A stretch of DNA of 62,800 nucleotides. Source: a virus (taxonomy: Duplodnaviria > Heunggongvirae > Uroviricota > Caudoviricetes). This document shows, piece by piece, positions 1 to 62,800 of the stretch. The first letter of the stretch is position 1; every line of letters starts with the position of its first letter. Location of the stretch: IMG/VR virus record IMGVR_UViG_3300042544_003430. One strand, 5' to 3'. The position numbers and the translations under genes were made by a program. Under the pieces are notes generated by a model. The model saw only the letters and a program-made list of their open reading frames with translations, was not told where the DNA came from and made no database searches.

Positions 1-1
1 T

Positions 2-184
2 CAAACCAGAAATTATTTTGCTGGTAATATTTTACTTCATCCTGGTTACAAATTCCTAGATGATTTTAATAACTACCCAGAGGCAAATAAAGTTCTTGAT
101 AAGGTTTTCTTCATAGGAGCAGCTCCCCACTATACAGAGGTAGTTTTCGATTACATTGAAGAGGTTGTTAAAAATTTTAAATGA
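2..184 (+). CDS. 3' end (partial) of a DegT/DnrJ/RfbH-family PLP-dependent sugar aminotransferase/dehydratase
   Basis: Frame 2 reads QTRNYFAGNILLHPGY...VLDKVFFIGAAPHY...KNFK*. This resembles the C-terminus of RfbH-like proteins. The TGA overlaps the next ATG (ATGA). Confidence 0.7.
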   Translation, partial: QTRNYFAGNILLHPGYKFLDDFNNYPEANKVLDKVFFIGAAPHYTEVVFDYIEEVVKNFK

Positions 185-879
185 GAGTAGTTATTCTAGG
201 CGATGGTCTATTGGGAAGCTATCTAAGAGATAAAACCCAATGGGATTTTATAAGCAGGAAAAAAGACGGAATCGATTTTTCTAATCTAGATTCATATTCT
301 TCTAAATTGGAAGAATATGATGTTGTTGTTAATTGTATTGCAAATACCGACACTTATTCAGAAGATAGGAATTTGCATTGGGAAATCAACTACGAAGGCG
401 TTGCAAATTTAATTGATTTTTGCAACTCTTCAAATAAAAAAATAATTCATATCTCTACAGATTATATCTATACCTTTTCAAAAGATAACGCTTCAGAAAA
501 TGACGTTCCTGTCCATTCCAGAAATTGGTATGGATACACTAAATTACTTGGAGAGGGGTACGTTTTATTGAGATCTAAAAATTATCTAGTCATAAGGACT
601 ACACAGAAAAAAACCCCATTTACTTATCCAAAGGCATACATAAATCAAGTAGGAAATTTTGACTATGTTGATAAGATAGGAGATTTGATAATAAGACTGA
701 TAGAATCTGGTGCTACTGGAATTTATAATGTGGGGACAGATAAAAAGTCTATGTACGATCTAGCTCTACAGACAAACGATAAAGTAGTTGCAACTATGGA
801 TTTATTTGATCCAACGACACCAATTAATCTAACCATGGATTTATCGAAAATGAATAAATTCCTAGATGATGGTATATAA
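181..879 (+). CDS. rmlD: dTDP-4-dehydrorhamnose reductase-like SDR
   Basis: GDGLLG nucleotide-binding start, VVNCIANTD, HISTDYIY and YGYTK (YxxxK) motifs. Confidence 0.8.
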   Translation: MRVVILGDGLLGSYLRDKTQWDFISRKKDGIDFSNLDSYSSKLEEYDVVVNCIANTDTYSEDRNLHWEINYEGVANLIDFCNSSNKKIIHISTDYIYTFSKDNASENDVPVHSRNWYGYTKLLGEGYVLLRSKNYLVIRTTQKKTPFTYPKAYINQVGNFDYVDKIGDLIIRLIESGATGIYNVGTDKKSMYDLALQTNDKVVATMDLFDPTTPINLTMDLSKMNKFLDDGI

Positions 880-882
880 TAA

Positions 883-967
883 GGAGAGGTGGCAGAGCGG
901 TCTAATGCGGCAGTCTTGAAAACTGTTGAAGGTCACACTTCCGGGGGTTCGAATCCCTCCCTCTCCG
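883..967 (+). tRNA. tRNA-Ser(UGA), CCA not encoded
   Basis: GGAGAGG/CCTCTCC acceptor stem, GCAGT-CTTGAAA-ACTGT anticodon arm (TGA at 917-919), long variable arm, GGGGG-TTCGAAT-CCCTC T arm. Confidence 0.95.
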
Positions 968-983
968 CTCTTTAAAAACTAAT

Positions 984-1011
984 ATAGGATCCGTAACTGG
1001 ATCCTATTTCT
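984..1011 (+). terminator. Probable intrinsic terminator after the tRNA
   Basis: ATAGGATCC-gtaact-GGATCCTAT 9-bp hairpin followed by TTCT. Confidence 0.5.
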
Positions 1012-1121
1012 GTGTAATCTGATACCTTATAAATTCAAATTGAACTAAGCAGCAAAGAGATTATCAATCCATAGCAAGATATTAGAGGATTGATCCTTTT
1101 CTTTGCATTTTATTTTCGAGT

Positions 1122-1214
1122 GATATATAAATCAAATTAAGAAATTTAAAATAAATGAAGGAAAAGTTTTTAATTTTTTAAGAATCGAAAATCGATATAT
1201 AAGGAAGATATATA
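1122..1214 (+). promoter_or_regulatory. Three copies of the putative late promoter GATATATA (1122, 1194, 1207)
   Basis: Same octamer precedes many structural genes in this window. Confidence 0.65.
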
Positions 1215-1239
1215 GTAAAAATATAAAAATAAAATCAAC

Positions 1240-3348
1240 ATGAGAAAAGTATACGACTTCTCCACATTCAACTTCATTTACGAAGCAGAAGCTGCAGCAG
1301 CTCCAAAAGCAGAAGCAGCTCCGGCAGCAGCAGGAGCACCAGCTGCAACAGAGGCTAGTAAACTTTATGACAAGACGTTAGGTCTTATCATAACCACAGC
1401 TTTAAATTCTTACAGTTCAGAATTATCATTTCCTAGTAAACCTTATGATCAGAATATAGATGCTGACATTGCATCTGTAAAAGCTGTAGGAGCGACAGAA
1501 AAACCAGCAGCTCTGGTAAAGATCATGGAAAAAGTTAAAGCTGCTTCAGCAGATAACACTTTAGAAGGAGCAAAAGAAGCAGTAGATGCTTGGGTTGCTG
1601 CAGGAACAAAAGCAACTGAAGCTCTTAGCAAAATGATTGATCAGTATAAAGACAAGCCAGAAGAGCTTAAACACATTAACGATTTTGTTAATGCCCGCCT
1701 TGATGCTTACTTGAAAGGGATTCAAGATTCATCTAAGGCTAATACTCTTAAGGGAGCTTTAACTAAACTAGCAAATGAATCTAATTCCTATGAAGGATCT
1801 GATTTTATTTTCGAAGGAATTCTAGAAGGAAAAAAAGGAATGATCGGGGATATCTCTAAACAGATAACTCTAGTTAATGCTAAGCTTGCATCCCTTTTAC
1901 AAACTCCAGGAATGGAAGCTGATGTTAAGAGACTTCAAAGCGAAGTAACTAAAATCTCAGCAGATATGGGAGCTCTTTTAGCGAAGAAGAATAGCGAAAT
2001 TAGTAAAGACGATATCAAAAAAGCGGCGGCAAGACTTGCAGAAATACCAACTGAAGCAGATCAAGCAGCAGAAAAAATGCTTAAGCAAGATACTACTAAT
2101 AAAGAAGCAGCAGCAATCCTAGTTCAAGCATTAGGTTTAGTTGATGAAGCTAAAGATAAAGAAGTTGTTTATCTCGGTAAAAAAGAAGAAGCTTTACAAA
2201 AAGAAAAAGCAGCATCCTTCGTCAAATACGATAAAGATAAAGCTGGTGAAGCTAATCCTAAAGTTATGGAATTCCAAAAGCTTGTAATGGACAAATTTAA
2301 GGACGTTAAAGGAATTTCAGGTCTTTCTCAATTCAAAAATATGGGAACGTCTGGTAAATTTGGTCCAGCTACTGCATCAATGGTAAAAATTCTAAAAGAT
2401 GGTTACGGACTTAAAGATTCAGATTCTTCTGATATTACAGGTGAACTTTTTGCAGAGCTAAAGAAAAATGAAGAAATCAAAGAATCTAGAATACTTACTT
2501 TTGAAGGATTTGCAGGAATTAACGAAGGATTTAACGTTGAAGCAGCAACTAAATCTGCTTCTAAAAATACTTCAGGTGGAGGAAGTAAAAGTGGGGGAAG
2601 TAAAAGCGGAGGAAAATTTCTATACAAGAAAGGAGACACTGGTAACGTTGTTGTTGCGATCAATAGAATAGTAGGTCAAAAAGAAGACGAAAAGAAATAC
2701 ACAGATGATACTGTAGCAAGAGTTAAGGAATTCCAAAAACTTAATAGATTCAACGTGGACGGGATTGTAGGGGAAGATACTTTAATAGGACTTTACGACA
2801 CTAGAGGTGAGTCAAAAAAACAAACTAAATTAAATGATGCAAAAGCTGTAAGAGGACCATGGTCTTATAAGATATTAGCGGATCTTCTAAAAGAAGTTTA
2901 TACAGAAACTAAAGGTAAAGCTAAAGAAGAAGGAACCTTGACAGATGAAGATATATTAGGGGAAACTTCAGGACTATCTTCCTTTATTAATACTATACTT
3001 CCAGCAGCTAAGTATGCAGCATTTCTAGGAATTGCAGGAATACCGGCAGCTGTATTAGGAACTTCCATAGACGCTCTTAAAGATAGAAGAAACGGAGTTA
3101 AAGGAGTAGTAGACGCTCTTGATGGGTTTGTAAAAGAATCTGATCTTGCTTATGTTTTAACTATTGTTAAAGCTCTATCTGGTAAGAAAATGAAGGATGG
3201 AACTTCTGCAATTGAAAGATTTAAGAAGTTATATAAAATGGACGAAGGAGAAGATCTAAGAGAAGACGTTGAAAGCGTAGGAACCAAAACTATGTCAGTT
3301 AAAGGAGATCTTATTAAAGAGGAAATTCTTAAATTGTTAGGAAAATAA
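1240..3348 (+). CDS. Putative internal virion protein with two peptidoglycan-binding-like domains
   Basis: PGBD-like segments KVMEFQKLV...GKFGPAT and YKKGDTG...VKEFQKLNRFNVDGIVGEDT. N-terminal and internal F-x-x-F...I-x-E motifs. Late-type motif upstream. Confidence 0.55.
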   Translation: MRKVYDFSTFNFIYEAEAAAAPKAEAAPAAAGAPAATEASKLYDKTLGLIITTALNSYSSELSFPSKPYDQNIDADIASVKAVGATEKPAALVKIMEKVKAASADNTLEGAKEAVDAWVAAGTKATEALSKMIDQYKDKPEELKHINDFVNARLDAYLKGIQDSSKANTLKGALTKLANESNSYEGSDFIFEGILEGKKGMIGDISKQITLVNAKLASLLQTPGMEADVKRLQSEVTKISADMGALLAKKNSEISKDDIKKAAARLAEIPTEADQAAEKMLKQDTTNKEAAAILVQALGLVDEAKDKEVVYLGKKEEALQKEKAASFVKYDKDKAGEANPKVMEFQKLVMDKFKDVKGISGLSQFKNMGTSGKFGPATASMVKILKDGYGLKDSDSSDITGELFAELKKNEEIKESRILTFEGFAGINEGFNVEAATKSASKNTSGGGSKSGGSKSGGKFLYKKGDTGNVVVAINRIVGQKEDEKKYTDDTVARVKEFQKLNRFNVDGIVGEDTLIGLYDTRGESKKQTKLNDAKAVRGPWSYKILADLLKEVYTETKGKAKEEGTLTDEDILGETSGLSSFINTILPAAKYAAFLGIAGIPAAVLGTSIDALKDRRNGVKGVVDALDGFVKESDLAYVLTIVKALSGKKMKDGTSAIERFKKLYKMDEGEDLREDVESVGTKTMSVKGDLIKEEILKLLGK

Positions 3349-3355
3349 AACCTCG

Positions 3356-3889
3356 ATGGGAAGACTTCTAAACATACAAGATTTTAAATCTTTCCATTTA
3401 ATGGAAACAGAAAAGAGTCCCCTGAGTGGGACTTTTTCTGTTAACGAAGACGTAGTTCCAAGTCCGGTTAAAAAAGGTAAGGAAGAATCCTACAGAAGCA
3501 TAGCATATAAGCTTTCTGAAATTTTTGGCCTATATGGATTTTTCTTCGCTCAAAAACCTGGATTCATGAAGCCAGACCAATGGAAAAAATACACTTCAGA
3601 TATAGTAAAAATTACGGATCCAACTGAAAAGTGGAAAAAAATAATAGACACAGTATCTGAATTTCAAAATAAAGTTTCCTCTCCTGAGATCCTCCCTTCA
3701 AAAGGAGAATTTGGACATCTAGGACAATATAGTTACGAACAGGAAACATCTCAGCTTCCTACAGCAGCTAAATTGTTAAAGAATGCACATGATGCGATTT
3801 TCAAAACTTTCAATCCAGAAGAGCAGAAAAAATCAATAACAATTTTAAATAGTATCATATCAGGTACTAAAGCATTAAGTCTCGAATAA
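3356..3889 (+). CDS. Hypothetical protein, putative internal head protein
   Basis: 177-aa ORF in the same operon; leader MGRLLNIQDFKSFHLME. Confidence 0.5.
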   Translation: MGRLLNIQDFKSFHLMETEKSPLSGTFSVNEDVVPSPVKKGKEESYRSIAYKLSEIFGLYGFFFAQKPGFMKPDQWKKYTSDIVKITDPTEKWKKIIDTVSEFQNKVSSPEILPSKGEFGHLGQYSYEQETSQLPTAAKLLKNAHDAIFKTFNPEEQKKSITILNSIISGTKALSLE

Positions 3890-3893
3890 AAAA

Positions 3894-4586
3894 ATGGGGA
3901 AAAACGTATATCATATAACAGAGAAAGATCAGTATATGCCACCATCTTCTATGGATTTAATAACCATAGCAGACGCAATAGGGACAAGGCTGATGAATGT
4001 TTACAATGAAATTGAAAATATCAAAGTTGCATATCCACAGGATTCTTCTAAATATACATCTTTTATAGATTCTTCCATCTTACCTCTTAATGACAAGATA
4101 AAGTCCATTATTCAAACAGAAATACCAAAACTAGAAACTGTATCTGTTTCTAAATACAGAGGAGACACTTCTGCATATAAAGATCTTGGATATTTGGTTA
4201 ATACCGTAAAAGATAAAGCAACTCTAGATCTTCTTTTAAAATTAAAGGAATTTGAGAAAGAAGTATCTGAGATTGAAAAAAAATCCGAAGGGATTAAAGC
4301 TTCTGTTAATTCAGCATATCAGGCATCCGATGCTACTAAATCTTACGAAGATGCAGTAAAAGCTATTATAGATAAGGTTAGAGCTGGCATCGAAAAACAA
4401 GCAGAGCAAAATATCAGAAATAAAAAAAGAGGGGATATTATAGCAGGAACTACAGATCTAAATTCTGTAAAAGGTTCCAGAGCTGCAGGTACCACTGGTC
4501 CTACTAAGGATGAAGCAGCTGCATTAAAGAAGAAGAAAAATATAGATGATATTTCTGCATATTTAGCAAAGAAATACAAATCTTAA
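3894..4586 (+). CDS. Hypothetical helical protein, putative internal head protein
   Basis: 230-aa ORF tightly packed in the operon; leader MGKNVYHITE. Confidence 0.5.
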   Translation: MGKNVYHITEKDQYMPPSSMDLITIADAIGTRLMNVYNEIENIKVAYPQDSSKYTSFIDSSILPLNDKIKSIIQTEIPKLETVSVSKYRGDTSAYKDLGYLVNTVKDKATLDLLLKLKEFEKEVSEIEKKSEGIKASVNSAYQASDATKSYEDAVKAIIDKVRAGIEKQAEQNIRNKKRGDIIAGTTDLNSVKGSRAAGTTGPTKDEAAALKKKKNIDDISAYLAKKYKS

Positions 4587-4733
4587 ATTTTTTTCCTCCG
4601 AAAGAAACTTTTTCTCCGAAAACCATCTAAAAGAATTACTTATATTCCCAGGAGAAGAATCTATATAGGCCCACCTAATCTCAGTTATCCTCGGGTAAAT
4701 CCAAACCCCAAATCTCAGATAGATAAATAGACT

Positions 4734-4940
4734 ATGATCCCAAATCAAGAATACCTAGAAGCTATCAAAAGAAAACTAGATGCTATGAATAAAGTAGCAG
4801 GAGTAGACCCATCTATCAGACCAGAACAAGGACAGGTTTGGGGTGAACCTAAATCTTTTGATGTGATGGATTGGCAGGGACAAGCTTCTATGAATTATCT
4901 AAAAAGTATAGGAAAGAATCCTAATCTATCAGATATCTAA
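4734..4940 (+). CDS. Small hypothetical protein
   Basis: 68-aa ORF with GATAAATA (late-like variant) at 4722-4729. Confidence 0.5.
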   Translation: MIPNQEYLEAIKRKLDAMNKVAGVDPSIRPEQGQVWGEPKSFDVMDWQGQASMNYLKSIGKNPNLSDI

Positions 4941-4949
4941 CCGTATATT
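4940..4949 (+). promoter_or_regulatory. Class II motif ACCGTATATT
   Basis: Recurs about 16-23 nt upstream of five non-structural gene starts. Confidence 0.55.
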
Positions 4950-4967
4950 AAGGTAAAGATATAAATC

Positions 4968-5408
4968 ATGAAATTAAAATTTATTGCGGGGGTTCTTCTC
5001 CTTTTCGGAATGAGTGAATTAAATGGGCAAAATCTAGAAGCTGATTCTGTTTACAAATATGAATTTAGAAATAGAAGACAATTTGAAAAGGATCTGGAAA
5101 GTGAAACTATCAGGAAACCTTCTAAGAAGACAACTTGGGAGTATGACCACTACCATGTTAATATAACTGATTCTACTTTTATATTTTCAAAAACTAAGGT
5201 GAATATAGTTAATAAATTCACAATCAAAGAGACTGATATCTATGATGAAAATTTCTATTTAAAATCCCTCTATGCAGTGAATTCGTGCGGGGGTGAAATC
5301 AATGTAAAGATAACCTATGATGATATTGGATATTATGTTGTAGTTTATTTTATTGGTCCAAAAAATAAATATTCTGCAATTTATTTTCGTTCCGAATACA
5401 ATTTTTAG
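4968..5408 (+). CDS. Secreted hypothetical protein (Sec signal peptide)
   Basis: MKLKFIAGVLLLFGMSELNG|Q signal-peptide-like N-terminus. Confidence 0.6.
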   Translation: MKLKFIAGVLLLFGMSELNGQNLEADSVYKYEFRNRRQFEKDLESETIRKPSKKTTWEYDHYHVNITDSTFIFSKTKVNIVNKFTIKETDIYDENFYLKSLYAVNSCGGEINVKITYDDIGYYVVVYFIGPKNKYSAIYFRSEYNF

Positions 5409-5412
5409 TACT

Positions 5413-5427
5413 GGGACCGTATATTTA
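5413..5427 (+). promoter_or_regulatory. Class II motif GGGACCGTATATTTA
   Basis: Identical 15-mer at 57726-57740. Confidence 0.65.
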
Positions 5428-5448
5428 TATGAATAACAATCATACATC

Positions 5449-5976
5449 ATGAAAAAATTAGCTTTAATCCTTATCCTAATTCCTACAATCTTAAAGTCTC
5501 AAAGTGCTAGAGAAATTAAAGTGATTCAGCTTCTAAATGAATATAGAGTTGCTAACAATCTTAAACCTTTAACTATAGATACAGGATTAAACAAAGCTGC
5601 TGAATACCAAGTTAAATACGAATCCTTAATTGATAGTGTAACCCATTACCAATATACAGATCTTCCTGGGTTCAAAGAGATTCCTCAAGCTGAAGATAGA
5701 ATTAAAGAATTTTCTGATCTAGAAGCTCCAATAGGTGGAACCGAGATAACAATGGGTACTAAAAACTTCGGAAGTTTAAGCCTCGTTAAACAAAAATACT
5801 CTTATAAGGAGGTAGAAAAATACATTATTGATTCTTATAAATCTTGTTCAAGCCACGATGAAATAATGTTAAACCCTAACGCTCATAAAGTTGGAATTTC
5901 TATATTCAGGGAAGAAATAATAGAAGGTAGCGATGTTAAAATTAGATTATTTTGCGTCATCACATTCGGTAGTTAA
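5449..5976 (+). CDS. Secreted CAP/SCP-domain protein
   Basis: Signal peptide MKKLALILILIPTILKS|Q; LLNEYRVANNLKPL...LNKAA and SSHDEIMLNPNAHKVGISI CAP motifs. Confidence 0.75.
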   Translation: MKKLALILILIPTILKSQSAREIKVIQLLNEYRVANNLKPLTIDTGLNKAAEYQVKYESLIDSVTHYQYTDLPGFKEIPQAEDRIKEFSDLEAPIGGTEITMGTKNFGSLSLVKQKYSYKEVEKYIIDSYKSCSSHDEIMLNPNAHKVGISIFREEIIEGSDVKIRLFCVITFGS

Positions 5977-5983
5977 TCCAATA

Positions 5984-6015
5984 AAAAAAGTCTTAAATTT
6001 ATTTAAGACTTTTTT
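5984..6015. terminator. Bidirectional intrinsic terminator
   Basis: AAAAAAGTCTTAAA-ttta-TTTAAGACTTTTTT between convergent genes. Confidence 0.75.
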
Positions 6016-6022
6016 GTGTGTT

Positions 6023-7384
6023 TTAAAATTCGTTACATATAAAAGGTTTCTGTCCTACTCCTGGACCGCCTTTTTGTCTAATTCCTGGGAATTTTATCTT
6101 AATTTTTCCTCCTCCTTCTGATTTGGATTTCTTTGGAAATCCTACAGCGGGAACATAATTAACTGAAGATTTAACTTTCGGATCTATTACTTTAATTTCT
6201 GTATCAGTTATTACAGATTCAGCTTTTATAATAAAATTGACATACCTAAATTGTGTGTATTCATTTGGTCCTCCTAGAGGGGCAATTTCTGCTGTTGTAT
6301 ATTTTCCATTTGGTTTTCCCCCCTCACCAAGTTCTGCTATAACAATCGTCTTTCTATTCATTTCCTCGTCTTTTCCTTTCCCAAAAGTTCCATTGTTTAA
6401 AATGAAGTTTCCCTTTTCGTCATAATATCCAAATTTAAGAGGGGTTGGTGGATTTGGTCCACTTGTTCCGTCCCCATTAGATCCTTTGGAATTGATAATT
6501 ATTTTGGATTGTATTATTTTCTTTTTCTCTTCTGATAAATTATTTTCAGCTGCAGATTCTCTAAAAAGATCTATTATGGTATTTGCTCTATTGTAGGACA
6601 ATTCACCCCAGGATATTTTTTCTGCTTTACCTCCGTTGTCATTTGTATTTCTATATCTGCTAGCAGATGATTGAATTTCTAAAGAGGTTAAAGTTAATTT
6701 ATCATTCGATGCATATTCCTTTATAAAAGTATCGATAGTTTTTTTAATTTCCTCTAAAACATTTGGGTCATTAAATGCATCAGGGTTTACTTTTCCTCCT
6801 TGCGAATCTTCCCCTGAACCCCATCTATTGTCTTTGAATAATTTATTCTCCTCTTCTGCAGATAACCCAACTATTTCAATTTTTTTTATTTCTTCTTTTT
6901 CTCCTTTTTTCTCAATCTCTACAGAAGAAGGTGTTATTGAAATGAAAGGATTTGTTCTTACACTAGTTTTTCCCTTAATTGTATTGTTTACTTCTTTCTC
7001 TGATTCAAATCCACTAGCTTCCATTAAATCAGATAACTGGTCATAGACGGAATTTTTCTGATCTTCTGACAATTTTTCCCATAAGTATGGAGCTGCATAA
7101 GCCCCATCTGTAGTAGCCTTATCTGTTGGGAAATCCTTACCTGGATTTTTCTTCTTCCACTTAGCTAGCCAAGACTCGTAAGGATTTTCATCTTTAGCAT
7201 AAGTAGGACGAAAAATATTTCCTAGCTCTATTTGCTTCTCCAATAGTTTTTCAACAAATTGAATTACAAATTCCCTTGATGGTGTGAATTTGGTTTTTCC
7301 TTCATCAGATTTTGCTTCTTTTATTATATTTAGCTCGAAATCAAGATAAGCTTGGAAAGATTCTAAAACAAATTTTTTGCTCAT
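6023..7384 (-). CDS. Hypothetical protein with degenerate OmpA-C-like segment; putative virion protein (start likely 7384, not 7441)
   Basis: LEIQSSAS...LSYNRANTI...FRYVNFII pattern. Minus-strand GATATATA at 7417-7410 lies just upstream of MSKKFVLESF. Confidence 0.5.
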   Translation of the reverse strand: MSKKFVLESFQAYLDFELNIIKEAKSDEGKTKFTPSREFVIQFVEKLLEKQIELGNIFRPTYAKDENPYESWLAKWKKKNPGKDFPTDKATTDGAYAAPYLWEKLSEDQKNSVYDQLSDLMEASGFESEKEVNNTIKGKTSVRTNPFISITPSSVEIEKKGEKEEIKKIEIVGLSAEEENKLFKDNRWGSGEDSQGGKVNPDAFNDPNVLEEIKKTIDTFIKEYASNDKLTLTSLEIQSSASRYRNTNDNGGKAEKISWGELSYNRANTIIDLFRESAAENNLSEEKKKIIQSKIIINSKGSNGDGTSGPNPPTPLKFGYYDEKGNFILNNGTFGKGKDEEMNRKTIVIAELGEGGKPNGKYTTAEIAPLGGPNEYTQFRYVNFIIKAESVITDTEIKVIDPKVKSSVNYVPAVGFPKKSKSEGGGKIKIKFPGIRQKGGPGVGQKPFICNEF

Positions 7385-7409
7385 TTTCTTTATGTTTATT
7401 AATTTCATG

Positions 7410-7417
7410 TATATATC
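7410..7417 (-). promoter_or_regulatory. Putative late promoter GATATATA (minus strand)
   Basis: Located about 25 nt before the in-frame ATG at 7384. Confidence 0.55.
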
Positions 7418-7456
7418 CATTTCCTTTATTATATTCTTCAAATCTAAATGTAGTTA

Positions 7457-7484
7457 GAAACAATCCATCTTAAAAACTATATAA
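7457..7484 (+). promoter_or_regulatory. Class III motif GAAAC-N16-TATATAA
   Basis: Bipartite motif upstream of uvsX; recurs before other genes. Confidence 0.55.
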
Positions 7485-7504
7485 CTTAAGAAAATAAAAA
7501 GTTT

Positions 7505-8698
7505 ATGGCTAAACAAAAATCAGAATTCTCATTTCTTGATCTAGATAAAGAATTATCTAAGATCGCCGGGTTTGAAACCGGATCTATTCTAACAGAAAAT
7601 ACATTCAGCGAAGTTGACGACTGGATTCCTACCGGTAATTATCTACTAAATGCTCAACTATCAGGATCCTTATTTGGAGGTATTCCTAACACAAGATCTT
7701 TAGGTCTAATGGGAGATCCCGGAACAGGTAAATCTTTCGTTTGTCTAAATGTTGTTAGAGAAGCTCAAAAGAAAGGTTATGACGTTATGTATTGTGATAC
7801 CGAGGGTGCAATTGATAAATCAACTGCTATCAATTTTGGTATTAACACAGATAAAATCAGATACCAACCAATCAAGACCGTTACTGAATTTCAAACATTC
7901 GTTTCTAACCTTCTTGCAATTGTAAAGAAAGCTAAGGAGAATGGTGCATCCCCAAAAATCCTTTTAATTCTAGATTCTTTGGGTATGTTAAGTACAGATA
8001 AAGAGCTAAACGATGCAATGATTGGAAAAAATGCAGCGGACATGGGGGCTAAAGCAAAAGAACTTCGTAAGTTGTTTAGGGTTATCACTTTGGATTTAAC
8101 TGCAGCTAAAATTCCTTTGATCTGTACGAACCACGTTTATACAGGTGGTGGATTTATGCCAACAAAAGAATCTTCTGGCGGTGACGGTCCAATCTTCGCA
8201 ATGTCTGTTATTTCTTTCCTTTCTAAAGCTCAATTAAAAGAGAATGGTAGCACGACAAAGACTGGTATTATCGTAACATCTAATCTTAAAAAGAGTAGAT
8301 TCACAATTCCAGAACCTGTTAAATTTCACATCTCATTTGCTAATGGTATGAATCCTTATGTTGGTCTTCAAGACTTCGTTACATGGGAAGCATGTGGAAT
8401 AGAAAGAGGAAAATTAGAAGAAGTTAAAAATAAAGAAGGTAAAAAAGAATTAGTTTTCACCCCTAATGCATCGTCAACCAGATGGGCAGTTAAACATCTA
8501 GGAAAAACGGTTACGTCTTCTCAGTTATTTAGCGGAGATATTTTCACACAGGAAGTTCTAGAATCTCTAAACGAAAAAGTTATCAAACAGCACTTTCTTC
8601 TTCCTACAATGGGAACTAACGAGGAAATTACAAATGCTCTGGAAGCAGAGATTGGTTCAGATTTTGATAATTTAGGTAATGCAGAGGAACAAGATTAA
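7505..8698 (+). CDS. uvsX: UvsX/RecA-like recombinase
   Basis: PTGNYLLNAQLSG, Walker A GDPGTGKS, CDTEGA, LILDSLG and TNHVY motifs. Confidence 0.92.
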   Translation: MAKQKSEFSFLDLDKELSKIAGFETGSILTENTFSEVDDWIPTGNYLLNAQLSGSLFGGIPNTRSLGLMGDPGTGKSFVCLNVVREAQKKGYDVMYCDTEGAIDKSTAINFGINTDKIRYQPIKTVTEFQTFVSNLLAIVKKAKENGASPKILLILDSLGMLSTDKELNDAMIGKNAADMGAKAKELRKLFRVITLDLTAAKIPLICTNHVYTGGGFMPTKESSGGDGPIFAMSVISFLSKAQLKENGSTTKTGIIVTSNLKKSRFTIPEPVKFHISFANGMNPYVGLQDFVTWEACGIERGKLEEVKNKEGKKELVFTPNASSTRWAVKHLGKTVTSSQLFSGDIFTQEVLESLNEKVIKQHFLLPTMGTNEEITNALEAEIGSDFDNLGNAEEQD

Positions 8699-8975
8699 AT
8701 TTAAGTACCTCATGAATCTTTGGCGAACAATGCCAAACTATCCTACTAAAGAGGATGCGATTTATGAATTAAATGTTTATCTAGTAAAAGACGGTAGACC
8801 AAATGGAAGCTTTTCAGAACAAACACTGAAAGCTCCATTCGGTCCTGACTGGGAAAACACTAAGTATAAACAGATTATCGACGAAATGATCGAGACAGGA
8901 GAACTCGAGGTCGATTCTAAAAAAGTTTCTTCTAAAACATGGTATAAAATTAAAAACAACCCCTATTATCAGTAA
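8679..8975 (+). CDS. Hypothetical protein (true start may be 8712 or 8730)
   Basis: ORF packed between uvsX and the helicase gene. Confidence 0.55.
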   Translation: MQRNKIKFKYLMNLWRTMPNYPTKEDAIYELNVYLVKDGRPNGSFSEQTLKAPFGPDWENTKYKQIIDEMIETGELEVDSKKVSSKTWYKIKNNPYYQ

Positions 8976-10270
8976 TGGAATTATCCTATTCAGAAAATAT
9001 AATACTTAGAAACATAATCAACACCCCTGCATATTTAGAAAATGCTAAATCTGAGTTCTTTAAAAATGATTCTTTCGGGGAAATTCTTAGACTCTCAAAG
9101 AAATTTTGGGATCAATACAACGAAATTCCATCTAGAGAGCAAACTAAAGAATCTGCTAAAATTGAGAATCGAGGTAAATTAGAGCTATCTGAGATAGATG
9201 CAATCTACGACATTCAGTTAAAAGATTACCAGGAGGATTGGTTGAAGGAAACTACGGAGTGTTTCATCGAGTATAAAAACCTAACTAAATCTGCAGTCGA
9301 TGCAGTTCAATATATCCAAAAAACCCCAGTCACAGCGGAGAACATCAAAGAGGTTATTAATACCTTTAAGAATATCGTCGTAGAAAGAAACAATTTAGAC
9401 TTCTCTTTTGATGAAGGTCTAGATTTCTTCAACCCTGAGAGTCATAAACAGTTAAGCCATAACACATTTAAATCCGGTTATTCATTTATCGATACCGTAT
9501 TGGGTGGAGGATTTTCTGCTAAGTCTTTATACGTCTTTATGGGAATGCCCAAAGTCGGAAAGTCTCTGTGGCTGGGTAATTTGGCAACTCAAGCATCTAA
9601 GATGGGAAATAATGTGGCAATTATTACCCTCGAGATGAACGACAGAAAATATGCTAAGAGGATAGGTGCTAATATGTTAAACATACCAATTGGTGATTAT
9701 AACACAGCAGCCAACGATTCCCCTACTATTAAGAAGAAAATCAGCTCAGTTCAGTATGACAATTTAAAAGTTCCAGGCCAAATTTGGATTAAGGAATTTC
9801 CAACTTCTCAAGCTTCAAGCTTGGATATTGAAAGATACTTAAGAAAAGTAGAAGAACAAAAAGGAATTAAATTTAAAGTTGTTGTAATTGACTATATCAA
9901 TATTCTAAAGAACTGGAGAAATCCAAACTCTGAAAACACCTACATGAAGATCAAACAGATTGCAGAGGATTTAAGAGGTATGGCAATGTCAAACGAATGG
10001 TCAATCTTAACAGCAACTCAGACTAAGCAGGGGGATTTTGACTCCACTGACTTAACAATTACTTCAGCAGCTGAATCCTCAGGACTAGTTGCTACTGTGG
10101 ACGGATTATTTGGTATTATCCAGGATCCGATTATGTATGCTAACAGAGAATATAAACTAAAACTAATCGCAAATAGAGATGACGGATATAAAAATTCCCA
10201 CAAGGTATTTAATGTCGACTATAACTATATGAGAATAACAGAAGGAAGCGAACCAATACATGTGGAATAA
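8975..10270 (+). CDS. gp41: Replicative DnaB-family helicase (T4 gp41-like)
   Basis: GMPKVGKS Walker A, ITLEM, IKEFPT, VVIDYINIL, IAEDLRG, TATQT. Confidence 0.92.
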   Translation: MELSYSENIILRNIINTPAYLENAKSEFFKNDSFGEILRLSKKFWDQYNEIPSREQTKESAKIENRGKLELSEIDAIYDIQLKDYQEDWLKETTECFIEYKNLTKSAVDAVQYIQKTPVTAENIKEVINTFKNIVVERNNLDFSFDEGLDFFNPESHKQLSHNTFKSGYSFIDTVLGGGFSAKSLYVFMGMPKVGKSLWLGNLATQASKMGNNVAIITLEMNDRKYAKRIGANMLNIPIGDYNTAANDSPTIKKKISSVQYDNLKVPGQIWIKEFPTSQASSLDIERYLRKVEEQKGIKFKVVVIDYINILKNWRNPNSENTYMKIKQIAEDLRGMAMSNEWSILTATQTKQGDFDSTDLTITSAAESSGLVATVDGLFGIIQDPIMYANREYKLKLIANRDDGYKNSHKVFNVDYNYMRITEGSEPIHVE

Positions 10271-10745
10271 CAAGAAAAAAACAGAAGAACCTCAGGAAGT
10301 TGAAGAAAAGAAAATTCAACTAGGTGATAAAATATTTGGAGCTCACAACAACTCTAATTCTACTAATGAATATAAAGAAAGCTTCGAGCTAGATACGGGT
10401 AATAGAATTCTAGAGGACAGTTATGACGAAGAAGAATACCTGCACAGAAAGAAATTGGAGGAAACTGTTTATGCTGCATTTCAGTCTTCTAGATGGTATC
10501 CCCTTTCTTATAAGAAAAAAATTCCTAAGGATCTAGTTCCTCATCTTTTTCAAGATGTACTGGAAAAGCTAGAAAATAGTGAATTTAGTTTTTCTGAGAA
10601 GTTTGTGGTCATTTGTGACTTTGTTTCTATCCCCTATGCGAAGGCTTATGAGCAAATACCAGTAAAATATAAAGAAATTATCATCAATGAGTTAGAAGCT
10701 AAATTTAGCATTTTATCTAAAAGAAAGATAAGAAAATTATTTTAA
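10260..10745 (+). CDS. Hypothetical protein
   Basis: 161-aa ORF overlapping the helicase stop. Confidence 0.6.
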   Translation: MWNNKKKTEEPQEVEEKKIQLGDKIFGAHNNSNSTNEYKESFELDTGNRILEDSYDEEEYLHRKKLEETVYAAFQSSRWYPLSYKKKIPKDLVPHLFQDVLEKLENSEFSFSEKFVVICDFVSIPYAKAYEQIPVKYKEIIINELEAKFSILSKRKIRKLF

Positions 10746-10748
10746 GCA

Positions 10749-11849
10749 ATGATAGAGAATAAGAACGCAAAAAGAGTATTTTTTATAACAGACACTCACT
10801 TGGGAGTTAGAAATTCCTCTAACGAGTGGATTGATATAATGAGAGAATATTTTCACGGTTGGTTTATTCCTCTGGTAAAAGAAAATTATCGTCCTGGTGA
10901 TGTATTAATCCATCTCGGAGACGTTTATGATTCTAGACAGAGCATAAATATCAAAGTTCTAAATCTTGGAATTGATATTTTTGAATCTCTATCCGATATT
11001 TTCAAAGATGGAATTTATGTTATAGCAGGGAATCACGATCTTTGGGGAAAGACTACAAATGAAATTAACTCATTGAAGTCAATCAAATGGGTTCCGAATG
11101 TTAATATTTTAGAAGAACCAGAAACCCTAGTTCTTGGCAAGAAGAAATTCTTAATGATGCCTTGGAGAAAAGATCATGCAACAGAAGAGGAATTTTTGGA
11201 TGCTTCTAAACCACATGATTACCTTTGCTGTCATGCTGATATTAGAGGTCTAAAGTTTAACCGTTATGTGAACGTTGAAGAAGGAGCAGATTCTCAGAAG
11301 TTTGAAAAATTTAAAACTGTATATTCGGGCCATATTCACTATGCTCAGGTAGTTAAAAATATCCACATGTTAGGATCCCCTTATGAGTTAACTAGATCTG
11401 ATATGGGAAATACAAAGTCTGTTACCTTATTGGATTTGACAACAGGTGAAGAGCAGAAATTTGTAAATGACTTTTCTCCTAAGTTCAAGAAGTTTTTATT
11501 TGATCAAATTCTAGAAATGACTATTGATGATCTAGAACCTGAATTTAGAAACAACTTTGTGGACATTATGATAGATCCAAAGATGGCTTTGAAAGCTCCT
11601 TTGAATATCCTGACCGATAGTATAGGATCCCAAAGAAAATTAGGATTCCATCCATACGACCCAAATCAAGCGAACAAATTATCTGCTCAAATCTATGATA
11701 CAGACGGAAGGCAATTTAGTGTAATGGATTTTGTTAAGGAATACATCAACACAATGAATTATGATGATTCGACCAAGGAGAGATTAATAGCAAGCGTAGA
11801 GAAACTTTATAAGATTACAGTAGACCAAGATCAAGAGACGAGAATATGA
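10749..11849 (+). CDS. gp47: Mre11/SbcD-like recombination nuclease (T4 gp47-like)
   Basis: DTHLG, HLGDVYD, GNHD and SGHIH metallophosphoesterase motifs. Confidence 0.92.
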   Translation: MIENKNAKRVFFITDTHLGVRNSSNEWIDIMREYFHGWFIPLVKENYRPGDVLIHLGDVYDSRQSINIKVLNLGIDIFESLSDIFKDGIYVIAGNHDLWGKTTNEINSLKSIKWVPNVNILEEPETLVLGKKKFLMMPWRKDHATEEEFLDASKPHDYLCCHADIRGLKFNRYVNVEEGADSQKFEKFKTVYSGHIHYAQVVKNIHMLGSPYELTRSDMGNTKSVTLLDLTTGEEQKFVNDFSPKFKKFLFDQILEMTIDDLEPEFRNNFVDIMIDPKMALKAPLNILTDSIGSQRKLGFHPYDPNQANKLSAQIYDTDGRQFSVMDFVKEYINTMNYDDSTKERLIASVEKLYKITVDQDQETRI

Positions 11850-13510
11850 GAATTAAGAAAATTGAATGGAGAAATTTTTCCTCTTACGGAAACAGAAAGC
11901 AAGAGATTGAATTTGGAGATGAAGCATCCTTATATCAAGTAGTTGGAGAGAATGGTGCAGGTAAATCTTCCATCTCTGGAGTTATAACTTTTGGACTTTA
12001 TGGTAAGCTTGAAGGAAAAAAATTAAAGGACATTCCAAATAGAATCAATGGTAATGCTTGGGTTAGGATAACCCTAGAATGCAATGGATCTGAAGTTGTA
12101 GTTGAAAGAGGGCTTGAACCTAATTTATTCAAACTCTATATTAATGGGACTGAGTATGATCAAGCTGGGGTTAGATCTGTTCAGGATTATCTATCAGAAG
12201 ACATCCTAGGAATCCCCTACTATGTGTTTAACAACACTATCTCCCTCTCTATCAATGATTTCAAATCTTTCATCAAAATGTCCTCACAGGACAAAAGAAG
12301 TATCATAGACAAGATATTTGGATTTCATGTTCTGAATCAAATGAGGGATCTTTTGAGGGATGAGAATAGAAAAATAAAAGAAACTCTAGACAATATTGCT
12401 GGTAAATTATCCTCATTAGAATCCACTATTGGAAGTTCTCTAAATGAGATGGACAATTTAGCAAATCAATTAAAACAGGAATCTACTGATAAGAAAGGTC
12501 AGCTTCAAAAGTCTTTAGAAACGTTTGAGAATCTCCAATCTATTCATTCTAAGAAAACTGAAGAATTTAGGGAGAATGAGAACAATTTATCAATTGAAAT
12601 TTCCAATACCAATCGTTTAATAATAGAGTCTAGAACTAAAATCCAAGACACGCAGAGGAAAATAAAGCTATATGAATTGGATCAGTGTCCAACTTGTCAG
12701 TCATCTTTGGATAGTGAATTCCACCATTGCATAAAGGATGGACTGATTGCTGAACAAGCTTCTTCCACTTTACAGCTAGATGAGCTAGCTAAAACTATGT
12801 CAGATCTAAGAGAAAAAGAAAAAGAAGTTTTTTCTATTAAAACAGATATCTTAGACAAAGGAAGAAAAATAGAAATCAAAATTTCTGAGATTAGAAGAGA
12901 TCTAAAACATCTGGAAGAAAATACAGGTGACAAACAACTTCAGTCTTTACAGAGAATTGTTGACAATTTATCAATTGAAAAGGATAAAATGTCTACCGAG
13001 TCTTTTAAAAATCAGGAAAAGAATAACTGGCTTAAAACTCTAGATGAAATCCTGGGCGAGAAAGGGGTGAAACAAATGGCAATTAGAACCATTCTTCCAT
13101 CTTTAAATTCCGAGATCCTGGATCTTCTTTCTAAAATGCACTTGGATTATCAAGTAGTATTTGACGAGGAATTTAATGCTACTATTTACCACATGGGGGT
13201 AGAGATAGCAACCCAGACTTTAAGCACTGGAGAAATGAAAAAGGTCGATTTCGTAGTTCTAATAGCTATTATGAAGCTAATGAAAATGAAATTCAGCAGC
13301 ATTAATCTTCTGTTCTTAGACGAGCTATTCAGTTCGGTTGACCCTGATGGAGTACATTCCATTCTTAGAATTTTAAGATCAGTTTGTAAAGAGCTAGGAC
13401 TTAACATTTTTGTTATCAATCACGCTCCAATGCCTCATGAAATATTTGACTGGAAATTAGAAGTTTCAAAAGCAAATAATTTCTCCTCTATTTCAATAGA
13501 TAAATTTTAA
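11846..13510 (+). CDS. gp46: Rad50/SbcC-like ATPase (T4 gp46-like)
   Basis: GENGAGKS, CPTC zinc hook, LSTGE signature, LFLDE Walker B. Confidence 0.93.
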   Translation: MRIKKIEWRNFSSYGNRKQEIEFGDEASLYQVVGENGAGKSSISGVITFGLYGKLEGKKLKDIPNRINGNAWVRITLECNGSEVVVERGLEPNLFKLYINGTEYDQAGVRSVQDYLSEDILGIPYYVFNNTISLSINDFKSFIKMSSQDKRSIIDKIFGFHVLNQMRDLLRDENRKIKETLDNIAGKLSSLESTIGSSLNEMDNLANQLKQESTDKKGQLQKSLETFENLQSIHSKKTEEFRENENNLSIEISNTNRLIIESRTKIQDTQRKIKLYELDQCPTCQSSLDSEFHHCIKDGLIAEQASSTLQLDELAKTMSDLREKEKEVFSIKTDILDKGRKIEIKISEIRRDLKHLEENTGDKQLQSLQRIVDNLSIEKDKMSTESFKNQEKNNWLKTLDEILGEKGVKQMAIRTILPSLNSEILDLLSKMHLDYQVVFDEEFNATIYHMGVEIATQTLSTGEMKKVDFVVLIAIMKLMKMKFSSINLLFLDELFSSVDPDGVHSILRILRSVCKELGLNIFVINHAPMPHEIFDWKLEVSKANNFSSISIDKF

Positions 13511-13532
13511 TTAGAAGCCTTTAAAAATTCCA

Positions 13533-13540
13533 GATATATA
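13533..13540 (+). promoter_or_regulatory. Putative late promoter GATATATA
   Basis: 20 nt before the TTG start of a structural-looking operon. Confidence 0.6.
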
Positions 13541-13560
13541 GTCTAAATAAATCTGGAATT

Positions 13561-14427
13561 TTGAAGCCTTTATACAGTAGATCACAAAATTTAAAAGTTA
13601 CTAAAACAGAACTAGCCAAATTAGGTCTCACTTCTGTTCAAGCGACTATGATCGAGCCTAATACTCAAGGTCTCGGTTTATTGGGGATTGGGTATTTAAA
13701 ACCTCTTCCTGATGTTCCTACTGATTACCAAGCAGTAACCAATTCTAAAGGAAATCCCGTTTATTCGAAAACTACAGTTCAGACTTATTCCATATTTTTT
13801 GCTCAATATGAGAACACTTATATTCCGGAAGGAGATGAAAAATTATATTCCTTTGTTGCAGTAAGAACACTAAATCCTATTACCTCAAGTGATTGTGCAA
13901 AACAACTTGGAATGAAACAATCTAATGTTTATGGGTTAACCCTTAGTGAATATGAGGCTGGAACTTTTCAACATCCAGTTTATCTCAATCAAAATAAAGA
14001 ACCATTAACTTTTAATTATACAGATATTCCTGTTATGCTTCAAACTGTTCCAGGAAGGCTTGATAATGTTCCTATTGGTGCACCTAATTTCCCACTAACT
14101 CCTAACAGAATTGCTAGCCAGCTTGGAATGCTACCTCAACCACCATACCCAGATTTTGTTACCTCTTTTGGTCAAACTGGGGGAACTGCAATTTCTGCCG
14201 GAGGAACTGTTGGATTTAGAGATGCTTCTCTAATGGTTCCTACTACAGTTCAGCCTACCGCATGGAATTGGAACTTTGGACCATCTGCTTCCCCTACAGG
14301 AAGTACCGCACAAAATCCAAGTTCGGTAACTTATGGATCTACTGGAAGCTTTAGCGTAACTCTAACCGCTTATAATGCCTATGGATCCAAATCAATAACT
14401 AAACAAAACTTTGTAATCGTATCATAA
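13561..14427 (+). CDS. Putative virion protein with C-terminal PKD domain (TTG start)
   Basis: WNWNFG...NPSSVTY...SVTLTAYNAYGS PKD pattern. Confidence 0.65.
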   Translation: MKPLYSRSQNLKVTKTELAKLGLTSVQATMIEPNTQGLGLLGIGYLKPLPDVPTDYQAVTNSKGNPVYSKTTVQTYSIFFAQYENTYIPEGDEKLYSFVAVRTLNPITSSDCAKQLGMKQSNVYGLTLSEYEAGTFQHPVYLNQNKEPLTFNYTDIPVMLQTVPGRLDNVPIGAPNFPLTPNRIASQLGMLPQPPYPDFVTSFGQTGGTAISAGGTVGFRDASLMVPTTVQPTAWNWNFGPSASPTGSTAQNPSSVTYGSTGSFSVTLTAYNAYGSKSITKQNFVIVS

Positions 14428-14428
14428 A

Positions 14429-15556
14429 ATGTCGGGATTTTTAGAAAAATATAATATAGACGAGGTATTCCTAAGGGGAATTATCGTTGGACTTCTCAGA
14501 AGCTTAAATGAAAAAGTAACCTACACTCAGATTAATGAACAACAAGAAATATTGGAAGTTTACATTCCTTTTTTCTATTCAATGTCTGGAGACGAATCTT
14601 TTTTACAGGACTTCTATTTAGACTATTTAGATTGTGACGGAAATTCTCCTTTTGCAGAGGGTAACTATGATATTATTCCTAGAGGAGTAGTAACTTTTAC
14701 TGGGGTTAATATAGATACAGCTTCAATAACAAATGGATTTGTAAGGGCAACTTATAACATTGAAACGGTAGAGGGACAGATGAAAGCATTTTCTGCTTAT
14801 ACGTCTTCTATTCCTCTTAGTATGACCTTTGATATAAAACTGAGAGCAGATACTTTATTAGATACATTTAAAATTTTCCAATCTGTAATTCAAACTTTCT
14901 ATAAAGTTTATAGTTTTAATGTTGAGTTTGGAGGAATGAGGGTTCCGGTTCAAGTTGGATTTCCTGAGCAATATCAAAATGACAAGCAATTAGAATTTAC
15001 CTATTCAAATACACAAAAGTGGATCGAAACCAATTTTTCCATTCAAGTTGAAACTTATTATCCTCAGAAGGACATTGCAACTGAGAGATTTAGAGGAAAT
15101 CTAATGCAAGCTGGAATTAAACTTAAACTTTCTATAGGGGATACTGTAATTGGAAGTTCAAGTTTATTTACAACTCCTGCTAATTCTAGTACCCCTGGCC
15201 TTCCTAGCCCAACTTCAAACTTACCTACTGTTTCTGTTCCAGCTAGCTCAACAGGAATAACTTTAAATCAAATCTCGGGATATTACATTAGTGAAGATTC
15301 TGTGAATGCTCAATTTGCTTCCCTTCAGATGTTCACAGGAGCCGGGGTAATTCCGGTAACTGCTCCTTACATAACTTACATAGATATGACACCTTTGGAT
15401 ATTTCCAATAAGGTTTTAGGGATAAATTTATTCATCACTGTTTCTTGTTCTTCTTTAGCGGGTAATGTGATAGCTACCAATGTTTCCGGATCAACAATTA
15501 CTTTTGAATCCAGCGTATCTGGGGTAGATTTTTATTTTACCGGGATATATACTTAA
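14429..15556 (+). CDS. Tail completion/sheath stabilizer (T4 gp15-like) with Ser/Thr/Pro-rich C-terminal extension
   Basis: IPFFYSM...PRGVVTFTG...PLSMTFDIKL...ETYYP pattern resembles gp15; position in a late operon. Confidence 0.5.
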   Translation: MSGFLEKYNIDEVFLRGIIVGLLRSLNEKVTYTQINEQQEILEVYIPFFYSMSGDESFLQDFYLDYLDCDGNSPFAEGNYDIIPRGVVTFTGVNIDTASITNGFVRATYNIETVEGQMKAFSAYTSSIPLSMTFDIKLRADTLLDTFKIFQSVIQTFYKVYSFNVEFGGMRVPVQVGFPEQYQNDKQLEFTYSNTQKWIETNFSIQVETYYPQKDIATERFRGNLMQAGIKLKLSIGDTVIGSSSLFTTPANSSTPGLPSPTSNLPTVSVPASSTGITLNQISGYYISEDSVNAQFASLQMFTGAGVIPVTAPYITYIDMTPLDISNKVLGINLFITVSCSSLAGNVIATNVSGSTITFESSVSGVDFYFTGIYT

Positions 15557-15570
15557 AATAATTTTTAGAT

Positions 15571-15885
15571 GTGTCCGTAAATTCTCCAAATAATCCGATT
15601 TTAGAACCAGGTCTTAGTGTTAGAATTATCGATGGTTCCACTAGTCAAACTTTTGATACCCTATATTTTGTAGGAACCTCGAATAACTATGTTAAAAAAT
15701 CTGCTAAAAGCGAGACTATTAACTATTCAACATTTGGAAACTTCTGGACTAAGCAGATTTCAGTGGAGAGTAATTTTAGGGATATTCTAGACGGGGGAGA
15801 TTCTGCACCAGGAACAGCACAGTTCTTCGGTCCAATCATAGGAGGGGAATTCCCAACACAAACAAGATTATTAAACAACATATAA
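15571..15885 (+). CDS. Hypothetical protein (GTG start)
   Basis: 104-aa ORF within the late operon. Confidence 0.5.
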   Translation: MSVNSPNNPILEPGLSVRIIDGSTSQTFDTLYFVGTSNNYVKKSAKSETINYSTFGNFWTKQISVESNFRDILDGGDSAPGTAQFFGPIIGGEFPTQTRLLNNI

Positions 15886-15891
15886 AAGAAA

Positions 15892-16254
15892 ATGGCTTAT
15901 AGAATACAATTTAGAAGAGATACATCTACAAACTGGGATAGTAACAATCCTATCCTTTTACAAGGAGAGTTTGGCTATGAACTTGATACCGGATTTGCTA
16001 AAATTGGTGACGGATCCTCTACATGGGATCAATTAACTTATTTTGGAGGAACAGGTCCAACTGGACCAACTGGTTCAACTGGACCAACTGGTTCAACTGG
16101 TGTAACCGGATCAACTGGACCTTCTGTTTCTTCTCTAGCTCCTGGATCGTCGGGTGCTACCGGAACAACCGGAGAATTAGCTCTGGATACAAACTATCTT
16201 TACGTTTGTGTTGGAACAAATACTTGGAAAAGAACCCAGATAACAGGCTGGTAA
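15892..16254 (+). CDS. Small fibre-like protein: Mtd/hyaluronidase-type N-terminal domain plus collagen-like repeats
   Basis: [12 protein letters not shown]...[22 protein letters not shown] motif, G-P/S-T triplets, [13 protein letters not shown] tail. Confidence 0.7.
16054..16122 (+). repeat. Collagen-like 9/18-bp tandem repeat (GPT/GST)
   Basis: ggaccaactggttcaact occurs twice, with degenerate flanking units. Confidence 0.8.
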
Positions 16255-16274
16255 TTTTTTAATAATGAATATTT

Positions 16275-16299
16275 AAAAGCCCTTTATTGGGGCTTTTTT
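16275..16299 (+). terminator. Intrinsic terminator
   Basis: AAAAGCCC-tttatt-GGGGCTTTTTT. Confidence 0.75.
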
Positions 16300-16301
16300 G
16301 T

Positions 16302-16329
16302 GAAACAATTCTTAGCAGTAAACTATAAT
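16302..16329 (+). promoter_or_regulatory. Class III motif GAAAC-N17-TATAAT
   Basis: Directly after the terminator and upstream of the sugar-modification operon. Confidence 0.6.
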
Positions 16330-16349
16330 AGATAATAAATTATAGAATT

Positions 16350-16625
16350 ATGTCAGAACCAATAAAATTATCTCAAGAAGAATTAGATTCAATTAAAGAT
16401 CTAAGAGAAAAAATAAGATCTAACGTTGAAAAAATCGGAAGACTTAACATCAAAAGACACTTTACAGAGACCGAGTTGAATTTGATTAAAATGGATATAG
16501 ATACGGAATATCTAGAAACAGAAGAATTGAGTAGACAGGAATCTAAAATTGTTGATTCTATCATAGCGAAATATGGTGATGGTGATTTAGACTTCACTAC
16601 AGGTATCTACACTCCAAGATCTTAA
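16350..16625 (+). CDS. Small coiled-coil hypothetical protein
   Basis: 91-aa ORF ending KYGDGDLDFTTGIYTP. Confidence 0.6.
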   Translation: MSEPIKLSQEELDSIKDLREKIRSNVEKIGRLNIKRHFTETELNLIKMDIDTEYLETEELSRQESKIVDSIIAKYGDGDLDFTTGIYTPRS

Positions 16626-16644
16626 TTTTTCTAACAACCAATTT

Positions 16645-18960
16645 GTGAGTAAAATAAAAATTTATGCACATGGGTCGTACATAGGAAATACCGGGTACAA
16701 TCACCATACACGAGATTTTTTTAGATCTCTTTCTAAATATTTTCCGATCAAATTTAGAAATTTTACTGTAGGTGATTCTTGGAAAGGTCTAAGCGAAACC
16801 CCGCATGACGAAGAAGATTATCTAGATGACTTAGATAAAAATTTATTATACAGTCAAAGATTGTGGGTAGGGGAAGGTCGAATGGAGGATTTTAAAATAT
16901 ATCCTTCTTCAGAAAAAGAATTTGGAGCCGATCTTAATATAGTTCTAAATGAATCAAATCATTATTTATATTACGAAAAATATTCAGGACCCAAAATAGC
17001 ATATAATGTTTGGGAATCAACCAGACAGACTGAAGAATTTTTTAAAAAATTAATATTATTTGATGAGATATGGGTTCCTAGTAAATGGCAAAGAGATTGT
17101 ACTATAGATCAAGGAGCAAATCCAGACCAAGTTAAAGTTGTTCCTGAAGGAGTGGATGTTGATACTTTTTATCCAGAATCTGTTGATTTGCTTGACGAGT
17201 ACAAGGATAAAAGATTTAAATTTCTTTTAATGGGAAGATGGGACTATAGAAAATCTACTAAAGAAATTATAGAAACTTTTCTAAAAACATTTTCACCGGA
17301 GGAACCCATAGATATTGTTGTCTCAATTGATAACATGTGGGGAGAAGAAATGGATGGATTTAAAACCACAGAGGAAAGACTAAAAAACTATGGACTTTTG
17401 GATCCTAGAATTAAAATAATACACTTTCCAAAAAGAGAGGATTACATAAAATACCTTAAAACCGGACATGTCTTTCTTTCGTGTGCTAGATCTGAAGGAT
17501 GGAATTTACCTTTGATTGAGGCCATGGCCTGTGGAACACCTTCTATCTATTCTGAGTGTTGCGCTCAGATGGAATTTGCAGAAGGTAAAGGATTACCTGT
17601 TAAAATAATAGGGGAAAAGCCTGCAAATCAAAACACCTACGGCAGATACAGTATGGGTGATCTCCCAGGTAATTACTATGAACCGGATTTTATTGATCTT
17701 TCTAGAGTTATGAGAGATGCCTATGAAAATTATGAATTTCACAAAAGTAAAGCTGTAGAAGAAAGTGTCGAGTTAAGAAGAAATTTTTCTTGGGAAGAGA
17801 TTGCTAAAATAGGAAAATCAACAATAGAAGATTTTGTCGTAAAAGTAAATCAGCCCGGATACAATAAGAACAAAGACACTAATTCAATTCATATTTCTTA
17901 TTTAGATGGACCAAAGGTTGAGATTACTGGAGATTTTGAGTCTTCGTATCATATAGAGTTTATTGATTCTAAAACCGAGAAGATCATTCATTCGGAAACA
18001 ATAACTAATAATATGTGGTGTGTTTGTTCAAGAAAATATTACACAGATTGGGTAATTAAGATCAACGGTAAAGTTGTTGACACTTTTGGACTTGAGGGTA
18101 AAAGAGTTTTAATTTCTTTTGAGTCTAAATCTATTGGGGATACAATTGCATGGGCTCCTTATGTAGTAGACTTCGAAAAAAAACACAAATGCAAGATTAT
18201 ATTATCTACATTTCATAATGACTGGTTTAAGGGGGTTAAAGAATACTCTAATTTTGAATTTATATCCCCCGGAAGTAACACAAATTGTTATGTTGTTTAT
18301 AGAATTGGATGGTTTAGATCTAATGGAGGTAGATGGGACGATTTTAATTCATACCCAAATCCATTAAATTCACAGCCTCTCCAAAAGACATCTTCTGATA
18401 TTTTGGGATTAGAATTTGAGGAAAGAAATTATGGAATTAATTTTACTCCGAGAAAAAATCCTATGACTGAAAAATATGTTGTAATTGCCCCGGAGTCTAC
18501 CGCAGGATGTAAAGAATGGACTAGAGAAGGATGGGAAATTCTAACAAAGATGCTAACTGAAACTGGGATTCAGGTAATTTGTTTAACTCAAAAACCATAT
18601 TTTATTAAAGGAGCCCGTTGTATACATGGCAAAAATTTGGAAGAATCTATTAATATACTGTATCACTCCGAATATTTGATCGGACTGAGTTCAGGTCTTT
18701 CCTGGATTAATTGGTCGCTAAAAAAACACACAGTTATGATTAGTGGATTTACTGCTAAGGATCACGAATTTAAAACTAATATAACTAGAATACAAAATTC
18801 AAATGCTTGTAATTCTTGTTGGGAAAATACAAATTTTATTTTTGATACTGGAGACTGGGATTGGTGTCCAGTCTGGAAGGGAACAGATAAACAACACATT
18901 TGCTCAAAATCTATATCACCAATAACAGTATTTAATTTATTACCAGAGATAAAAAAATGA
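16645..18960 (+). CDS. Fused glycosyltransferase: GT4-like N-terminus plus Aah/TibC-like O-heptosyltransferase-like C-terminus (GTG start)
   Basis: EGWNLPLIEAMACGTP GT4 motif; SKSIGDTIAW, IGLSSGLSW and CNSC...WCP...ICSK four-Cys pattern. Confidence 0.8.
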   Translation: MSKIKIYAHGSYIGNTGYNHHTRDFFRSLSKYFPIKFRNFTVGDSWKGLSETPHDEEDYLDDLDKNLLYSQRLWVGEGRMEDFKIYPSSEKEFGADLNIVLNESNHYLYYEKYSGPKIAYNVWESTRQTEEFFKKLILFDEIWVPSKWQRDCTIDQGANPDQVKVVPEGVDVDTFYPESVDLLDEYKDKRFKFLLMGRWDYRKSTKEIIETFLKTFSPEEPIDIVVSIDNMWGEEMDGFKTTEERLKNYGLLDPRIKIIHFPKREDYIKYLKTGHVFLSCARSEGWNLPLIEAMACGTPSIYSECCAQMEFAEGKGLPVKIIGEKPANQNTYGRYSMGDLPGNYYEPDFIDLSRVMRDAYENYEFHKSKAVEESVELRRNFSWEEIAKIGKSTIEDFVVKVNQPGYNKNKDTNSIHISYLDGPKVEITGDFESSYHIEFIDSKTEKIIHSETITNNMWCVCSRKYYTDWVIKINGKVVDTFGLEGKRVLISFESKSIGDTIAWAPYVVDFEKKHKCKIILSTFHNDWFKGVKEYSNFEFISPGSNTNCYVVYRIGWFRSNGGRWDDFNSYPNPLNSQPLQKTSSDILGLEFEERNYGINFTPRKNPMTEKYVVIAPESTAGCKEWTREGWEILTKMLTETGIQVICLTQKPYFIKGARCIHGKNLEESINILYHSEYLIGLSSGLSWINWSLKKHTVMISGFTAKDHEFKTNITRIQNSNACNSCWENTNFIFDTGDWDWCPVWKGTDKQHICSKSISPITVFNLLPEIKK

Positions 18961-19679
18961 TAGACATTAGTAATTTTGATTGGGGTTGGATGGACGAGCC
19001 TTGTGAAACTTATCAAATCATGTCAGATGGGACACACAAACCAATGGGACTTTATCATAAGGATTCCATCATTAAAGAAATTTTTGAGGGGGAAAGCATA
19101 TATGAATTATTTTTTGAAGTGGAGGAAAATGATATTGTTCTTGATGTAGGAGCTAGCCTAGGTCCTTTCACCAGGTCTATTTTACACAAAAATCCAAAGC
19201 ATGTATTCTGTTTTGAACCAAGCTACAGAGAATTTAAAGTGTTAGTTAAAAATACCATGGGATATCAGGTAACTCCTATCTTTAAAGGAATTTCTGATAA
19301 GAATGGGATATCGGAATCTGATATGCTCTTTGGTGGAGAATCCGAAATGGAATCTATTACATTTAAATCTTTTATTGACTTATTTGGAATTGATAAAATA
19401 GATTTCCTTAAAACCGACTGCGAAGGAGGGGAATATGATATTTTCACTAGTGGAAATCTTCCATATATAAAAGAGAACGTAAAAAAAATAGTTGGAGAAT
19501 GGCATCTTAGTACAGATGAACTTAAGACTAAATTTAGAAATTTTAGAGATCATATATTACCAAACTTCAATAAAGTTATAATTTTTTCTGTAGACGGGAT
19601 TGACATTACCTGGGATTTGTGGAATGAACACTTCATTGAATATTATACCGAAATTATAATTCACATTGACAATAGATAA
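18957..19679 (+). CDS. FkbM-family SAM methyltransferase
   Basis: VLDVGASLG, FEP and IDFLKTDCEGGEYDI. Confidence 0.85.
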   Translation: MIDISNFDWGWMDEPCETYQIMSDGTHKPMGLYHKDSIIKEIFEGESIYELFFEVEENDIVLDVGASLGPFTRSILHKNPKHVFCFEPSYREFKVLVKNTMGYQVTPIFKGISDKNGISESDMLFGGESEMESITFKSFIDLFGIDKIDFLKTDCEGGEYDIFTSGNLPYIKENVKKIVGEWHLSTDELKTKFRNFRDHILPNFNKVIIFSVDGIDITWDLWNEHFIEYYTEIIIHIDNR

Positions 19680-19681
19680 AA

Positions 19682-20326
19682 ATGGCACAAGGAGTACATA
19701 AAATTACGGAGGATTTTGAAAAATCACTATGCGATTATACCGGATCGCCTTATGCAGTTGCATTAGATAATATGAGCAATGCTTTATTTTTAGCCCTTTA
19801 CTACGAAAAAAATATAAAGAAAAGTATTAAGGCTGGAACTGTCGATTGCCCTGCTAGAACTTATCCTTCCGTTCCGTGTGAAATAATTCACGCAGGTCTG
19901 AAGGTTAATTTTACCCCAGTGGAAGGGGATACCATAAAAGGAGCTTATCAGCTTTTTCCAAGCAACGTCTGGGATTCCGCTTTAAGATTTAGCGCTGATA
20001 TGTATATCCCAAAAACCCATATGTGCTTATCCTTTACTGGACCATATAAAACACTGAAGCTGAGCAAGGGAGGAGCAATATTAACCGATGACTATCAAGC
20101 AATGTTATGGTTCAAAAGAGCTAGATTTAGTGGGAGAAGAGAATGCTCATATCACGATGATAACTTTGATATGCTAGGATGGAATTTTTACATGATGCCG
20201 GAACTCTCAGCAAGAGGACTTTTGATGATGACTCAGTTTTATAACATGGACGGGTCAAAAAAATACAACGAAGATCTAGAACTACCATATCCTGATTTAT
20301 CAAAATTTGAAATTTATAAACAATGA
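19682..20326 (+). CDS. Short DegT/DnrJ/EryC1/StrS-family aminotransferase
   Basis: FEKSLCDYTGSPYAVA, TYPSVP, SFTGPYK..L.KGGAILTDD and LGWNFYM. Confidence 0.75.
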   Translation: MAQGVHKITEDFEKSLCDYTGSPYAVALDNMSNALFLALYYEKNIKKSIKAGTVDCPARTYPSVPCEIIHAGLKVNFTPVEGDTIKGAYQLFPSNVWDSALRFSADMYIPKTHMCLSFTGPYKTLKLSKGGAILTDDYQAMLWFKRARFSGRRECSYHDDNFDMLGWNFYMMPELSARGLLMMTQFYNMDGSKKYNEDLELPYPDLSKFEIYKQ

Positions 20327-20901
20327 AAAAAGCATTAGTCGGATATGGTGGACATGCCAAAGAAGTGATGGCACAAATGGGGTTAAATATTACTTGTTTT
20401 GTAGACGACAAATATTTGATCACCGGAACAAAACCATTATCTGAATTTGATCCGAAAGAATACTCTTTGATGGTTGCAGTTGCAGACCCGATAGACAGAC
20501 ATAATATTATACAGAAACTTCCAAAAGAAACTAAATATTTTACCTGGATACATCCAACTGCTTTACTGATGGGGAAAATAGAAATCGGAGAAGGTAGCTT
20601 TATCGGTGCTTATTCTATTCTAACTACAAATATTAAAGTTGGAAGTCATTCAATCTTAAATAGGGGTAACCACATTGGCCACGACTGTATTATAGGAAAT
20701 TATTTCAGTGCAATGCCCGGATCTATAGTTTCAGGAAACGTTCATATAGGAAATATGGTTTATTTAGGAACAAATTCCTCCATAATAGAAAAAAAATACT
20801 TAGCACACAATATCAAAATAGGTGCAAATAGTGTAGTTATAAGAGATATAAAAGAACCTGGTATTTATGCTGGATCTCCTGCTAGAAAAATTTTAAAATG
20901 A
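20323..20901 (+). CDS. PglD/NeuD-like sugar acetyltransferase
   Basis: VGYGGHAKEV, hexapeptide repeats, HIGHDC. Confidence 0.85.
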   Translation: MKKALVGYGGHAKEVMAQMGLNITCFVDDKYLITGTKPLSEFDPKEYSLMVAVADPIDRHNIIQKLPKETKYFTWIHPTALLMGKIEIGEGSFIGAYSILTTNIKVGSHSILNRGNHIGHDCIIGNYFSAMPGSIVSGNVHIGNMVYLGTNSSIIEKKYLAHNIKIGANSVVIRDIKEPGIYAGSPARKILK

Positions 20902-21887
20902 AAGATCTAATATTAATAACCTCATATTGTCCCGATGACCATAGAGAAAATATACTGAGAAATTTAGTTTATTCTTTAGAAAAATACAAAAGTAATTTTG
21001 AGGTTATGGTCGTAAGTCATACCCCAATTTCTTTAGACATTCAAAAAAAAGTTGAATTCTGCTTTTATGATAAAAAGAATGAAATCCTGACCGATTGGGA
21101 TCTCCTAAATCAACCTTGGTTTATCCCTAGCGGGGGAAGAAGAATTCAATCTTCTTTCCTTAGCAAAAAAAATACACATTTAGCAATCTGGAGGCTAATG
21201 ATACTGGGATTTTCAAATGCCAAAAATTTAGGATTCTCAAAAGTCCATCATATAGAATATGATTGTGAGATAAATGAAATTAGTGAATTTCTAGAAAATA
21301 GCAGATTGTTAAATGAGAATAATAGTGTTGTCTATATGGATATTCAAGAAAGAATATCCCCTGTAATGTTTGGAAGTTTTCAATCTTACTTTATTCCAAA
21401 AATCCACGAATTACTTGTTAATCTTAATGAAGAAAAAATTAAAGATTTAATAAGACATGCTATCTCTAAGTCTCCAGAGGGTCTTTTAAAACAACTAATA
21501 GATGAAAGTGGTAATGTTGTTGTCAAGAACAGAGACGTTTTGAAAAAAAAAGGAAATAGATTTGGAATAATTAATAGCCAATCGATTAATAAAAATCCTT
21601 GGTCAGTTCCTTATTATGACTACTTAACAGAAACAGTCGATTTTATTTCCTGGAACACATCAAACAAAGAAGGCATAGAATATAAGATAATAATAAATAA
21701 TACCAATTTAGTTTACATCCCTAAAGTTTATATTGATTGCTGGACAATTAGGTCTCTGGGAAAAATAGAAGAAATTAATTCTATTATAGTTCTAGAAAAT
21801 GAAATAATTAGAGATACTTTTTACCTGAATTCAGAATCAGACAGGGAATTATTTAAAAAAATGAGCTATAGAGTAGTAGAAGATTAA
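20898..21887 (+). CDS. Hypothetical protein, possible glycosyltransferase; paralog of 24520..25500
   Basis: Shared N-terminus (LITSYC / LISSYC ... VVSHTPI / VISPI); HHIEYD acidic motif. Confidence 0.5.
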   Translation: MKDLILITSYCPDDHRENILRNLVYSLEKYKSNFEVMVVSHTPISLDIQKKVEFCFYDKKNEILTDWDLLNQPWFIPSGGRRIQSSFLSKKNTHLAIWRLMILGFSNAKNLGFSKVHHIEYDCEINEISEFLENSRLLNENNSVVYMDIQERISPVMFGSFQSYFIPKIHELLVNLNEEKIKDLIRHAISKSPEGLLKQLIDESGNVVVKNRDVLKKKGNRFGIINSQSINKNPWSVPYYDYLTETVDFISWNTSNKEGIEYKIIINNTNLVYIPKVYIDCWTIRSLGKIEEINSIIVLENEIIRDTFYLNSESDRELFKKMSYRVVED

Positions 21888-21889
21888 TA

Positions 21890-22441
21890 ATGATTGAAAA
21901 TATACATTTATGGCATGCTGACAGAGGAACTTATTTTGATCGAAATGTGAATATAATTTCGTGGAGTGACCAATATCAAATCAGATTAGGCCGATATAAT
22001 TCAATTGGTAGAGATTGTAACTTTTTCCTGCATGCAAACCATAGACCAGATTGGGTAACGACATCTTCCCAATTGTTAGGACCTGTTACGGACGAAATTG
22101 CTCAAATGCACATGCAAATGGGACATCCCTCATGTAAGGGTGATATTATAATTCAAAATGATGTTTGGATCGGAGCAAAGTCTACTATAATGTCCGGGGT
22201 TAAAATATCTAACGGATCTATCGTTGGAGCTGGATCCGTGGTAACTAAGGATGTTCCCCCGTATGCAATTGTTGCCGGCAATCCGGCTAAGATAGTTAAA
22301 TCCAGGTTTACTGAGGAACAAATTGAAAAGTTATTAACTATTGCTTGGTGGAACTGGGACGAACAAAAAATTAGAGATAACTCGATGACTATGTGGTCAG
22401 ATAATATAGATGAATTTATAAATAAATTTTATGAAAATTAA
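21890..22441 (+). CDS. CatB/Vat-family hexapeptide O-acetyltransferase
   Basis: GDIIIQNDVWIG...VVTKDVPPYAIVAGNPAK...AWWNW. Confidence 0.85.
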   Translation: MIENIHLWHADRGTYFDRNVNIISWSDQYQIRLGRYNSIGRDCNFFLHANHRPDWVTTSSQLLGPVTDEIAQMHMQMGHPSCKGDIIIQNDVWIGAKSTIMSGVKISNGSIVGAGSVVTKDVPPYAIVAGNPAKIVKSRFTEEQIEKLLTIAWWNWDEQKIRDNSMTMWSDNIDEFINKFYEN

Positions 22442-23951
22442 TAAAGCAATTTTTGGTGTTGATGATTCTTACTTTTTAGAATTTTGGCCTATACAAGCTA
22501 GGATTTGTAAAGAGTTATTAAACATAGAACCTGTTCTATTTTATATTTGTGATGAGGATAGCGACTTCTATAATGATGGGAACGGTTTAGTTAAGAAAAT
22601 TAAAAAAGTAAAAAACACTCAAAATGGTAATGTAATAAATTCTGGATTACTTGCTTGTATTGTACGAATGTATGGCACGAAATATTTTCCAGATGAGGTG
22701 TGTCTTACTTGCGATTTAGATATGCTAATGATTAATAAAGATTATTTCGTTAATCAAATTGAAAAATATGATAATGATAGTTTAGTTATTTATTCAAGTG
22801 ATGCGTATGATTTAAATAGACCAGAAGCGATTGAGCTGTTTAAAAATCAACCATTTCCTTTTACCCAAGAAATGTATAACTATCCATATAATGCGGCTAA
22901 AGGTAGAGTATTTGACAAAATTTTAGACACTAATTGTACTTTTGAAGAGTTTACTAATCGTCACGGAAATTATAAACCAGGATATCATTTTATGTGGATG
23001 ATTGATGAGTTTTATTTTGCGGATTGTGTAAATAATAAAAATCACGGTATTGAAGTTCATAAACTTAAAAGAGGATACATTTCTCCTTGGATTGCTGATA
23101 GAAGAATTGATAGAGGAAATTTCCCTGTTAAATTAGAGTGGGATGGTGAAATTGAATTCCAAAAAAAATATGGTATTTACGATGAAAAAAAACTTAGAGA
23201 TGGTTATTATATTGACGTAAATTGTTGTAGACCTTATAGCAAATATAAACAAGCGATAGATGATTTAATAGATATTGTATTGTGTGATAAAAATAATATA
23301 CAGAATAATATAATGTATGATTTAGGGATAAAACACCAAACGGATAAAATAGTACATCATAGATATGATAGGATTTATCCTTTATTTTTAGATCGATTAA
23401 AAAACTCACCGATAAAACTTTTTGAAGTTGGATGTGGTTCTGATTATGCATCATTTAACATGTGGAAAGAATATTTTCCAAGCGGGATGATATTTTCTAT
23501 GGACATTAATGAAGAAATTGAAACAGATAGAGGCATAGTTTATAAAGGGGACCAAACCAAAGAAGAAGATCTAAATAGAATGGTCGAAATAATTGGTAAG
23601 TGTGATATAATAATTGATGACGGAAGTCATGTACCGCAACACCAAATAGAAACATTTAATTATCTTTTTGAAAACATGCTAGAAAATGGTGGGATTTATA
23701 TTATTGAGGATATTGAGTGTAATTATTGGAATCCAAGAAATATGATTTACGATTACCAAATAGGTGACTATAATATTGTGGACTATTTTCAGTCTTTACC
23801 GCACAAAATAAACTCGGAATTTAGTAATATGAAAAATCATAAATCAATCTCGTCACTAACTTTTTTCAAAAATTGTATAATTTTAACTAAAATGACATCT
23901 GATGAAATTGAAGAAAATAAACAAGAATATAGATTTAAAAATATGTTATGA
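22431..23951 (+). CDS. Two-domain protein: glycosyltransferase-like N-terminus plus sugar O-methyltransferase-like C-terminus
   Basis: TCDLDML DxD motif; LFEVGCG, IIIDDGSH and YIIEDI motifs. Confidence 0.65.
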   Translation: MKINKAIFGVDDSYFLEFWPIQARICKELLNIEPVLFYICDEDSDFYNDGNGLVKKIKKVKNTQNGNVINSGLLACIVRMYGTKYFPDEVCLTCDLDMLMINKDYFVNQIEKYDNDSLVIYSSDAYDLNRPEAIELFKNQPFPFTQEMYNYPYNAAKGRVFDKILDTNCTFEEFTNRHGNYKPGYHFMWMIDEFYFADCVNNKNHGIEVHKLKRGYISPWIADRRIDRGNFPVKLEWDGEIEFQKKYGIYDEKKLRDGYYIDVNCCRPYSKYKQAIDDLIDIVLCDKNNIQNNIMYDLGIKHQTDKIVHHRYDRIYPLFLDRLKNSPIKLFEVGCGSDYASFNMWKEYFPSGMIFSMDINEEIETDRGIVYKGDQTKEEDLNRMVEIIGKCDIIIDDGSHVPQHQIETFNYLFENMLENGGIYIIEDIECNYWNPRNMIYDYQIGDYNIVDYFQSLPHKINSEFSNMKNHKSISSLTFFKNCIILTKMTSDEIEENKQEYRFKNML

Positions 23952-24523
23952 AAAATAAAGAAGAAAAAATTGAAGAATTACTACTTACACCAAGAATGTT
24001 TTATAGTGATTTTAAACCTAGATATAATCAATTGAAAGGTTTAAAAATGCTGATAGATAAATTTATTGATGATAATATGACCATGGTTGAAATAGGTTCT
24101 TTTGCTGGGGTTAGTAGTGAATTATTCTCACTACACTGTAAAAAAATATATTGTGTTGACTTATGGGACCCATATTGGGAAATAACAGATAAACAAAAAG
24201 TAGAATTTGCGGAGTATTCTTTTGATAAGATGTCTAAAAATTATAACAATATAGTAAAAATTAAAAATAGTAGTGTCGAAGCGGCAAAACAATTTGATGA
24301 TAACTCTTTAGATTTTGTTTATATTGATGCGGCACATGACTATGAAAGTGTAAGGCAGGATATTTTAACTTGGTTACCAAAGGTTAAAAAGGGAGGATAT
24401 ATCGGAGGACATGATTTTAGATTTGATGAAAACATCGGTGTATATGAAGCTGTTAATGATATTTTTTGTTACGATTATATGATAACATCATTCCCTGATT
24501 CAAGTTTTGTTGTAGAAGTATGA
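23948..24523 (+). CDS. Class I SAM methyltransferase (Methyltransf_24-like)
   Basis: VEIGSFAG, DFVYIDAAHDYE, GGYIGGHDF. Confidence 0.85.
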   Translation: MKNKEEKIEELLLTPRMFYSDFKPRYNQLKGLKMLIDKFIDDNMTMVEIGSFAGVSSELFSLHCKKIYCVDLWDPYWEITDKQKVEFAEYSFDKMSKNYNNIVKIKNSSVEAAKQFDDNSLDFVYIDAAHDYESVRQDILTWLPKVKKGGYIGGHDFRFDENIGVYEAVNDIFCYDYMITSFPDSSFVVEV

Positions 24524-25500
24524 GAAAAATAGTTTTAATAAGTTCATATTGCGATACTCAGGAAAAAATTGATATTTTATACGACAATATAAAAATATTA
24601 AAGGGGTTAGATTTAGATACGTTAGTAATAAGTCCAATCACATTACCTGAAGACATAATAGAACTATCTGATTTTGTTTTTTTTACAAAAGAAAATCCTT
24701 TGCTAAATTGGCCGGTTCGTGGATTTACTTTTTGGGAAACAAATTTTTCTAAAGATGGTTGGATGACCATGCACAGAAATGTTGCGGAATATGGATGGGC
24801 TGGTTTATACCAAATAAAAAAAATGAGTCAAATTGCATTAAGTTATGATTACGATTATTTTTATCACATAATATATGATTTGGAAATTGATGAATACGTT
24901 ATTGATACTATAAATTCTAATATAACTAACTTAGTACATCCAAGAATTAATCCTAATAATAATGATGATTGGTGGGATTGTACTCTGCATTTTATGATAT
25001 TTGATAGGGAAATAATGGGTAAAATTGTTGATGTAATAAATCTTGATGATTATTTGAAGCTGGATGGTGTTGCCGAAGGACAAGCGTTATTATGGACTAA
25101 ATTATTCCCAATCCAAATTTCAAAAACACCAGTAAGAGATAAAATTTATTATTGGGGTGACAGGGGATTTTTTGATTACTCAATGAACCCAAAATATAAA
25201 TTATTTATTAGTAAAAATACACCAACAACCTGTTGGATTTCTGAAGACGATGTTAATATTGAAAAACCAATATCCTCTAACCTTAGATTTTATATTTATG
25301 ACATCAAAGAACCTCAAAAATTAACATTCAATTTAGATGAAGTTCTTTATGAGAGAGAATTAAGTGAAAATGAAATTTTTGAGTTTGAAGTAGATTCAAA
25401 TACAATAAAAAATATAAAATTAATTGACACTTATGGTGAGTATGATTACTCTACTATCTATAAAGAAATTGATAGAAATTTAATTTACTTAGGACATTAG
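24520..25500 (+). CDS. Hypothetical protein, paralog of 20898..21887
   Basis: Similar N-terminal 70 aa; YHIIYDLE motif. Confidence 0.5.
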   Translation: MRKIVLISSYCDTQEKIDILYDNIKILKGLDLDTLVISPITLPEDIIELSDFVFFTKENPLLNWPVRGFTFWETNFSKDGWMTMHRNVAEYGWAGLYQIKKMSQIALSYDYDYFYHIIYDLEIDEYVIDTINSNITNLVHPRINPNNNDDWWDCTLHFMIFDREIMGKIVDVINLDDYLKLDGVAEGQALLWTKLFPIQISKTPVRDKIYYWGDRGFFDYSMNPKYKLFISKNTPTTCWISEDDVNIEKPISSNLRFYIYDIKEPQKLTFNLDEVLYERELSENEIFEFEVDSNTIKNIKLIDTYGEYDYSTIYKEIDRNLIYLGH

Positions 25501-25528
25501 AAGACTAACTTAAATATTAATTAAAAAT

Positions 25529-25918
25529 ATGATATACAATCCAAAAATTTACATAGATAAAAGTCCGATCCATGGTTGGGGGGTTTTTGCCAAAGAGCAT
25601 ATAAAGGAAGGAGAAATATTCGAGGTTTGTCCTGTTATCACACTCCCCATCAATAAAGGAGAATCCAGTTCTCTTTTAATAGACTATAGATTCAACTGGC
25701 CACAGGGAAATGAATGGGAAGAACAAGTTTTCTCTTTCGGTTTTGGTGGGTTGTATAACCATAGAAATGATGCAAATTCTTATTGGAGATCCAATATTGA
25801 AAACAAAACTTTTGAATTTATTGCACACAGGGACATTTTTCCAGGGGAGGAAATTTTCATCTGGTATGGAGACATAGGGTATTGGAACGACGGGAGAACT
25901 CACACGGAAGTGATATAG
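25529..25918 (+). CDS. SET-domain protein
   Basis: SPIHGWGVFA, LYNH and RDIFPGEEIFIWYG SET motifs. Confidence 0.88.
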   Translation: MIYNPKIYIDKSPIHGWGVFAKEHIKEGEIFEVCPVITLPINKGESSSLLIDYRFNWPQGNEWEEQVFSFGFGGLYNHRNDANSYWRSNIENKTFEFIAHRDIFPGEEIFIWYGDIGYWNDGRTHTEVI

Positions 25919-25924
25919 TTTTTT

Positions 25925-25948
25925 AATATATAAATAGGATCGTATATT
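25925..25948 (+). promoter_or_regulatory. Class II variant GGATCGTATATT (25937-25948) preceded by AATATATAAATA
   Basis: One mismatch to GACCGTATATT; 16 nt before the ATG. Confidence 0.45.
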
Positions 25949-25964
25949 AAAAAAAAAGAATCCT

Positions 25965-28900
25965 ATGAAAAACTTATTTAAACTTCTGCTTCTTTCTTTG
26001 CTCTTGTTCTTACCTGCAAAAGCTAGTGCTACCCATATGATGGGTGGAGACATTTCCTATGAATGTATTTCACCAGGTAAGTATAAATTATTCATAAAAA
26101 TCTATAGGGATTGTAGAGGTATTTCATTTAACAACCCAACAATTAGTGCTTATTGTGTTGATGGAAATGGTGGTATTACTAATAATACTCCTATAACATA
26201 TACAAGAACAGCTATCAATGACATTACACCAAATTGTTCTTCAGGTACTGCGCCATGTAATCCTGAAAACACTACAGTAACTTCTGAAGGTATTGAAGAA
26301 CATGTTTTTGAAGCTATCATGGATTTTAATACAGATCCTTTTAAAGCTTTAAAGGATGCAGGTTGTTGTGAAATTAGAATTAAAGTAGAACAGTGTTGTA
26401 GAAACGATGCTATAAATACTATCAATCCCGGAAATTTCTTTACTGATGCAATGATTAACATCTGTAACATTGCTAAAACTAAAAAAAAATGTAACACTTC
26501 TCCTCAATTATCTATACCTCCTGTTGCTTATATTTGTTGTAACCAACCATTTAGATATAATAATGGTGTTCGTGAAGTTACTGATGGTGATAGTTTATCT
26601 TATGAACTTTCAACTCCATTAAGCGCTCATAACACTAATGAAAACTATGCTGGTGGGTTTAATTCTCAAATTCCAATGACTCCTTATTGTCCTCCAAATC
26701 CAGGAATTATTAATTGCAGACCATTACCTAATGCTAATCCACCAAGAGGTATTTATTTTGATAAAGAAACAGGTGATATTGTTTTTACACCTACAAAATG
26801 TGATGAAGTAGGAGTTATAGTAATTCAAATTAATGAATGGAGAAAGGATTCTACAACTAATAAATGGATACTAATCGGTTTTACAAGACGGGATATGCAA
26901 CTTATTGTTAAACAATGTCCTGATAACAACCCACCTTCATTTCCTGACTCTAAAAACAAATACTCTGTATGTGAAGGAGAAAAAATATGTTTTAGAATTA
27001 AAACAAAAGATGATCCGTTTTTACCTAATCAAACAAGAGCAGACACTACTACTTTAACTTGGAACAACGGTATTCCAGGTGCTACTTTTAATATAGTAAA
27101 TTTAAATGTTAGGGAAAGAGAAGCAGAATTTTGTTGGACTACTAAAATTGGAGATGCTAGACCTAATCCTTATTCATTTACAGTTACAGTCAAAGATGAT
27201 AATTGTCCCAAACCAGCATCAGCTAATAGAGGTTATAATATTACTGTTGCACCTAGAGCTGTAGATACCCGTAAGTATACCGTTTTAGATTGTGGTAAAT
27301 TAAAGTTTACAGCCACTCCTAAAGATACAGTTAACTACAATCCTAAAAACTATAGATACAAATATGTAATTAGAGATTCAACAAACAGCGGTGTTCCGTT
27401 TTTTATGACTTTTAACAGAACTGATAGTTTTAAATTTAAACGTGGTGGAAAATATATCATTGAACACGAAATCAATAATCCTCCGTTCAATTGCCCAACC
27501 ATTTATTCAGATACTATTATTATACCACCTGTATTAGATGTTGAGTTATCCTTTGGTAAAGACACATTTATATGTGCAGGTAATTCATTAACAGTAGAAC
27601 CAATTGTAGCTTATGGTTTTGCTCCTTATAAATTTAGATGGGAAGTGCCTGTTGGAACTCATAATCCTGCAGATACTTTAAATAAAATTACCATTACACC
27701 AACTCAGACGACTCGGATTGCACTTAGACTTACCGATAAAAATAAATGTGTAGACTCTGATACCATTTTGATTAAATACATTAAAAATCCTATCGTTGAC
27801 CTTGGTCCTGACCGAAGAATATGTACTTATGATTTTGCTACATTAGATGCTCAAAATGCAGATACTCTAATGTATGAATGGAGTTCGAATGGAGTTACGA
27901 TTATTGGATCAAGTACCCTTGTAGTAAATTTATACGAAAAAATATTCCCTTCTCAAAAGTATTCAGTTAAGGTATTAGATAGTGTTTACAAATGTTTTGA
28001 TACTGATACAATAGAGGTATTTGTCAATGACACAGTTATAGCTCTTTCTGGAGGGGATAGAGAAATTTGTATTTTTGATACCTTAAAAGTTACATCTAAA
28101 CGTAAGCCATTGGGATACACTCGTCAAATTACTTGGAGAGATATTATTTCTGGTACAACTATGGCAACTGATAGCGCTTTCAGTTTAAGAATATCCACAC
28201 TTGCGACTCGTAAATATGAAATGCTTTTAAGAGTTAATCAAAAAGGAGTTATCTGTGAAGACTTAGACACATTTACTTTAACTGTTAATCCATTACCTGC
28301 CTTTACTCCAACAATACTACCACCTAGATGTTATCAAGATGGTGCTATTAATTTAAATTTAGCTAACTTTGCTACTGCAAATAATAAAACAATTCCTGCT
28401 GACTCGATTAGATTCTTTCAAACTAAAACACCAAGTTGGATTACAGGTGGTCCTGTAGGTAGAAATACTTTTGTTTGGAATTTTCCAATTTACATTACTA
28501 ACGCTCAAGTACCTAAAGCAGGTTTAACTGATGTAATTAGTTATGATTATAGAGATAAAAAAGGATGTTATAATAGAGGTAGTCATTCAATTAGATTAAA
28601 TCCTAATCCTGTAGTTAAATTAAGAGAAAGATCATTTTGTCAAAAACCCTATCTCCCAACAAATGGGTCTGGTAATACATCAGGGTCTCAATATGGAGAA
28701 AGTTTAGTAGATCTTAGCGTTTTAATAGTGTCTCCGTTCTCTAGAATTGGTGGTATAGAAACATTTAGATGTTTATCTGTTCCTGATGGTTCAGGTGTTA
28801 ATCCCGATCTTATTATATTTTGGGATAATTCAATCCCTGCAAAGCCATTATTTGATCCCGGATCTCCTGAAGAACCTCAAAAAACAGGTAAATACGAAAT

Positions 28901-30638
28901 AGAGTATTGTTTCCAAGATGCAGTTTCAGGTTGTAAATCATGTGATTCAGTAATAATTGACGTTATTAAATTACCTGAAATACAATTTGAATTTATACCT
29001 AGTCAATGTATTAACTTTCCTGAGTTAGATTTAAATAACTATGCTAAAGATAGAAACACAGATAAGTTTTTAGTAGATGGAATTTGGTCTACTGTTGAGT
29101 TTAGAAATTCAAGAGATAAATCAAATCCTACTATATCAAATGCTTTAAACAACTCAATAAAATTAAACAAATTCAACCCATCAGTTGCTGGAGCAGGACA
29201 GTATTTAATAAAATTATTTGATAATTCAAGTGGTTGTTTAGTTGAGGATAGTATAGAGGTAGTAGTTAATGGTTTACCTATTGTTAAAATAGATTTGCCT
29301 GACACTATTTGTTCAAGTTTATCTACATTAGAATTAACAAGTATACAACCCGGAGGAAATGTAGGTAAATGGTCAGGTGAAGGAGTTGTTGGAAATGAAT
29401 TTGATCCAAGTATTTCTCCTAAATCAAAACAATATGAAGGAAAATATAGAGTTAAATTTGAATATACAAACCCAATAACCAAATGTACAGATACTACAGC
29501 AGATCTTATATTAATACAAACTCAACCACAGATTGATATACTAAATTCTAATCCATACCAACAATGTGAAGATAAACAATTTATATTAAATGGTGATAAA
29601 AAATGGGTTAAAGATATTATTTGGAAAACTAATGGTGATGGATCATTTGTAAGACAAGGTAATGATTTGATTCAACTATATAATTATGGAATCGGTGATA
29701 CATCATTAGATGTTAGAAATGGTAGAGTTTTAATTACTTTGGAAAGTGTTGAAGAAGGTGTTTGTCCTTCAGCTAAAGATGATATTCAATTAATTATAGA
29801 ACCGTTACCACAATTTAATTTTATTGGTAATCCATTAATTCAGTGTGAACCAGGTAGAGTTGATTTTACTTCAATAGTTAGAAAACCATTAAGTAATATA
29901 AAATATGAATGGGAGTTTGGTAATAACGGTATATCAACCATAGCTAATCCAATTAATATTAAATATGATACTGCTAATAGAAATTGGTATGATGTAACTT
30001 TAATAGTAACAAATGATTGGGGTGGAGGTGTTTGTCAGAGTGTATTAACAAAAGAAGATTATATAAAAATACTACCTGTACCTGATGCTCAGTTTATTAA
30101 TGAACCTAATTTTACAACAGTAGCATTTCCTAAATTTAAATTTATCAATCAAACTCAGATTCGATGGGGATTAGATAGTGTTAAATACTTATGGTCTTTT
30201 GACTTTCCTGATACTGAAGACACTTCAACTCAAATCAATCCAATTAAAAATTATCTAGCAGACACTTCAGGATATTGGGTAAACTTAACTTCAAGTTTTA
30301 CATATGAAGATGTTACTTGTTTAGATTCAACCTCAAATATACTAACTATAGGTCCTGATGTTATTGTTTTTGCTCCAACAGCGTTTAGTCCTGAAAGAAC
30401 AGGACCTGATAGAAATAATAAATTCTACATTACAGTTAGCGGAGAAAAAACATTCGAAGCTATGTTGTTTAATAGATGGGGAGAAATTCTATGGAAAACT
30501 AAAGATAAAAATGAAGGTTGGGACGGTACCTACAAAAGAGAAGACTCACAACAAGACGTTTATGTTTGGAGAGTAAAGGTTTCTGCTTATGATGGTAAAG
30601 TATATTATTACGAAGGAACGGTAACCCTACTAAGATAA
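25965..30638 (+). CDS. Large secreted Bacteroidota-type surface protein with PKD domains and T9SS type B (gliding-motility-associated, CHU_C) C-terminal domain
   Basis: Signal peptide; ATHMMGGDISY...IYRDC N-terminus; YEWEFG PKD; FAPTAFSP...LFNRWG...GWDG...DVYVW...GTVTLLR terminus. Confidence 0.88.
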   Translation: MKNLFKLLLLSLLLFLPAKASATHMMGGDISYECISPGKYKLFIKIYRDCRGISFNNPTISAYCVDGNGGITNNTPITYTRTAINDITPNCSSGTAPCNPENTTVTSEGIEEHVFEAIMDFNTDPFKALKDAGCCEIRIKVEQCCRNDAINTINPGNFFTDAMINICNIAKTKKKCNTSPQLSIPPVAYICCNQPFRYNNGVREVTDGDSLSYELSTPLSAHNTNENYAGGFNSQIPMTPYCPPNPGIINCRPLPNANPPRGIYFDKETGDIVFTPTKCDEVGVIVIQINEWRKDSTTNKWILIGFTRRDMQLIVKQCPDNNPPSFPDSKNKYSVCEGEKICFRIKTKDDPFLPNQTRADTTTLTWNNGIPGATFNIVNLNVREREAEFCWTTKIGDARPNPYSFTVTVKDDNCPKPASANRGYNITVAPRAVDTRKYTVLDCGKLKFTATPKDTVNYNPKNYRYKYVIRDSTNSGVPFFMTFNRTDSFKFKRGGKYIIEHEINNPPFNCPTIYSDTIIIPPVLDVELSFGKDTFICAGNSLTVEPIVAYGFAPYKFRWEVPVGTHNPADTLNKITITPTQTTRIALRLTDKNKCVDSDTILIKYIKNPIVDLGPDRRICTYDFATLDAQNADTLMYEWSSNGVTIIGSSTLVVNLYEKIFPSQKYSVKVLDSVYKCFDTDTIEVFVNDTVIALSGGDREICIFDTLKVTSKRKPLGYTRQITWRDIISGTTMATDSAFSLRISTLATRKYEMLLRVNQKGVICEDLDTFTLTVNPLPAFTPTILPPRCYQDGAINLNLANFATANNKTIPADSIRFFQTKTPSWITGGPVGRNTFVWNFPIYITNAQVPKAGLTDVISYDYRDKKGCYNRGSHSIRLNPNPVVKLRERSFCQKPYLPTNGSGNTSGSQYGESLVDLSVLIVSPFSRIGGIETFRCLSVPDGSGVNPDLIIFWDNSIPAKPLFDPGSPEEPQKTGKYEIEYCFQDAVSGCKSCDSVIIDVIKLPEIQFEFIPSQCINFPELDLNNYAKDRNTDKFLVDGIWSTVEFRNSRDKSNPTISNALNNSIKLNKFNPSVAGAGQYLIKLFDNSSGCLVEDSIEVVVNGLPIVKIDLPDTICSSLSTLELTSIQPGGNVGKWSGEGVVGNEFDPSISPKSKQYEGKYRVKFEYTNPITKCTDTTADLILIQTQPQIDILNSNPYQQCEDKQFILNGDKKWVKDIIWKTNGDGSFVRQGNDLIQLYNYGIGDTSLDVRNGRVLITLESVEEGVCPSAKDDIQLIIEPLPQFNFIGNPLIQCEPGRVDFTSIVRKPLSNIKYEWEFGNNGISTIANPINIKYDTANRNWYDVTLIVTNDWGGGVCQSVLTKEDYIKILPVPDAQFINEPNFTTVAFPKFKFINQTQIRWGLDSVKYLWSFDFPDTEDTSTQINPIKNYLADTSGYWVNLTSSFTYEDVTCLDSTSNILTIGPDVIVFAPTAFSPERTGPDRNNKFYITVSGEKTFEAMLFNRWGEILWKTKDKNEGWDGTYKREDSQQDVYVWRVKVSAYDGKVYYYEGTVTLLR

Positions 30639-30649
30639 TTTATTCTGAC

Positions 30650-30657
30650 GATATATA
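30650..30657 (+). promoter_or_regulatory. Putative late promoter GATATATA
   Basis: Upstream of the neck/terminase operon; followed by a GAGGG-GAAA-CCCTC hairpin (30659-30672). Confidence 0.6.
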
Positions 30658-30690
30658 AGAGGGGAAACCCTCAATATATTGTTAGATTAA

Positions 30691-33246
30691 ATGACATTTT
30701 ATCCAGAAAATAGATTTCCTAAAGAAGGACAGCCAGTTTACAATGGTAACGGCGAACAGTACGACGTCTCGGACCCGAGATATGCGTATCAGGATGGTCT
30801 TGCTAACACAGCAAAACCGGGACCTTCGAGCACAAATAATCTTTTTTCTACACCGGAAGGAGCTTTAGCGAGAGCTGCTCAGATAGGATGTAATGGTTAT
30901 CACACCAAAGGGGTTGCCGATCCCAATGGAGGAACTGCTTATTTCTATTCCCCTTGTGGTGACAATATCATTAATATTACAGGGGAAGAGTGGTTAGCTC
31001 TAAGACAAGAGCAAATAGATTCCGCCCTTAATTTTACCTATATTGGAAGTTACAGGGTTTTAAGCTGGGATAAACCATACACTAACGTTTCTTCTGTCAA
31101 TGGATGGATAATTGATTCTGTTAACACCTCGACCAATCCTGTTGATCTCGATGCACAAGATATTGTGATTGATTTCAGATATAGCATAGACGGAGAAACC
31201 TGGTCTCTATGGACAAACGTTGGAACTGCTTTAACGGGAATATCCCAAAGCACAACTTCAAATGACAGAGCAATTCCTTTCTCAATTACTTTAGATCCAA
31301 CTAATCCATTTTATCCGGAGTTTAGATTTACTTCTACAGCAAAGAATAACGACGGATCTATAGCATATTCAGGTAATGAACCAATTTCTCCTACGATTGC
31401 GATTGTTAATTTTGATTTAGATCTAACCTATAATTCTGTTTACGATCCAACCAATGACATTATAAGAGCTCCAGTTCCAACCTGCTCGGAAGAAAAAAGT
31501 AATAGACCGGTAGTTTTTAATAACGACTGCGGAGTTATAACTTTCAATCCTTATGCAGTTAATACAGCTTTAAATCTTTATCAAGATCTAAGTCTTTCCG
31601 TTAATAAATTATTTGGATGGGAAGTTAATTACTATTCAGTCCAAGCACAATCCAGATCCAAAGACGTTGTTCTAAAAGAATACACTTTGTATGATGTGGT
31701 TGATGAAAAGTGTGTTAAGGTAATGGTTCCAAATAACCAATTTCCCGACAACAAGATCAATTACGATCCGTTCGGACTTCAATTTGAAGAACCTTTTGAG
31801 ATTCACATTGACAAGATTTATTTTGAATCTTTCTTTGGCAGAGGAGCACAACCTAGAAAAAGAGATATAATTTATTTTCCTCTAACTAATAGAATTTACG
31901 AGATAAATTCCATGTATTTGTTCAGAGATTTTATGTATGCTCCGGTTTATTTTAAAATCGAGTTAAAAAAATATCAACCAAAATCAAATACCTACTACAA
32001 GGACCCTGCTTACAAAGAGGAACTTGATGGTATTGCTTTAAATTCACAAACTCTATTTGGAGCTGAAATAAACGATCAAGAAAAACAATTGACCAAACCT
32101 CAGCAGTACTCTACTAGCACTCAAGATAGATCACCAGATCCTATCAGATCATATTTATATTCCGGCTTACCAATCGTAGGATACGATTTAAACAACAACT
32201 GGACAATAGTATTCAATCACTATTACGATATGGACGAAGCGTTTAGATATGACCCAGAGTTCATCTACGATCCAAATGAATATAGACAAGCAGTCAGATA
32301 TAAGACCCTTCCTATTTTAACAGCAACTAGCGAGATAGCATACACTGCTTGGTTTACTATTAGAAATTATTTTGATCAATCCAAGCTTACTAAGAGAGCA
32401 TACCCTTCACTTGCTATAAGTGTTGTTTCCTCTTCTGCTACTGAAATAATTTACACAACATATCCTTACAAACACAACCTTCAGAGATGGATATCATATT
32501 CACAGAATCCAGAAGGTTATGTTTCTATTCTTGCCGATGCTAATCACACCGGTGGATTTAGAGTTAAAAATGTAATAGACGATTATCAATTCTCTGTTGC
32601 AAATCCAAATACTCCGATGGAATCCGACAGAAGTTCTTGGAGAATGCAAAAAGCACAAGCTAGAAATTTACTAGACGGTCTTTTCCTTGCTTCTAGCGGA
32701 GACGTAAAAGGAACAAGAATCGACATTATTCATTCCGGATCCGACGAGCCTTCAAATTCTAGTTATCTAGGAGTTGGAAGTATCGAGGTAGTTTTGAACG
32801 ATTTGGTAATTAACTCTCCTCTCCAATTTAAAGCAATTTATGGGGAATGGTATGCTGTGGTGGTTAACGTTTCGAACAAATATAAACAAGTTGCTATTAA
32901 TTTCTGGGAGATGTCTTATGATCCAACAAATCCACAGGATCAGTCGAGCAATCTGAAAAATATTCACGAGTATGTTAAATCTCTCTCTACAACCTATACA
33001 TTTGCAGCAGAACCTGATTTAAATCAAGATCTAAATTCTCCTTACTATGGAACTGATAACAATTCCTACAAGATTATTACATCTCCTTTATTATTAAGTA
33101 ATATAAGACTATTCAAACAAATGATAGATATAGATAAGCAATCTATAGTTCTGAACCAGTCTATTGTTAGAGATGCACAGCTTGCACACATTATAGATAA
33201 CGCACAGCCTAAACTTAAATTGCCTAAATTTGCTAACAGAAAGTAA
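30691..33246 (+). CDS. Neck protein (T4 gp14-like core) with long N- and C-terminal extensions
   Basis: FGLQFEE...PRKRDIIYFPLTNRIYEI resembles the gp14 core; C-terminal beta-rich LamG-like region. Confidence 0.6.
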   Translation: MTFYPENRFPKEGQPVYNGNGEQYDVSDPRYAYQDGLANTAKPGPSSTNNLFSTPEGALARAAQIGCNGYHTKGVADPNGGTAYFYSPCGDNIINITGEEWLALRQEQIDSALNFTYIGSYRVLSWDKPYTNVSSVNGWIIDSVNTSTNPVDLDAQDIVIDFRYSIDGETWSLWTNVGTALTGISQSTTSNDRAIPFSITLDPTNPFYPEFRFTSTAKNNDGSIAYSGNEPISPTIAIVNFDLDLTYNSVYDPTNDIIRAPVPTCSEEKSNRPVVFNNDCGVITFNPYAVNTALNLYQDLSLSVNKLFGWEVNYYSVQAQSRSKDVVLKEYTLYDVVDEKCVKVMVPNNQFPDNKINYDPFGLQFEEPFEIHIDKIYFESFFGRGAQPRKRDIIYFPLTNRIYEINSMYLFRDFMYAPVYFKIELKKYQPKSNTYYKDPAYKEELDGIALNSQTLFGAEINDQEKQLTKPQQYSTSTQDRSPDPIRSYLYSGLPIVGYDLNNNWTIVFNHYYDMDEAFRYDPEFIYDPNEYRQAVRYKTLPILTATSEIAYTAWFTIRNYFDQSKLTKRAYPSLAISVVSSSATEIIYTTYPYKHNLQRWISYSQNPEGYVSILADANHTGGFRVKNVIDDYQFSVANPNTPMESDRSSWRMQKAQARNLLDGLFLASSGDVKGTRIDIIHSGSDEPSNSSYLGVGSIEVVLNDLVINSPLQFKAIYGEWYAVVVNVSNKYKQVAINFWEMSYDPTNPQDQSSNLKNIHEYVKSLSTTYTFAAEPDLNQDLNSPYYGTDNNSYKIITSPLLLSNIRLFKQMIDIDKQSIVLNQSIVRDAQLAHIIDNAQPKLKLPKFANRK

Positions 33247-33266
33247 TTTCTTAAACATAAAAATAT

Positions 33267-34049
33267 ATGCCAAGAAGAAAACCAAAACCAGAAAAAGTTG
33301 TACAGGACAATATTAAAAATGCCCTTGACTCAATTTTAATGGAGGAAAATCTAGAATATGAAGGAGTTAATCCTTTGGACCTTCCTAGATTAAAAACAAC
33401 AGACATTATGGACTTTGCTTCTGCGAAGTCGGACACGGGTGCGGATGCGAGAATGCTCATGGCTTCAATTGTTGATTTCTATTTAAAGGAGAATCTAATT
33501 GAAAAAACGGACTATGTAGCTTACAAGCAAAAGATAGATGCAATGAATTTGTCTTCTATGATGCTTCAGCTTAGAACTGCTCAGCACGCTATTACAAAAC
33601 TTTTGGAAGAAATAGATCTAGGGAATGCTAACCCTAGAATGTTTGAAGTTTTAGCCCAATTGCAATCCCAGATAATGCAGATGCCGAAAGATTATCAGCA
33701 CTACATGAATAAAATGGAAGACAGCTACATCAGACTTAGAGCTGAGGGAGAACAAAAAGCCTATGCTGGAGCAATGCCAATGGATTACAATTCCCAAACT
33801 GGATCCCCTTCGGTAGAAGGAGGAATTCATTCTCACAGACAGGAGGGAATTAAAGTTAGAGGAACTAAAGGCCTAATGGAGGGACTTAGGGATATTCTAG
33901 GAACTGAAATCGAAGATGCTATTATAGATGAAACAAATGAAAATTCTATAGTCAATGCAAAAAGAAAAGAGGAACTTGGAATTACCCGAAATGACATAAC
34001 TATGGACGGGGACAATACACTAGAAATAGACGACAGTCTATTTAATTAA
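33267..34049 (+). CDS. Hypothetical protein; terminase small subunit candidate
   Basis: Helical protein directly upstream of TerL; NPRMFEVLAQL segment. Assigned by position only. Confidence 0.4.
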   Translation: MPRRKPKPEKVVQDNIKNALDSILMEENLEYEGVNPLDLPRLKTTDIMDFASAKSDTGADARMLMASIVDFYLKENLIEKTDYVAYKQKIDAMNLSSMMLQLRTAQHAITKLLEEIDLGNANPRMFEVLAQLQSQIMQMPKDYQHYMNKMEDSYIRLRAEGEQKAYAGAMPMDYNSQTGSPSVEGGIHSHRQEGIKVRGTKGLMEGLRDILGTEIEDAIIDETNENSIVNAKRKEELGITRNDITMDGDNTLEIDDSLFN

Positions 34050-34054
34050 AATTT

Positions 34055-35857
34055 ATGCCAGAAATAGAAGAGAATGAAAGTAATTATTGGTCCACCGATA
34101 GAGTAAACGAACTTCTTTGGAAGATTGAAGAACAAGGACTGGACTATAAAGAAGTTGATAACCCGTTTCACGACGGAGATCCTGAATTAAAAAGGGCGAA
34201 TATACTTTGGGAATATACCCAAGAAGAAATCCTAGAGATTGAAAGATGTGCTAAAGATGTAACTTACTTCGCTAAATACTGCCAAGTAATGATGGACCAC
34301 GGTCTAGATTACATCAAGCTTAGAGATTACCAAGCTTCGGTTTTAAAAGAATACCAAAGCCACAGATTTAATGTTTTTCTAGCACCTCGTCAGGTTGGTA
34401 AATCCATCACGTCAGCTATTATTTTAGTTTGGTATCTTGTGTTCAATCATGAGAAAAATGCAATGATTCTTGCAAACGTTGGATCTACAGCGGAAGAATT
34501 AATGTCCAAATTGAAAGAAATTGTCAGAGGTCTTCCTTGGTTTTTAAAACCAGGGATAGTTGTTAATAATGTAATGTCTCTTAAATTCGATAATGGATGT
34601 AGAGCAATCGGTAAAACAACAACAAAAACTTCAGCGATTGGTTTTACAATTCACTTTTTATACATGGATGAGTTTGCTCACATTCATCCGAACTTCATAG
34701 AATCTTTCTTTAGATCAACATACCCCACAGTTTCTTCTTCAAAAGTTTCAAGAATTATTATCACTTCTACCCCAAACGGGCAGAATAAATTCTGGGAAAT
34801 TTATCAAGGAGCTTTGAATGGAGATAATACTTTTAATCCAATTAGGGTTGACTGGTGGCAAGTTCCCGGAAGAGACGAAGCGTGGAAAAAAGATGAGATT
34901 GCCAACTTGGGAAGTGAAGAACTTTTCAATCAAGAATACGGAAATCAGTTTTTAAGTTCATCTACTTTACTTTTAGGATCAAAAGAGCTACAAAAAATTA
35001 AGAGCAATGAAACTGAATATGTTTGGAAAGAAGTTGAAGAGTTTGATAATCTAGGAATAAACTATAAAAATTTCAGATGGCATCCTAAATTTGATCCAAA
35101 TGTAGTCGATCCGACAGGAAAAAAATATGTTCTTTCAATAGATCTTGCTGGAGGAGGTGGAGGAGATTTTACAGTTCTGAATGTGTTTAAAGTTGTTCCT
35201 CTCCCTAAAAAAGTTATAGAAGAACTAGAAGACTTCGAAGATGAATCAGATTTCTTTGGTTTGCTTCAAGTTGGGGTTTACAGAGACAATGAGGTTCAGC
35301 TTGAGGACTTTAAAAAAATCCCAGAAACCCTAATAACCATGTTTGGTGTTGATAGAGTTAAAATACTTCTCGAATTAAACTATAAAGGGGAGCTCTTGAT
35401 GGATAAGATCCTAGCAAACGATAGTATTTCTGAAGAAGTATTTGTGTACACTAAGCATAGCGAAACTGCTAGAGTTAAAAAACCAGGAATAAAATACAGT
35501 GGAAATAACAAATTAAAGTATTGTGAATCCCTAAGACAAATTATTCGGGTTAATCGGGCAATTATAAATGAGAAAAAATGGACAATCTCTGAGCTATTTT
35601 CTTTTGGAATGAATGGAAGGGGGACATACTCCTCCCAATCTGGTCACGATGATGTTGCCATGACCCTAGTTAATCTCTCAGCTCTATTTGATTCTAGTGA
35701 TTTTTCTGACTTAATTGAAGATCTTTATGACGAAATTGATTCCTCCTATAGAAATATTATAGAAAAAAAACTAGTGGGAGGAAATTCCCCTGAAAATAAT
35801 AGCAAGATGAAAACTAAAGATGGAGGATTTTATGATTCGTTCAATTCTCTTCTCTAA
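34055..35857 (+). CDS. gp17: Terminase large subunit (T4 gp17-like)
   Basis: APRQVGKS, YMDEFAHI, IITSTPNG, FNQEYG, IDLAGG and HDDVAM. Confidence 0.95.
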   Translation: MPEIEENESNYWSTDRVNELLWKIEEQGLDYKEVDNPFHDGDPELKRANILWEYTQEEILEIERCAKDVTYFAKYCQVMMDHGLDYIKLRDYQASVLKEYQSHRFNVFLAPRQVGKSITSAIILVWYLVFNHEKNAMILANVGSTAEELMSKLKEIVRGLPWFLKPGIVVNNVMSLKFDNGCRAIGKTTTKTSAIGFTIHFLYMDEFAHIHPNFIESFFRSTYPTVSSSKVSRIIITSTPNGQNKFWEIYQGALNGDNTFNPIRVDWWQVPGRDEAWKKDEIANLGSEELFNQEYGNQFLSSSTLLLGSKELQKIKSNETEYVWKEVEEFDNLGINYKNFRWHPKFDPNVVDPTGKKYVLSIDLAGGGGGDFTVLNVFKVVPLPKKVIEELEDFEDESDFFGLLQVGVYRDNEVQLEDFKKIPETLITMFGVDRVKILLELNYKGELLMDKILANDSISEEVFVYTKHSETARVKKPGIKYSGNNKLKYCESLRQIIRVNRAIINEKKWTISELFSFGMNGRGTYSSQSGHDDVAMTLVNLSALFDSSDFSDLIEDLYDEIDSSYRNIIEKKLVGGNSPENNSKMKTKDGGFYDSFNSLL

Positions 35858-35874
35858 AAATGATTTCTTTATCG

Positions 35875-35930
35875 GATATATAAATCAAAACTAGTAAGCT
35901 CTAATTTGTATAGAGTTAGTTAGATATATA
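35875..35930 (+). promoter_or_regulatory. Two putative late promoters GATATATA (35875, 35923)
   Basis: Upstream of the tail sheath gene. Confidence 0.65.
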
Positions 35931-35954
35931 CAAAGCAAAAAATACCACTGAATA

Positions 35955-38900
35955 ATGGCACAAAAAGTCAAACTTGATTTATCCCAATTTAAAGCATCTG
36001 GAGTTTATACCCTGGAATTCGATGCGTCTGCAAACGTTATCTTAACATCTCAGACTATTCGTCTGGTAGTTGGATTTTCTAATAAAGGACCATTCAACGC
36101 ACCAGTCTATATTCCAGACGTTACTACCGCGTTAGCTATTTTTGGAGACATAGATAAAACTCTAGAAGCAAAAGGATCTTATTTTCAAAGATCTATCTTT
36201 ACCTGCTTAAACGCAGGACCAGTATTCGCTCTTAATTTATTAAGATTGAATAATGATGTAGATAGTCCAACTGCAGATAAAACTCCTTATTTTGGATATT
36301 CCGTAGATACAGAGCAGAAGAACGGGGTTCTTACTGAGAGACTTTATGCTTCTTATTATAACAAAGAGAGATTCTGGTATGCAGATACAAAGTATTTTCT
36401 AGCTACTAGATCAATAATTGACCAAGGAAGAATCTTCAACCTAGTAAATCTAGGTTCAGATGCAATGTCTGTGATTGTTAGAAAATCTACAGATGCTAAT
36501 CCTCCTTTATTAGGTTATGACATTTTTGCTATTGATTGGTATGGTGCAGGAAACGTTCCTTCTTATGTTAACCCTTATGACTATATCTCGGACTGGTTTA
36601 TCGATGTGATAGCAGTTTCTGGGGATTGGACAGATTATGCAGCTCTTTCTCAAGATCCAAAATGGAGTAGTTTCTTTACTGCAAATGGATTCATTAAGAG
36701 CCAAATGAATAATTTCTTGAATCAGCAAGACGTTGAAATTGTATCAGTTACTACCGGATGTTTAATTATTGACTTTGTTAACCTAAACGGCAACAATGAA
36801 TACATCCAAACTCTTATTAACAACAATACCCCTTCAAACGGTTTATTCTGTGCGATTGATGAAGATGCTTTAGAAAATCTTTGTACTAATCCTTATAAGG
36901 TTGACTTAGTGGGTAATCACTTAATCGACGAACTTTCTGGAGATAGAGATATTGAAGATGCAAAGCTTAATTTCTTAAGTTATGATCAGAATCTTTTACA
37001 AGATTATTTGTACACAAGAAACTATTCTAATCTTCAAGATAACGCAGGTATCACTGGAGCAACCGGAGCTATTAATGTAGGTACTTTATATTGTTTACCT
37101 TCCGTAGCTGCTACAACAACTTGGGGTGGTACTGCTGGTGTTAATGTACTAGGATTTAATACTTACGATCCTAATGCTTATGTTGGAGGATTACACTTCT
37201 TAACAGCAGTAACCGGAGCTTCAGGATCTTTTGCGGGACTAAGTGCAGCAGATCTATTAGATCTTCAAACTTTCTTAACCCCATCTTCTACTTCAAATCC
37301 TTACGTAGTAGGACAAATTTCAGGACTTACTGGAAGTGATTCTATAATCGACCAATTCTCAAATGGGGATCTTGTAAAATTAAAAGTTGCAAATGTTGCA
37401 CAAGTAAGTGGAAGTTTAAGAATTGCATTCAGTCATCCTTTGGATATTTCTAAATATAGAGCTTTAGGAATCTCGGTAACACCTTTAGCAGATGATTTTG
37501 CTGGATCAACATATTCACCTTATGGAATAACAGGAGCAATCTTAGGGGGTACAGCATCCTATCAATTCGGTGCTTCCGATGCTTTAGGAATCCAATTTAC
37601 TCTAGGACCAGGAGGAACGTCAGCTACTGGCCCTCAAGCTCCTACTGGATTCGCTAATGCTTTATTAGGTCAAATCACAACTCCCTTCTATCAGAATGTT
37701 CTGTATGCAGAGCTTCAGGACGGGGATACCATCTATGATAATGCATCTGGATCTTCTCCTCAATATTTAGCTTATAAACAAGACGTAGACAGAGATCAAT
37801 ATGCTATCACCTATGCTTTTGGATATAGCAACATTTCCAGATCTTCAAATAGTTTAGAACCTTTGGTTAATTTTGGAGCGTCTTATGCTTCTGTAAGTAC
37901 AGGACAAATCGCAGGATATCCAGCTACTAATAAATTGGATATTATATCTTCCATCGGAAGTATTAACGAATACATCGATGTACAAGGAGGGATAAACGGA
38001 AAACTTAGCGTTACTTCTTTTAGTTTGGACAGCAACCTTTACACCGTTTCAGTTGGAGATCTATTAGTTTCTACTGACTTAGATCTTTGCCAAGTTGGAA
38101 ATGCTAACAGACAACAAAGGTTGACCAAAGTTACCTCGGTAGCTACAACATCTCTTTCTGGTATAGTAACAGTAACTACTGCAAGACCTATCTACTTCTA
38201 CTCAGGTGGAAATACAGGATTACAAGTACAGAAATTCCAATCAATTCCTCAATTCACAACTTCATTTGACTTCACATACCTTGAAGGATTTCAATTGAGT
38301 GACTTCCACAGACCTAATGGTCAAGATGCTAGAATAACTGAAATTTTAGATGTTATGTACAACACTAACATTGCAGCAACTCTTGCAACTAAAGACGTTA
38401 TTTCATTCAGGTACATCGTAGATACATTTAGTGGAGTGATTCTTCCGAACTCTAAATACCAATTGAGTAAATTGGCAATGATGAGAGGACAAGCACTTGC
38501 ATTTATTAATGCACCTTCAATGGCTCAGTTCCAAGAATCTGTAGATCCTAGATTTACAGCAGCACCTACTGCAGCTGATCCATATCCAGCACTACAAACC
38601 CAATATATTGCAGACGGAGGTAACTTAGCTCTGAACCCATCATATACTTTCTCTTTACCAACTCAAGCTTTAGGAGCTTCATTCGCAGCATTCTATGCTC
38701 CTTATGTTACTTTAAGAGAGAACAACAGAAACGTGAACGTTCCACCAGCAGCATTTGTTTCCAACAATTTCGTTGCTAAATTTGCAAACGGAGAACCTTA
38801 CGCAATCGTAGCAGGACAAAAGAGAGGAACTATTGCAGGAACAAACTTAGTAGGACTTGAATATGACTTCACTTTAGAAGATAGATCTTATCTGGAGCCT

Positions 38901-39326
38901 TTCGGTATCAACCCTATAATCAAAAAGAGAGGCCTAGGCGTTGTTATCTTCGGTAACCAAACCGGATATCAAACAGTTAACTCAGCGTTCAGCCTAGTGC
39001 ACGTTAGGGACCTTTTAATCAGTGTTGAGAATGATGTAGAACAAATTCTTTCCAACTACCTGTTTGACTTCAACGAAGATTCTATCAGACTTGAAATTAA
39101 AACATTGGTAGACAATTACCTTGATGGAGTTAGATCAGGAGGCGGAATCTATGCTTACCAAGTAATCATGGATGCTTCAAACAATCCACCTTCAGTAATT
39201 GATCAAAACATCGGTATTATAGACGTTATCCTTGAGCCAGCAAGAGGAATCCAGAAGTTCATTAACAGAATCACTGTTACTAGAACCGGAGGAATCGCAG
39301 CAGGAGGATTTATTCAGTTCGCATAA
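35955..39326 (+). CDS. gp18: Contractile tail sheath protein, unusually long (1123 aa)
   Basis: SGVYTLE, VGFSNKGPFNAP N-terminus; VPPAAFV, GNQT, VRDLLI, ILEPARG C-terminus. Confidence 0.92.
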   Translation: MAQKVKLDLSQFKASGVYTLEFDASANVILTSQTIRLVVGFSNKGPFNAPVYIPDVTTALAIFGDIDKTLEAKGSYFQRSIFTCLNAGPVFALNLLRLNNDVDSPTADKTPYFGYSVDTEQKNGVLTERLYASYYNKERFWYADTKYFLATRSIIDQGRIFNLVNLGSDAMSVIVRKSTDANPPLLGYDIFAIDWYGAGNVPSYVNPYDYISDWFIDVIAVSGDWTDYAALSQDPKWSSFFTANGFIKSQMNNFLNQQDVEIVSVTTGCLIIDFVNLNGNNEYIQTLINNNTPSNGLFCAIDEDALENLCTNPYKVDLVGNHLIDELSGDRDIEDAKLNFLSYDQNLLQDYLYTRNYSNLQDNAGITGATGAINVGTLYCLPSVAATTTWGGTAGVNVLGFNTYDPNAYVGGLHFLTAVTGASGSFAGLSAADLLDLQTFLTPSSTSNPYVVGQISGLTGSDSIIDQFSNGDLVKLKVANVAQVSGSLRIAFSHPLDISKYRALGISVTPLADDFAGSTYSPYGITGAILGGTASYQFGASDALGIQFTLGPGGTSATGPQAPTGFANALLGQITTPFYQNVLYAELQDGDTIYDNASGSSPQYLAYKQDVDRDQYAITYAFGYSNISRSSNSLEPLVNFGASYASVSTGQIAGYPATNKLDIISSIGSINEYIDVQGGINGKLSVTSFSLDSNLYTVSVGDLLVSTDLDLCQVGNANRQQRLTKVTSVATTSLSGIVTVTTARPIYFYSGGNTGLQVQKFQSIPQFTTSFDFTYLEGFQLSDFHRPNGQDARITEILDVMYNTNIAATLATKDVISFRYIVDTFSGVILPNSKYQLSKLAMMRGQALAFINAPSMAQFQESVDPRFTAAPTAADPYPALQTQYIADGGNLALNPSYTFSLPTQALGASFAAFYAPYVTLRENNRNVNVPPAAFVSNNFVAKFANGEPYAIVAGQKRGTIAGTNLVGLEYDFTLEDRSYLEPFGINPIIKKRGLGVVIFGNQTGYQTVNSAFSLVHVRDLLISVENDVEQILSNYLFDFNEDSIRLEIKTLVDNYLDGVRSGGGIYAYQVIMDASNNPPSVIDQNIGIIDVILEPARGIQKFINRITVTRTGGIAAGGFIQFA

Positions 39327-39385
39327 TCTGAAAATTTTGAAAGATTAAAGAAGTTGGATAAATATAGAAAATAAGAAAAAACTGA

Positions 39386-39937
39386 ATGGCTGGATTACCA
39401 CATTATCAAAATTCACTGTTTGGGATAAACAAATACGAACCTGTTTACCTCAACCAGTTTGAGGTTTTAATTACCCCTCCTGGACCAGTTCTGGGTGGTA
39501 ATATTCTACTAGAGCAAGTAACAAATATAAACGGGATGGCAGTTGATAAAACTCCGGCTCCTGTAGAACAGAAGTATAAATTTGCAACTAGAAACTATTC
39601 AGGAGCAAAACCCGATACTACAACATTTGACTTGGGAATTTCATTTTCGGTTAACTTGAATGATGCAAATTCTATGTATGTTTTTAAAACCCTAAGACAA
39701 TGGACAGATTTGATTTACAATCCTATAACAGGAGCAATGGGTTTAAAAAGAGACTACACAGGAACTATTGTCATCTCAGTTTTCAATAAGCAAGGGGATG
39801 TATTTAGAAGAATAACTTGTAGAGATTGTTTTCCTTTGAAAGGTATAGATGCTATGGAATTAGATTATACTTCAACTGAACTATACGCTATCAATATGAC
39901 TTGGGCAGTAGACTATTGGGACGATCTGTTCTTATAA
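39386..39937 (+). CDS. gp19: Tail tube protein, copy 1
   Basis: Follows the sheath; EPVYLNQFEV...RQWTDLIYNP...DCFP...TWAVDYW. GATAAATA at 39357. Confidence 0.8.
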   Translation: MAGLPHYQNSLFGINKYEPVYLNQFEVLITPPGPVLGGNILLEQVTNINGMAVDKTPAPVEQKYKFATRNYSGAKPDTTTFDLGISFSVNLNDANSMYVFKTLRQWTDLIYNPITGAMGLKRDYTGTIVISVFNKQGDVFRRITCRDCFPLKGIDAMELDYTSTELYAINMTWAVDYWDDLFL

Positions 39938-39952
39938 AATAAATAAAAATAA

Positions 39953-40531
39953 ATGGCAGGACTACCACATTTTACGAATTCCGCAGCAGGTATTAAACTT
40001 TACGAACCAGTTTATTTAAACCAGTTCGAGGTTATCATTACCCCTCCTGCTGCTGTTACTTTGGCCAATACAAGGTTCAAAGGAGAGGGAATATTAACCC
40101 AACAGGTAAAGAAAATATCAGGATTAGCAGTAGACATACAACCATCAGGTGCAGCTGTTCAGAATTACAAATTTGCTGAAAGAAGATATGCAGGAGGAGC
40201 TCCTGGAGATACTTCAGTTACTTTTTCCGTAGATTTTGAAGTAAATTTAAATGAACAAAATTCGATGATCATCTATAAGATCATGAGACAATGGGCGGAT
40301 TTAATTTACAATCCATTAACTGGTGCGATGGGTCTGAAGAAAGACTACGTTGGATCTATGGTAGTTTCAATCTTCAATAAGCAAGGGGACGTATTCAGAA
40401 GAATTAGTCTTAACAATTGCTTCTTAACTGAATCAATAAATGAAATGGCTTTAAATTATGGTGCGGGGGAAACCTTATATGAATTAAACACTTCTTGGAA
40501 AGCAGATTACTGGCAAGATCAATTCTTATAA
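39953..40531 (+). CDS. gp19: Tail tube protein, copy 2
   Basis: Clear paralog of 39386 (MAGLPH, EPVYLNQFEV, GAMGLKxDY, FNKQGDVFRRI). Confidence 0.8.
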   Translation: MAGLPHFTNSAAGIKLYEPVYLNQFEVIITPPAAVTLANTRFKGEGILTQQVKKISGLAVDIQPSGAAVQNYKFAERRYAGGAPGDTSVTFSVDFEVNLNEQNSMIIYKIMRQWADLIYNPLTGAMGLKKDYVGSMVVSIFNKQGDVFRRISLNNCFLTESINEMALNYGAGETLYELNTSWKADYWQDQFL

Positions 40532-40559
40532 TAATTTCATAAACCGAAACTTTTTCGAG

Positions 40560-40592
40560 ATGGATATTCTAAAATATAGAATATCCATTTTT
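40560..40592 (+). terminator. Intrinsic terminator after the tail tubes
   Basis: ATGGATATTCTA-aaata-TAGAATATCCAT followed by a T run. Confidence 0.75.
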
Positions 40593-40632
40593 TATTGTAT
40601 GTGGGTATATAAAATATAAAGAATAATTTAAT

Positions 40633-41718
40633 ATGGGACTAGAAGATCAAGGAATTTTAGGAGGATTATCTCCAGAAGAAATACTTTCTATGAAAGAAAG
40701 AGAAGGTGGAATCGTTTATGATGATCCTGTTTTGGAACCTGCCCCTCCGTCAGAGCCTAAAGAGCCTTTGGAATCACAAAATACAATGGATCCAGTCTCT
40801 GTTTATCAGGAAGAACCAATTAGTCTAGGAAGAGTAGAAAATAGAATTCGTAGGCCTGACCCAGAACCTCAATTCAGTCCAGGTCTTGATTTTGGATGGA
40901 AAAATTTACCTCTTAATATTCTTCCTTCCAAAGGCTGGTTTTATCCAGACGGAACAAAGATTGCTATTAGAGCAGCAGAAGTTAAAGAGATTAGACATTA
41001 TTCGACTATAGATGAGGATGATCTAATAGATTTAAACGAGAAACTTAATTTCATATTAAGTAAATGCTGTACCATACATTATCCAGGAGAAGGAGTAGTT
41101 TCGTTCAAGGATTTAAAACAGGAAGATAGATTCTTCTTGATTATGGCAATTCGGGATTTAACTTTTGTTCAAGGTGAGAATAGAATAATTATAACTCCAG
41201 ATACAAATTGTGAAGATAAAAACGTTTGTCCCCTATCAAACGGAATAGAGCTAAGAACTGGTATTTTATCCGATTATGAGATAGACTCAAAAATTATGAA
41301 ATACTATTCCCCGATGGATAGACTCTTTATTTTACCTGTAAAGAAATTGGGAAAAGAAATTAGAATGTCTGTTCCTTCCATAGGAATCATGGACGAGATT
41401 ACTTCTTTTGTTGTAGAATCAGAAAGAAAAGGTGTTGAAGTTGACGAAAGCTTTATCAAGATTGCTCCTTTTATTTTCGAAGAATGGAGAGGTCTTAATT
41501 ACAGAACAATAAGCGAAAAAATGAAAGAATCGGATTCTTGGTCTAAAGAGGAATTTTCTTTGTATTACGAACTTTCAGAAGCTATTAAAATCGGAACAAA
41601 GTTAGATATTAAACTAAATTGTCCAACCTGCGGTGCTGAGGTCGCCGCACCAATAACGTTTCCCTTCGGGTTCAAATCTCTTTTCGTTATTTCAAATATC
41701 TTTGGAGAACTTCTTTGA
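40633..41718 (+). CDS. Baseplate hub/tail assembly protein (T4 gp26-like)
   Basis: LPSKGWFYP, DRFFLIMAIR and C-terminal CPTCG; position after the tubes. Confidence 0.55.
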   Translation: MGLEDQGILGGLSPEEILSMKEREGGIVYDDPVLEPAPPSEPKEPLESQNTMDPVSVYQEEPISLGRVENRIRRPDPEPQFSPGLDFGWKNLPLNILPSKGWFYPDGTKIAIRAAEVKEIRHYSTIDEDDLIDLNEKLNFILSKCCTIHYPGEGVVSFKDLKQEDRFFLIMAIRDLTFVQGENRIIITPDTNCEDKNVCPLSNGIELRTGILSDYEIDSKIMKYYSPMDRLFILPVKKLGKEIRMSVPSIGIMDEITSFVVESERKGVEVDESFIKIAPFIFEEWRGLNYRTISEKMKESDSWSKEEFSLYYELSEAIKIGTKLDIKLNCPTCGAEVAAPITFPFGFKSLFVISNIFGELL

Positions 41719-41893
41719 TCTGAAGTTCAGAATGTGGAAGGAACATGGTCTTGATCCGGTTTGGGTTGAGTCTATTCCTTATTACGAATACCAAATTTGG
41801 CTGGATAAATTGAATCTTGCTGTTGAGGAGGAAAATAGAGAAATAGCAGAAGAGTCTGGTAAGAAGGAGATATTCAATTTGTCTAAGCAGTAA
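41702..41893 (+). CDS. gp51-like baseplate hub assembly/chaperone peptide (TTG start or frameshift product)
   Basis: SLENFFDLKFRMWKEHG...SIPYYEYQIWLDKL resembles small T4-like gp51 proteins as recalled; frame is open from 41657. Confidence 0.55.
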   Translation: MENFFDLKFRMWKEHGLDPVWVESIPYYEYQIWLDKLNLAVEEENREIAEESGKKEIFNLSKQ

Positions 41894-41899
41894 AATTCT

Positions 41900-41907
41900 G
41901 ATATATA
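41900..41907 (+). promoter_or_regulatory. Putative late promoter GATATATA
   Basis: 19 nt before the GTG at 41927. Confidence 0.6.
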
Positions 41908-41926
41908 AAAGAAAAATACTTTTTTA

Positions 41927-43300
41927 GTGGCAGATTCTTCCCAAAAAATACTTAAAGAGCTTTCTGACCTTACCAGAAATCTAGATGTTCTGGTAAAAGA
42001 AATAAGAGCAATGAACAAAACGACTTCATCGGTCCAGGATGCTGTTGTTAAATCTGTTGAGAAAAAAGAAGCTGCACCTGATAAAACCGAGAATAAATCA
42101 TCAACCTCGGATCCCCAAAAGGTAATAGCAGAAACTAAAAAAAGCCAAGATAACATGTTTTCTAAATTTCTTGAAACTTTCAAGAAAAATTCAGAAGCAG
42201 GAAATAATGAGATCAAAAAAGCTGGATTATCAGGGATAAGAAATGCTGGAAAAACTTTACTGGAAACAAAGTCTTTGAAGGATGCTGCTAAAGCAGGTAT
42301 TTCCGGAGTTTTAAAGTCTAGTGCCGGTAGTATAGTAGAGTCAATTAGAAGAAAAAAAGAAGAAAAAAATTCTACTATAGTTGAAGGGGTTACTAGTACA
42401 GAAGGTCTTAAGGAAAAAGAAAAAGCTAAGAAAGAAGAAGCGGCAGTGGCAGAAAAAGAATCTGCAGAAAAGAAATCTAAAGAAGCTGAAAAGAAAGAGA
42501 AGAAATCTATACTAGAAAAACTCAACATTAAAAAGAAATCTAAGGAAGAAAAAATAGAGGCGGAGAAAGAAAAAACTGCGGAAGAAAAAACGGAAAGAAA
42601 AGGTCTTCTTAGCAGGCTGAGAGAAAAAATATCGGGGAAAGATACAAATAAGGAAGGCACTCTTTCTGATCTGTCGAAGGAAAAAATCGTACAGAAAGAT
42701 TCAGCTTTAGATTCATCGGTAGCTGGGGTTCAGGAGAAAAAAGAACCTCCTTCTTTAAAATCTCTTACTCCTGGGATAACCCCTGAAAAAAATGCAGAGA
42801 AAAATATCGATCTAAAAGAGATGTCGAAGAGGATTTTTCAGAAAACTACTTTAGGGTCTACAATTAAGGGGGTTTCCGATGCTATAAAAAAGAAAAAAGC
42901 CGAGGATTCCTCTACCTCTCCGGCTTCTGTTGAAAATAAACCTGAAAAATTATCTGTTAAAGCTAAAATAGAAAAAGCCGGGACTGAATTAAAAGCTAAG
43001 ATAAGAGGAAAGAAAAAAGAGTCACCTGCTAAGGAAAAAACAGAAACCCCTGTAAATAAGGAAACCACAACCCCGTCAGATGAGAAAAAACCGATGGAAT
43101 CTAAGGAGCCAGAGAAAATTAGTGCATCTAAAGCTGGAGAAAAAAAGAATGAATCTAGCAAGGACAAGTCAACAGAAATTACTGCTCAGGACATAGCTGA
43201 TATAAAAGCTCTTCTTGCTTCTATGAATTCAGCCTTAAATGGACCTTTGAATATAAGGGACAATAAGCCATATAGACCACATTCCCATATTTTGGAATAA
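41927..43300 (+). CDS. Lys/Glu-rich low-complexity protein; hub/tape-measure candidate (GTG start)
   Basis: Position after gp26/gp51-like genes; late motif; extended charged helices. Confidence 0.45.
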   Translation: MADSSQKILKELSDLTRNLDVLVKEIRAMNKTTSSVQDAVVKSVEKKEAAPDKTENKSSTSDPQKVIAETKKSQDNMFSKFLETFKKNSEAGNNEIKKAGLSGIRNAGKTLLETKSLKDAAKAGISGVLKSSAGSIVESIRRKKEEKNSTIVEGVTSTEGLKEKEKAKKEEAAVAEKESAEKKSKEAEKKEKKSILEKLNIKKKSKEEKIEAEKEKTAEEKTERKGLLSRLREKISGKDTNKEGTLSDLSKEKIVQKDSALDSSVAGVQEKKEPPSLKSLTPGITPEKNAEKNIDLKEMSKRIFQKTTLGSTIKGVSDAIKKKKAEDSSTSPASVENKPEKLSVKAKIEKAGTELKAKIRGKKKESPAKEKTETPVNKETTTPSDEKKPMESKEPEKISASKAGEKKNESSKDKSTEITAQDIADIKALLASMNSALNGPLNIRDNKPYRPHSHILE

Positions 43301-43335
43301 TTTTTTTTAAATTTCTTTGGATTAGATAATTGGGC

Positions 43336-43347
43336 GACCGTATATTT
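43336..43347 (+). promoter_or_regulatory. Class II motif GACCGTATATTT
   Basis: 19 nt before the dCMP deaminase-sigma operon. Confidence 0.6.
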
Positions 43348-43366
43348 AGTTGTATCAAAGAAAACT

Positions 43367-43945
43367 ATGACAAACAATGGAATAAATGTGGAAACGGCCG
43401 AATATGTACTGGCCAATCATCCGGAAAAATTAGATTTACCCTTTTGGTCACTTCCGCAAGATGGAAATAAAGGAACATTTATTTCTTCTGAGCAGAAAGA
43501 GAATCTCATCAGAATTATAAAATCTGAGAAAACCCTAAAGACAGATTTAATCTATTTAAAAATGTCCGAAATGTGGGCGACAAATTCCCACTGCAAAAGA
43601 ACCCAGGTTGGATGCTTAGTTGTTAAAAATAAATCCATCATCTCGGATGGTTATAACGGGAGTCCGTCAGGATTCCCGAATCAGTGTGAGGACGAAAACA
43701 ACGTTACACTCCCTTATGTTCTCCATGCGGAGACGAATGCGATCACAAAACTTGCTAAAAGCACTAACAGCTCAGACGGAGCTACAATTTATGTTACTCT
43801 TTCTCCTTGCTTTGAGTGCTCTAAATTAATCATTCAAGCTGGAATTAAGAGAGTTGTATTTAAGGAGTTATATAGAAAGACAGATTCAATAAAATTCCTC
43901 CATGAAGCAGGAATAGAAATTGTCAGAATTAAAGAGATTGAATAA
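43367..43945 (+). CDS. dCMP deaminase
   Basis: SHCKRTQVG, GYNGSP, HAETNAI and SPCFECSK zinc motifs. Confidence 0.92.
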   Translation: MTNNGINVETAEYVLANHPEKLDLPFWSLPQDGNKGTFISSEQKENLIRIIKSEKTLKTDLIYLKMSEMWATNSHCKRTQVGCLVVKNKSIISDGYNGSPSGFPNQCEDENNVTLPYVLHAETNAITKLAKSTNSSDGATIYVTLSPCFECSKLIIQAGIKRVVFKELYRKTDSIKFLHEAGIEIVRIKEIE

Positions 43946-43970
43946 AAAATTAAAAGAAATATAAGAAAAC

Positions 43971-44591
43971 ATGGAAAAAGAATTGAAGAAAGAAAAGAAA
44001 GAAAAGAACATTCAGGTACTTGCTAACAGTTTTATTGAGCTCCGTAGCGAAAGAAGTTTTAAAGATCTGTTTGAAAGGGTGAAACCCGGAGTGATAAATC
44101 ACTGTTACACTATTTTAAAAGATTCGGAACTTGCAGAAGATGCGTTCCTAAACACAATGGCCAAGGTCTGGCTAAAAATAGACCAATACGATAGCTCAAG
44201 AGGAAATTTTTCCACCTGGTGTTATAACATAGCAAGGAATGAATCCCTACTGATTCTAAAGACTAGAAAGAAATACGTAACTCAATCCCTAGATGATTTG
44301 GAATATTCTTCTTCTAAAATGGAAGTTAAGAATCCATCCTACACTATTGAAGAAGATCCACTTTGGAAATTTGCTCACGACGGGGACAGTATAGACGATA
44401 TGTACGAAACTGCCATCGAGGAAATAAGATCTCTTCCTACCTTATACCGAGACATTATGATCGATAGAGAGATCAATGGAATGAAGTATAAAGACATAGC
44501 TGATAAGTATGGAATTAAAAAGAGATCCATAGCAACAAGGATCAGAAGAGCAAGAAACAAAATAAAATTAAAGATGGAGGAAATTAAATAG
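43971..44591 (+). CDS. Sigma-70 family (ECF-like) RNA polymerase sigma factor
   Basis: LAEDAFLNTMAKVW...FSTWCYNIARNE (region 2); LPTLYRDIMIDREINGMKYKDIA...IATRIRRAR (region 4). Confidence 0.88.
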   Translation: MEKELKKEKKEKNIQVLANSFIELRSERSFKDLFERVKPGVINHCYTILKDSELAEDAFLNTMAKVWLKIDQYDSSRGNFSTWCYNIARNESLLILKTRKKYVTQSLDDLEYSSSKMEVKNPSYTIEEDPLWKFAHDGDSIDDMYETAIEEIRSLPTLYRDIMIDREINGMKYKDIADKYGIKKRSIATRIRRARNKIKLKMEEIK

Positions 44592-44607
44592 TTTTTTCCA
44601 CTATAAT
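44580..44607 (+). promoter_or_regulatory. Class III variant GAAAT-N17-TATAAT
   Basis: One mismatch; upstream of 44626. Confidence 0.4.
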
Positions 44608-44625
44608 GAAGAAATCCAAAAAATT

Positions 44626-45075
44626 ATGCTTAGACTTTTTAAAGTAATAAAAGAAATAAGACTATATCGAGAATACCTCTCCACAATCAAAAAAGAGTCT
44701 TTTGATTCACCAGAATGGTCGAAATTGAGACTTAGAAAGGATTGGTTTGGAAGAATATTTACCGTAGTAAATCTTCCTCCTGAAGTAACTGAATCCCCAG
44801 ACTTCCCTAAATATGCTAGACCATCGTTTGTTTTTGACCAGATTAGACCCATTAATGATTATCTAACAAAAATGAGTTTGCAAGAACTACTTGCTCCTTT
44901 GATTAATCCAATTAAGGGAACAGACGAAGAGTCTTATCTGGTAATTTACTACTTTGTATTTAGAGAATTGTCCTTACTCTGGATCGCAAGATTTATCGCT
45001 GAAGTTACTGCTTTGGCTTTTATATTTTCATACAGAACGGAAATATTATCTTGGATTGTTGGAATTTTTAATTAA
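44626..45075 (+). CDS. Hypothetical protein with C-terminal hydrophobic segment
   Basis: 149-aa ORF. Confidence 0.55.
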   Translation: MLRLFKVIKEIRLYREYLSTIKKESFDSPEWSKLRLRKDWFGRIFTVVNLPPEVTESPDFPKYARPSFVFDQIRPINDYLTKMSLQELLAPLINPIKGTDEESYLVIYYFVFRELSLLWIARFIAEVTALAFIFSYRTEILSWIVGIFN

Positions 45076-45077
45076 TT

Positions 45078-45890
45078 ATGATTACAAATTCAACTAAAGA
45101 GGAATTTTTAAGTAAAATTTCAGTATTCAAAGATCCAAATTTCGTCTTTGAGGAGGGGGCTCACACCTATCACTATAAGGATATAAAGTATGATTCTGTA
45201 ACAGGTTTTATCAAGAGATTCAAAGTCCCTTTTGACAGGGAATATTGGTCAAATAGAAAAGCAAGGGAAAGGGGAGTAGATGTTTCTGTCATTCTAGAAG
45301 AGTGGCAAGGGAAAGCAAATGTTGCTAACGATCTTGGAACTAAAGTTCATAAATGGATTGAGGATTTCTGGGGTGGAGAAAAGAGAGAACTAGATCTAGA
45401 AAAAGACGGGGAAAGATTAGTAGAAAGAGTTGGCAAATTCATGGAATTATATGACAGCAGATTTAAGAATCTAGTTCCTCTAACTTCCGAATTAAAAATA
45501 TTTTCTCGGAAATGGAGATTAGCAGGAACTATAGACCAACCTTTTTTAATGTGGGATACTAAACAGAATAAAGTCCTATTCTTAATAGGAGACTGGAAAA
45601 CAAATAAAGAGTTTAAGTCTGATGATCATCCAAATGGAAAGTATAAGAAACTGCTTCACCCTTTCTCTCATTTATGGGAAAACCATTTAAATGAGTATTC
45701 TATTCAGGTAAGTTTATATAGACTGATGCTAGAGGATGAAATAGGTTTAGAAACTCACGGAGGATTCCTATGTCATATTGGTCCAGAAGGACCGGCTAAA
45801 ATTTATCCAACAAAAGATCTAAGACAGCATCTAAGGGTCTATCTTCAAAATAATAGAGAAGATTTCGATATTTTTGACGTAAATAATTGA
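45078..45890 (+). CDS. PD-(D/E)XK exonuclease
   Basis: SVTGFI, GTKVH, LAGTIDQ, DWKTN and QVSLY motifs. Confidence 0.85.
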   Translation: MITNSTKEEFLSKISVFKDPNFVFEEGAHTYHYKDIKYDSVTGFIKRFKVPFDREYWSNRKARERGVDVSVILEEWQGKANVANDLGTKVHKWIEDFWGGEKRELDLEKDGERLVERVGKFMELYDSRFKNLVPLTSELKIFSRKWRLAGTIDQPFLMWDTKQNKVLFLIGDWKTNKEFKSDDHPNGKYKKLLHPFSHLWENHLNEYSIQVSLYRLMLEDEIGLETHGGFLCHIGPEGPAKIYPTKDLRQHLRVYLQNNREDFDIFDVNN

Positions 45891-45914
45891 AACTTTTCTC
45901 AATTTTAAATATAA
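45889..45914 (+). promoter_or_regulatory. Class III motif GAAAC-N16-TATAA
   Basis: Upstream of 45937. Confidence 0.55.
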
Positions 45915-45936
45915 GAATATAAAAATACTAATATAA

Positions 45937-46458
45937 ATGGCAAATCCAAAAACAACCCCAATTACCGCATCCGAAATCACTCCAAGTGTAGCTGGATCTT
46001 CTACTAATCTTGCAGACACCTTTATTGATACTTTGGACACTAAAAAAATCCAATCACTAGAGAGTCAGGTTAAAAAACTTAAAGAAGATACTGCAAAGAA
46101 AGTCTACGCAGTTAAAATGAGTGCAGGTCTTTTAGAAGATCTTATTCTTTTTGTAGAGGAGAATTCAGAATGGTCTCAAACTGAATCTTTAGGTGTTATT
46201 GAAGTTCACAAAACTTTAAGTAAAATCAAACAAGAAGGAGTTAAAGACAATACGATTTTTCTAGGCTCATTACCATTGGAAGCTACTCATTATTTCCTTT
46301 CTAAATCAAAAGGAAGAGGTTTAAAGGCAGCAGAAAGCTTCATTTCTATTTTCAAACCTATCGCAGTAGCTTTGGAAGAAGTTAAGAAAGATGCTTCAGC
46401 TATCCAAGACCTTGAAAAGGATTTAGCAGCTGCTCAACAAGGAATCGAAACTGCTTAA
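45937..46458 (+). CDS. Hypothetical protein
   Basis: 173-aa ORF followed by a terminator. Confidence 0.6.
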   Translation: MANPKTTPITASEITPSVAGSSTNLADTFIDTLDTKKIQSLESQVKKLKEDTAKKVYAVKMSAGLLEDLILFVEENSEWSQTESLGVIEVHKTLSKIKQEGVKDNTIFLGSLPLEATHYFLSKSKGRGLKAAESFISIFKPIAVALEEVKKDASAIQDLEKDLAAAQQGIETA

Positions 46459-46474
46459 TCTTAAATAAATTTAT

Positions 46475-46508
46475 AAAAAAGCACTCATTTTTATGGGTGC
46501 TTTTTTTT
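46475..46508 (+). terminator. Intrinsic terminator
   Basis: AAAAAAGCACTCAT-tttt-ATGGGTGCTTTTTTTT. Confidence 0.78.
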
Positions 46509-46511
46509 GTG

Positions 46512-46519
46512 GATATATA
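46512..46519 (+). promoter_or_regulatory. Putative late promoter GATATATA
   Basis: Directly after the terminator and before the membrane-protein genes. Confidence 0.6.
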
Positions 46520-46542
46520 AATCTAATTAAATTAAAATTAAA

Positions 46543-46830
46543 ATGAACAAATTAGACAATTTTTTATCTAAACATGGGATTAAAATCATATTGGTTTTGT
46601 TGATCCTAATCTACTTCAAATCCTGTGGGGTGAATTCTGAACTAAACAAAGTTAAGAAAGAATTACAAAAAGAAAAATCTATCATCGAATCTCTCCCAAA
46701 CAGGAAGGATTTAGAGATTGAAGGACTGAAAGCCGAAAAAAGAATGATTCAATCCACGGACAGAAAAATCCTTGATGTTAATAGACAAACTCAGATTGAT
46801 GAAGAAATAAAAAAATTACAATCCAAATAA
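46543..46830 (+). CDS. Single-pass membrane protein with coiled coil
   Basis: IKIILVLLILIYF transmembrane segment followed by heptad-like helix. Confidence 0.6.
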   Translation: MNKLDNFLSKHGIKIILVLLILIYFKSCGVNSELNKVKKELQKEKSIIESLPNRKDLEIEGLKAEKRMIQSTDRKILDVNRQTQIDEEIKKLQSK

Positions 46831-46836
46831 TTTAAA

Positions 46837-47577
46837 ATGAAGAACAAATTTGTACACAGATCCATTATAGTAACTTTTGTTTCTCTTTATCTGCTGGTAA
46901 GTGTTATTTCAACGATTCACGTTATAGATTTCTTCCAGTTGTCCAATCCTTACTGGCTTGCAGTTTCTTTAGCAATTGGATTTGAACTTGGAGCTGCTGC
47001 TTCATTGGCTTCATTGGTTATTCTAGACAAAATGAACAGAACTCTGGTTTGGATCCTATTTGGTGCTATTACTCTGATGCAAATGCAGGGGAATATGTAC
47101 TATGCTTTTTCTCACATGGAGAATTTCCAAGGATGGTCTGAACTTTTTGGACTAATTGAAGAGGATGTAATTTATCAAAAAAGAATATTGGCTGCAGTTT
47201 CGGGGGCAATACTTCCTTTAGTTGCTCTTGGATTTATTAAATCCCTAATAGATTATATAAAACCTGAAAACAATTCCAAAGAGCCGGAAATAGATGATTC
47301 AAATTCTACTATTGCCGAATATCTTTCATCTGACAATGAATATATAGAGGGAGGAGACTCCTCGTCTATTGACTCTGTTGGCGGAGTGACAGAAAATATA
47401 GAAGAGGAATTAGAATCTATAGTAGAAGAAAAATTAGAATCTATAATAGAAGAAAAATTAGAAGAGTCTATACAAAATAGAAGAATCCAAATAGAAGAAA
47501 ATAATTTACTTCCTGTGAATTCTAATAAGAAAATAGATTCCTCTGGGAAAGTAAATATAAATCCACTGCTTTTATAA
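46837..47577 (+). CDS. Multi-pass membrane protein with acidic C-tail
   Basis: About four hydrophobic segments; tail has an LESIxEEK repeat (24-bp unit near 47405-47470). Confidence 0.65.
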   Translation: MKNKFVHRSIIVTFVSLYLLVSVISTIHVIDFFQLSNPYWLAVSLAIGFELGAAASLASLVILDKMNRTLVWILFGAITLMQMQGNMYYAFSHMENFQGWSELFGLIEEDVIYQKRILAAVSGAILPLVALGFIKSLIDYIKPENNSKEPEIDDSNSTIAEYLSSDNEYIEGGDSSSIDSVGGVTENIEEELESIVEEKLESIIEEKLEESIQNRRIQIEENNLLPVNSNKKIDSSGKVNINPLLL

Positions 47578-47578
47578 A

Positions 47579-48253
47579 ATGACAACTATAAGCTATGCTG
47601 CACCTACAGGGGGAAATAACTACGACGGAGGAAACGCCTCTGATCAACAAACCCTCCTTGTGGTTGGGGACGGAAACAGTACCTCAATTTTACCTCCTGG
47701 TGGATCTGCAGAGTTTTTAGTTGACTATGCTATTATAGCAGTAAATAAAACTGCCTTAAGGAGAGTAAATTTAACTTTTTCCAATTTCAACGACCCGAAT
47801 AACATTAGATTTTATAATACAGCATTAAATGTATCTTGGCAGAAATACACGGAAGAAACCTTGAGTCTGGTGGATTTTTTCCATCCAATTCAGTCTTTTT
47901 CTAATTATCAAAAACAAACCTTTAATATTCCTGCTTTAACCTCTATTAATTTTGACGTTGGTAATTTTGAAACTACCTACGGGGAGGTTAGTCTTTTAAT
48001 GGCTCAAGCTGAGTATCTTCCACATTTAACTGTTGATACTGAAAATATTATTTATTGGAATTATAAAAACTCTCCTAGATATGCAATGGGAGAATTTATG
48101 GTCTTGACTGGAGCAGTTAAAACTACTTCACCTTGGTTTGGCTGGCAGGTTGATCCTGGTGAAGATCCAGATTATACCGGAATAGAACCAGGATTTGTGT
48201 TTACCAATCCAACCAATTACACGGTTAGAATAACAATATTAACAGCAAACTAA
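47579..48253 (+). CDS. Hypothetical (putative structural) protein, paralog of 48253..48798
   Basis: Shared W-x-Y...GE-x-M-x-L-x-G...GW...TNP pattern. Confidence 0.55.
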   Translation: MTTISYAAPTGGNNYDGGNASDQQTLLVVGDGNSTSILPPGGSAEFLVDYAIIAVNKTALRRVNLTFSNFNDPNNIRFYNTALNVSWQKYTEETLSLVDFFHPIQSFSNYQKQTFNIPALTSINFDVGNFETTYGEVSLLMAQAEYLPHLTVDTENIIYWNYKNSPRYAMGEFMVLTGAVKTTSPWFGWQVDPGEDPDYTGIEPGFVFTNPTNYTVRITILTAN

Positions 48254-48798
48254 TGGCAAGTAGACCTATTATATGCCCTCCAGGAACAATACCTGGATTT
48301 ATATTCTTCAAAGATAAATTTGTCTTGGATGAATCTAATGTCAAGACAACTTTTTTTGATCTATCTTCTATACTTATTGGGGTAACTGCTTATTCTAGAA
48401 TGAGAATCAGTTTAAAGTCTAATACTTCCGTTATGATAAGTCAGAACGATCTAGTCGACGACAAGGGATTTGCTAGATGGATTGCAATCAAGGTTAAATA
48501 TCCTGCTCCGATCAGCCCTATTTTATACAATGCTGCTCTTCCAGTTATCCCAGGTTTACCTAGACCGACTAACGGAACTCCAGAGAACCAAAAGTATTTA
48601 ACATGGACTTATGACGGGAACACTTATCCTATCGGAGAATTAATGATCCTTTCTGGTAATCCTGCAGGATCGATAAACTCAGAAGAAATTGGATGGAATT
48701 TATCAAGCCAGGATTTAGTTTATCCCGGAGGAGGAATTACTATCACAAACCCACACGCTGCTATTGATGTTAAACTCGAAATAATAGTGGCTAGATAA
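48253..48798 (+). CDS. Hypothetical (putative structural) protein, paralog of 47579..48253
   Basis: LTWTYDGNTYPIGELMILSG...IGWN...ITNP. Confidence 0.55.
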   Translation: MASRPIICPPGTIPGFIFFKDKFVLDESNVKTTFFDLSSILIGVTAYSRMRISLKSNTSVMISQNDLVDDKGFARWIAIKVKYPAPISPILYNAALPVIPGLPRPTNGTPENQKYLTWTYDGNTYPIGELMILSGNPAGSINSEEIGWNLSSQDLVYPGGGITITNPHAAIDVKLEIIVAR

Positions 48799-48863
48799 AA
48801 AAATTGAGTTATTTTTAAAACTCGAATGAATATATAAGAGAAAAATTTCCTTAAAACAAGGAA

Positions 48864-48871
48864 GATATATA
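48864..48871 (+). promoter_or_regulatory. Putative late promoter GATATATA
   Basis: 24 nt before 48896. Confidence 0.6.
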
Positions 48872-48895
48872 AACTGTAAAAAAACAAACAGGAAA

Positions 48896-51757
48896 ATGGA
48901 TTTAATAAACAAATTGCAAACCTTAAAAGAATCTACTCAATCGAGAGAAGTAAAAGATCTGTGTGAAGCTTATATTAATGAGCTTAAAAACGGGAACGAC
49001 ACAATCACAGAATCTAAAATCTCCGAAGCGATAGAATCTAAAATAGAGAATAAAATCTCTCCTATGGAAGCTCTGAGAAGAGAAGAAATGGATTTATCCA
49101 GATCAAGAGCACAAGCTATCTCTGAATCTTGGGGTGGTTTAGGAAATAAATTAGCTAACAAGAATGCAGGTTCTTACGTTGATGGAGCTAAAGATGAAGT
49201 TGCTAAACCAACTCAAAAACAAGGTCTTCTAAACGAAGCACTTGAAAGCATGGCTCAATTCGATCCTTCTGCTGCTTCATTTGTGAAGTCTAACAGAGTG
49301 GAAAATTTAGGTATTATGGAATCTATCTTAGATTTTTCTAAGAAAGGTATCTTCGATCACGGTAGCTTTAAAATTCTTTGCGAGAATTATGTTAATTTAA
49401 TTAAGAATAAAAATTTACCTGAATACATAGTTGCTGAGTCTTTCGTTAATGAATTCTCTAATTATTCTTGGGATTCTTCTGTAAAAAATGCAGTTAATTC
49501 CGTAACTGAATCAATCAATAACTTAAGACCTGAAATCGAAGCTTCTAAAGCTTTATATCAAATTGCTAACACTGGAAATTCATCTTTCTATTCTCCTGCA
49601 ACAGAAACTATCACTAAATGGTTAGTATCTGAAGGAAAATCTACAGCTGCCCTTTCTAAAGACCTTAGAGTTTGGTCATTCAATCCAATCATTAAAAATT
49701 TAATTAACACCCTAACTGTTTTAGAATCTAATGGTTCTAAAATGAATATCCCAACCATCAACGGAAATTCTGAAGTAAAGAAAATCTACTCTCCAGTATT
49801 AGTTGAAGGTAACAAAACTATCTTTGCAATAGGAAAAACTCTATTTGAAGGAAGTTCAGCTGGTGTTAGAAAACTAACTCAGAGAGACATTTCCATAATG
49901 GATAAAAACTTCCTGGGTTTATTAGAATCCTTCGTTTCGGAAAATGTTAAAGCTGACGATAAAGGTATTTCTATCTACGCTGGGGATACCAAAATTTCTA
50001 TCGTTTTAGAAAATGAATCGACTAAAGTTTATTTAAATAATGATCTAGTTAACTTCAGTGATTACAATCAACTTGCTAAATTAGTTTCTTTCAAAATCTC
50101 TAGAGGACTTGGTGCTAACGAAAGTAAAGTTATCAATGATTTAATCAGATTATACGAAAACTTTGATAAAATTGTAGAATTGGATTTTGCAAAATCAATC
50201 GTTTCTAAAGTTTACGAAGGTGCATCTGTTAGCTTGATTAAATGGGATGGTAAAATATTCCTACAAAGAGTTAATGAAGCAATGAGAGAAAATTCTCTAT
50301 TTAACGTTAACGGATCTCAAGCAGTTGGTATGGTAAGAGATTTCTTAAAATATGATATCTCTGAAGGTCTAACTGAATTCTTAGACGGAGAAAGAAGAAT
50401 TAAATCTATCATGCTTAACGATAGAAAACAGGTTATCGATAACATTTCGATAGTAGAAGGTGAAATGAAAAAGATCGAAGCTTTAGTTTCTACCAATCCT
50501 TTATACAAAGGTTCAAAACAACTTTCTGAAGCTTACTCTCTATTAGAAAAGGAATTACAAACTCTTAAATCTAAATGGTCTACTATCAATGCAGAATTAG
50601 ATTCTATGGATAACAACTCTACAGAAATTTCTGAAGAATTAATGGAAGATTCTAAATTTACAGTAGGTGACTATGTAAAAGTAAAAGAGAGCGGAAATAC
50701 TGGAAAAATTATTTCTTCAGATAGTAGCTCAGGTTCTTACACTGTTCTTTTAGATAATGGTAAAACTGGAGAATATGGTGTAGAAGATATTTTAGATCTT
50801 GAAGAAGCTTTCAAACAATCTTCTGAAGAAAATGCAGAAGAAGGTGAAGGCGAAGAGGTTAAAGAATCTGTTACTATGTCTAAAGCTCCTTCAACAGGTA
50901 AACCAGTTCACGGAAAAACTCCAGCTCAGGTTTTAAAAGCTAGCACTTCCTCTGCTCCAACAGGAAAAGATCAAGATAAAGACGGAAAAAAAGACGTTGA
51001 AAATCTTAAAGATGCAAACTTAGAAGAAGCTCCAGAAGATAAAAACAAAGAAATTAAATACGAAGCCGAAGACGGAATTGGATATAACTTAGGTGAATCT
51101 CAAGATTCCCTAGTTTCAGCTCCTGAAGGAAAACCTAAAGGAACTAACATGGCTACAGAATGGGAGAAATCAGGTTTAAAAGCTATGAATCTAGCATCTG
51201 CTCCAGGTAAAGCCGAAGGTGACGCTGATTATGCTATTGAATATCCAGATCCAAAAGCTTCTAAAAGCCCAGAGATTTCTAAACTTAGCCCTAATTTAGC
51301 ATCTGCTCCAGGATCAGGTAAATCTAAAATGGACGAAGCATCAGATCTTTCTAAAACAAATCAAGAATTAGCTGAAGCTCCAGGAGGATCGCATGAAGCG
51401 GATTACAAAATTAAAATCAATATCCCAGGTGCTTCTAACCCGGATAGCGATAACTTAGCAACATCTAATTTAGTAGTAGCCCCTGAGAAAGGTGCTAAAG
51501 TACCTACTAAAGATTCTACAAATCCTAACTTCGCAACCTCTCCAGGTAAAGAAGAAGGAGACGCAGGATATGAAGTAGAATACTTAGATGTTAAATCTTC
51601 TAAAAATGCAGACATCGATAATTTAGATACTGCAAATCTAGCAGAAATTCCAGCTAAAAATACTCAATCCCAAATTGACATTGAAGTTAATGCTGAAATG
51701 GGATACAACTTAACAGAAGGTTTTGAAAGACCAAGTCCCGAATTAAAAAAAAATTAA
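48896..51757 (+). CDS. Large putative prohead core/internal head protein with SH3/KOW-like domain and C-terminal (N)LAxAP repeats; likely -1 frameshift extension to 51930
   Basis: Many I/L-x-E sites; FTVGDYVKVKESGNTGKII domain; repeated NLASAPGK/LAEAPGG/GYNL units. Confidence 0.55.
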   Translation: MDLINKLQTLKESTQSREVKDLCEAYINELKNGNDTITESKISEAIESKIENKISPMEALRREEMDLSRSRAQAISESWGGLGNKLANKNAGSYVDGAKDEVAKPTQKQGLLNEALESMAQFDPSAASFVKSNRVENLGIMESILDFSKKGIFDHGSFKILCENYVNLIKNKNLPEYIVAESFVNEFSNYSWDSSVKNAVNSVTESINNLRPEIEASKALYQIANTGNSSFYSPATETITKWLVSEGKSTAALSKDLRVWSFNPIIKNLINTLTVLESNGSKMNIPTINGNSEVKKIYSPVLVEGNKTIFAIGKTLFEGSSAGVRKLTQRDISIMDKNFLGLLESFVSENVKADDKGISIYAGDTKISIVLENESTKVYLNNDLVNFSDYNQLAKLVSFKISRGLGANESKVINDLIRLYENFDKIVELDFAKSIVSKVYEGASVSLIKWDGKIFLQRVNEAMRENSLFNVNGSQAVGMVRDFLKYDISEGLTEFLDGERRIKSIMLNDRKQVIDNISIVEGEMKKIEALVSTNPLYKGSKQLSEAYSLLEKELQTLKSKWSTINAELDSMDNNSTEISEELMEDSKFTVGDYVKVKESGNTGKIISSDSSSGSYTVLLDNGKTGEYGVEDILDLEEAFKQSSEENAEEGEGEEVKESVTMSKAPSTGKPVHGKTPAQVLKASTSSAPTGKDQDKDGKKDVENLKDANLEEAPEDKNKEIKYEAEDGIGYNLGESQDSLVSAPEGKPKGTNMATEWEKSGLKAMNLASAPGKAEGDADYAIEYPDPKASKSPEISKLSPNLASAPGSGKSKMDEASDLSKTNQELAEAPGGSHEADYKIKINIPGASNPDSDNLATSNLVVAPEKGAKVPTKDSTNPNFATSPGKEEGDAGYEVEYLDVKSSKNADIDNLDTANLAEIPAKNTQSQIDIEVNAEMGYNLTEGFERPSPELKKN

Positions 51758-51930
51758 AATCGGCACTGAGTAGAGTTTGGTCTTTTGCTCCTGAAAATGA
51801 GGAGGAAGAATCCAAGAAAACAAAACCAGACGTGGAAAGTTCAGAAGGAAAAATGAGTGTAGCTCCAGACGGTAAAGAAAAGAAAGCGGAGACTATAGAT
51901 CAGGAAGAAGAAGGACAAGAAAAAGAATAA
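51751..51930 (+). CDS. -1 frame extension of 48896..51757 (59 codons)
   Basis: After the A9 run the -1 frame reads KLKSALSRVWSFAPENEEE...MSVAPDGKEKK...EKE* and fills the gap up to 4 nt before the next ATG. Confidence 0.6.
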   Translation, partial: KLKSALSRVWSFAPENEEEESKKTKPDVESSEGKMSVAPDGKEKKAETIDQEEEGQEKE

Positions 51931-51934
51931 AGAT

Positions 51935-52234
51935 ATGCAAAATTTACAATTATACGAAGCATTTGGAAAAGGACCTGCTAATGCAGTTAACCCTTTATTC
52001 AAAAAGAATTTTCTAGATATGGCTACTAAAGCTTTCGGCTATAAACTTAGCGGAGAAACTTTAAGCAGAGATATTGATGGTGTTAAATCTACTATCGTAG
52101 TTAAAGATTCTGGAATTAAATCCGATCTGACTGGAGAATATCCGTTAACTAAAACAAAGTCAGTTGACTATGTTAAATTCTTAGTTAAAGTGGCAGACGA
52201 AGCTAGAAAAGAGGCTAAAAAATTAAAAAAATAA
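51935..52234 (+). CDS. Small hypothetical protein, putative internal head protein
   Basis: Leader MQNLQLYEAF. Confidence 0.55.
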   Translation: MQNLQLYEAFGKGPANAVNPLFKKNFLDMATKAFGYKLSGETLSRDIDGVKSTIVVKDSGIKSDLTGEYPLTKTKSVDYVKFLVKVADEARKEAKKLKK

Positions 52235-52236
52235 GA

Positions 52237-52884
52237 ATGAAGAACGTTAGATCATTTGAGGATTTCCTTAACGAAAAAAGAACATTTTTAGGAGAAAGTA
52301 TTTTCCATGATGTTCAACCCGATAATTATTTCGAAGGTATAATCTTTGAAGCAAAACAATTTATAGATCAAGCAGAGCTTGCAAAAGAGGTTAAAAAATC
52401 TCTTGCAGATGGAGAGACCGTTTATGTTAAAATGGTTGGTAACCCACACAGACCGGTTAGAACTGTTTCCCATAAATTAGGTAAACTATTCATGGACTTG
52501 GTTAATTCTATAGCTTATGGAGAATTCAGAAAAAGATGGCCTAACCTAAGCGAAGAGCAATTTGATGAATTAATTTCTCTCACTTTGAAAGATCTTCTTT
52601 TAGATTGGCACAAGAGTGTAGACAAGCCAGGATTAACTGACGGACAAATCTACGGAAACTTAAGAACTTTAATCAAAACCAGAATGCTAGGTGCTAATCA
52701 CCAGATCATGAGAAAAGTTACTCAAGAACCTCCTGCTTCTTCTAGTGTTGACTACGATGCGATCGATAAATCTATCAACAAAATCCTTACAGGAAAAACC
52801 GATAGACTTTACAGACCTGCAGTTAAAGCTCCAGAACAAGGAGAAAAAAGCTGGTTTGACGAGCCTATGGAATACGAAGACTAA
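52237..52884 (+). CDS. Divergent gp55-like sigma-factor paralog with capsid-targeting-like leader
   Basis: QFIDQAELAKEVKKSLADG aligns to NYVKNSDLMRAIMESKEKG of 52996, with later blocks also colinear. Leader MKNVRSFEDFLNE. Confidence 0.5.
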   Translation: MKNVRSFEDFLNEKRTFLGESIFHDVQPDNYFEGIIFEAKQFIDQAELAKEVKKSLADGETVYVKMVGNPHRPVRTVSHKLGKLFMDLVNSIAYGEFRKRWPNLSEEQFDELISLTLKDLLLDWHKSVDKPGLTDGQIYGNLRTLIKTRMLGANHQIMRKVTQEPPASSSVDYDAIDKSINKILTGKTDRLYRPAVKAPEQGEKSWFDEPMEYED

Positions 52885-52919
52885 TCCCACGTCTTTAGAA
52901 ATATACGGGTAAAACCCCC

Positions 52920-52965
52920 GAAACCAAATCCGCACCTAGTGATATAATACATTAAGTGCGGATTT
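52920..52965 (+). promoter_or_regulatory. Class III motif GAAAC-N18-TATAAT nested in a long hairpin (probable terminator of the upstream operon)
   Basis: AAATCCGCAC (52926-35) pairs with GTGCGGATTT (52956-65); TATAAT (52943-48) is in the loop; T-rich tail follows. Confidence 0.6.
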
Positions 52966-52995
52966 TATTTTTACACTAATATCAATTAAAAAACA

Positions 52996-53352
52996 ATGGC
53001 AAATTACGTAAAAAACTCAGATTTGATGAGAGCAATCATGGAATCTAAGGAAAAAGGAGTTTTAACCCCAGAAACTATAGATATGTTTTACCTTATGATT
53101 CATGGGATATCTAAAAAAATGTCTTATAAGGATCCAGAAGATAAAGAAGACTGTATGGCTTTTGCAATGGAGGATCTTTGCAAATACTGGAACAGATTCA
53201 ATCCTGAGAAATCAAATAATCCGTTTGCATATTACACTCAGATTGCAAAGAACGGATTTGCTAAAGGATGGAAGAAAATTCACCCACCAAAATCACCTAA
53301 AACTATACCTTTCTCGCATATTACCGGAGACGAAAACTCATATAACGTTTAA
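52996..53352 (+). CDS. gp55: Late-transcription sigma factor (T4 gp55-like)
   Basis: NYVKN..L, EDC..FA...L.KYW.RFNPEKSNNPFAYYTQIAKN motif. Confidence 0.8.
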   Translation: MANYVKNSDLMRAIMESKEKGVLTPETIDMFYLMIHGISKKMSYKDPEDKEDCMAFAMEDLCKYWNRFNPEKSNNPFAYYTQIAKNGFAKGWKKIHPPKSPKTIPFSHITGDENSYNV

Positions 53353-53357
53353 GTTCT

Positions 53358-53840
53358 ATGTCGATCAAAAAAGTAAAACCAAATGGGATTTATAAATCTG
53401 GTCTTTATGAACCAATAAATCCAGAGAAATATATCGGGGACGTTCACAATATTATCTTCAGGTCTTCCTGGGAATTTAGATTTTGTAAATATTGCGACAC
53501 CAACGAAAACATTCTAAAGTGGTCATCCGAGCCACTCCAAATTTCATACTATAATCCTTTAGATAAAAAAGATCACATTTATAATGTGGATTTTTATATT
53601 AAAGTTTTAAAAGAAAACGGGGAAGAAGCAGAATGGATCATAGAGATAAAACCAGAAGCTCAACACAAAAAACCAGTTTTAACCCAGCCGGAAACTTTAC
53701 CAAAAGTGAAAGCATATAATAGGAATATGCAGATCTGGATAACCAACCAGTCTAAATTTAAAGCTGCTAGAGAATGGGCGGCCAAAAGAAATTACAATTT
53801 TGGAGTTGTTGACGAAAATTTCCTATTTAAGAGCTCATAA
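53358..53840 (+). CDS. gp4: Head completion nuclease (T4 gp4-like, TnsA-type)
   Basis: NPEKYIGD..NIIFRSSWE..FC..CD....LKWSSE, VDFY, IEIKP, KFKAA. Confidence 0.88.
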   Translation: MSIKKVKPNGIYKSGLYEPINPEKYIGDVHNIIFRSSWEFRFCKYCDTNENILKWSSEPLQISYYNPLDKKDHIYNVDFYIKVLKENGEEAEWIIEIKPEAQHKKPVLTQPETLPKVKAYNRNMQIWITNQSKFKAAREWAAKRNYNFGVVDENFLFKSS

Positions 53841-54448
53841 TGGATTTTAAAGAACAAATTATAGAATATAGAAAAACCGAACCCTCTATTCCTGCTTTAT
53901 CTTCCAAAACGGATGTTTATTTTCTAGATAAATATGGAACCGATAAAAAGGGAGGGGATTTCAAATATTCAGGAATTTTAATCCCAGGAAATATTTATTT
54001 TTTTTCGTACCCAACAAACACAGAGCTTAGCGAGAAAGTAAGATTTATTAACAGAAATCCGTTGGTTCTTTATATCTCTTCTGAAAGAGTAGGAGAAGAA
54101 ATTATCGTTAAGACTATAGATTTAACCTTAACCCCTCCGGAGCAAAGACTAGAAATTCTTCAGAAGTTTTGGGATCAGTTTCAAAGCTCTATTGAATATA
54201 ACAAAAAGAAAATCTCCGATGGGGGAAATCCCGATGAAATTAGATTAACCTCAAAGGATTTACCTTCTCTTTTTAAAGGAACAGGTTATACTGGATCTTT
54301 CACAGGATTTAAATTTAAATACATGAGAGACATTAAGGGGATAGATTACTCAGATTGGCACAAACTACCCTATCTAAAATACACTCAAGTCCAGGGCATT
54401 CCTGTTAACGAGATATATAATAACTATAGATCGAAATTAAATCAATAA
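53840..54448 (+). CDS. DNA end protector (T4 gp2-like)
   Basis: PGNIYFFSY...NPLVL...DLTLTPPEQRLEIL resembles gp2; adjacent to gp4. Confidence 0.55.
   Translation: MDFKEQIIEYRKTEPSIPALSSKTDVYFLDKYGTDKKGGDFKYSGILIPGNIYFFSYPTNTELSEKVRFINRNPLVLYISSERVGEEIIVKTIDLTLTPPEQRLEILQKFWDQFQSSIEYNKKKISDGGNPDEIRLTSKDLPSLFKGTGYTGSFTGFKFKYMRDIKGIDYSDWHKLPYLKYTQVQGIPVNEIYNNYRSKLNQ
54412..54419 (+). promoter_or_regulatory. Putative late promoter GATATATA
   Basis: Inside the 3' end of the gp2-like gene, upstream of the portal pair. Confidence 0.55.
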
Positions 54449-54477
54449 TCGGTCTATAAACTAAAGACAATAATACA

Positions 54478-56094
54478 ATGGCAGGTTTTATAGAAAATCC
54501 ACAAGGAAGTCCAATATTTCAGAGAATTCGAGATTCAGTTAAGGGCCTTAGTAATTTCGGACTGAATTATGGAGACATGGTAGTAAAAAATTCTCAAGCT
54601 ATCGGTCAGACCGAAGCAGCCTTTCTAAAGAAAGGTCTAATTGAGGATGAAACCATGCTATATGCTTTAGCAAGACAGGATACCTCCACAAAACAGTATG
54701 TTTCTTATTTTGATAAGGATTATAAAGGAAAAAGAGATTATCTAAGAAAATTTTCTCTTAATCCAGAAATAGAATTTATTCTGGATACTGTAAATGACGA
54801 AGCAATATCCTATGACACTCATAATTTCTTTGCTTATCCTGCATTTTTAAATCTGACTGGATTAAAAGAAAATATAACTAACAGAATAAACGACAATTAT
54901 AAGAAGTTGTATGACATGTTTGGATTTACTGATGACATCACAGCTTGGCAGTATTTCAGACAATTTTTAGTTGATGGTTTTATTGCATTTGAAATCATCT
55001 ATGATGACAAAGGAAAGAATATCATAGGGTTTAAAGAAATTGATGCTATGACCCTAATGCCTTCTGTGGAGAAACAAATGGATGGCACCTATTTAAACGT
55101 ATGGTGGCAGTATTTTAAAGACCCTAGAAAGAAAAGAATGCTATATGATTCCCAGATAATTTACATCTCTTACGCGAAAGGTAACACAGTGTCTAGAGTA
55201 AGTTATACCGAAAGATTAATAAGACCTTACAATATTCTTAGAATTATAGAATATACTAGAGTTATCTGGTCCGTAATGAATGCTTCATTTAGAATGAAGA
55301 TGACAGTTCCGATCGGAACCAGATCCCAGCAAAAAGGGATGCAAACATTAGGTGAGTTAATGAGTATCTATAAAGAGGATATTACATTAAATGACCAGAG
55401 TGGAGAGCTTTTTGTTAACGGAGCACCTAAGATTCAGTTCTTCAAAAATTACCTAATGCCTTCTGGAGTTAATGGAAGTCCTACAATTGAACCTTTAAAC
55501 AACGTGGGTCCAAACTTAAATGATCCAGCTCCTCTTGCTTATTTCTTTGATAAATTAATCAACGAGTCAAAAGTTCCTAATTCCAGATTTACCGGTCCTG
55601 ATGGAGGAACTATGGGTAAATATGCAAATGCCGCAGAAGGACTTGATAAACAAGAAATAAGATTTGCTAAATTTATTAATAGATTAAGAACTTCTTTCCA
55701 GGACATTCTGATAAAACCTCTCTGGATTCAAATGTGTAAGGATTTTCCTGAGCTGGAAAAAGATTACATGTTCAAGAGCCAGTTAGGGTTAGATTATGTT
55801 TCGGACAATCCATTTACTAGAAATCAAGAGATGGAAATTATCACCAAGAAAAAAGAAGCAGTTGATGGTCTAATAGCTTTAACCGATGACACAGGAGGGG
55901 GATTTTTCTCTGTTCCTTATTTAATAGAAAATTACTTGGGGCTGAGCGCAGATGATATAAAAGCAAATGCTGAAGCTAAGAAGAAAGCAGAAAAATTAAA
56001 GAAAGAAGGAGCAGCACCAGCCGCAGGAGCAGCACCAGCCGCACCAGCAGCACCAGCCGCACCAGCAGCAGAACCGGCACCACCAGCAGCTTAA
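54478..56094 (+). CDS. gp20: Portal protein, copy 1
   Basis: PEIEFILDTVNDEAI, FRQFLVDG, ISYAKG.......SY.ERLIRPYN.LRIIE, YFFDKLINESKVP.SRF, EIRFAKFINRLR. Confidence 0.82.
   Translation: MAGFIENPQGSPIFQRIRDSVKGLSNFGLNYGDMVVKNSQAIGQTEAAFLKKGLIEDETMLYALARQDTSTKQYVSYFDKDYKGKRDYLRKFSLNPEIEFILDTVNDEAISYDTHNFFAYPAFLNLTGLKENITNRINDNYKKLYDMFGFTDDITAWQYFRQFLVDGFIAFEIIYDDKGKNIIGFKEIDAMTLMPSVEKQMDGTYLNVWWQYFKDPRKKRMLYDSQIIYISYAKGNTVSRVSYTERLIRPYNILRIIEYTRVIWSVMNASFRMKMTVPIGTRSQQKGMQTLGELMSIYKEDITLNDQSGELFVNGAPKIQFFKNYLMPSGVNGSPTIEPLNNVGPNLNDPAPLAYFFDKLINESKVPNSRFTGPDGGTMGKYANAAEGLDKQEIRFAKFINRLRTSFQDILIKPLWIQMCKDFPELEKDYMFKSQLGLDYVSDNPFTRNQEMEIITKKKEAVDGLIALTDDTGGGFFSVPYLIENYLGLSADDIKANAEAKKKAEKLKKEGAAPAAGAAPAAPAAPAAPAAEPAPPAA
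56011..56091 (+). repeat. Ala/Pro tandem repeat tail of portal 1
   Basis: gcagcaccagcc-type 9-bp units encode AAPAAGAAPAAPAAPAAPAAEPAPPAA. Confidence 0.85.
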
Positions 56095-56117
56095 AAAAAG
56101 ATAAACAAATAGAATAA

Positions 56118-57722
56118 ATGGCAGGTTTTTTAGACGCTAACCCACAGAATAAATTTCTAACTCAAATGTACAAAAATTTGAGTCGAATAGGAAAATTTGG
56201 GATGCAATATGAGGATATGGTTATCAAGAACTCACAAACAATTGGGCAAACAGAGTCCCAGATGTTTACTGAGGAGGGAACTGGTTTTACTGAAGACAGT
56301 GCTTTTTATTGGACCCTTGGATATCAAGATACGAGAATAAGAAAATATATTGCTTATTTCGATAAGGATTATCTTGGTAAAAGAGACTTTCTTAGAAAGT
56401 TTTCCCTAAATGGGGAGATTGATTTTATTTTGGAGACTATTTCAGACGAAGCAATTAATTATGACGATAAGAACTTCTTTGCTTATCCAGCTTTAAACAA
56501 TATAGATATCAAAGATAAAATTCTCGATAAGGTACAGGAGAATTTTAAAACAATTTATATGTTGTATGGATTTCAGCAGAACAACCTGGCTTGGCAATTA
56601 TTCAAACAATTTCTAATCGATGGATTCCTTTCTTTTGAAATTGTGTATTCTACAGACGGAAAGAAGATAGTAGGTTTTAAAGAATTGGACCCAACTTCGT
56701 TGCAGCCTTCAACCCAAAAGGCTCCAGATGGATCTTTCGAACAAATCTGGGTTCAGTATCCAAAAGATACCCAATTAATGAGAACATTAAAGTCTGAACA
56801 AATCATCTATATTTCTTATGCTAAAGGTAATTCTATTTCTAGAGTAAGTTATGTAGAGAGATTGATTAGATCTTATAACATCCTAAGAGTAATGGAAAAT
56901 ACCAGAGTTATCTGGAATGTTATGAATGCTTCATATAGACTTAAGTTTGTAATTCCAGTTGGAACTCAGTCCCAGCAGAAAGCAATGCAAACGCTAGGCC
57001 AGCTTATGTCTTCTTATAAGGAAGATGTTACTATTAATGATACCTCGGGGGAATTACTAGTTAATGGAGCCCCTAAGGTTCAATTCTATAAAAACTATCT
57101 ATTCCCCGAAAAAGATGGTCAATCCCCACAGATAGATGTTCTAAACGCAAATGGGCCAGACTTTAACGTAATGGAAAATGTGATTTATTTCTACAATAAA
57201 TTGAAATTAGATTCTAAAATTCCTTATGCTAGATTTGCAGGAAGAGGAGCAGCACCAACAAATTATCAAATTGCAATAGATCAATTAGAAAGGGATGAAA
57301 TTAGATTTGGAAAATTCTTGGTCAGATTAAGGTCAATTTTTCAGGAAATAATAGTAAAACCCCTATACATTCAAATGTGTCTAGATTTTCCTGAACTTTC
57401 TAAAGATAGAATGTTTAAATCTAATTTAGGCCTTTCCTTCTGTAGCGAAAATCAATTCGAAGAACTTCTAAATCTATCTCATCTAACCAAAGCTACAGCT
57501 TTCGTTACTGCTCTTGGTGATATGAAATATAAGGAAGGTGAGGAAGAAAAACCTTATTTCGATAAGGATTTTTTGATTAGAAGATTTCTTCCTCTATCTA
57601 GAGACGAATTCGAAAAAAATAAGTCTTATAAAGAAAAAGCAGCTAAAGAGGCAGAAAAAGCCAAGAAAGAAGCAGGTGGAGCAGAAGAAGGTGGAGCAGA
57701 AGCAGGATCTATCACTTTATAA
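56118..57722 (+). CDS. gp20: Portal protein, copy 2
   Basis: Colinear full-length paralog of 54478 (YFDKDY.GKRD.LRKFSLN, EIRFGKFL.RLR). Confidence 0.82.
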   Translation: MAGFLDANPQNKFLTQMYKNLSRIGKFGMQYEDMVIKNSQTIGQTESQMFTEEGTGFTEDSAFYWTLGYQDTRIRKYIAYFDKDYLGKRDFLRKFSLNGEIDFILETISDEAINYDDKNFFAYPALNNIDIKDKILDKVQENFKTIYMLYGFQQNNLAWQLFKQFLIDGFLSFEIVYSTDGKKIVGFKELDPTSLQPSTQKAPDGSFEQIWVQYPKDTQLMRTLKSEQIIYISYAKGNSISRVSYVERLIRSYNILRVMENTRVIWNVMNASYRLKFVIPVGTQSQQKAMQTLGQLMSSYKEDVTINDTSGELLVNGAPKVQFYKNYLFPEKDGQSPQIDVLNANGPDFNVMENVIYFYNKLKLDSKIPYARFAGRGAAPTNYQIAIDQLERDEIRFGKFLVRLRSIFQEIIVKPLYIQMCLDFPELSKDRMFKSNLGLSFCSENQFEELLNLSHLTKATAFVTALGDMKYKEGEEEKPYFDKDFLIRRFLPLSRDEFEKNKSYKEKAAKEAEKAKKEAGGAEEGGAEAGSITL

Positions 57723-57725
57723 TAC

Positions 57726-57740
57726 GGGACCGTATATTTA
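57726..57740 (+). promoter_or_regulatory. Class II motif GGGACCGTATATTTA
   Basis: 20 nt before the ligase ATG. Confidence 0.65.
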
Positions 57741-57760
57741 TGTAGATAATAACCTTCTAC

Positions 57761-59101
57761 ATGAAACAAGAACTCAGAGTCCTATTAGCAGTCGAGTCCC
57801 TTACGGGCAACGGATCGCAGAAAGAAAAACAAAGGCTAATTTCCGAAAATCTATCGGAAGAAATGCTTTACATCTTAGATGTTTGCTTTAACCCTTTCAT
57901 CACAACTAAACTTCATAAGCTAGACTTACATCAAAGTCTAGACGTTCCCAAATTTCCAGGATTTAGTACTTTTAAAGAACTAGTAGAAGATCTTAAAAAA
58001 TCTTCCGCTGCTAACGATTCACTTAGATCGAGAGCTAATTCCTTGATAAATTCAACTATACACGAGGATGATTTGGCGGAGGATATAGAACTTAGAGTTA
58101 TTCTAATGAAGATTCTAACCAAAAGAATGAACATTGGAATCGGAGCTAAGCTAATCAATAAAGCAATAGGAAGAGAATTAATTCCAGATGCTTCTCTAAT
58201 GCTTGCTTCGGACGACCAAAAAGAGATTGAAGGCTGGGATAAAATCTATTGCGAAGAAAAATATGACGGAGTTAGAGTCATAGCAAAAGGGAATTCCAGA
58301 GATGGATTTCTTTTCTTCACCAGATCTTTTAACGAGCTGGATAAGAATAAGCTATCAAAGATCGAATCTCACTTGTTAGCTTCTCTTAGAAAATCTGGGA
58401 TAACCGAAGACATTTTCTTCGACGGAGAGCTTACTGATCATAACAGAAAATCTGTATCGGGCAAAGTCACTAAAATTTTAAAAGGAACAGCTCCTGATAA
58501 TATAGACGATGAGTTTCTTTATAATGTATTTGATTTTGAATCTGCAGAAACTCTCGAAAGAGGAAAGGGTATTTCTACCTATCTTGAAAGAAGGTCAAAT
58601 TTAGAATCTGTTCTTTCCTTCTTGGAATTGGATAGCCCGGTTAAAGTTGCTCGCCAATGGGTAACAAATAACATGGACGAGGTAAATAAGATCTACGAAG
58701 AGATAGTTGCACTAGGTGGAGAAGGGGTCATTTTAAAGTCCTCACATCACGTATACGAGTGTAAGAGATCTAAATCATGGGTTAAGTTAAAAGAAGTAAA
58801 AGATCTTGATTTAGAGATCGTAGGATGGTATCCTGGCGAAGGTAAGAGGGAAGGTTACATTGGAGGATTTATTTGTACTGACAAATCTAAGACTCTGGAT
58901 GTTAAAATAGGATCAGGTTTTACCGAGGACGATCTAAAAACACTTAGTGTAAACCCAGACTCTCTAATTGGTAGAATTGCAGCAATCCAATATAATGTTC
59001 CTATCACAGATAAATTTGGAAATAGAAGTTTATTTCTTCCTAGGTTTATAGAGGTAAGATCGGACAAAACCGAAGCCGATGACATCACTAGTTTATTCTA
59101 A
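57761..59101 (+). CDS. ATP-dependent DNA ligase
   Basis: EEKYDGVR, FFDGEL, EGVILK, KRSKSWVKLK, LFLPRF..VRSDK. Confidence 0.95.
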   Translation: MKQELRVLLAVESLTGNGSQKEKQRLISENLSEEMLYILDVCFNPFITTKLHKLDLHQSLDVPKFPGFSTFKELVEDLKKSSAANDSLRSRANSLINSTIHEDDLAEDIELRVILMKILTKRMNIGIGAKLINKAIGRELIPDASLMLASDDQKEIEGWDKIYCEEKYDGVRVIAKGNSRDGFLFFTRSFNELDKNKLSKIESHLLASLRKSGITEDIFFDGELTDHNRKSVSGKVTKILKGTAPDNIDDEFLYNVFDFESAETLERGKGISTYLERRSNLESVLSFLELDSPVKVARQWVTNNMDEVNKIYEEIVALGGEGVILKSSHHVYECKRSKSWVKLKEVKDLDLEIVGWYPGEGKREGYIGGFICTDKSKTLDVKIGSGFTEDDLKTLSVNPDSLIGRIAAIQYNVPITDKFGNRSLFLPRFIEVRSDKTEADDITSLF

Positions 59102-59104
59102 ATG

Positions 59105-59131
59105 GAAACTAAACTCATATTTTCAATATAA
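59105..59131 (+). promoter_or_regulatory. Class III motif GAAAC-N17-TATAA
   Basis: Upstream of the clamp loader. Confidence 0.55.
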
Positions 59132-59136
59132 ATAAC

Positions 59137-60084
59137 ATGATTCAAGACTTATTAACAGAAAAATTAAGGCCTAAAGAAATCAAGCATATGATCCTACCTC
59201 CTAGAATTAGAGTTCTATTTGAGGACAAAGGACTAAATCAAAATGTACTTCTTTCCGGTTCTCCAGGATGTGGTAAAACCACATTAGCTAAGATCTTAGC
59301 AAAAGATCTCCCCCACATTTTTATCAACGTTTCCGACGAGAGCTCGGTTGATACTATCAGAAATAAAATCAACGACTTTTGTTCTAACATCAGTGTCTTG
59401 GATGGCAGATCTTCTAAGAAGGTAGTTATCCTGGATGAGTTTGACGGTGCTTCTGATCAGTTCTACAAAGCACTAAGAGGAACAATCGAGAAGTTTGCAG
59501 GCAATACCAGGTTCGTAGCAACTTGTAACTGGATTAACAAAGTACCTGAAGCTATCCAAAGTAGATTCGAGGTTATCAATTTTGATCCGGCTAACTCAGA
59601 TGAAGAAGAAGCAATCAAACAAGAATGGAAATCTAGAGTAAATTTGATTCTAAAGAAACTGAATATTGCAATAGACGAGGAGTCATTAACAGCTTTCGAA
59701 AGAGAATATTTTCCAGACTTTAGATCTGCTTTGAATAGAATTCAATCGTGGACTATTGAAGGAGTTTCTAACATTGATCTCTCCAAGGTTAAAGAAGCTC
59801 ACTGGTCTTACGAAGATTTGTACAAAATGGCAATCGAATCCAAGGATCCAGTAAAAAATTACCAAATTATAGTTGGCCAATATTCAACCAAGGTTGATGA
59901 TGTCATGACTTCTCTCGGAGAGGAATTTATCAATTGGATTGTTACTAATCATCCAGATAAAACTAAGATTATTCCAGCAGTGGTTGTTCTAGTAGCTTCT
60001 CACCAAGCACAAAGAACCACAGTGATAGATCCAGTAGTTTCACTGTTATCTTTATTTTATTCAATTCAAAAATTAGTAGACTAA
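59137..60084 (+). CDS. gp44: Sliding clamp loader subunit (T4 gp44/RFC-like AAA+)
   Basis: TEKLRP, GSPGCGKTT, ILDEFD, IQSRF. Confidence 0.92.
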   Translation: MIQDLLTEKLRPKEIKHMILPPRIRVLFEDKGLNQNVLLSGSPGCGKTTLAKILAKDLPHIFINVSDESSVDTIRNKINDFCSNISVLDGRSSKKVVILDEFDGASDQFYKALRGTIEKFAGNTRFVATCNWINKVPEAIQSRFEVINFDPANSDEEEAIKQEWKSRVNLILKKLNIAIDEESLTAFEREYFPDFRSALNRIQSWTIEGVSNIDLSKVKEAHWSYEDLYKMAIESKDPVKNYQIIVGQYSTKVDDVMTSLGEEFINWIVTNHPDKTKIIPAVVVLVASHQAQRTTVIDPVVSLLSLFYSIQKLVD

Positions 60085-60614
60085 TGAAAAAGAGATTAAT
60101 ATTAGTAGGCAAAGGTGGATCAGGTAAAGACCATCTAAGAAAAATGCTAGAAGAAAAGGGGTTTAAATATTGTGTTTCACATACAACCAGACCCATCAGA
60201 GATGGGGAAGAGAACGGAAAGGATTATTGGTATATCAAAGCAACAGATCTCCCTGAAATGGCTGATAAATTTTACGAAGGAGTTTATTTCAATGATTGGT
60301 TCTATGGAACCTCTCTTGAGGAATTCCATTCTTCTAATCTTTTTATCATGACTCCGAAGGGAATAGCTAAGGTAAAACCTGAAGATAGAAAAGAGTCTGT
60401 AATTCTTTATATTAACATTGACGAGGAAACCAGAAGAAAAAGATTAGAAGGTAGAAGAGATGCAGACACAGTTAACAGAAGACTCGAAGCAGACTTTCAG
60501 GATTTTTACGACTTTACAGATTACGATCTAGAAACCACAAATCCAACCTTTGAAGTTGATGAGATATTGAGCAAGATTAATGAATATTGTATGAGAGCAT
60601 TCAAAATCCGATAA
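60084..60614 (+). CDS. gmk: Guanylate kinase-like protein
   Basis: GKGGSGKD, SHTTRPIRDGEENGKDY, FYGT. Confidence 0.88.
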   Translation: MKKRLILVGKGGSGKDHLRKMLEEKGFKYCVSHTTRPIRDGEENGKDYWYIKATDLPEMADKFYEGVYFNDWFYGTSLEEFHSSNLFIMTPKGIAKVKPEDRKESVILYINIDEETRRKRLEGRRDADTVNRRLEADFQDFYDFTDYDLETTNPTFEVDEILSKINEYCMRAFKIR

Positions 60615-60679
60615 ATCTCTAACAGGCAAAGGTAATAAAATAAACCCCCTCGAATCAATGTTCAATATTGATTATTCAA

Positions 60680-62800
60680 CTAGTCTTTTATAAATTTGGA
60701 ATAGAATCTTAATCCACTTTTCTTAACCAATTGGATGATATAAAATCCTTTTTGTAATTCTTCGGTATTAATTTTTATTAATTCCCCGTTAAATTGACTC
60801 AAATCTATTTCTTGGATAGTTTTTCCTTGAATATCAGTAATTAAGATTGTTTCATAAGTTTGTAATTGTCCTTGAATTAGTAAATTCAAATTTTTTTGAT
60901 TTGGATTAGGGTACAAAGCCTTTATACCAGTTTGGGTATTGCTGTGCTCTAATTGTACAATATTACTAAAGGTAATTAATCCACTATTTTCTGTAATTCT
61001 GAGTTGGTAATAGGTTGAATTATAAGCCAGATGTTGTGTGTTTATAAATTCATAGTGTGTAATTGAATTGGTGTTATTTAATGCCTTGATATCTCCTATC
61101 GGATTAAAATTGATGCCGTCATAAGAAACCATAATCTCATATTTAACAATGTCTATTTCACCAGCTGCTTGCCACTCTATGTAATGTTGATTCATGACCT
61201 GATAGGCTTCAAAAGAAATTAATTTGACGGGTAAAGGAATACAATCCGCGGTTAAAATAAAGGTATCTCTAATGGTTTGACAAATGTTATTGTCTATTTG
61301 CCACACAAGCCTGTAAGTACTTAATGAATCCCCAGTGAAGGTGGCATTAGGATTGTGAACATCACTAATAGTGCCCCCCGAACCGCTTATAATAATCCAT
61401 GTGCCCTTAGAATTTCCGTTTGTTGATTTTGCATGTAATTCATAAGGTCCACAGTAAATATCAGAATCTGATGCAGATGAAATGTGTCGGTCAATAATAG
61501 ACGAAACCATGAATAATCCATTGGTTGTACCCGCACCTCCTCTCGTAGCTCCATTCGCGATAAATTCTGTTAATGATGGAGAAGTGGTTGTACCATTTAC
61601 ACCACCATTTGCTACTCTTGTTGGGTTCCCGTTTGAGATAGATATAGTACCACCGCCACCGCCTCCTCCAGGACCTTCTGCTTCAAGACTGGTAATTAAT
61701 TGATTGCCACCATTACCCCCATTTGTAAATAAGTTTAAAGTGTTTGCTATTGTACCATCAACGCTTAATAAGATTGTACCACCACCGCCACCTCCTCCAG
61801 GAGCATCATTGTGTCCCGCCGTTGTATTGGGTGAGTTTCCTCCACTTGAGGTAATAACGCCACTTCCTGATAAATTACCATAGCAAAGAATCAAAACTAT
61901 TCCACCCCCGTGGCCACCTCTTGTTGCTGCCGAATTATTACCATCACCTGCACCTCCTCCGCCTCCAAAAAATGTTCTAGTATTGCTAAAAACCAAAGGC
62001 CTTCCACCATAGCCACCCGAATTTCTTCTCCAATCTCCACCCCAAAGACTATTACCAGGTGCGGTTATTATTGCATCTCTATTAGCCCCAGAATAAGTAT
62101 ATCCCCCTCTACCTCCTCCAGATGAAGTATTTGTTGAAAATGAACCTCCTTCCAAATTCCATGCGGTTGTCCAATTAATTGGTCCGTTGTTTGGATTACC
62201 TAGTCCGTTCCACGCAGATACAACCCCACCATTTGCACCACCCCCACCACCAGCATTGTGAGAATTACCCCCTCCCCCTCCATTTGCAGGAGCTCCTCTG
62301 CCATACCTTCCCCCCAAGATATCATAAACAGAATCCCCACCTGCTATACTCTCTCCTTTTCTTCCCCCCTGCGCTACATTACTCGAGTAAAAACCGAGAT
62401 AAGCACCCCCTGATGTATTGTCACTAGCACCACCTCTAAATCCAGTTTCGGAAGCGTCTATTGTACCATTAATCGTTCCATTTCCTCCAATTTCAATAAC
62501 TGTTATTCCACCACTTCTCCCATTCCAATTGGCGGGTCTTATTGTATTACCACTCGCTAAATTAAAGCTTGTGTATCGTGGAACTCTTATAACTTGTGTT
62601 TTTCCACTAGATGAATAGTTGTTTACTAAGGGAACATTAAAATTTATAGTAGTTGAGTTTGGTACACTGCTCACACACCTGAATTCATACAGTCCCGCAC
62701 TGTTGTAATTGGTAATAGCACCATAAGTTGCATTATTTACAATGTTTATAGTGGCACCCTGCATTTGAATAATGAGGATTAAATCGCCAGATGACAAATT
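60680..62800 (-). CDS. Partial Gly-rich secreted protein with T9SS type A C-terminal sorting domain (start lies beyond the window)
   Basis: GGGGG-rich repeats; PLPVKLISFEA domain; KALYPNP...ITDIQGK...GFYIIQL...KFIKD terminus. Frame is open to the window edge. Confidence 0.85.
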   Translation of the reverse strand, partial: NLSSGDLILIIQMQGATINIVNNATYGAITNYNSAGLYEFRCVSSVPNSTTINFNVPLVNNYSSSGKTQVIRVPRYTSFNLASGNTIRPANWNGRSGGITVIEIGGNGTINGTIDASETGFRGGASDNTSGGAYLGFYSSNVAQGGRKGESIAGGDSVYDILGGRYGRGAPANGGGGGNSHNAGGGGGANGGVVSAWNGLGNPNNGPINWTTAWNLEGGSFSTNTSSGGGRGGYTYSGANRDAIITAPGNSLWGGDWRRNSGGYGGRPLVFSNTRTFFGGGGGAGDGNNSAATRGGHGGGIVLILCYGNLSGSGVITSSGGNSPNTTAGHNDAPGGGGGGGTILLSVDGTIANTLNLFTNGGNGGNQLITSLEAEGPGGGGGGGTISISNGNPTRVANGGVNGTTTSPSLTEFIANGATRGGAGTTNGLFMVSSIIDRHISSASDSDIYCGPYELHAKSTNGNSKGTWIIISGSGGTISDVHNPNATFTGDSLSTYRLVWQIDNNICQTIRDTFILTADCIPLPVKLISFEAYQVMNQHYIEWQAAGEIDIVKYEIMVSYDGINFNPIGDIKALNNTNSITHYEFINTQHLAYNSTYYQLRITENSGLITFSNIVQLEHSNTQTGIKALYPNPNQKNLNLLIQGQLQTYETILITDIQGKTIQEIDLSQFNGELIKINTEELQKGFYIIQLVKKSGLRFYSKFIKD

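Follow-up and report, generated by a model that had tools for sequence, protein, structure and literature searches.

Three routes are known by which phages redirect host transcription: they make sigma factors once infection is under way, they package a whole RNA polymerase, or they package enzymes that modify the host's machinery. The locus described here raises the question of whether a sigma-type subunit may be sent ahead in the capsid as well. In the window (the whole stretch of 62,800 nucleotides that was analysed, from the Caudoviricetes record IMGVR_UViG_3300042544_003430), the last gene of a three-gene operon is an open reading frame (52237..52884, + strand) for a 215-aa protein resembling gp55 and sigma region 2, hereafter the target, and the gene after it encodes a second, shorter protein related to gp55, the late sigma factor of phage T4. 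The N-terminus of the target reads MKNVRSFEDFLNE, as the original prediction stated, and resembles the capsid targeting sequence (CTS) of T4. We hypothesize, with a probability of about 0.4, that the target is a second late-made factor of the gp55 type, built of sigma region 2 only and provided with a CTS-type propeptide, which would be taken up into the head and carried to the next cell.

The gene, its relatives and its operon

The target open reading frame is real and conserved. Its relatives in metagenomes number 46 (44-98% identity), some of them on contigs of 390-400 kb, and the same order of genes recurs in each of 18 related loci: a 953-aa protein, a small protein, the target, a hairpin, the gp55-like protein, gp4, gp2 and the portal. 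Identity across these loci is 72-79% for the target, 86-92% for the gp55-like protein, and mostly 92-94% for the portal (one partial match has 89%). When 1.8 billion representatives were searched exhaustively with a profile, only 5 proteins came up, all within the target's narrow family, and tblastn against 50,697 phage records in GenBank returned zero matches at E values up to 10. Sequence-profile searches of Pfam, PHROG and the PDB with the target gave no match to a sigma family, and neither the target nor any of 17 relatives matched PF04542 or phrog_234 at E up to 0.1-1.

The phage to which the window belongs is huge and T4-like. For its portal and gp55-like proteins, the closest counterparts are in LR756500, a 462-kb uncultured phage, and in the Prevotella Lak megaphages. 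In LR756500, the nearest sequenced relative, the target gene is absent from the corresponding spot, where a 617-aa homologue of the first operon gene directly abuts the gp55-like gene. Three features of that genome may be recorded in passing. A 537-aa open reading frame (L022:6394-8007), with an N-terminus that is GIY-YIG-like by eye, lies between the gp55-like gene and gp4 and shares its terminal residues, AEIYSI, with the preceding gp55-like protein, as if an insertion had duplicated the gene end. The family B DNA polymerase is split (noted at L024:1174-1944), and one piece extends from the DTDS motif into what is, by eye, a putative intein; two genes upstream of this piece, on the same strand, stands a 254-aa open reading frame that is sliding-clamp-like by eye.

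Ahead of the operon stand two copies of a promoter motif of the late type, ATATATAA, which start at 48830 and 48865 (48830..48872, + strand). Its first gene (48896..51757, + strand) encodes the 953-aa protein, which has low-complexity AP-rich repeats and a homologue of which always precedes the target; the second (51935..52234, + strand) encodes a 99-aa protein (109-111 aa in relatives) with the same type of leader as the target. The operon is closed by an intrinsic terminator, a hairpin followed by a T-run (52920..52975, + strand; dG -19.2 kcal/mol, z -6.6), which is kept in 18 of 18 related loci. In its intergenic DNA, upstream of genes, the window has three conspicuous classes of motif: ATATATAA, ACCGTATATT, and GAAAC-N17-TATAAT. 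All 11 copies of ATATATAA are on the + strand; 9 are intergenic and closely precede genes, among them those of the neck and tail sheath, and one further copy lies just upstream of the portal gene. The form CGTATATT occurs ahead of nucleotide-metabolism and ligase genes (6 copies, 1.65 expected), and GAAAC-N15-19-TATAA ahead of the UvsX, clamp-loader and gp55-like genes (8 copies, 2 expected). With ATATATAA upstream, a terminator after it, and no copy of the other promoter classes inside the operon, the target is most likely made late, from a transcript other than that of the gp55-like gene. The original prediction had placed it in a late head operon: the first adjective agrees with the two ATATATAA motifs, while the second draws only on adjacency, the gp4, gp2 and portal genes lying in the next transcription unit, past the terminator.

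Some smaller features of the region deserve mention. The GAAAC-N18-TATAA motif of the gp55-like gene sits inside the terminator hairpin, with its -10-like hexamer in the loop; this combined element is almost invariant in the 18 related loci, and may have two roles, stopping read-through from the late operon and acting as the promoter of the gp55-like gene. At the end of the first operon gene (51740-51930), the 953-aa reading frame finishes in an A9 run (A AAA AAA), after which the -1 frame stays open for 59 further codons with the same AP-rich repeats and stops 4 nt before the next gene; frameshifting may be programmed here, or the homopolymer may have been misread in sequencing. Two pairs of tandem paralogues also occur: two full-length, diverged T4-type portal genes (54478-57722; 538 and 534 aa), both present in relatives too, and two tail-tube genes (39386-40531; 183 and 192 aa), both of which match phrog_32623 and tail-tube families.

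Relation to gp55 and predicted fold

The 118-aa product of the adjacent gene (52996..53352, + strand) matches PF04542 (E 1.2e-5) and phrog_234 (E 8e-15) and is aligned with T4 gp55 by hhalign at 96% probability (E 2.4e-9), which points firmly to a true gp55 relative. It consists of sigma region 2 only, and stops where the helix-loop-helix of T4 gp55 starts. Members of this family share a conserved C-terminal tail, F-S-x3-G-x2-N-x-Y-[NS]-[ILV], which is distinct from both the T4 motif and the tail of the target and could be a docking motif of its own.

The original prediction had aligned the target with this neighbour in four blocks. By BLASTP, the two proteins are joined in the third block only, at an E value (0.27) that is not significant; by hhalign, the two families align over 66 columns with P 8.9e-4 (probability 23%), and with P 1.9e-3 when a wider alignment is used, while three control comparisons for the target family gave P 0.098-0.6. 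The register that hhalign chose is the one proposed earlier for blocks one to three. The fourth pair, GQIYGNLRTLIK and NPFAYYTQIAK, was not recovered: it lies outside the significant 66 columns, and in the wider alignment the stretch is aligned only with gaps and at low confidence. Compared directly with T4 gp55, the target family gives P 0.6, so that its link to the T4 protein is seen only via the neighbouring family and through structure. Kinship with the ECF-like sigma of the window (43971..44591) was also considered, and rejected (hhalign P 0.3).

The predicted structure agrees with the profile alignment. Residues 41-162 (52357..52722, + strand) are modelled by AlphaFold as a helical domain like sigma region 2, with pLDDT mostly above 80 (80-95 in the core), and with helices at residues 45-58, 79-97, 106-128 and 135-162; a short helix follows at 175-185, and residues 186-215 are modelled as a disordered tail. 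A beta-hairpin, spanning residues 61-75 in the model, forms a family-specific insertion (residues 61-76; 52417-52464, + strand). The original prediction expected a fold of the sigma-2 type, and that is what the structural searches returned. Among 48,161 PDB representatives searched with VIA-align, T4 gp55 (7d7d_F) came first (Z 8.6, rmsd 2.5 A, 98 residues), followed by about 30 sigma region-2 domains with Z 5-7.6, the first unrelated protein having Z 4.7; the model of a long relative, P0045, matched pro-sigmaK (Z 9.4), gp55 (Z 9.2, 128 residues) and sigma32 (Z 8.5), with about 30 sigma region-2 domains again heading its list, values of 8-9 being middling for helical domains by VIA-align's own note. 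In Foldseek, the best PDB match of the target model was again gp55 (7d7c_F; E 0.11, probability 0.92), and a shape search of the ESM Atlas returned small viral sigma clusters (TM 0.66-0.70, by the target). The models were built on shallow alignments of 17-18 sequences, and those of the target and P0045 overlap. From the uniformity of the match lists and their agreement with the profile alignment, the predicted fold reads clearly as sigma region 2.

Region 4, with its helix-turn-helix, is absent from the protein of the window. Three long variants (P0045, P0046 and P0048) have a C-terminal helical domain in place of the tail; considered as a possible region 4, this domain matches generic helix-turn-helix DNA-binding domains only (Z 4.6-4.7). 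Taken as a claim of remote homology, the description of the target as a divergent gp55-like sigma holds, with a fold and a profile match (P about 1e-3) behind it. Its description as a paralogue, in the sense of a recent duplication, is not supported, the homology being remote and the gene lacking at this spot in LR756500.

The N-terminal leader

The target begins with a leader, residues 1-13 (52237..52275, + strand), which resembles the CTS of T4 (PMC8442874) and ends in L-N-E. In the alignment of the target family, M1, N3 and F7 are invariant and F10 almost so, the leader being the best-conserved part of the N-terminus; of the 17 relatives aligned, 13 have [LIV]-x-E as residues 11-13. In T4, the targeting sequence MKTYQEFIAE is removed once the protein is inside the head (PMC8442874), and head proteases of the T4 type cleave behind a Glu residue, as they do in Alt at the sites ITE and LTE (PMC5694885). 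The L-N-E of the target fits such a prohead-protease site, to judge from its sequence. The original prediction is thus borne out in what it said of the leader, namely that it resembles MKTYQEFIAE and ends at a Glu site, and the peptide proves to be conserved as well.

The leader also recurs on other proteins. In the window, its motif occurs at three open reading frame starts (1240, 51935 and 52237) and nowhere internal to reading frames; in the related loci it occurs at 18 starts, as against 4 of 1936 internal Met positions. The small protein upstream of the target bears in the relatives a full copy, MKNLMTFGELNE. Within the wider clade, 80 loci with the major capsid gene contain 50 open reading frames with the same leader type, many of which are immediate neighbours of the capsid gene: a conserved gene bearing the leader starts, in about 30 related contigs, some 110-140 nt downstream of the major capsid gene (324-395 aa in loci L049-L101, e.g. 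L052:7796-8983), and other such genes sit just upstream of it. Leaders flanking the capsid gene, such as MKRVKSYNEFIAES, have the F-I-A-E of the T4 CTS. Of eight tagged capsid-flanking genes annotated with PHROG, seven were without a match, and the eighth (in L040, downstream of the capsid gene) had weak matches only. A T4-type head protease (PF03420) is encoded between the portal and capsid genes of LR756500; the window itself has no head protease gene. The remaining tagged protein of the window, encoded at 1240-3348, has 702 aa, the leader MRKVYDFSTF..., and a region with a weak likeness to endolysins (phrog_1493, E 4.9e-5), with two ATATATAA motifs upstream of its gene (1123-1239); it is a candidate for a second late, tagged protein. 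The shared leader could have a role other than capsid loading.

If the leader does load the capsid, a course of events can be proposed, in which we infer that the target is cleaved, packaged and delivered, and that it binds RNA polymerase and reads DNA. The target, a second and strongly diverged gp55-type factor with a sigma region-2 core, would be transcribed late from its three-gene operon, with the neighbouring gp55-like gene having a middle-type promoter of its own. Its first 13 residues would dock it into the assembling prohead, where a T4-type head protease would remove them after Glu13. The mature factor would then enter the next host cell with the DNA and capture the host polymerase at once, the region-2 domain sitting on the beta' clamp helices and reading a single -10-like element. 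The fuller version of this proposal, in which a capsid-packaged sigma-like subunit for the host polymerase, tagged with a T4-type peptide, is injected with the genome and reprograms the first round of transcription, we regard as rather doubtful. The class II motif, which looks early, resembles a -7 element of Bacteroidota hosts, and early genes may therefore need no packaged factor.

Rival readings, significance and known systems

A somewhat unlikely possibility, and the rival that survives best, is that the target is a gp55-type factor acting in the producing cell, as a specificity factor for late or very late genes or as a partner of the truncated gp55-like protein. As a partner it would make up for what the truncated protein lacks, namely a fourth helix of some length, one more helix, and a tail that docks on the sliding clamp or on some other platform, and the leader would not be for capsid loading. 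The evidence of fold and profile is the same for this reading as for a packaged factor, and the two genes adjoin in 18 of 18 loci. The helix-loop-helix at whose start the 118-aa neighbour stops is required in gp55 for T4 late transcription (PMC7892883), and helices 135-162 and 175-185 of the target, with its tail, match the layout of the gp55 linker and clamp motif. The tail in question is K-S-W-F-D (52846..52860, + strand), a candidate docking peptide by its conservation and its place in the part modelled as disordered; as K-S-W-[FY]-D, it is invariant in the target family and confined to it across all loci read. (The idea that it might be a general tag was dropped, as no other family carries the motif.) This tail nevertheless differs from L-D-F-L-[LYF], the clamp-binding motif of T4 gp55 (PMC7892883 supplementary table 2), which is absent from the tail of the target, and P0045, P0046 and P0048 have a helical domain where the tail would be; a sliding clamp gene was not found in the window or in three related viral fragments. 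Moreover, the target stands behind late-type motifs and so could not initiate late transcription, and a factor for the producing cell leaves the conserved leader without explanation.

We consider it improbable that the target is a sigma decoy, the alternative named in the original prediction. Such a protein would occupy the beta' clamp helices and block host sigma without reading DNA, and would shut off host transcription late in infection or on delivery. A sigma region-2 fold without region 4 would suit a decoy, as would the acidic helix at residues 106-123. In gp55 the contacts with the beta' clamp helices are made by acidic residues of helix 3, E70, D74 and E77, and the flipped bases of the -10 element are held in pockets of N13, F86, H95, Y97 and T99 (PMC7892883). 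Residues of the target were mapped onto these through two chained hhalign alignments and the T4 structure paper (PMC7892883). The invariant E111 maps to E70, L115 to D74 and the invariant K118 to E77, and the lysine opposite an acidic residue of gp55 suggests that the beta' interface may differ; on the DNA side, the near-invariant Q45 maps to N13, and S127 to F86. The best-conserved stretch of the target family is residues 127-149 (Y139, N141, R143, K147 and R149), a patch at the start of the long helix near Y97 and T99 of gp55, with Y139 and N141, both invariant, outside the significant alignment. In sigma factors, region 2.3/2.4 reads the -10 element. The strongest conservation thus falls on the part that would read the -10 element and is not limited to the helix that would face beta'; we infer from it that a pure decoy is less likely than a factor that reads DNA. 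A decoy would, besides, be in competition with three sigma-like factors of the phage itself.

Contact with the polymerase, on which a decoy and a DNA-reading factor agree, was modelled by co-folding residues 38-190 of the target with residues 200-360 of the beta' subunit of Flavobacterium johnsoniae (RPOC_FLAJ1). The median score was 0.57, against 0.00 for the best of 3 controls, and it passes a mark that 58 of 80 solved complexes attain and that 2 of 110 mismatched pairs attain as well, in a low range (scores up to 0.60) that includes 7 of those 80 complexes and both passing mismatches. The runs share at least 52% of their contacts, with a partner pLDDT of at least 69. Complexes of sigma with beta' have already been solved, and the pass may thus reflect memory or likeness only. 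The co-fold, which the original prediction had suggested as a check, lends weak support to binding of the target to the beta' clamp of RNA polymerase.

Very improbable, finally, is a helical assembly or structural protein with no part in transcription, such as a relative of the gp26/gp51 baseplate hub or a component of the head core: late expression and virion-gene neighbours would suit it, and 12 of 17 family members weakly match PF12322 (T4 gp26/gp51; best E 0.0024) and 11 of 17 match phrog_150 'baseplate hub', but the PF12322 matches of members examined individually reach 14-16 bits where the cut-off is 24.5, they span about 50 residues and come from closely related sequences, hhalign with T4 gp26 gives P 0.098 (probability 0.6%), another open reading frame of the window (40633..41718), right after the tail-tube genes, weakly matches the same family, and sigma domains make up nearly all of the 30 best structural matches. 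On the sub-threshold matches and the hhalign result, we rejected a baseplate-hub identity.

Should the packaged factor that we prefer prove true, a sigma-type subunit carried in the capsid would be a fourth route by which phages redirect host transcription, and a widespread, undescribed N-terminal tag of huge phages would gain a cargo with an assayable function. Even without packaging, the locus adds a third sigma-like gene that profile annotation missed, and it points to a division of labour, in the group related to Lak phages and Mahaphages, between a gp55-like protein that is truncated and a region-2 protein that is longer.

Several known systems offer comparisons. Group 2 jumbo phages, including the Lak megaphages, encode several sigma-type factors (Iyer et al. 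2021, PMC7824862), and the window is like them in having two such factors, an ECF-like sigma that is complete (43971..44591) and a gp55-like one that is minimal; no third sigma-like protein that bears a leader and is expressed late is described in that survey (PMC7824862), and no leader-bearing or packaged sigma-like protein was found in the T4 and jumbo-phage literature searched. T4 gp55 (PDB 7D7C/7D7D; PMC7892883), the best or second-best structural match of the target, likewise consists of sigma region 2 with no region 4, and has in common with the model of it a last helix that is long, another helix after that, and a disordered tail with a short conserved hydrophobic/acidic peptide. Unlike gp55, the target has no detectable membership of a sequence family, a 16-residue beta-hairpin insertion, about 40 extra N-terminal residues including the leader, K118 in place of E77, a tail of K-S-W-[FY]-D in place of L-D-F-L-Y, and a position behind late-type motifs.

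The leader has its counterpart in the CTS of the internal T4 proteins IPI, IPII and IPIII and in the propeptides of Alt and gp24, which are N-terminal peptides of 10-13 residues. Its consensus, M-K-x-[ILV]-x-x-[FY]-x-x-F-[ILV]-x-E, and the Y-Q-E-F-I-A-E of T4 both end in (L/I)-x-E, and both peptides head unrelated proteins, several of the genes in the present case lying beside the capsid gene; the leader of the target is three residues longer. For a packaged protein that acts on the host RNA polymerase, T4 Alt is a precedent. Phages like phiKZ and SPN3US, and those like N4, load an RNA polymerase into the head that is ejected with the DNA and starts early transcription (PMC5694885, PMC7598289). 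Where those phages package a whole polymerase, the phage of the window would putatively package only a specificity subunit for the enzyme of its host.
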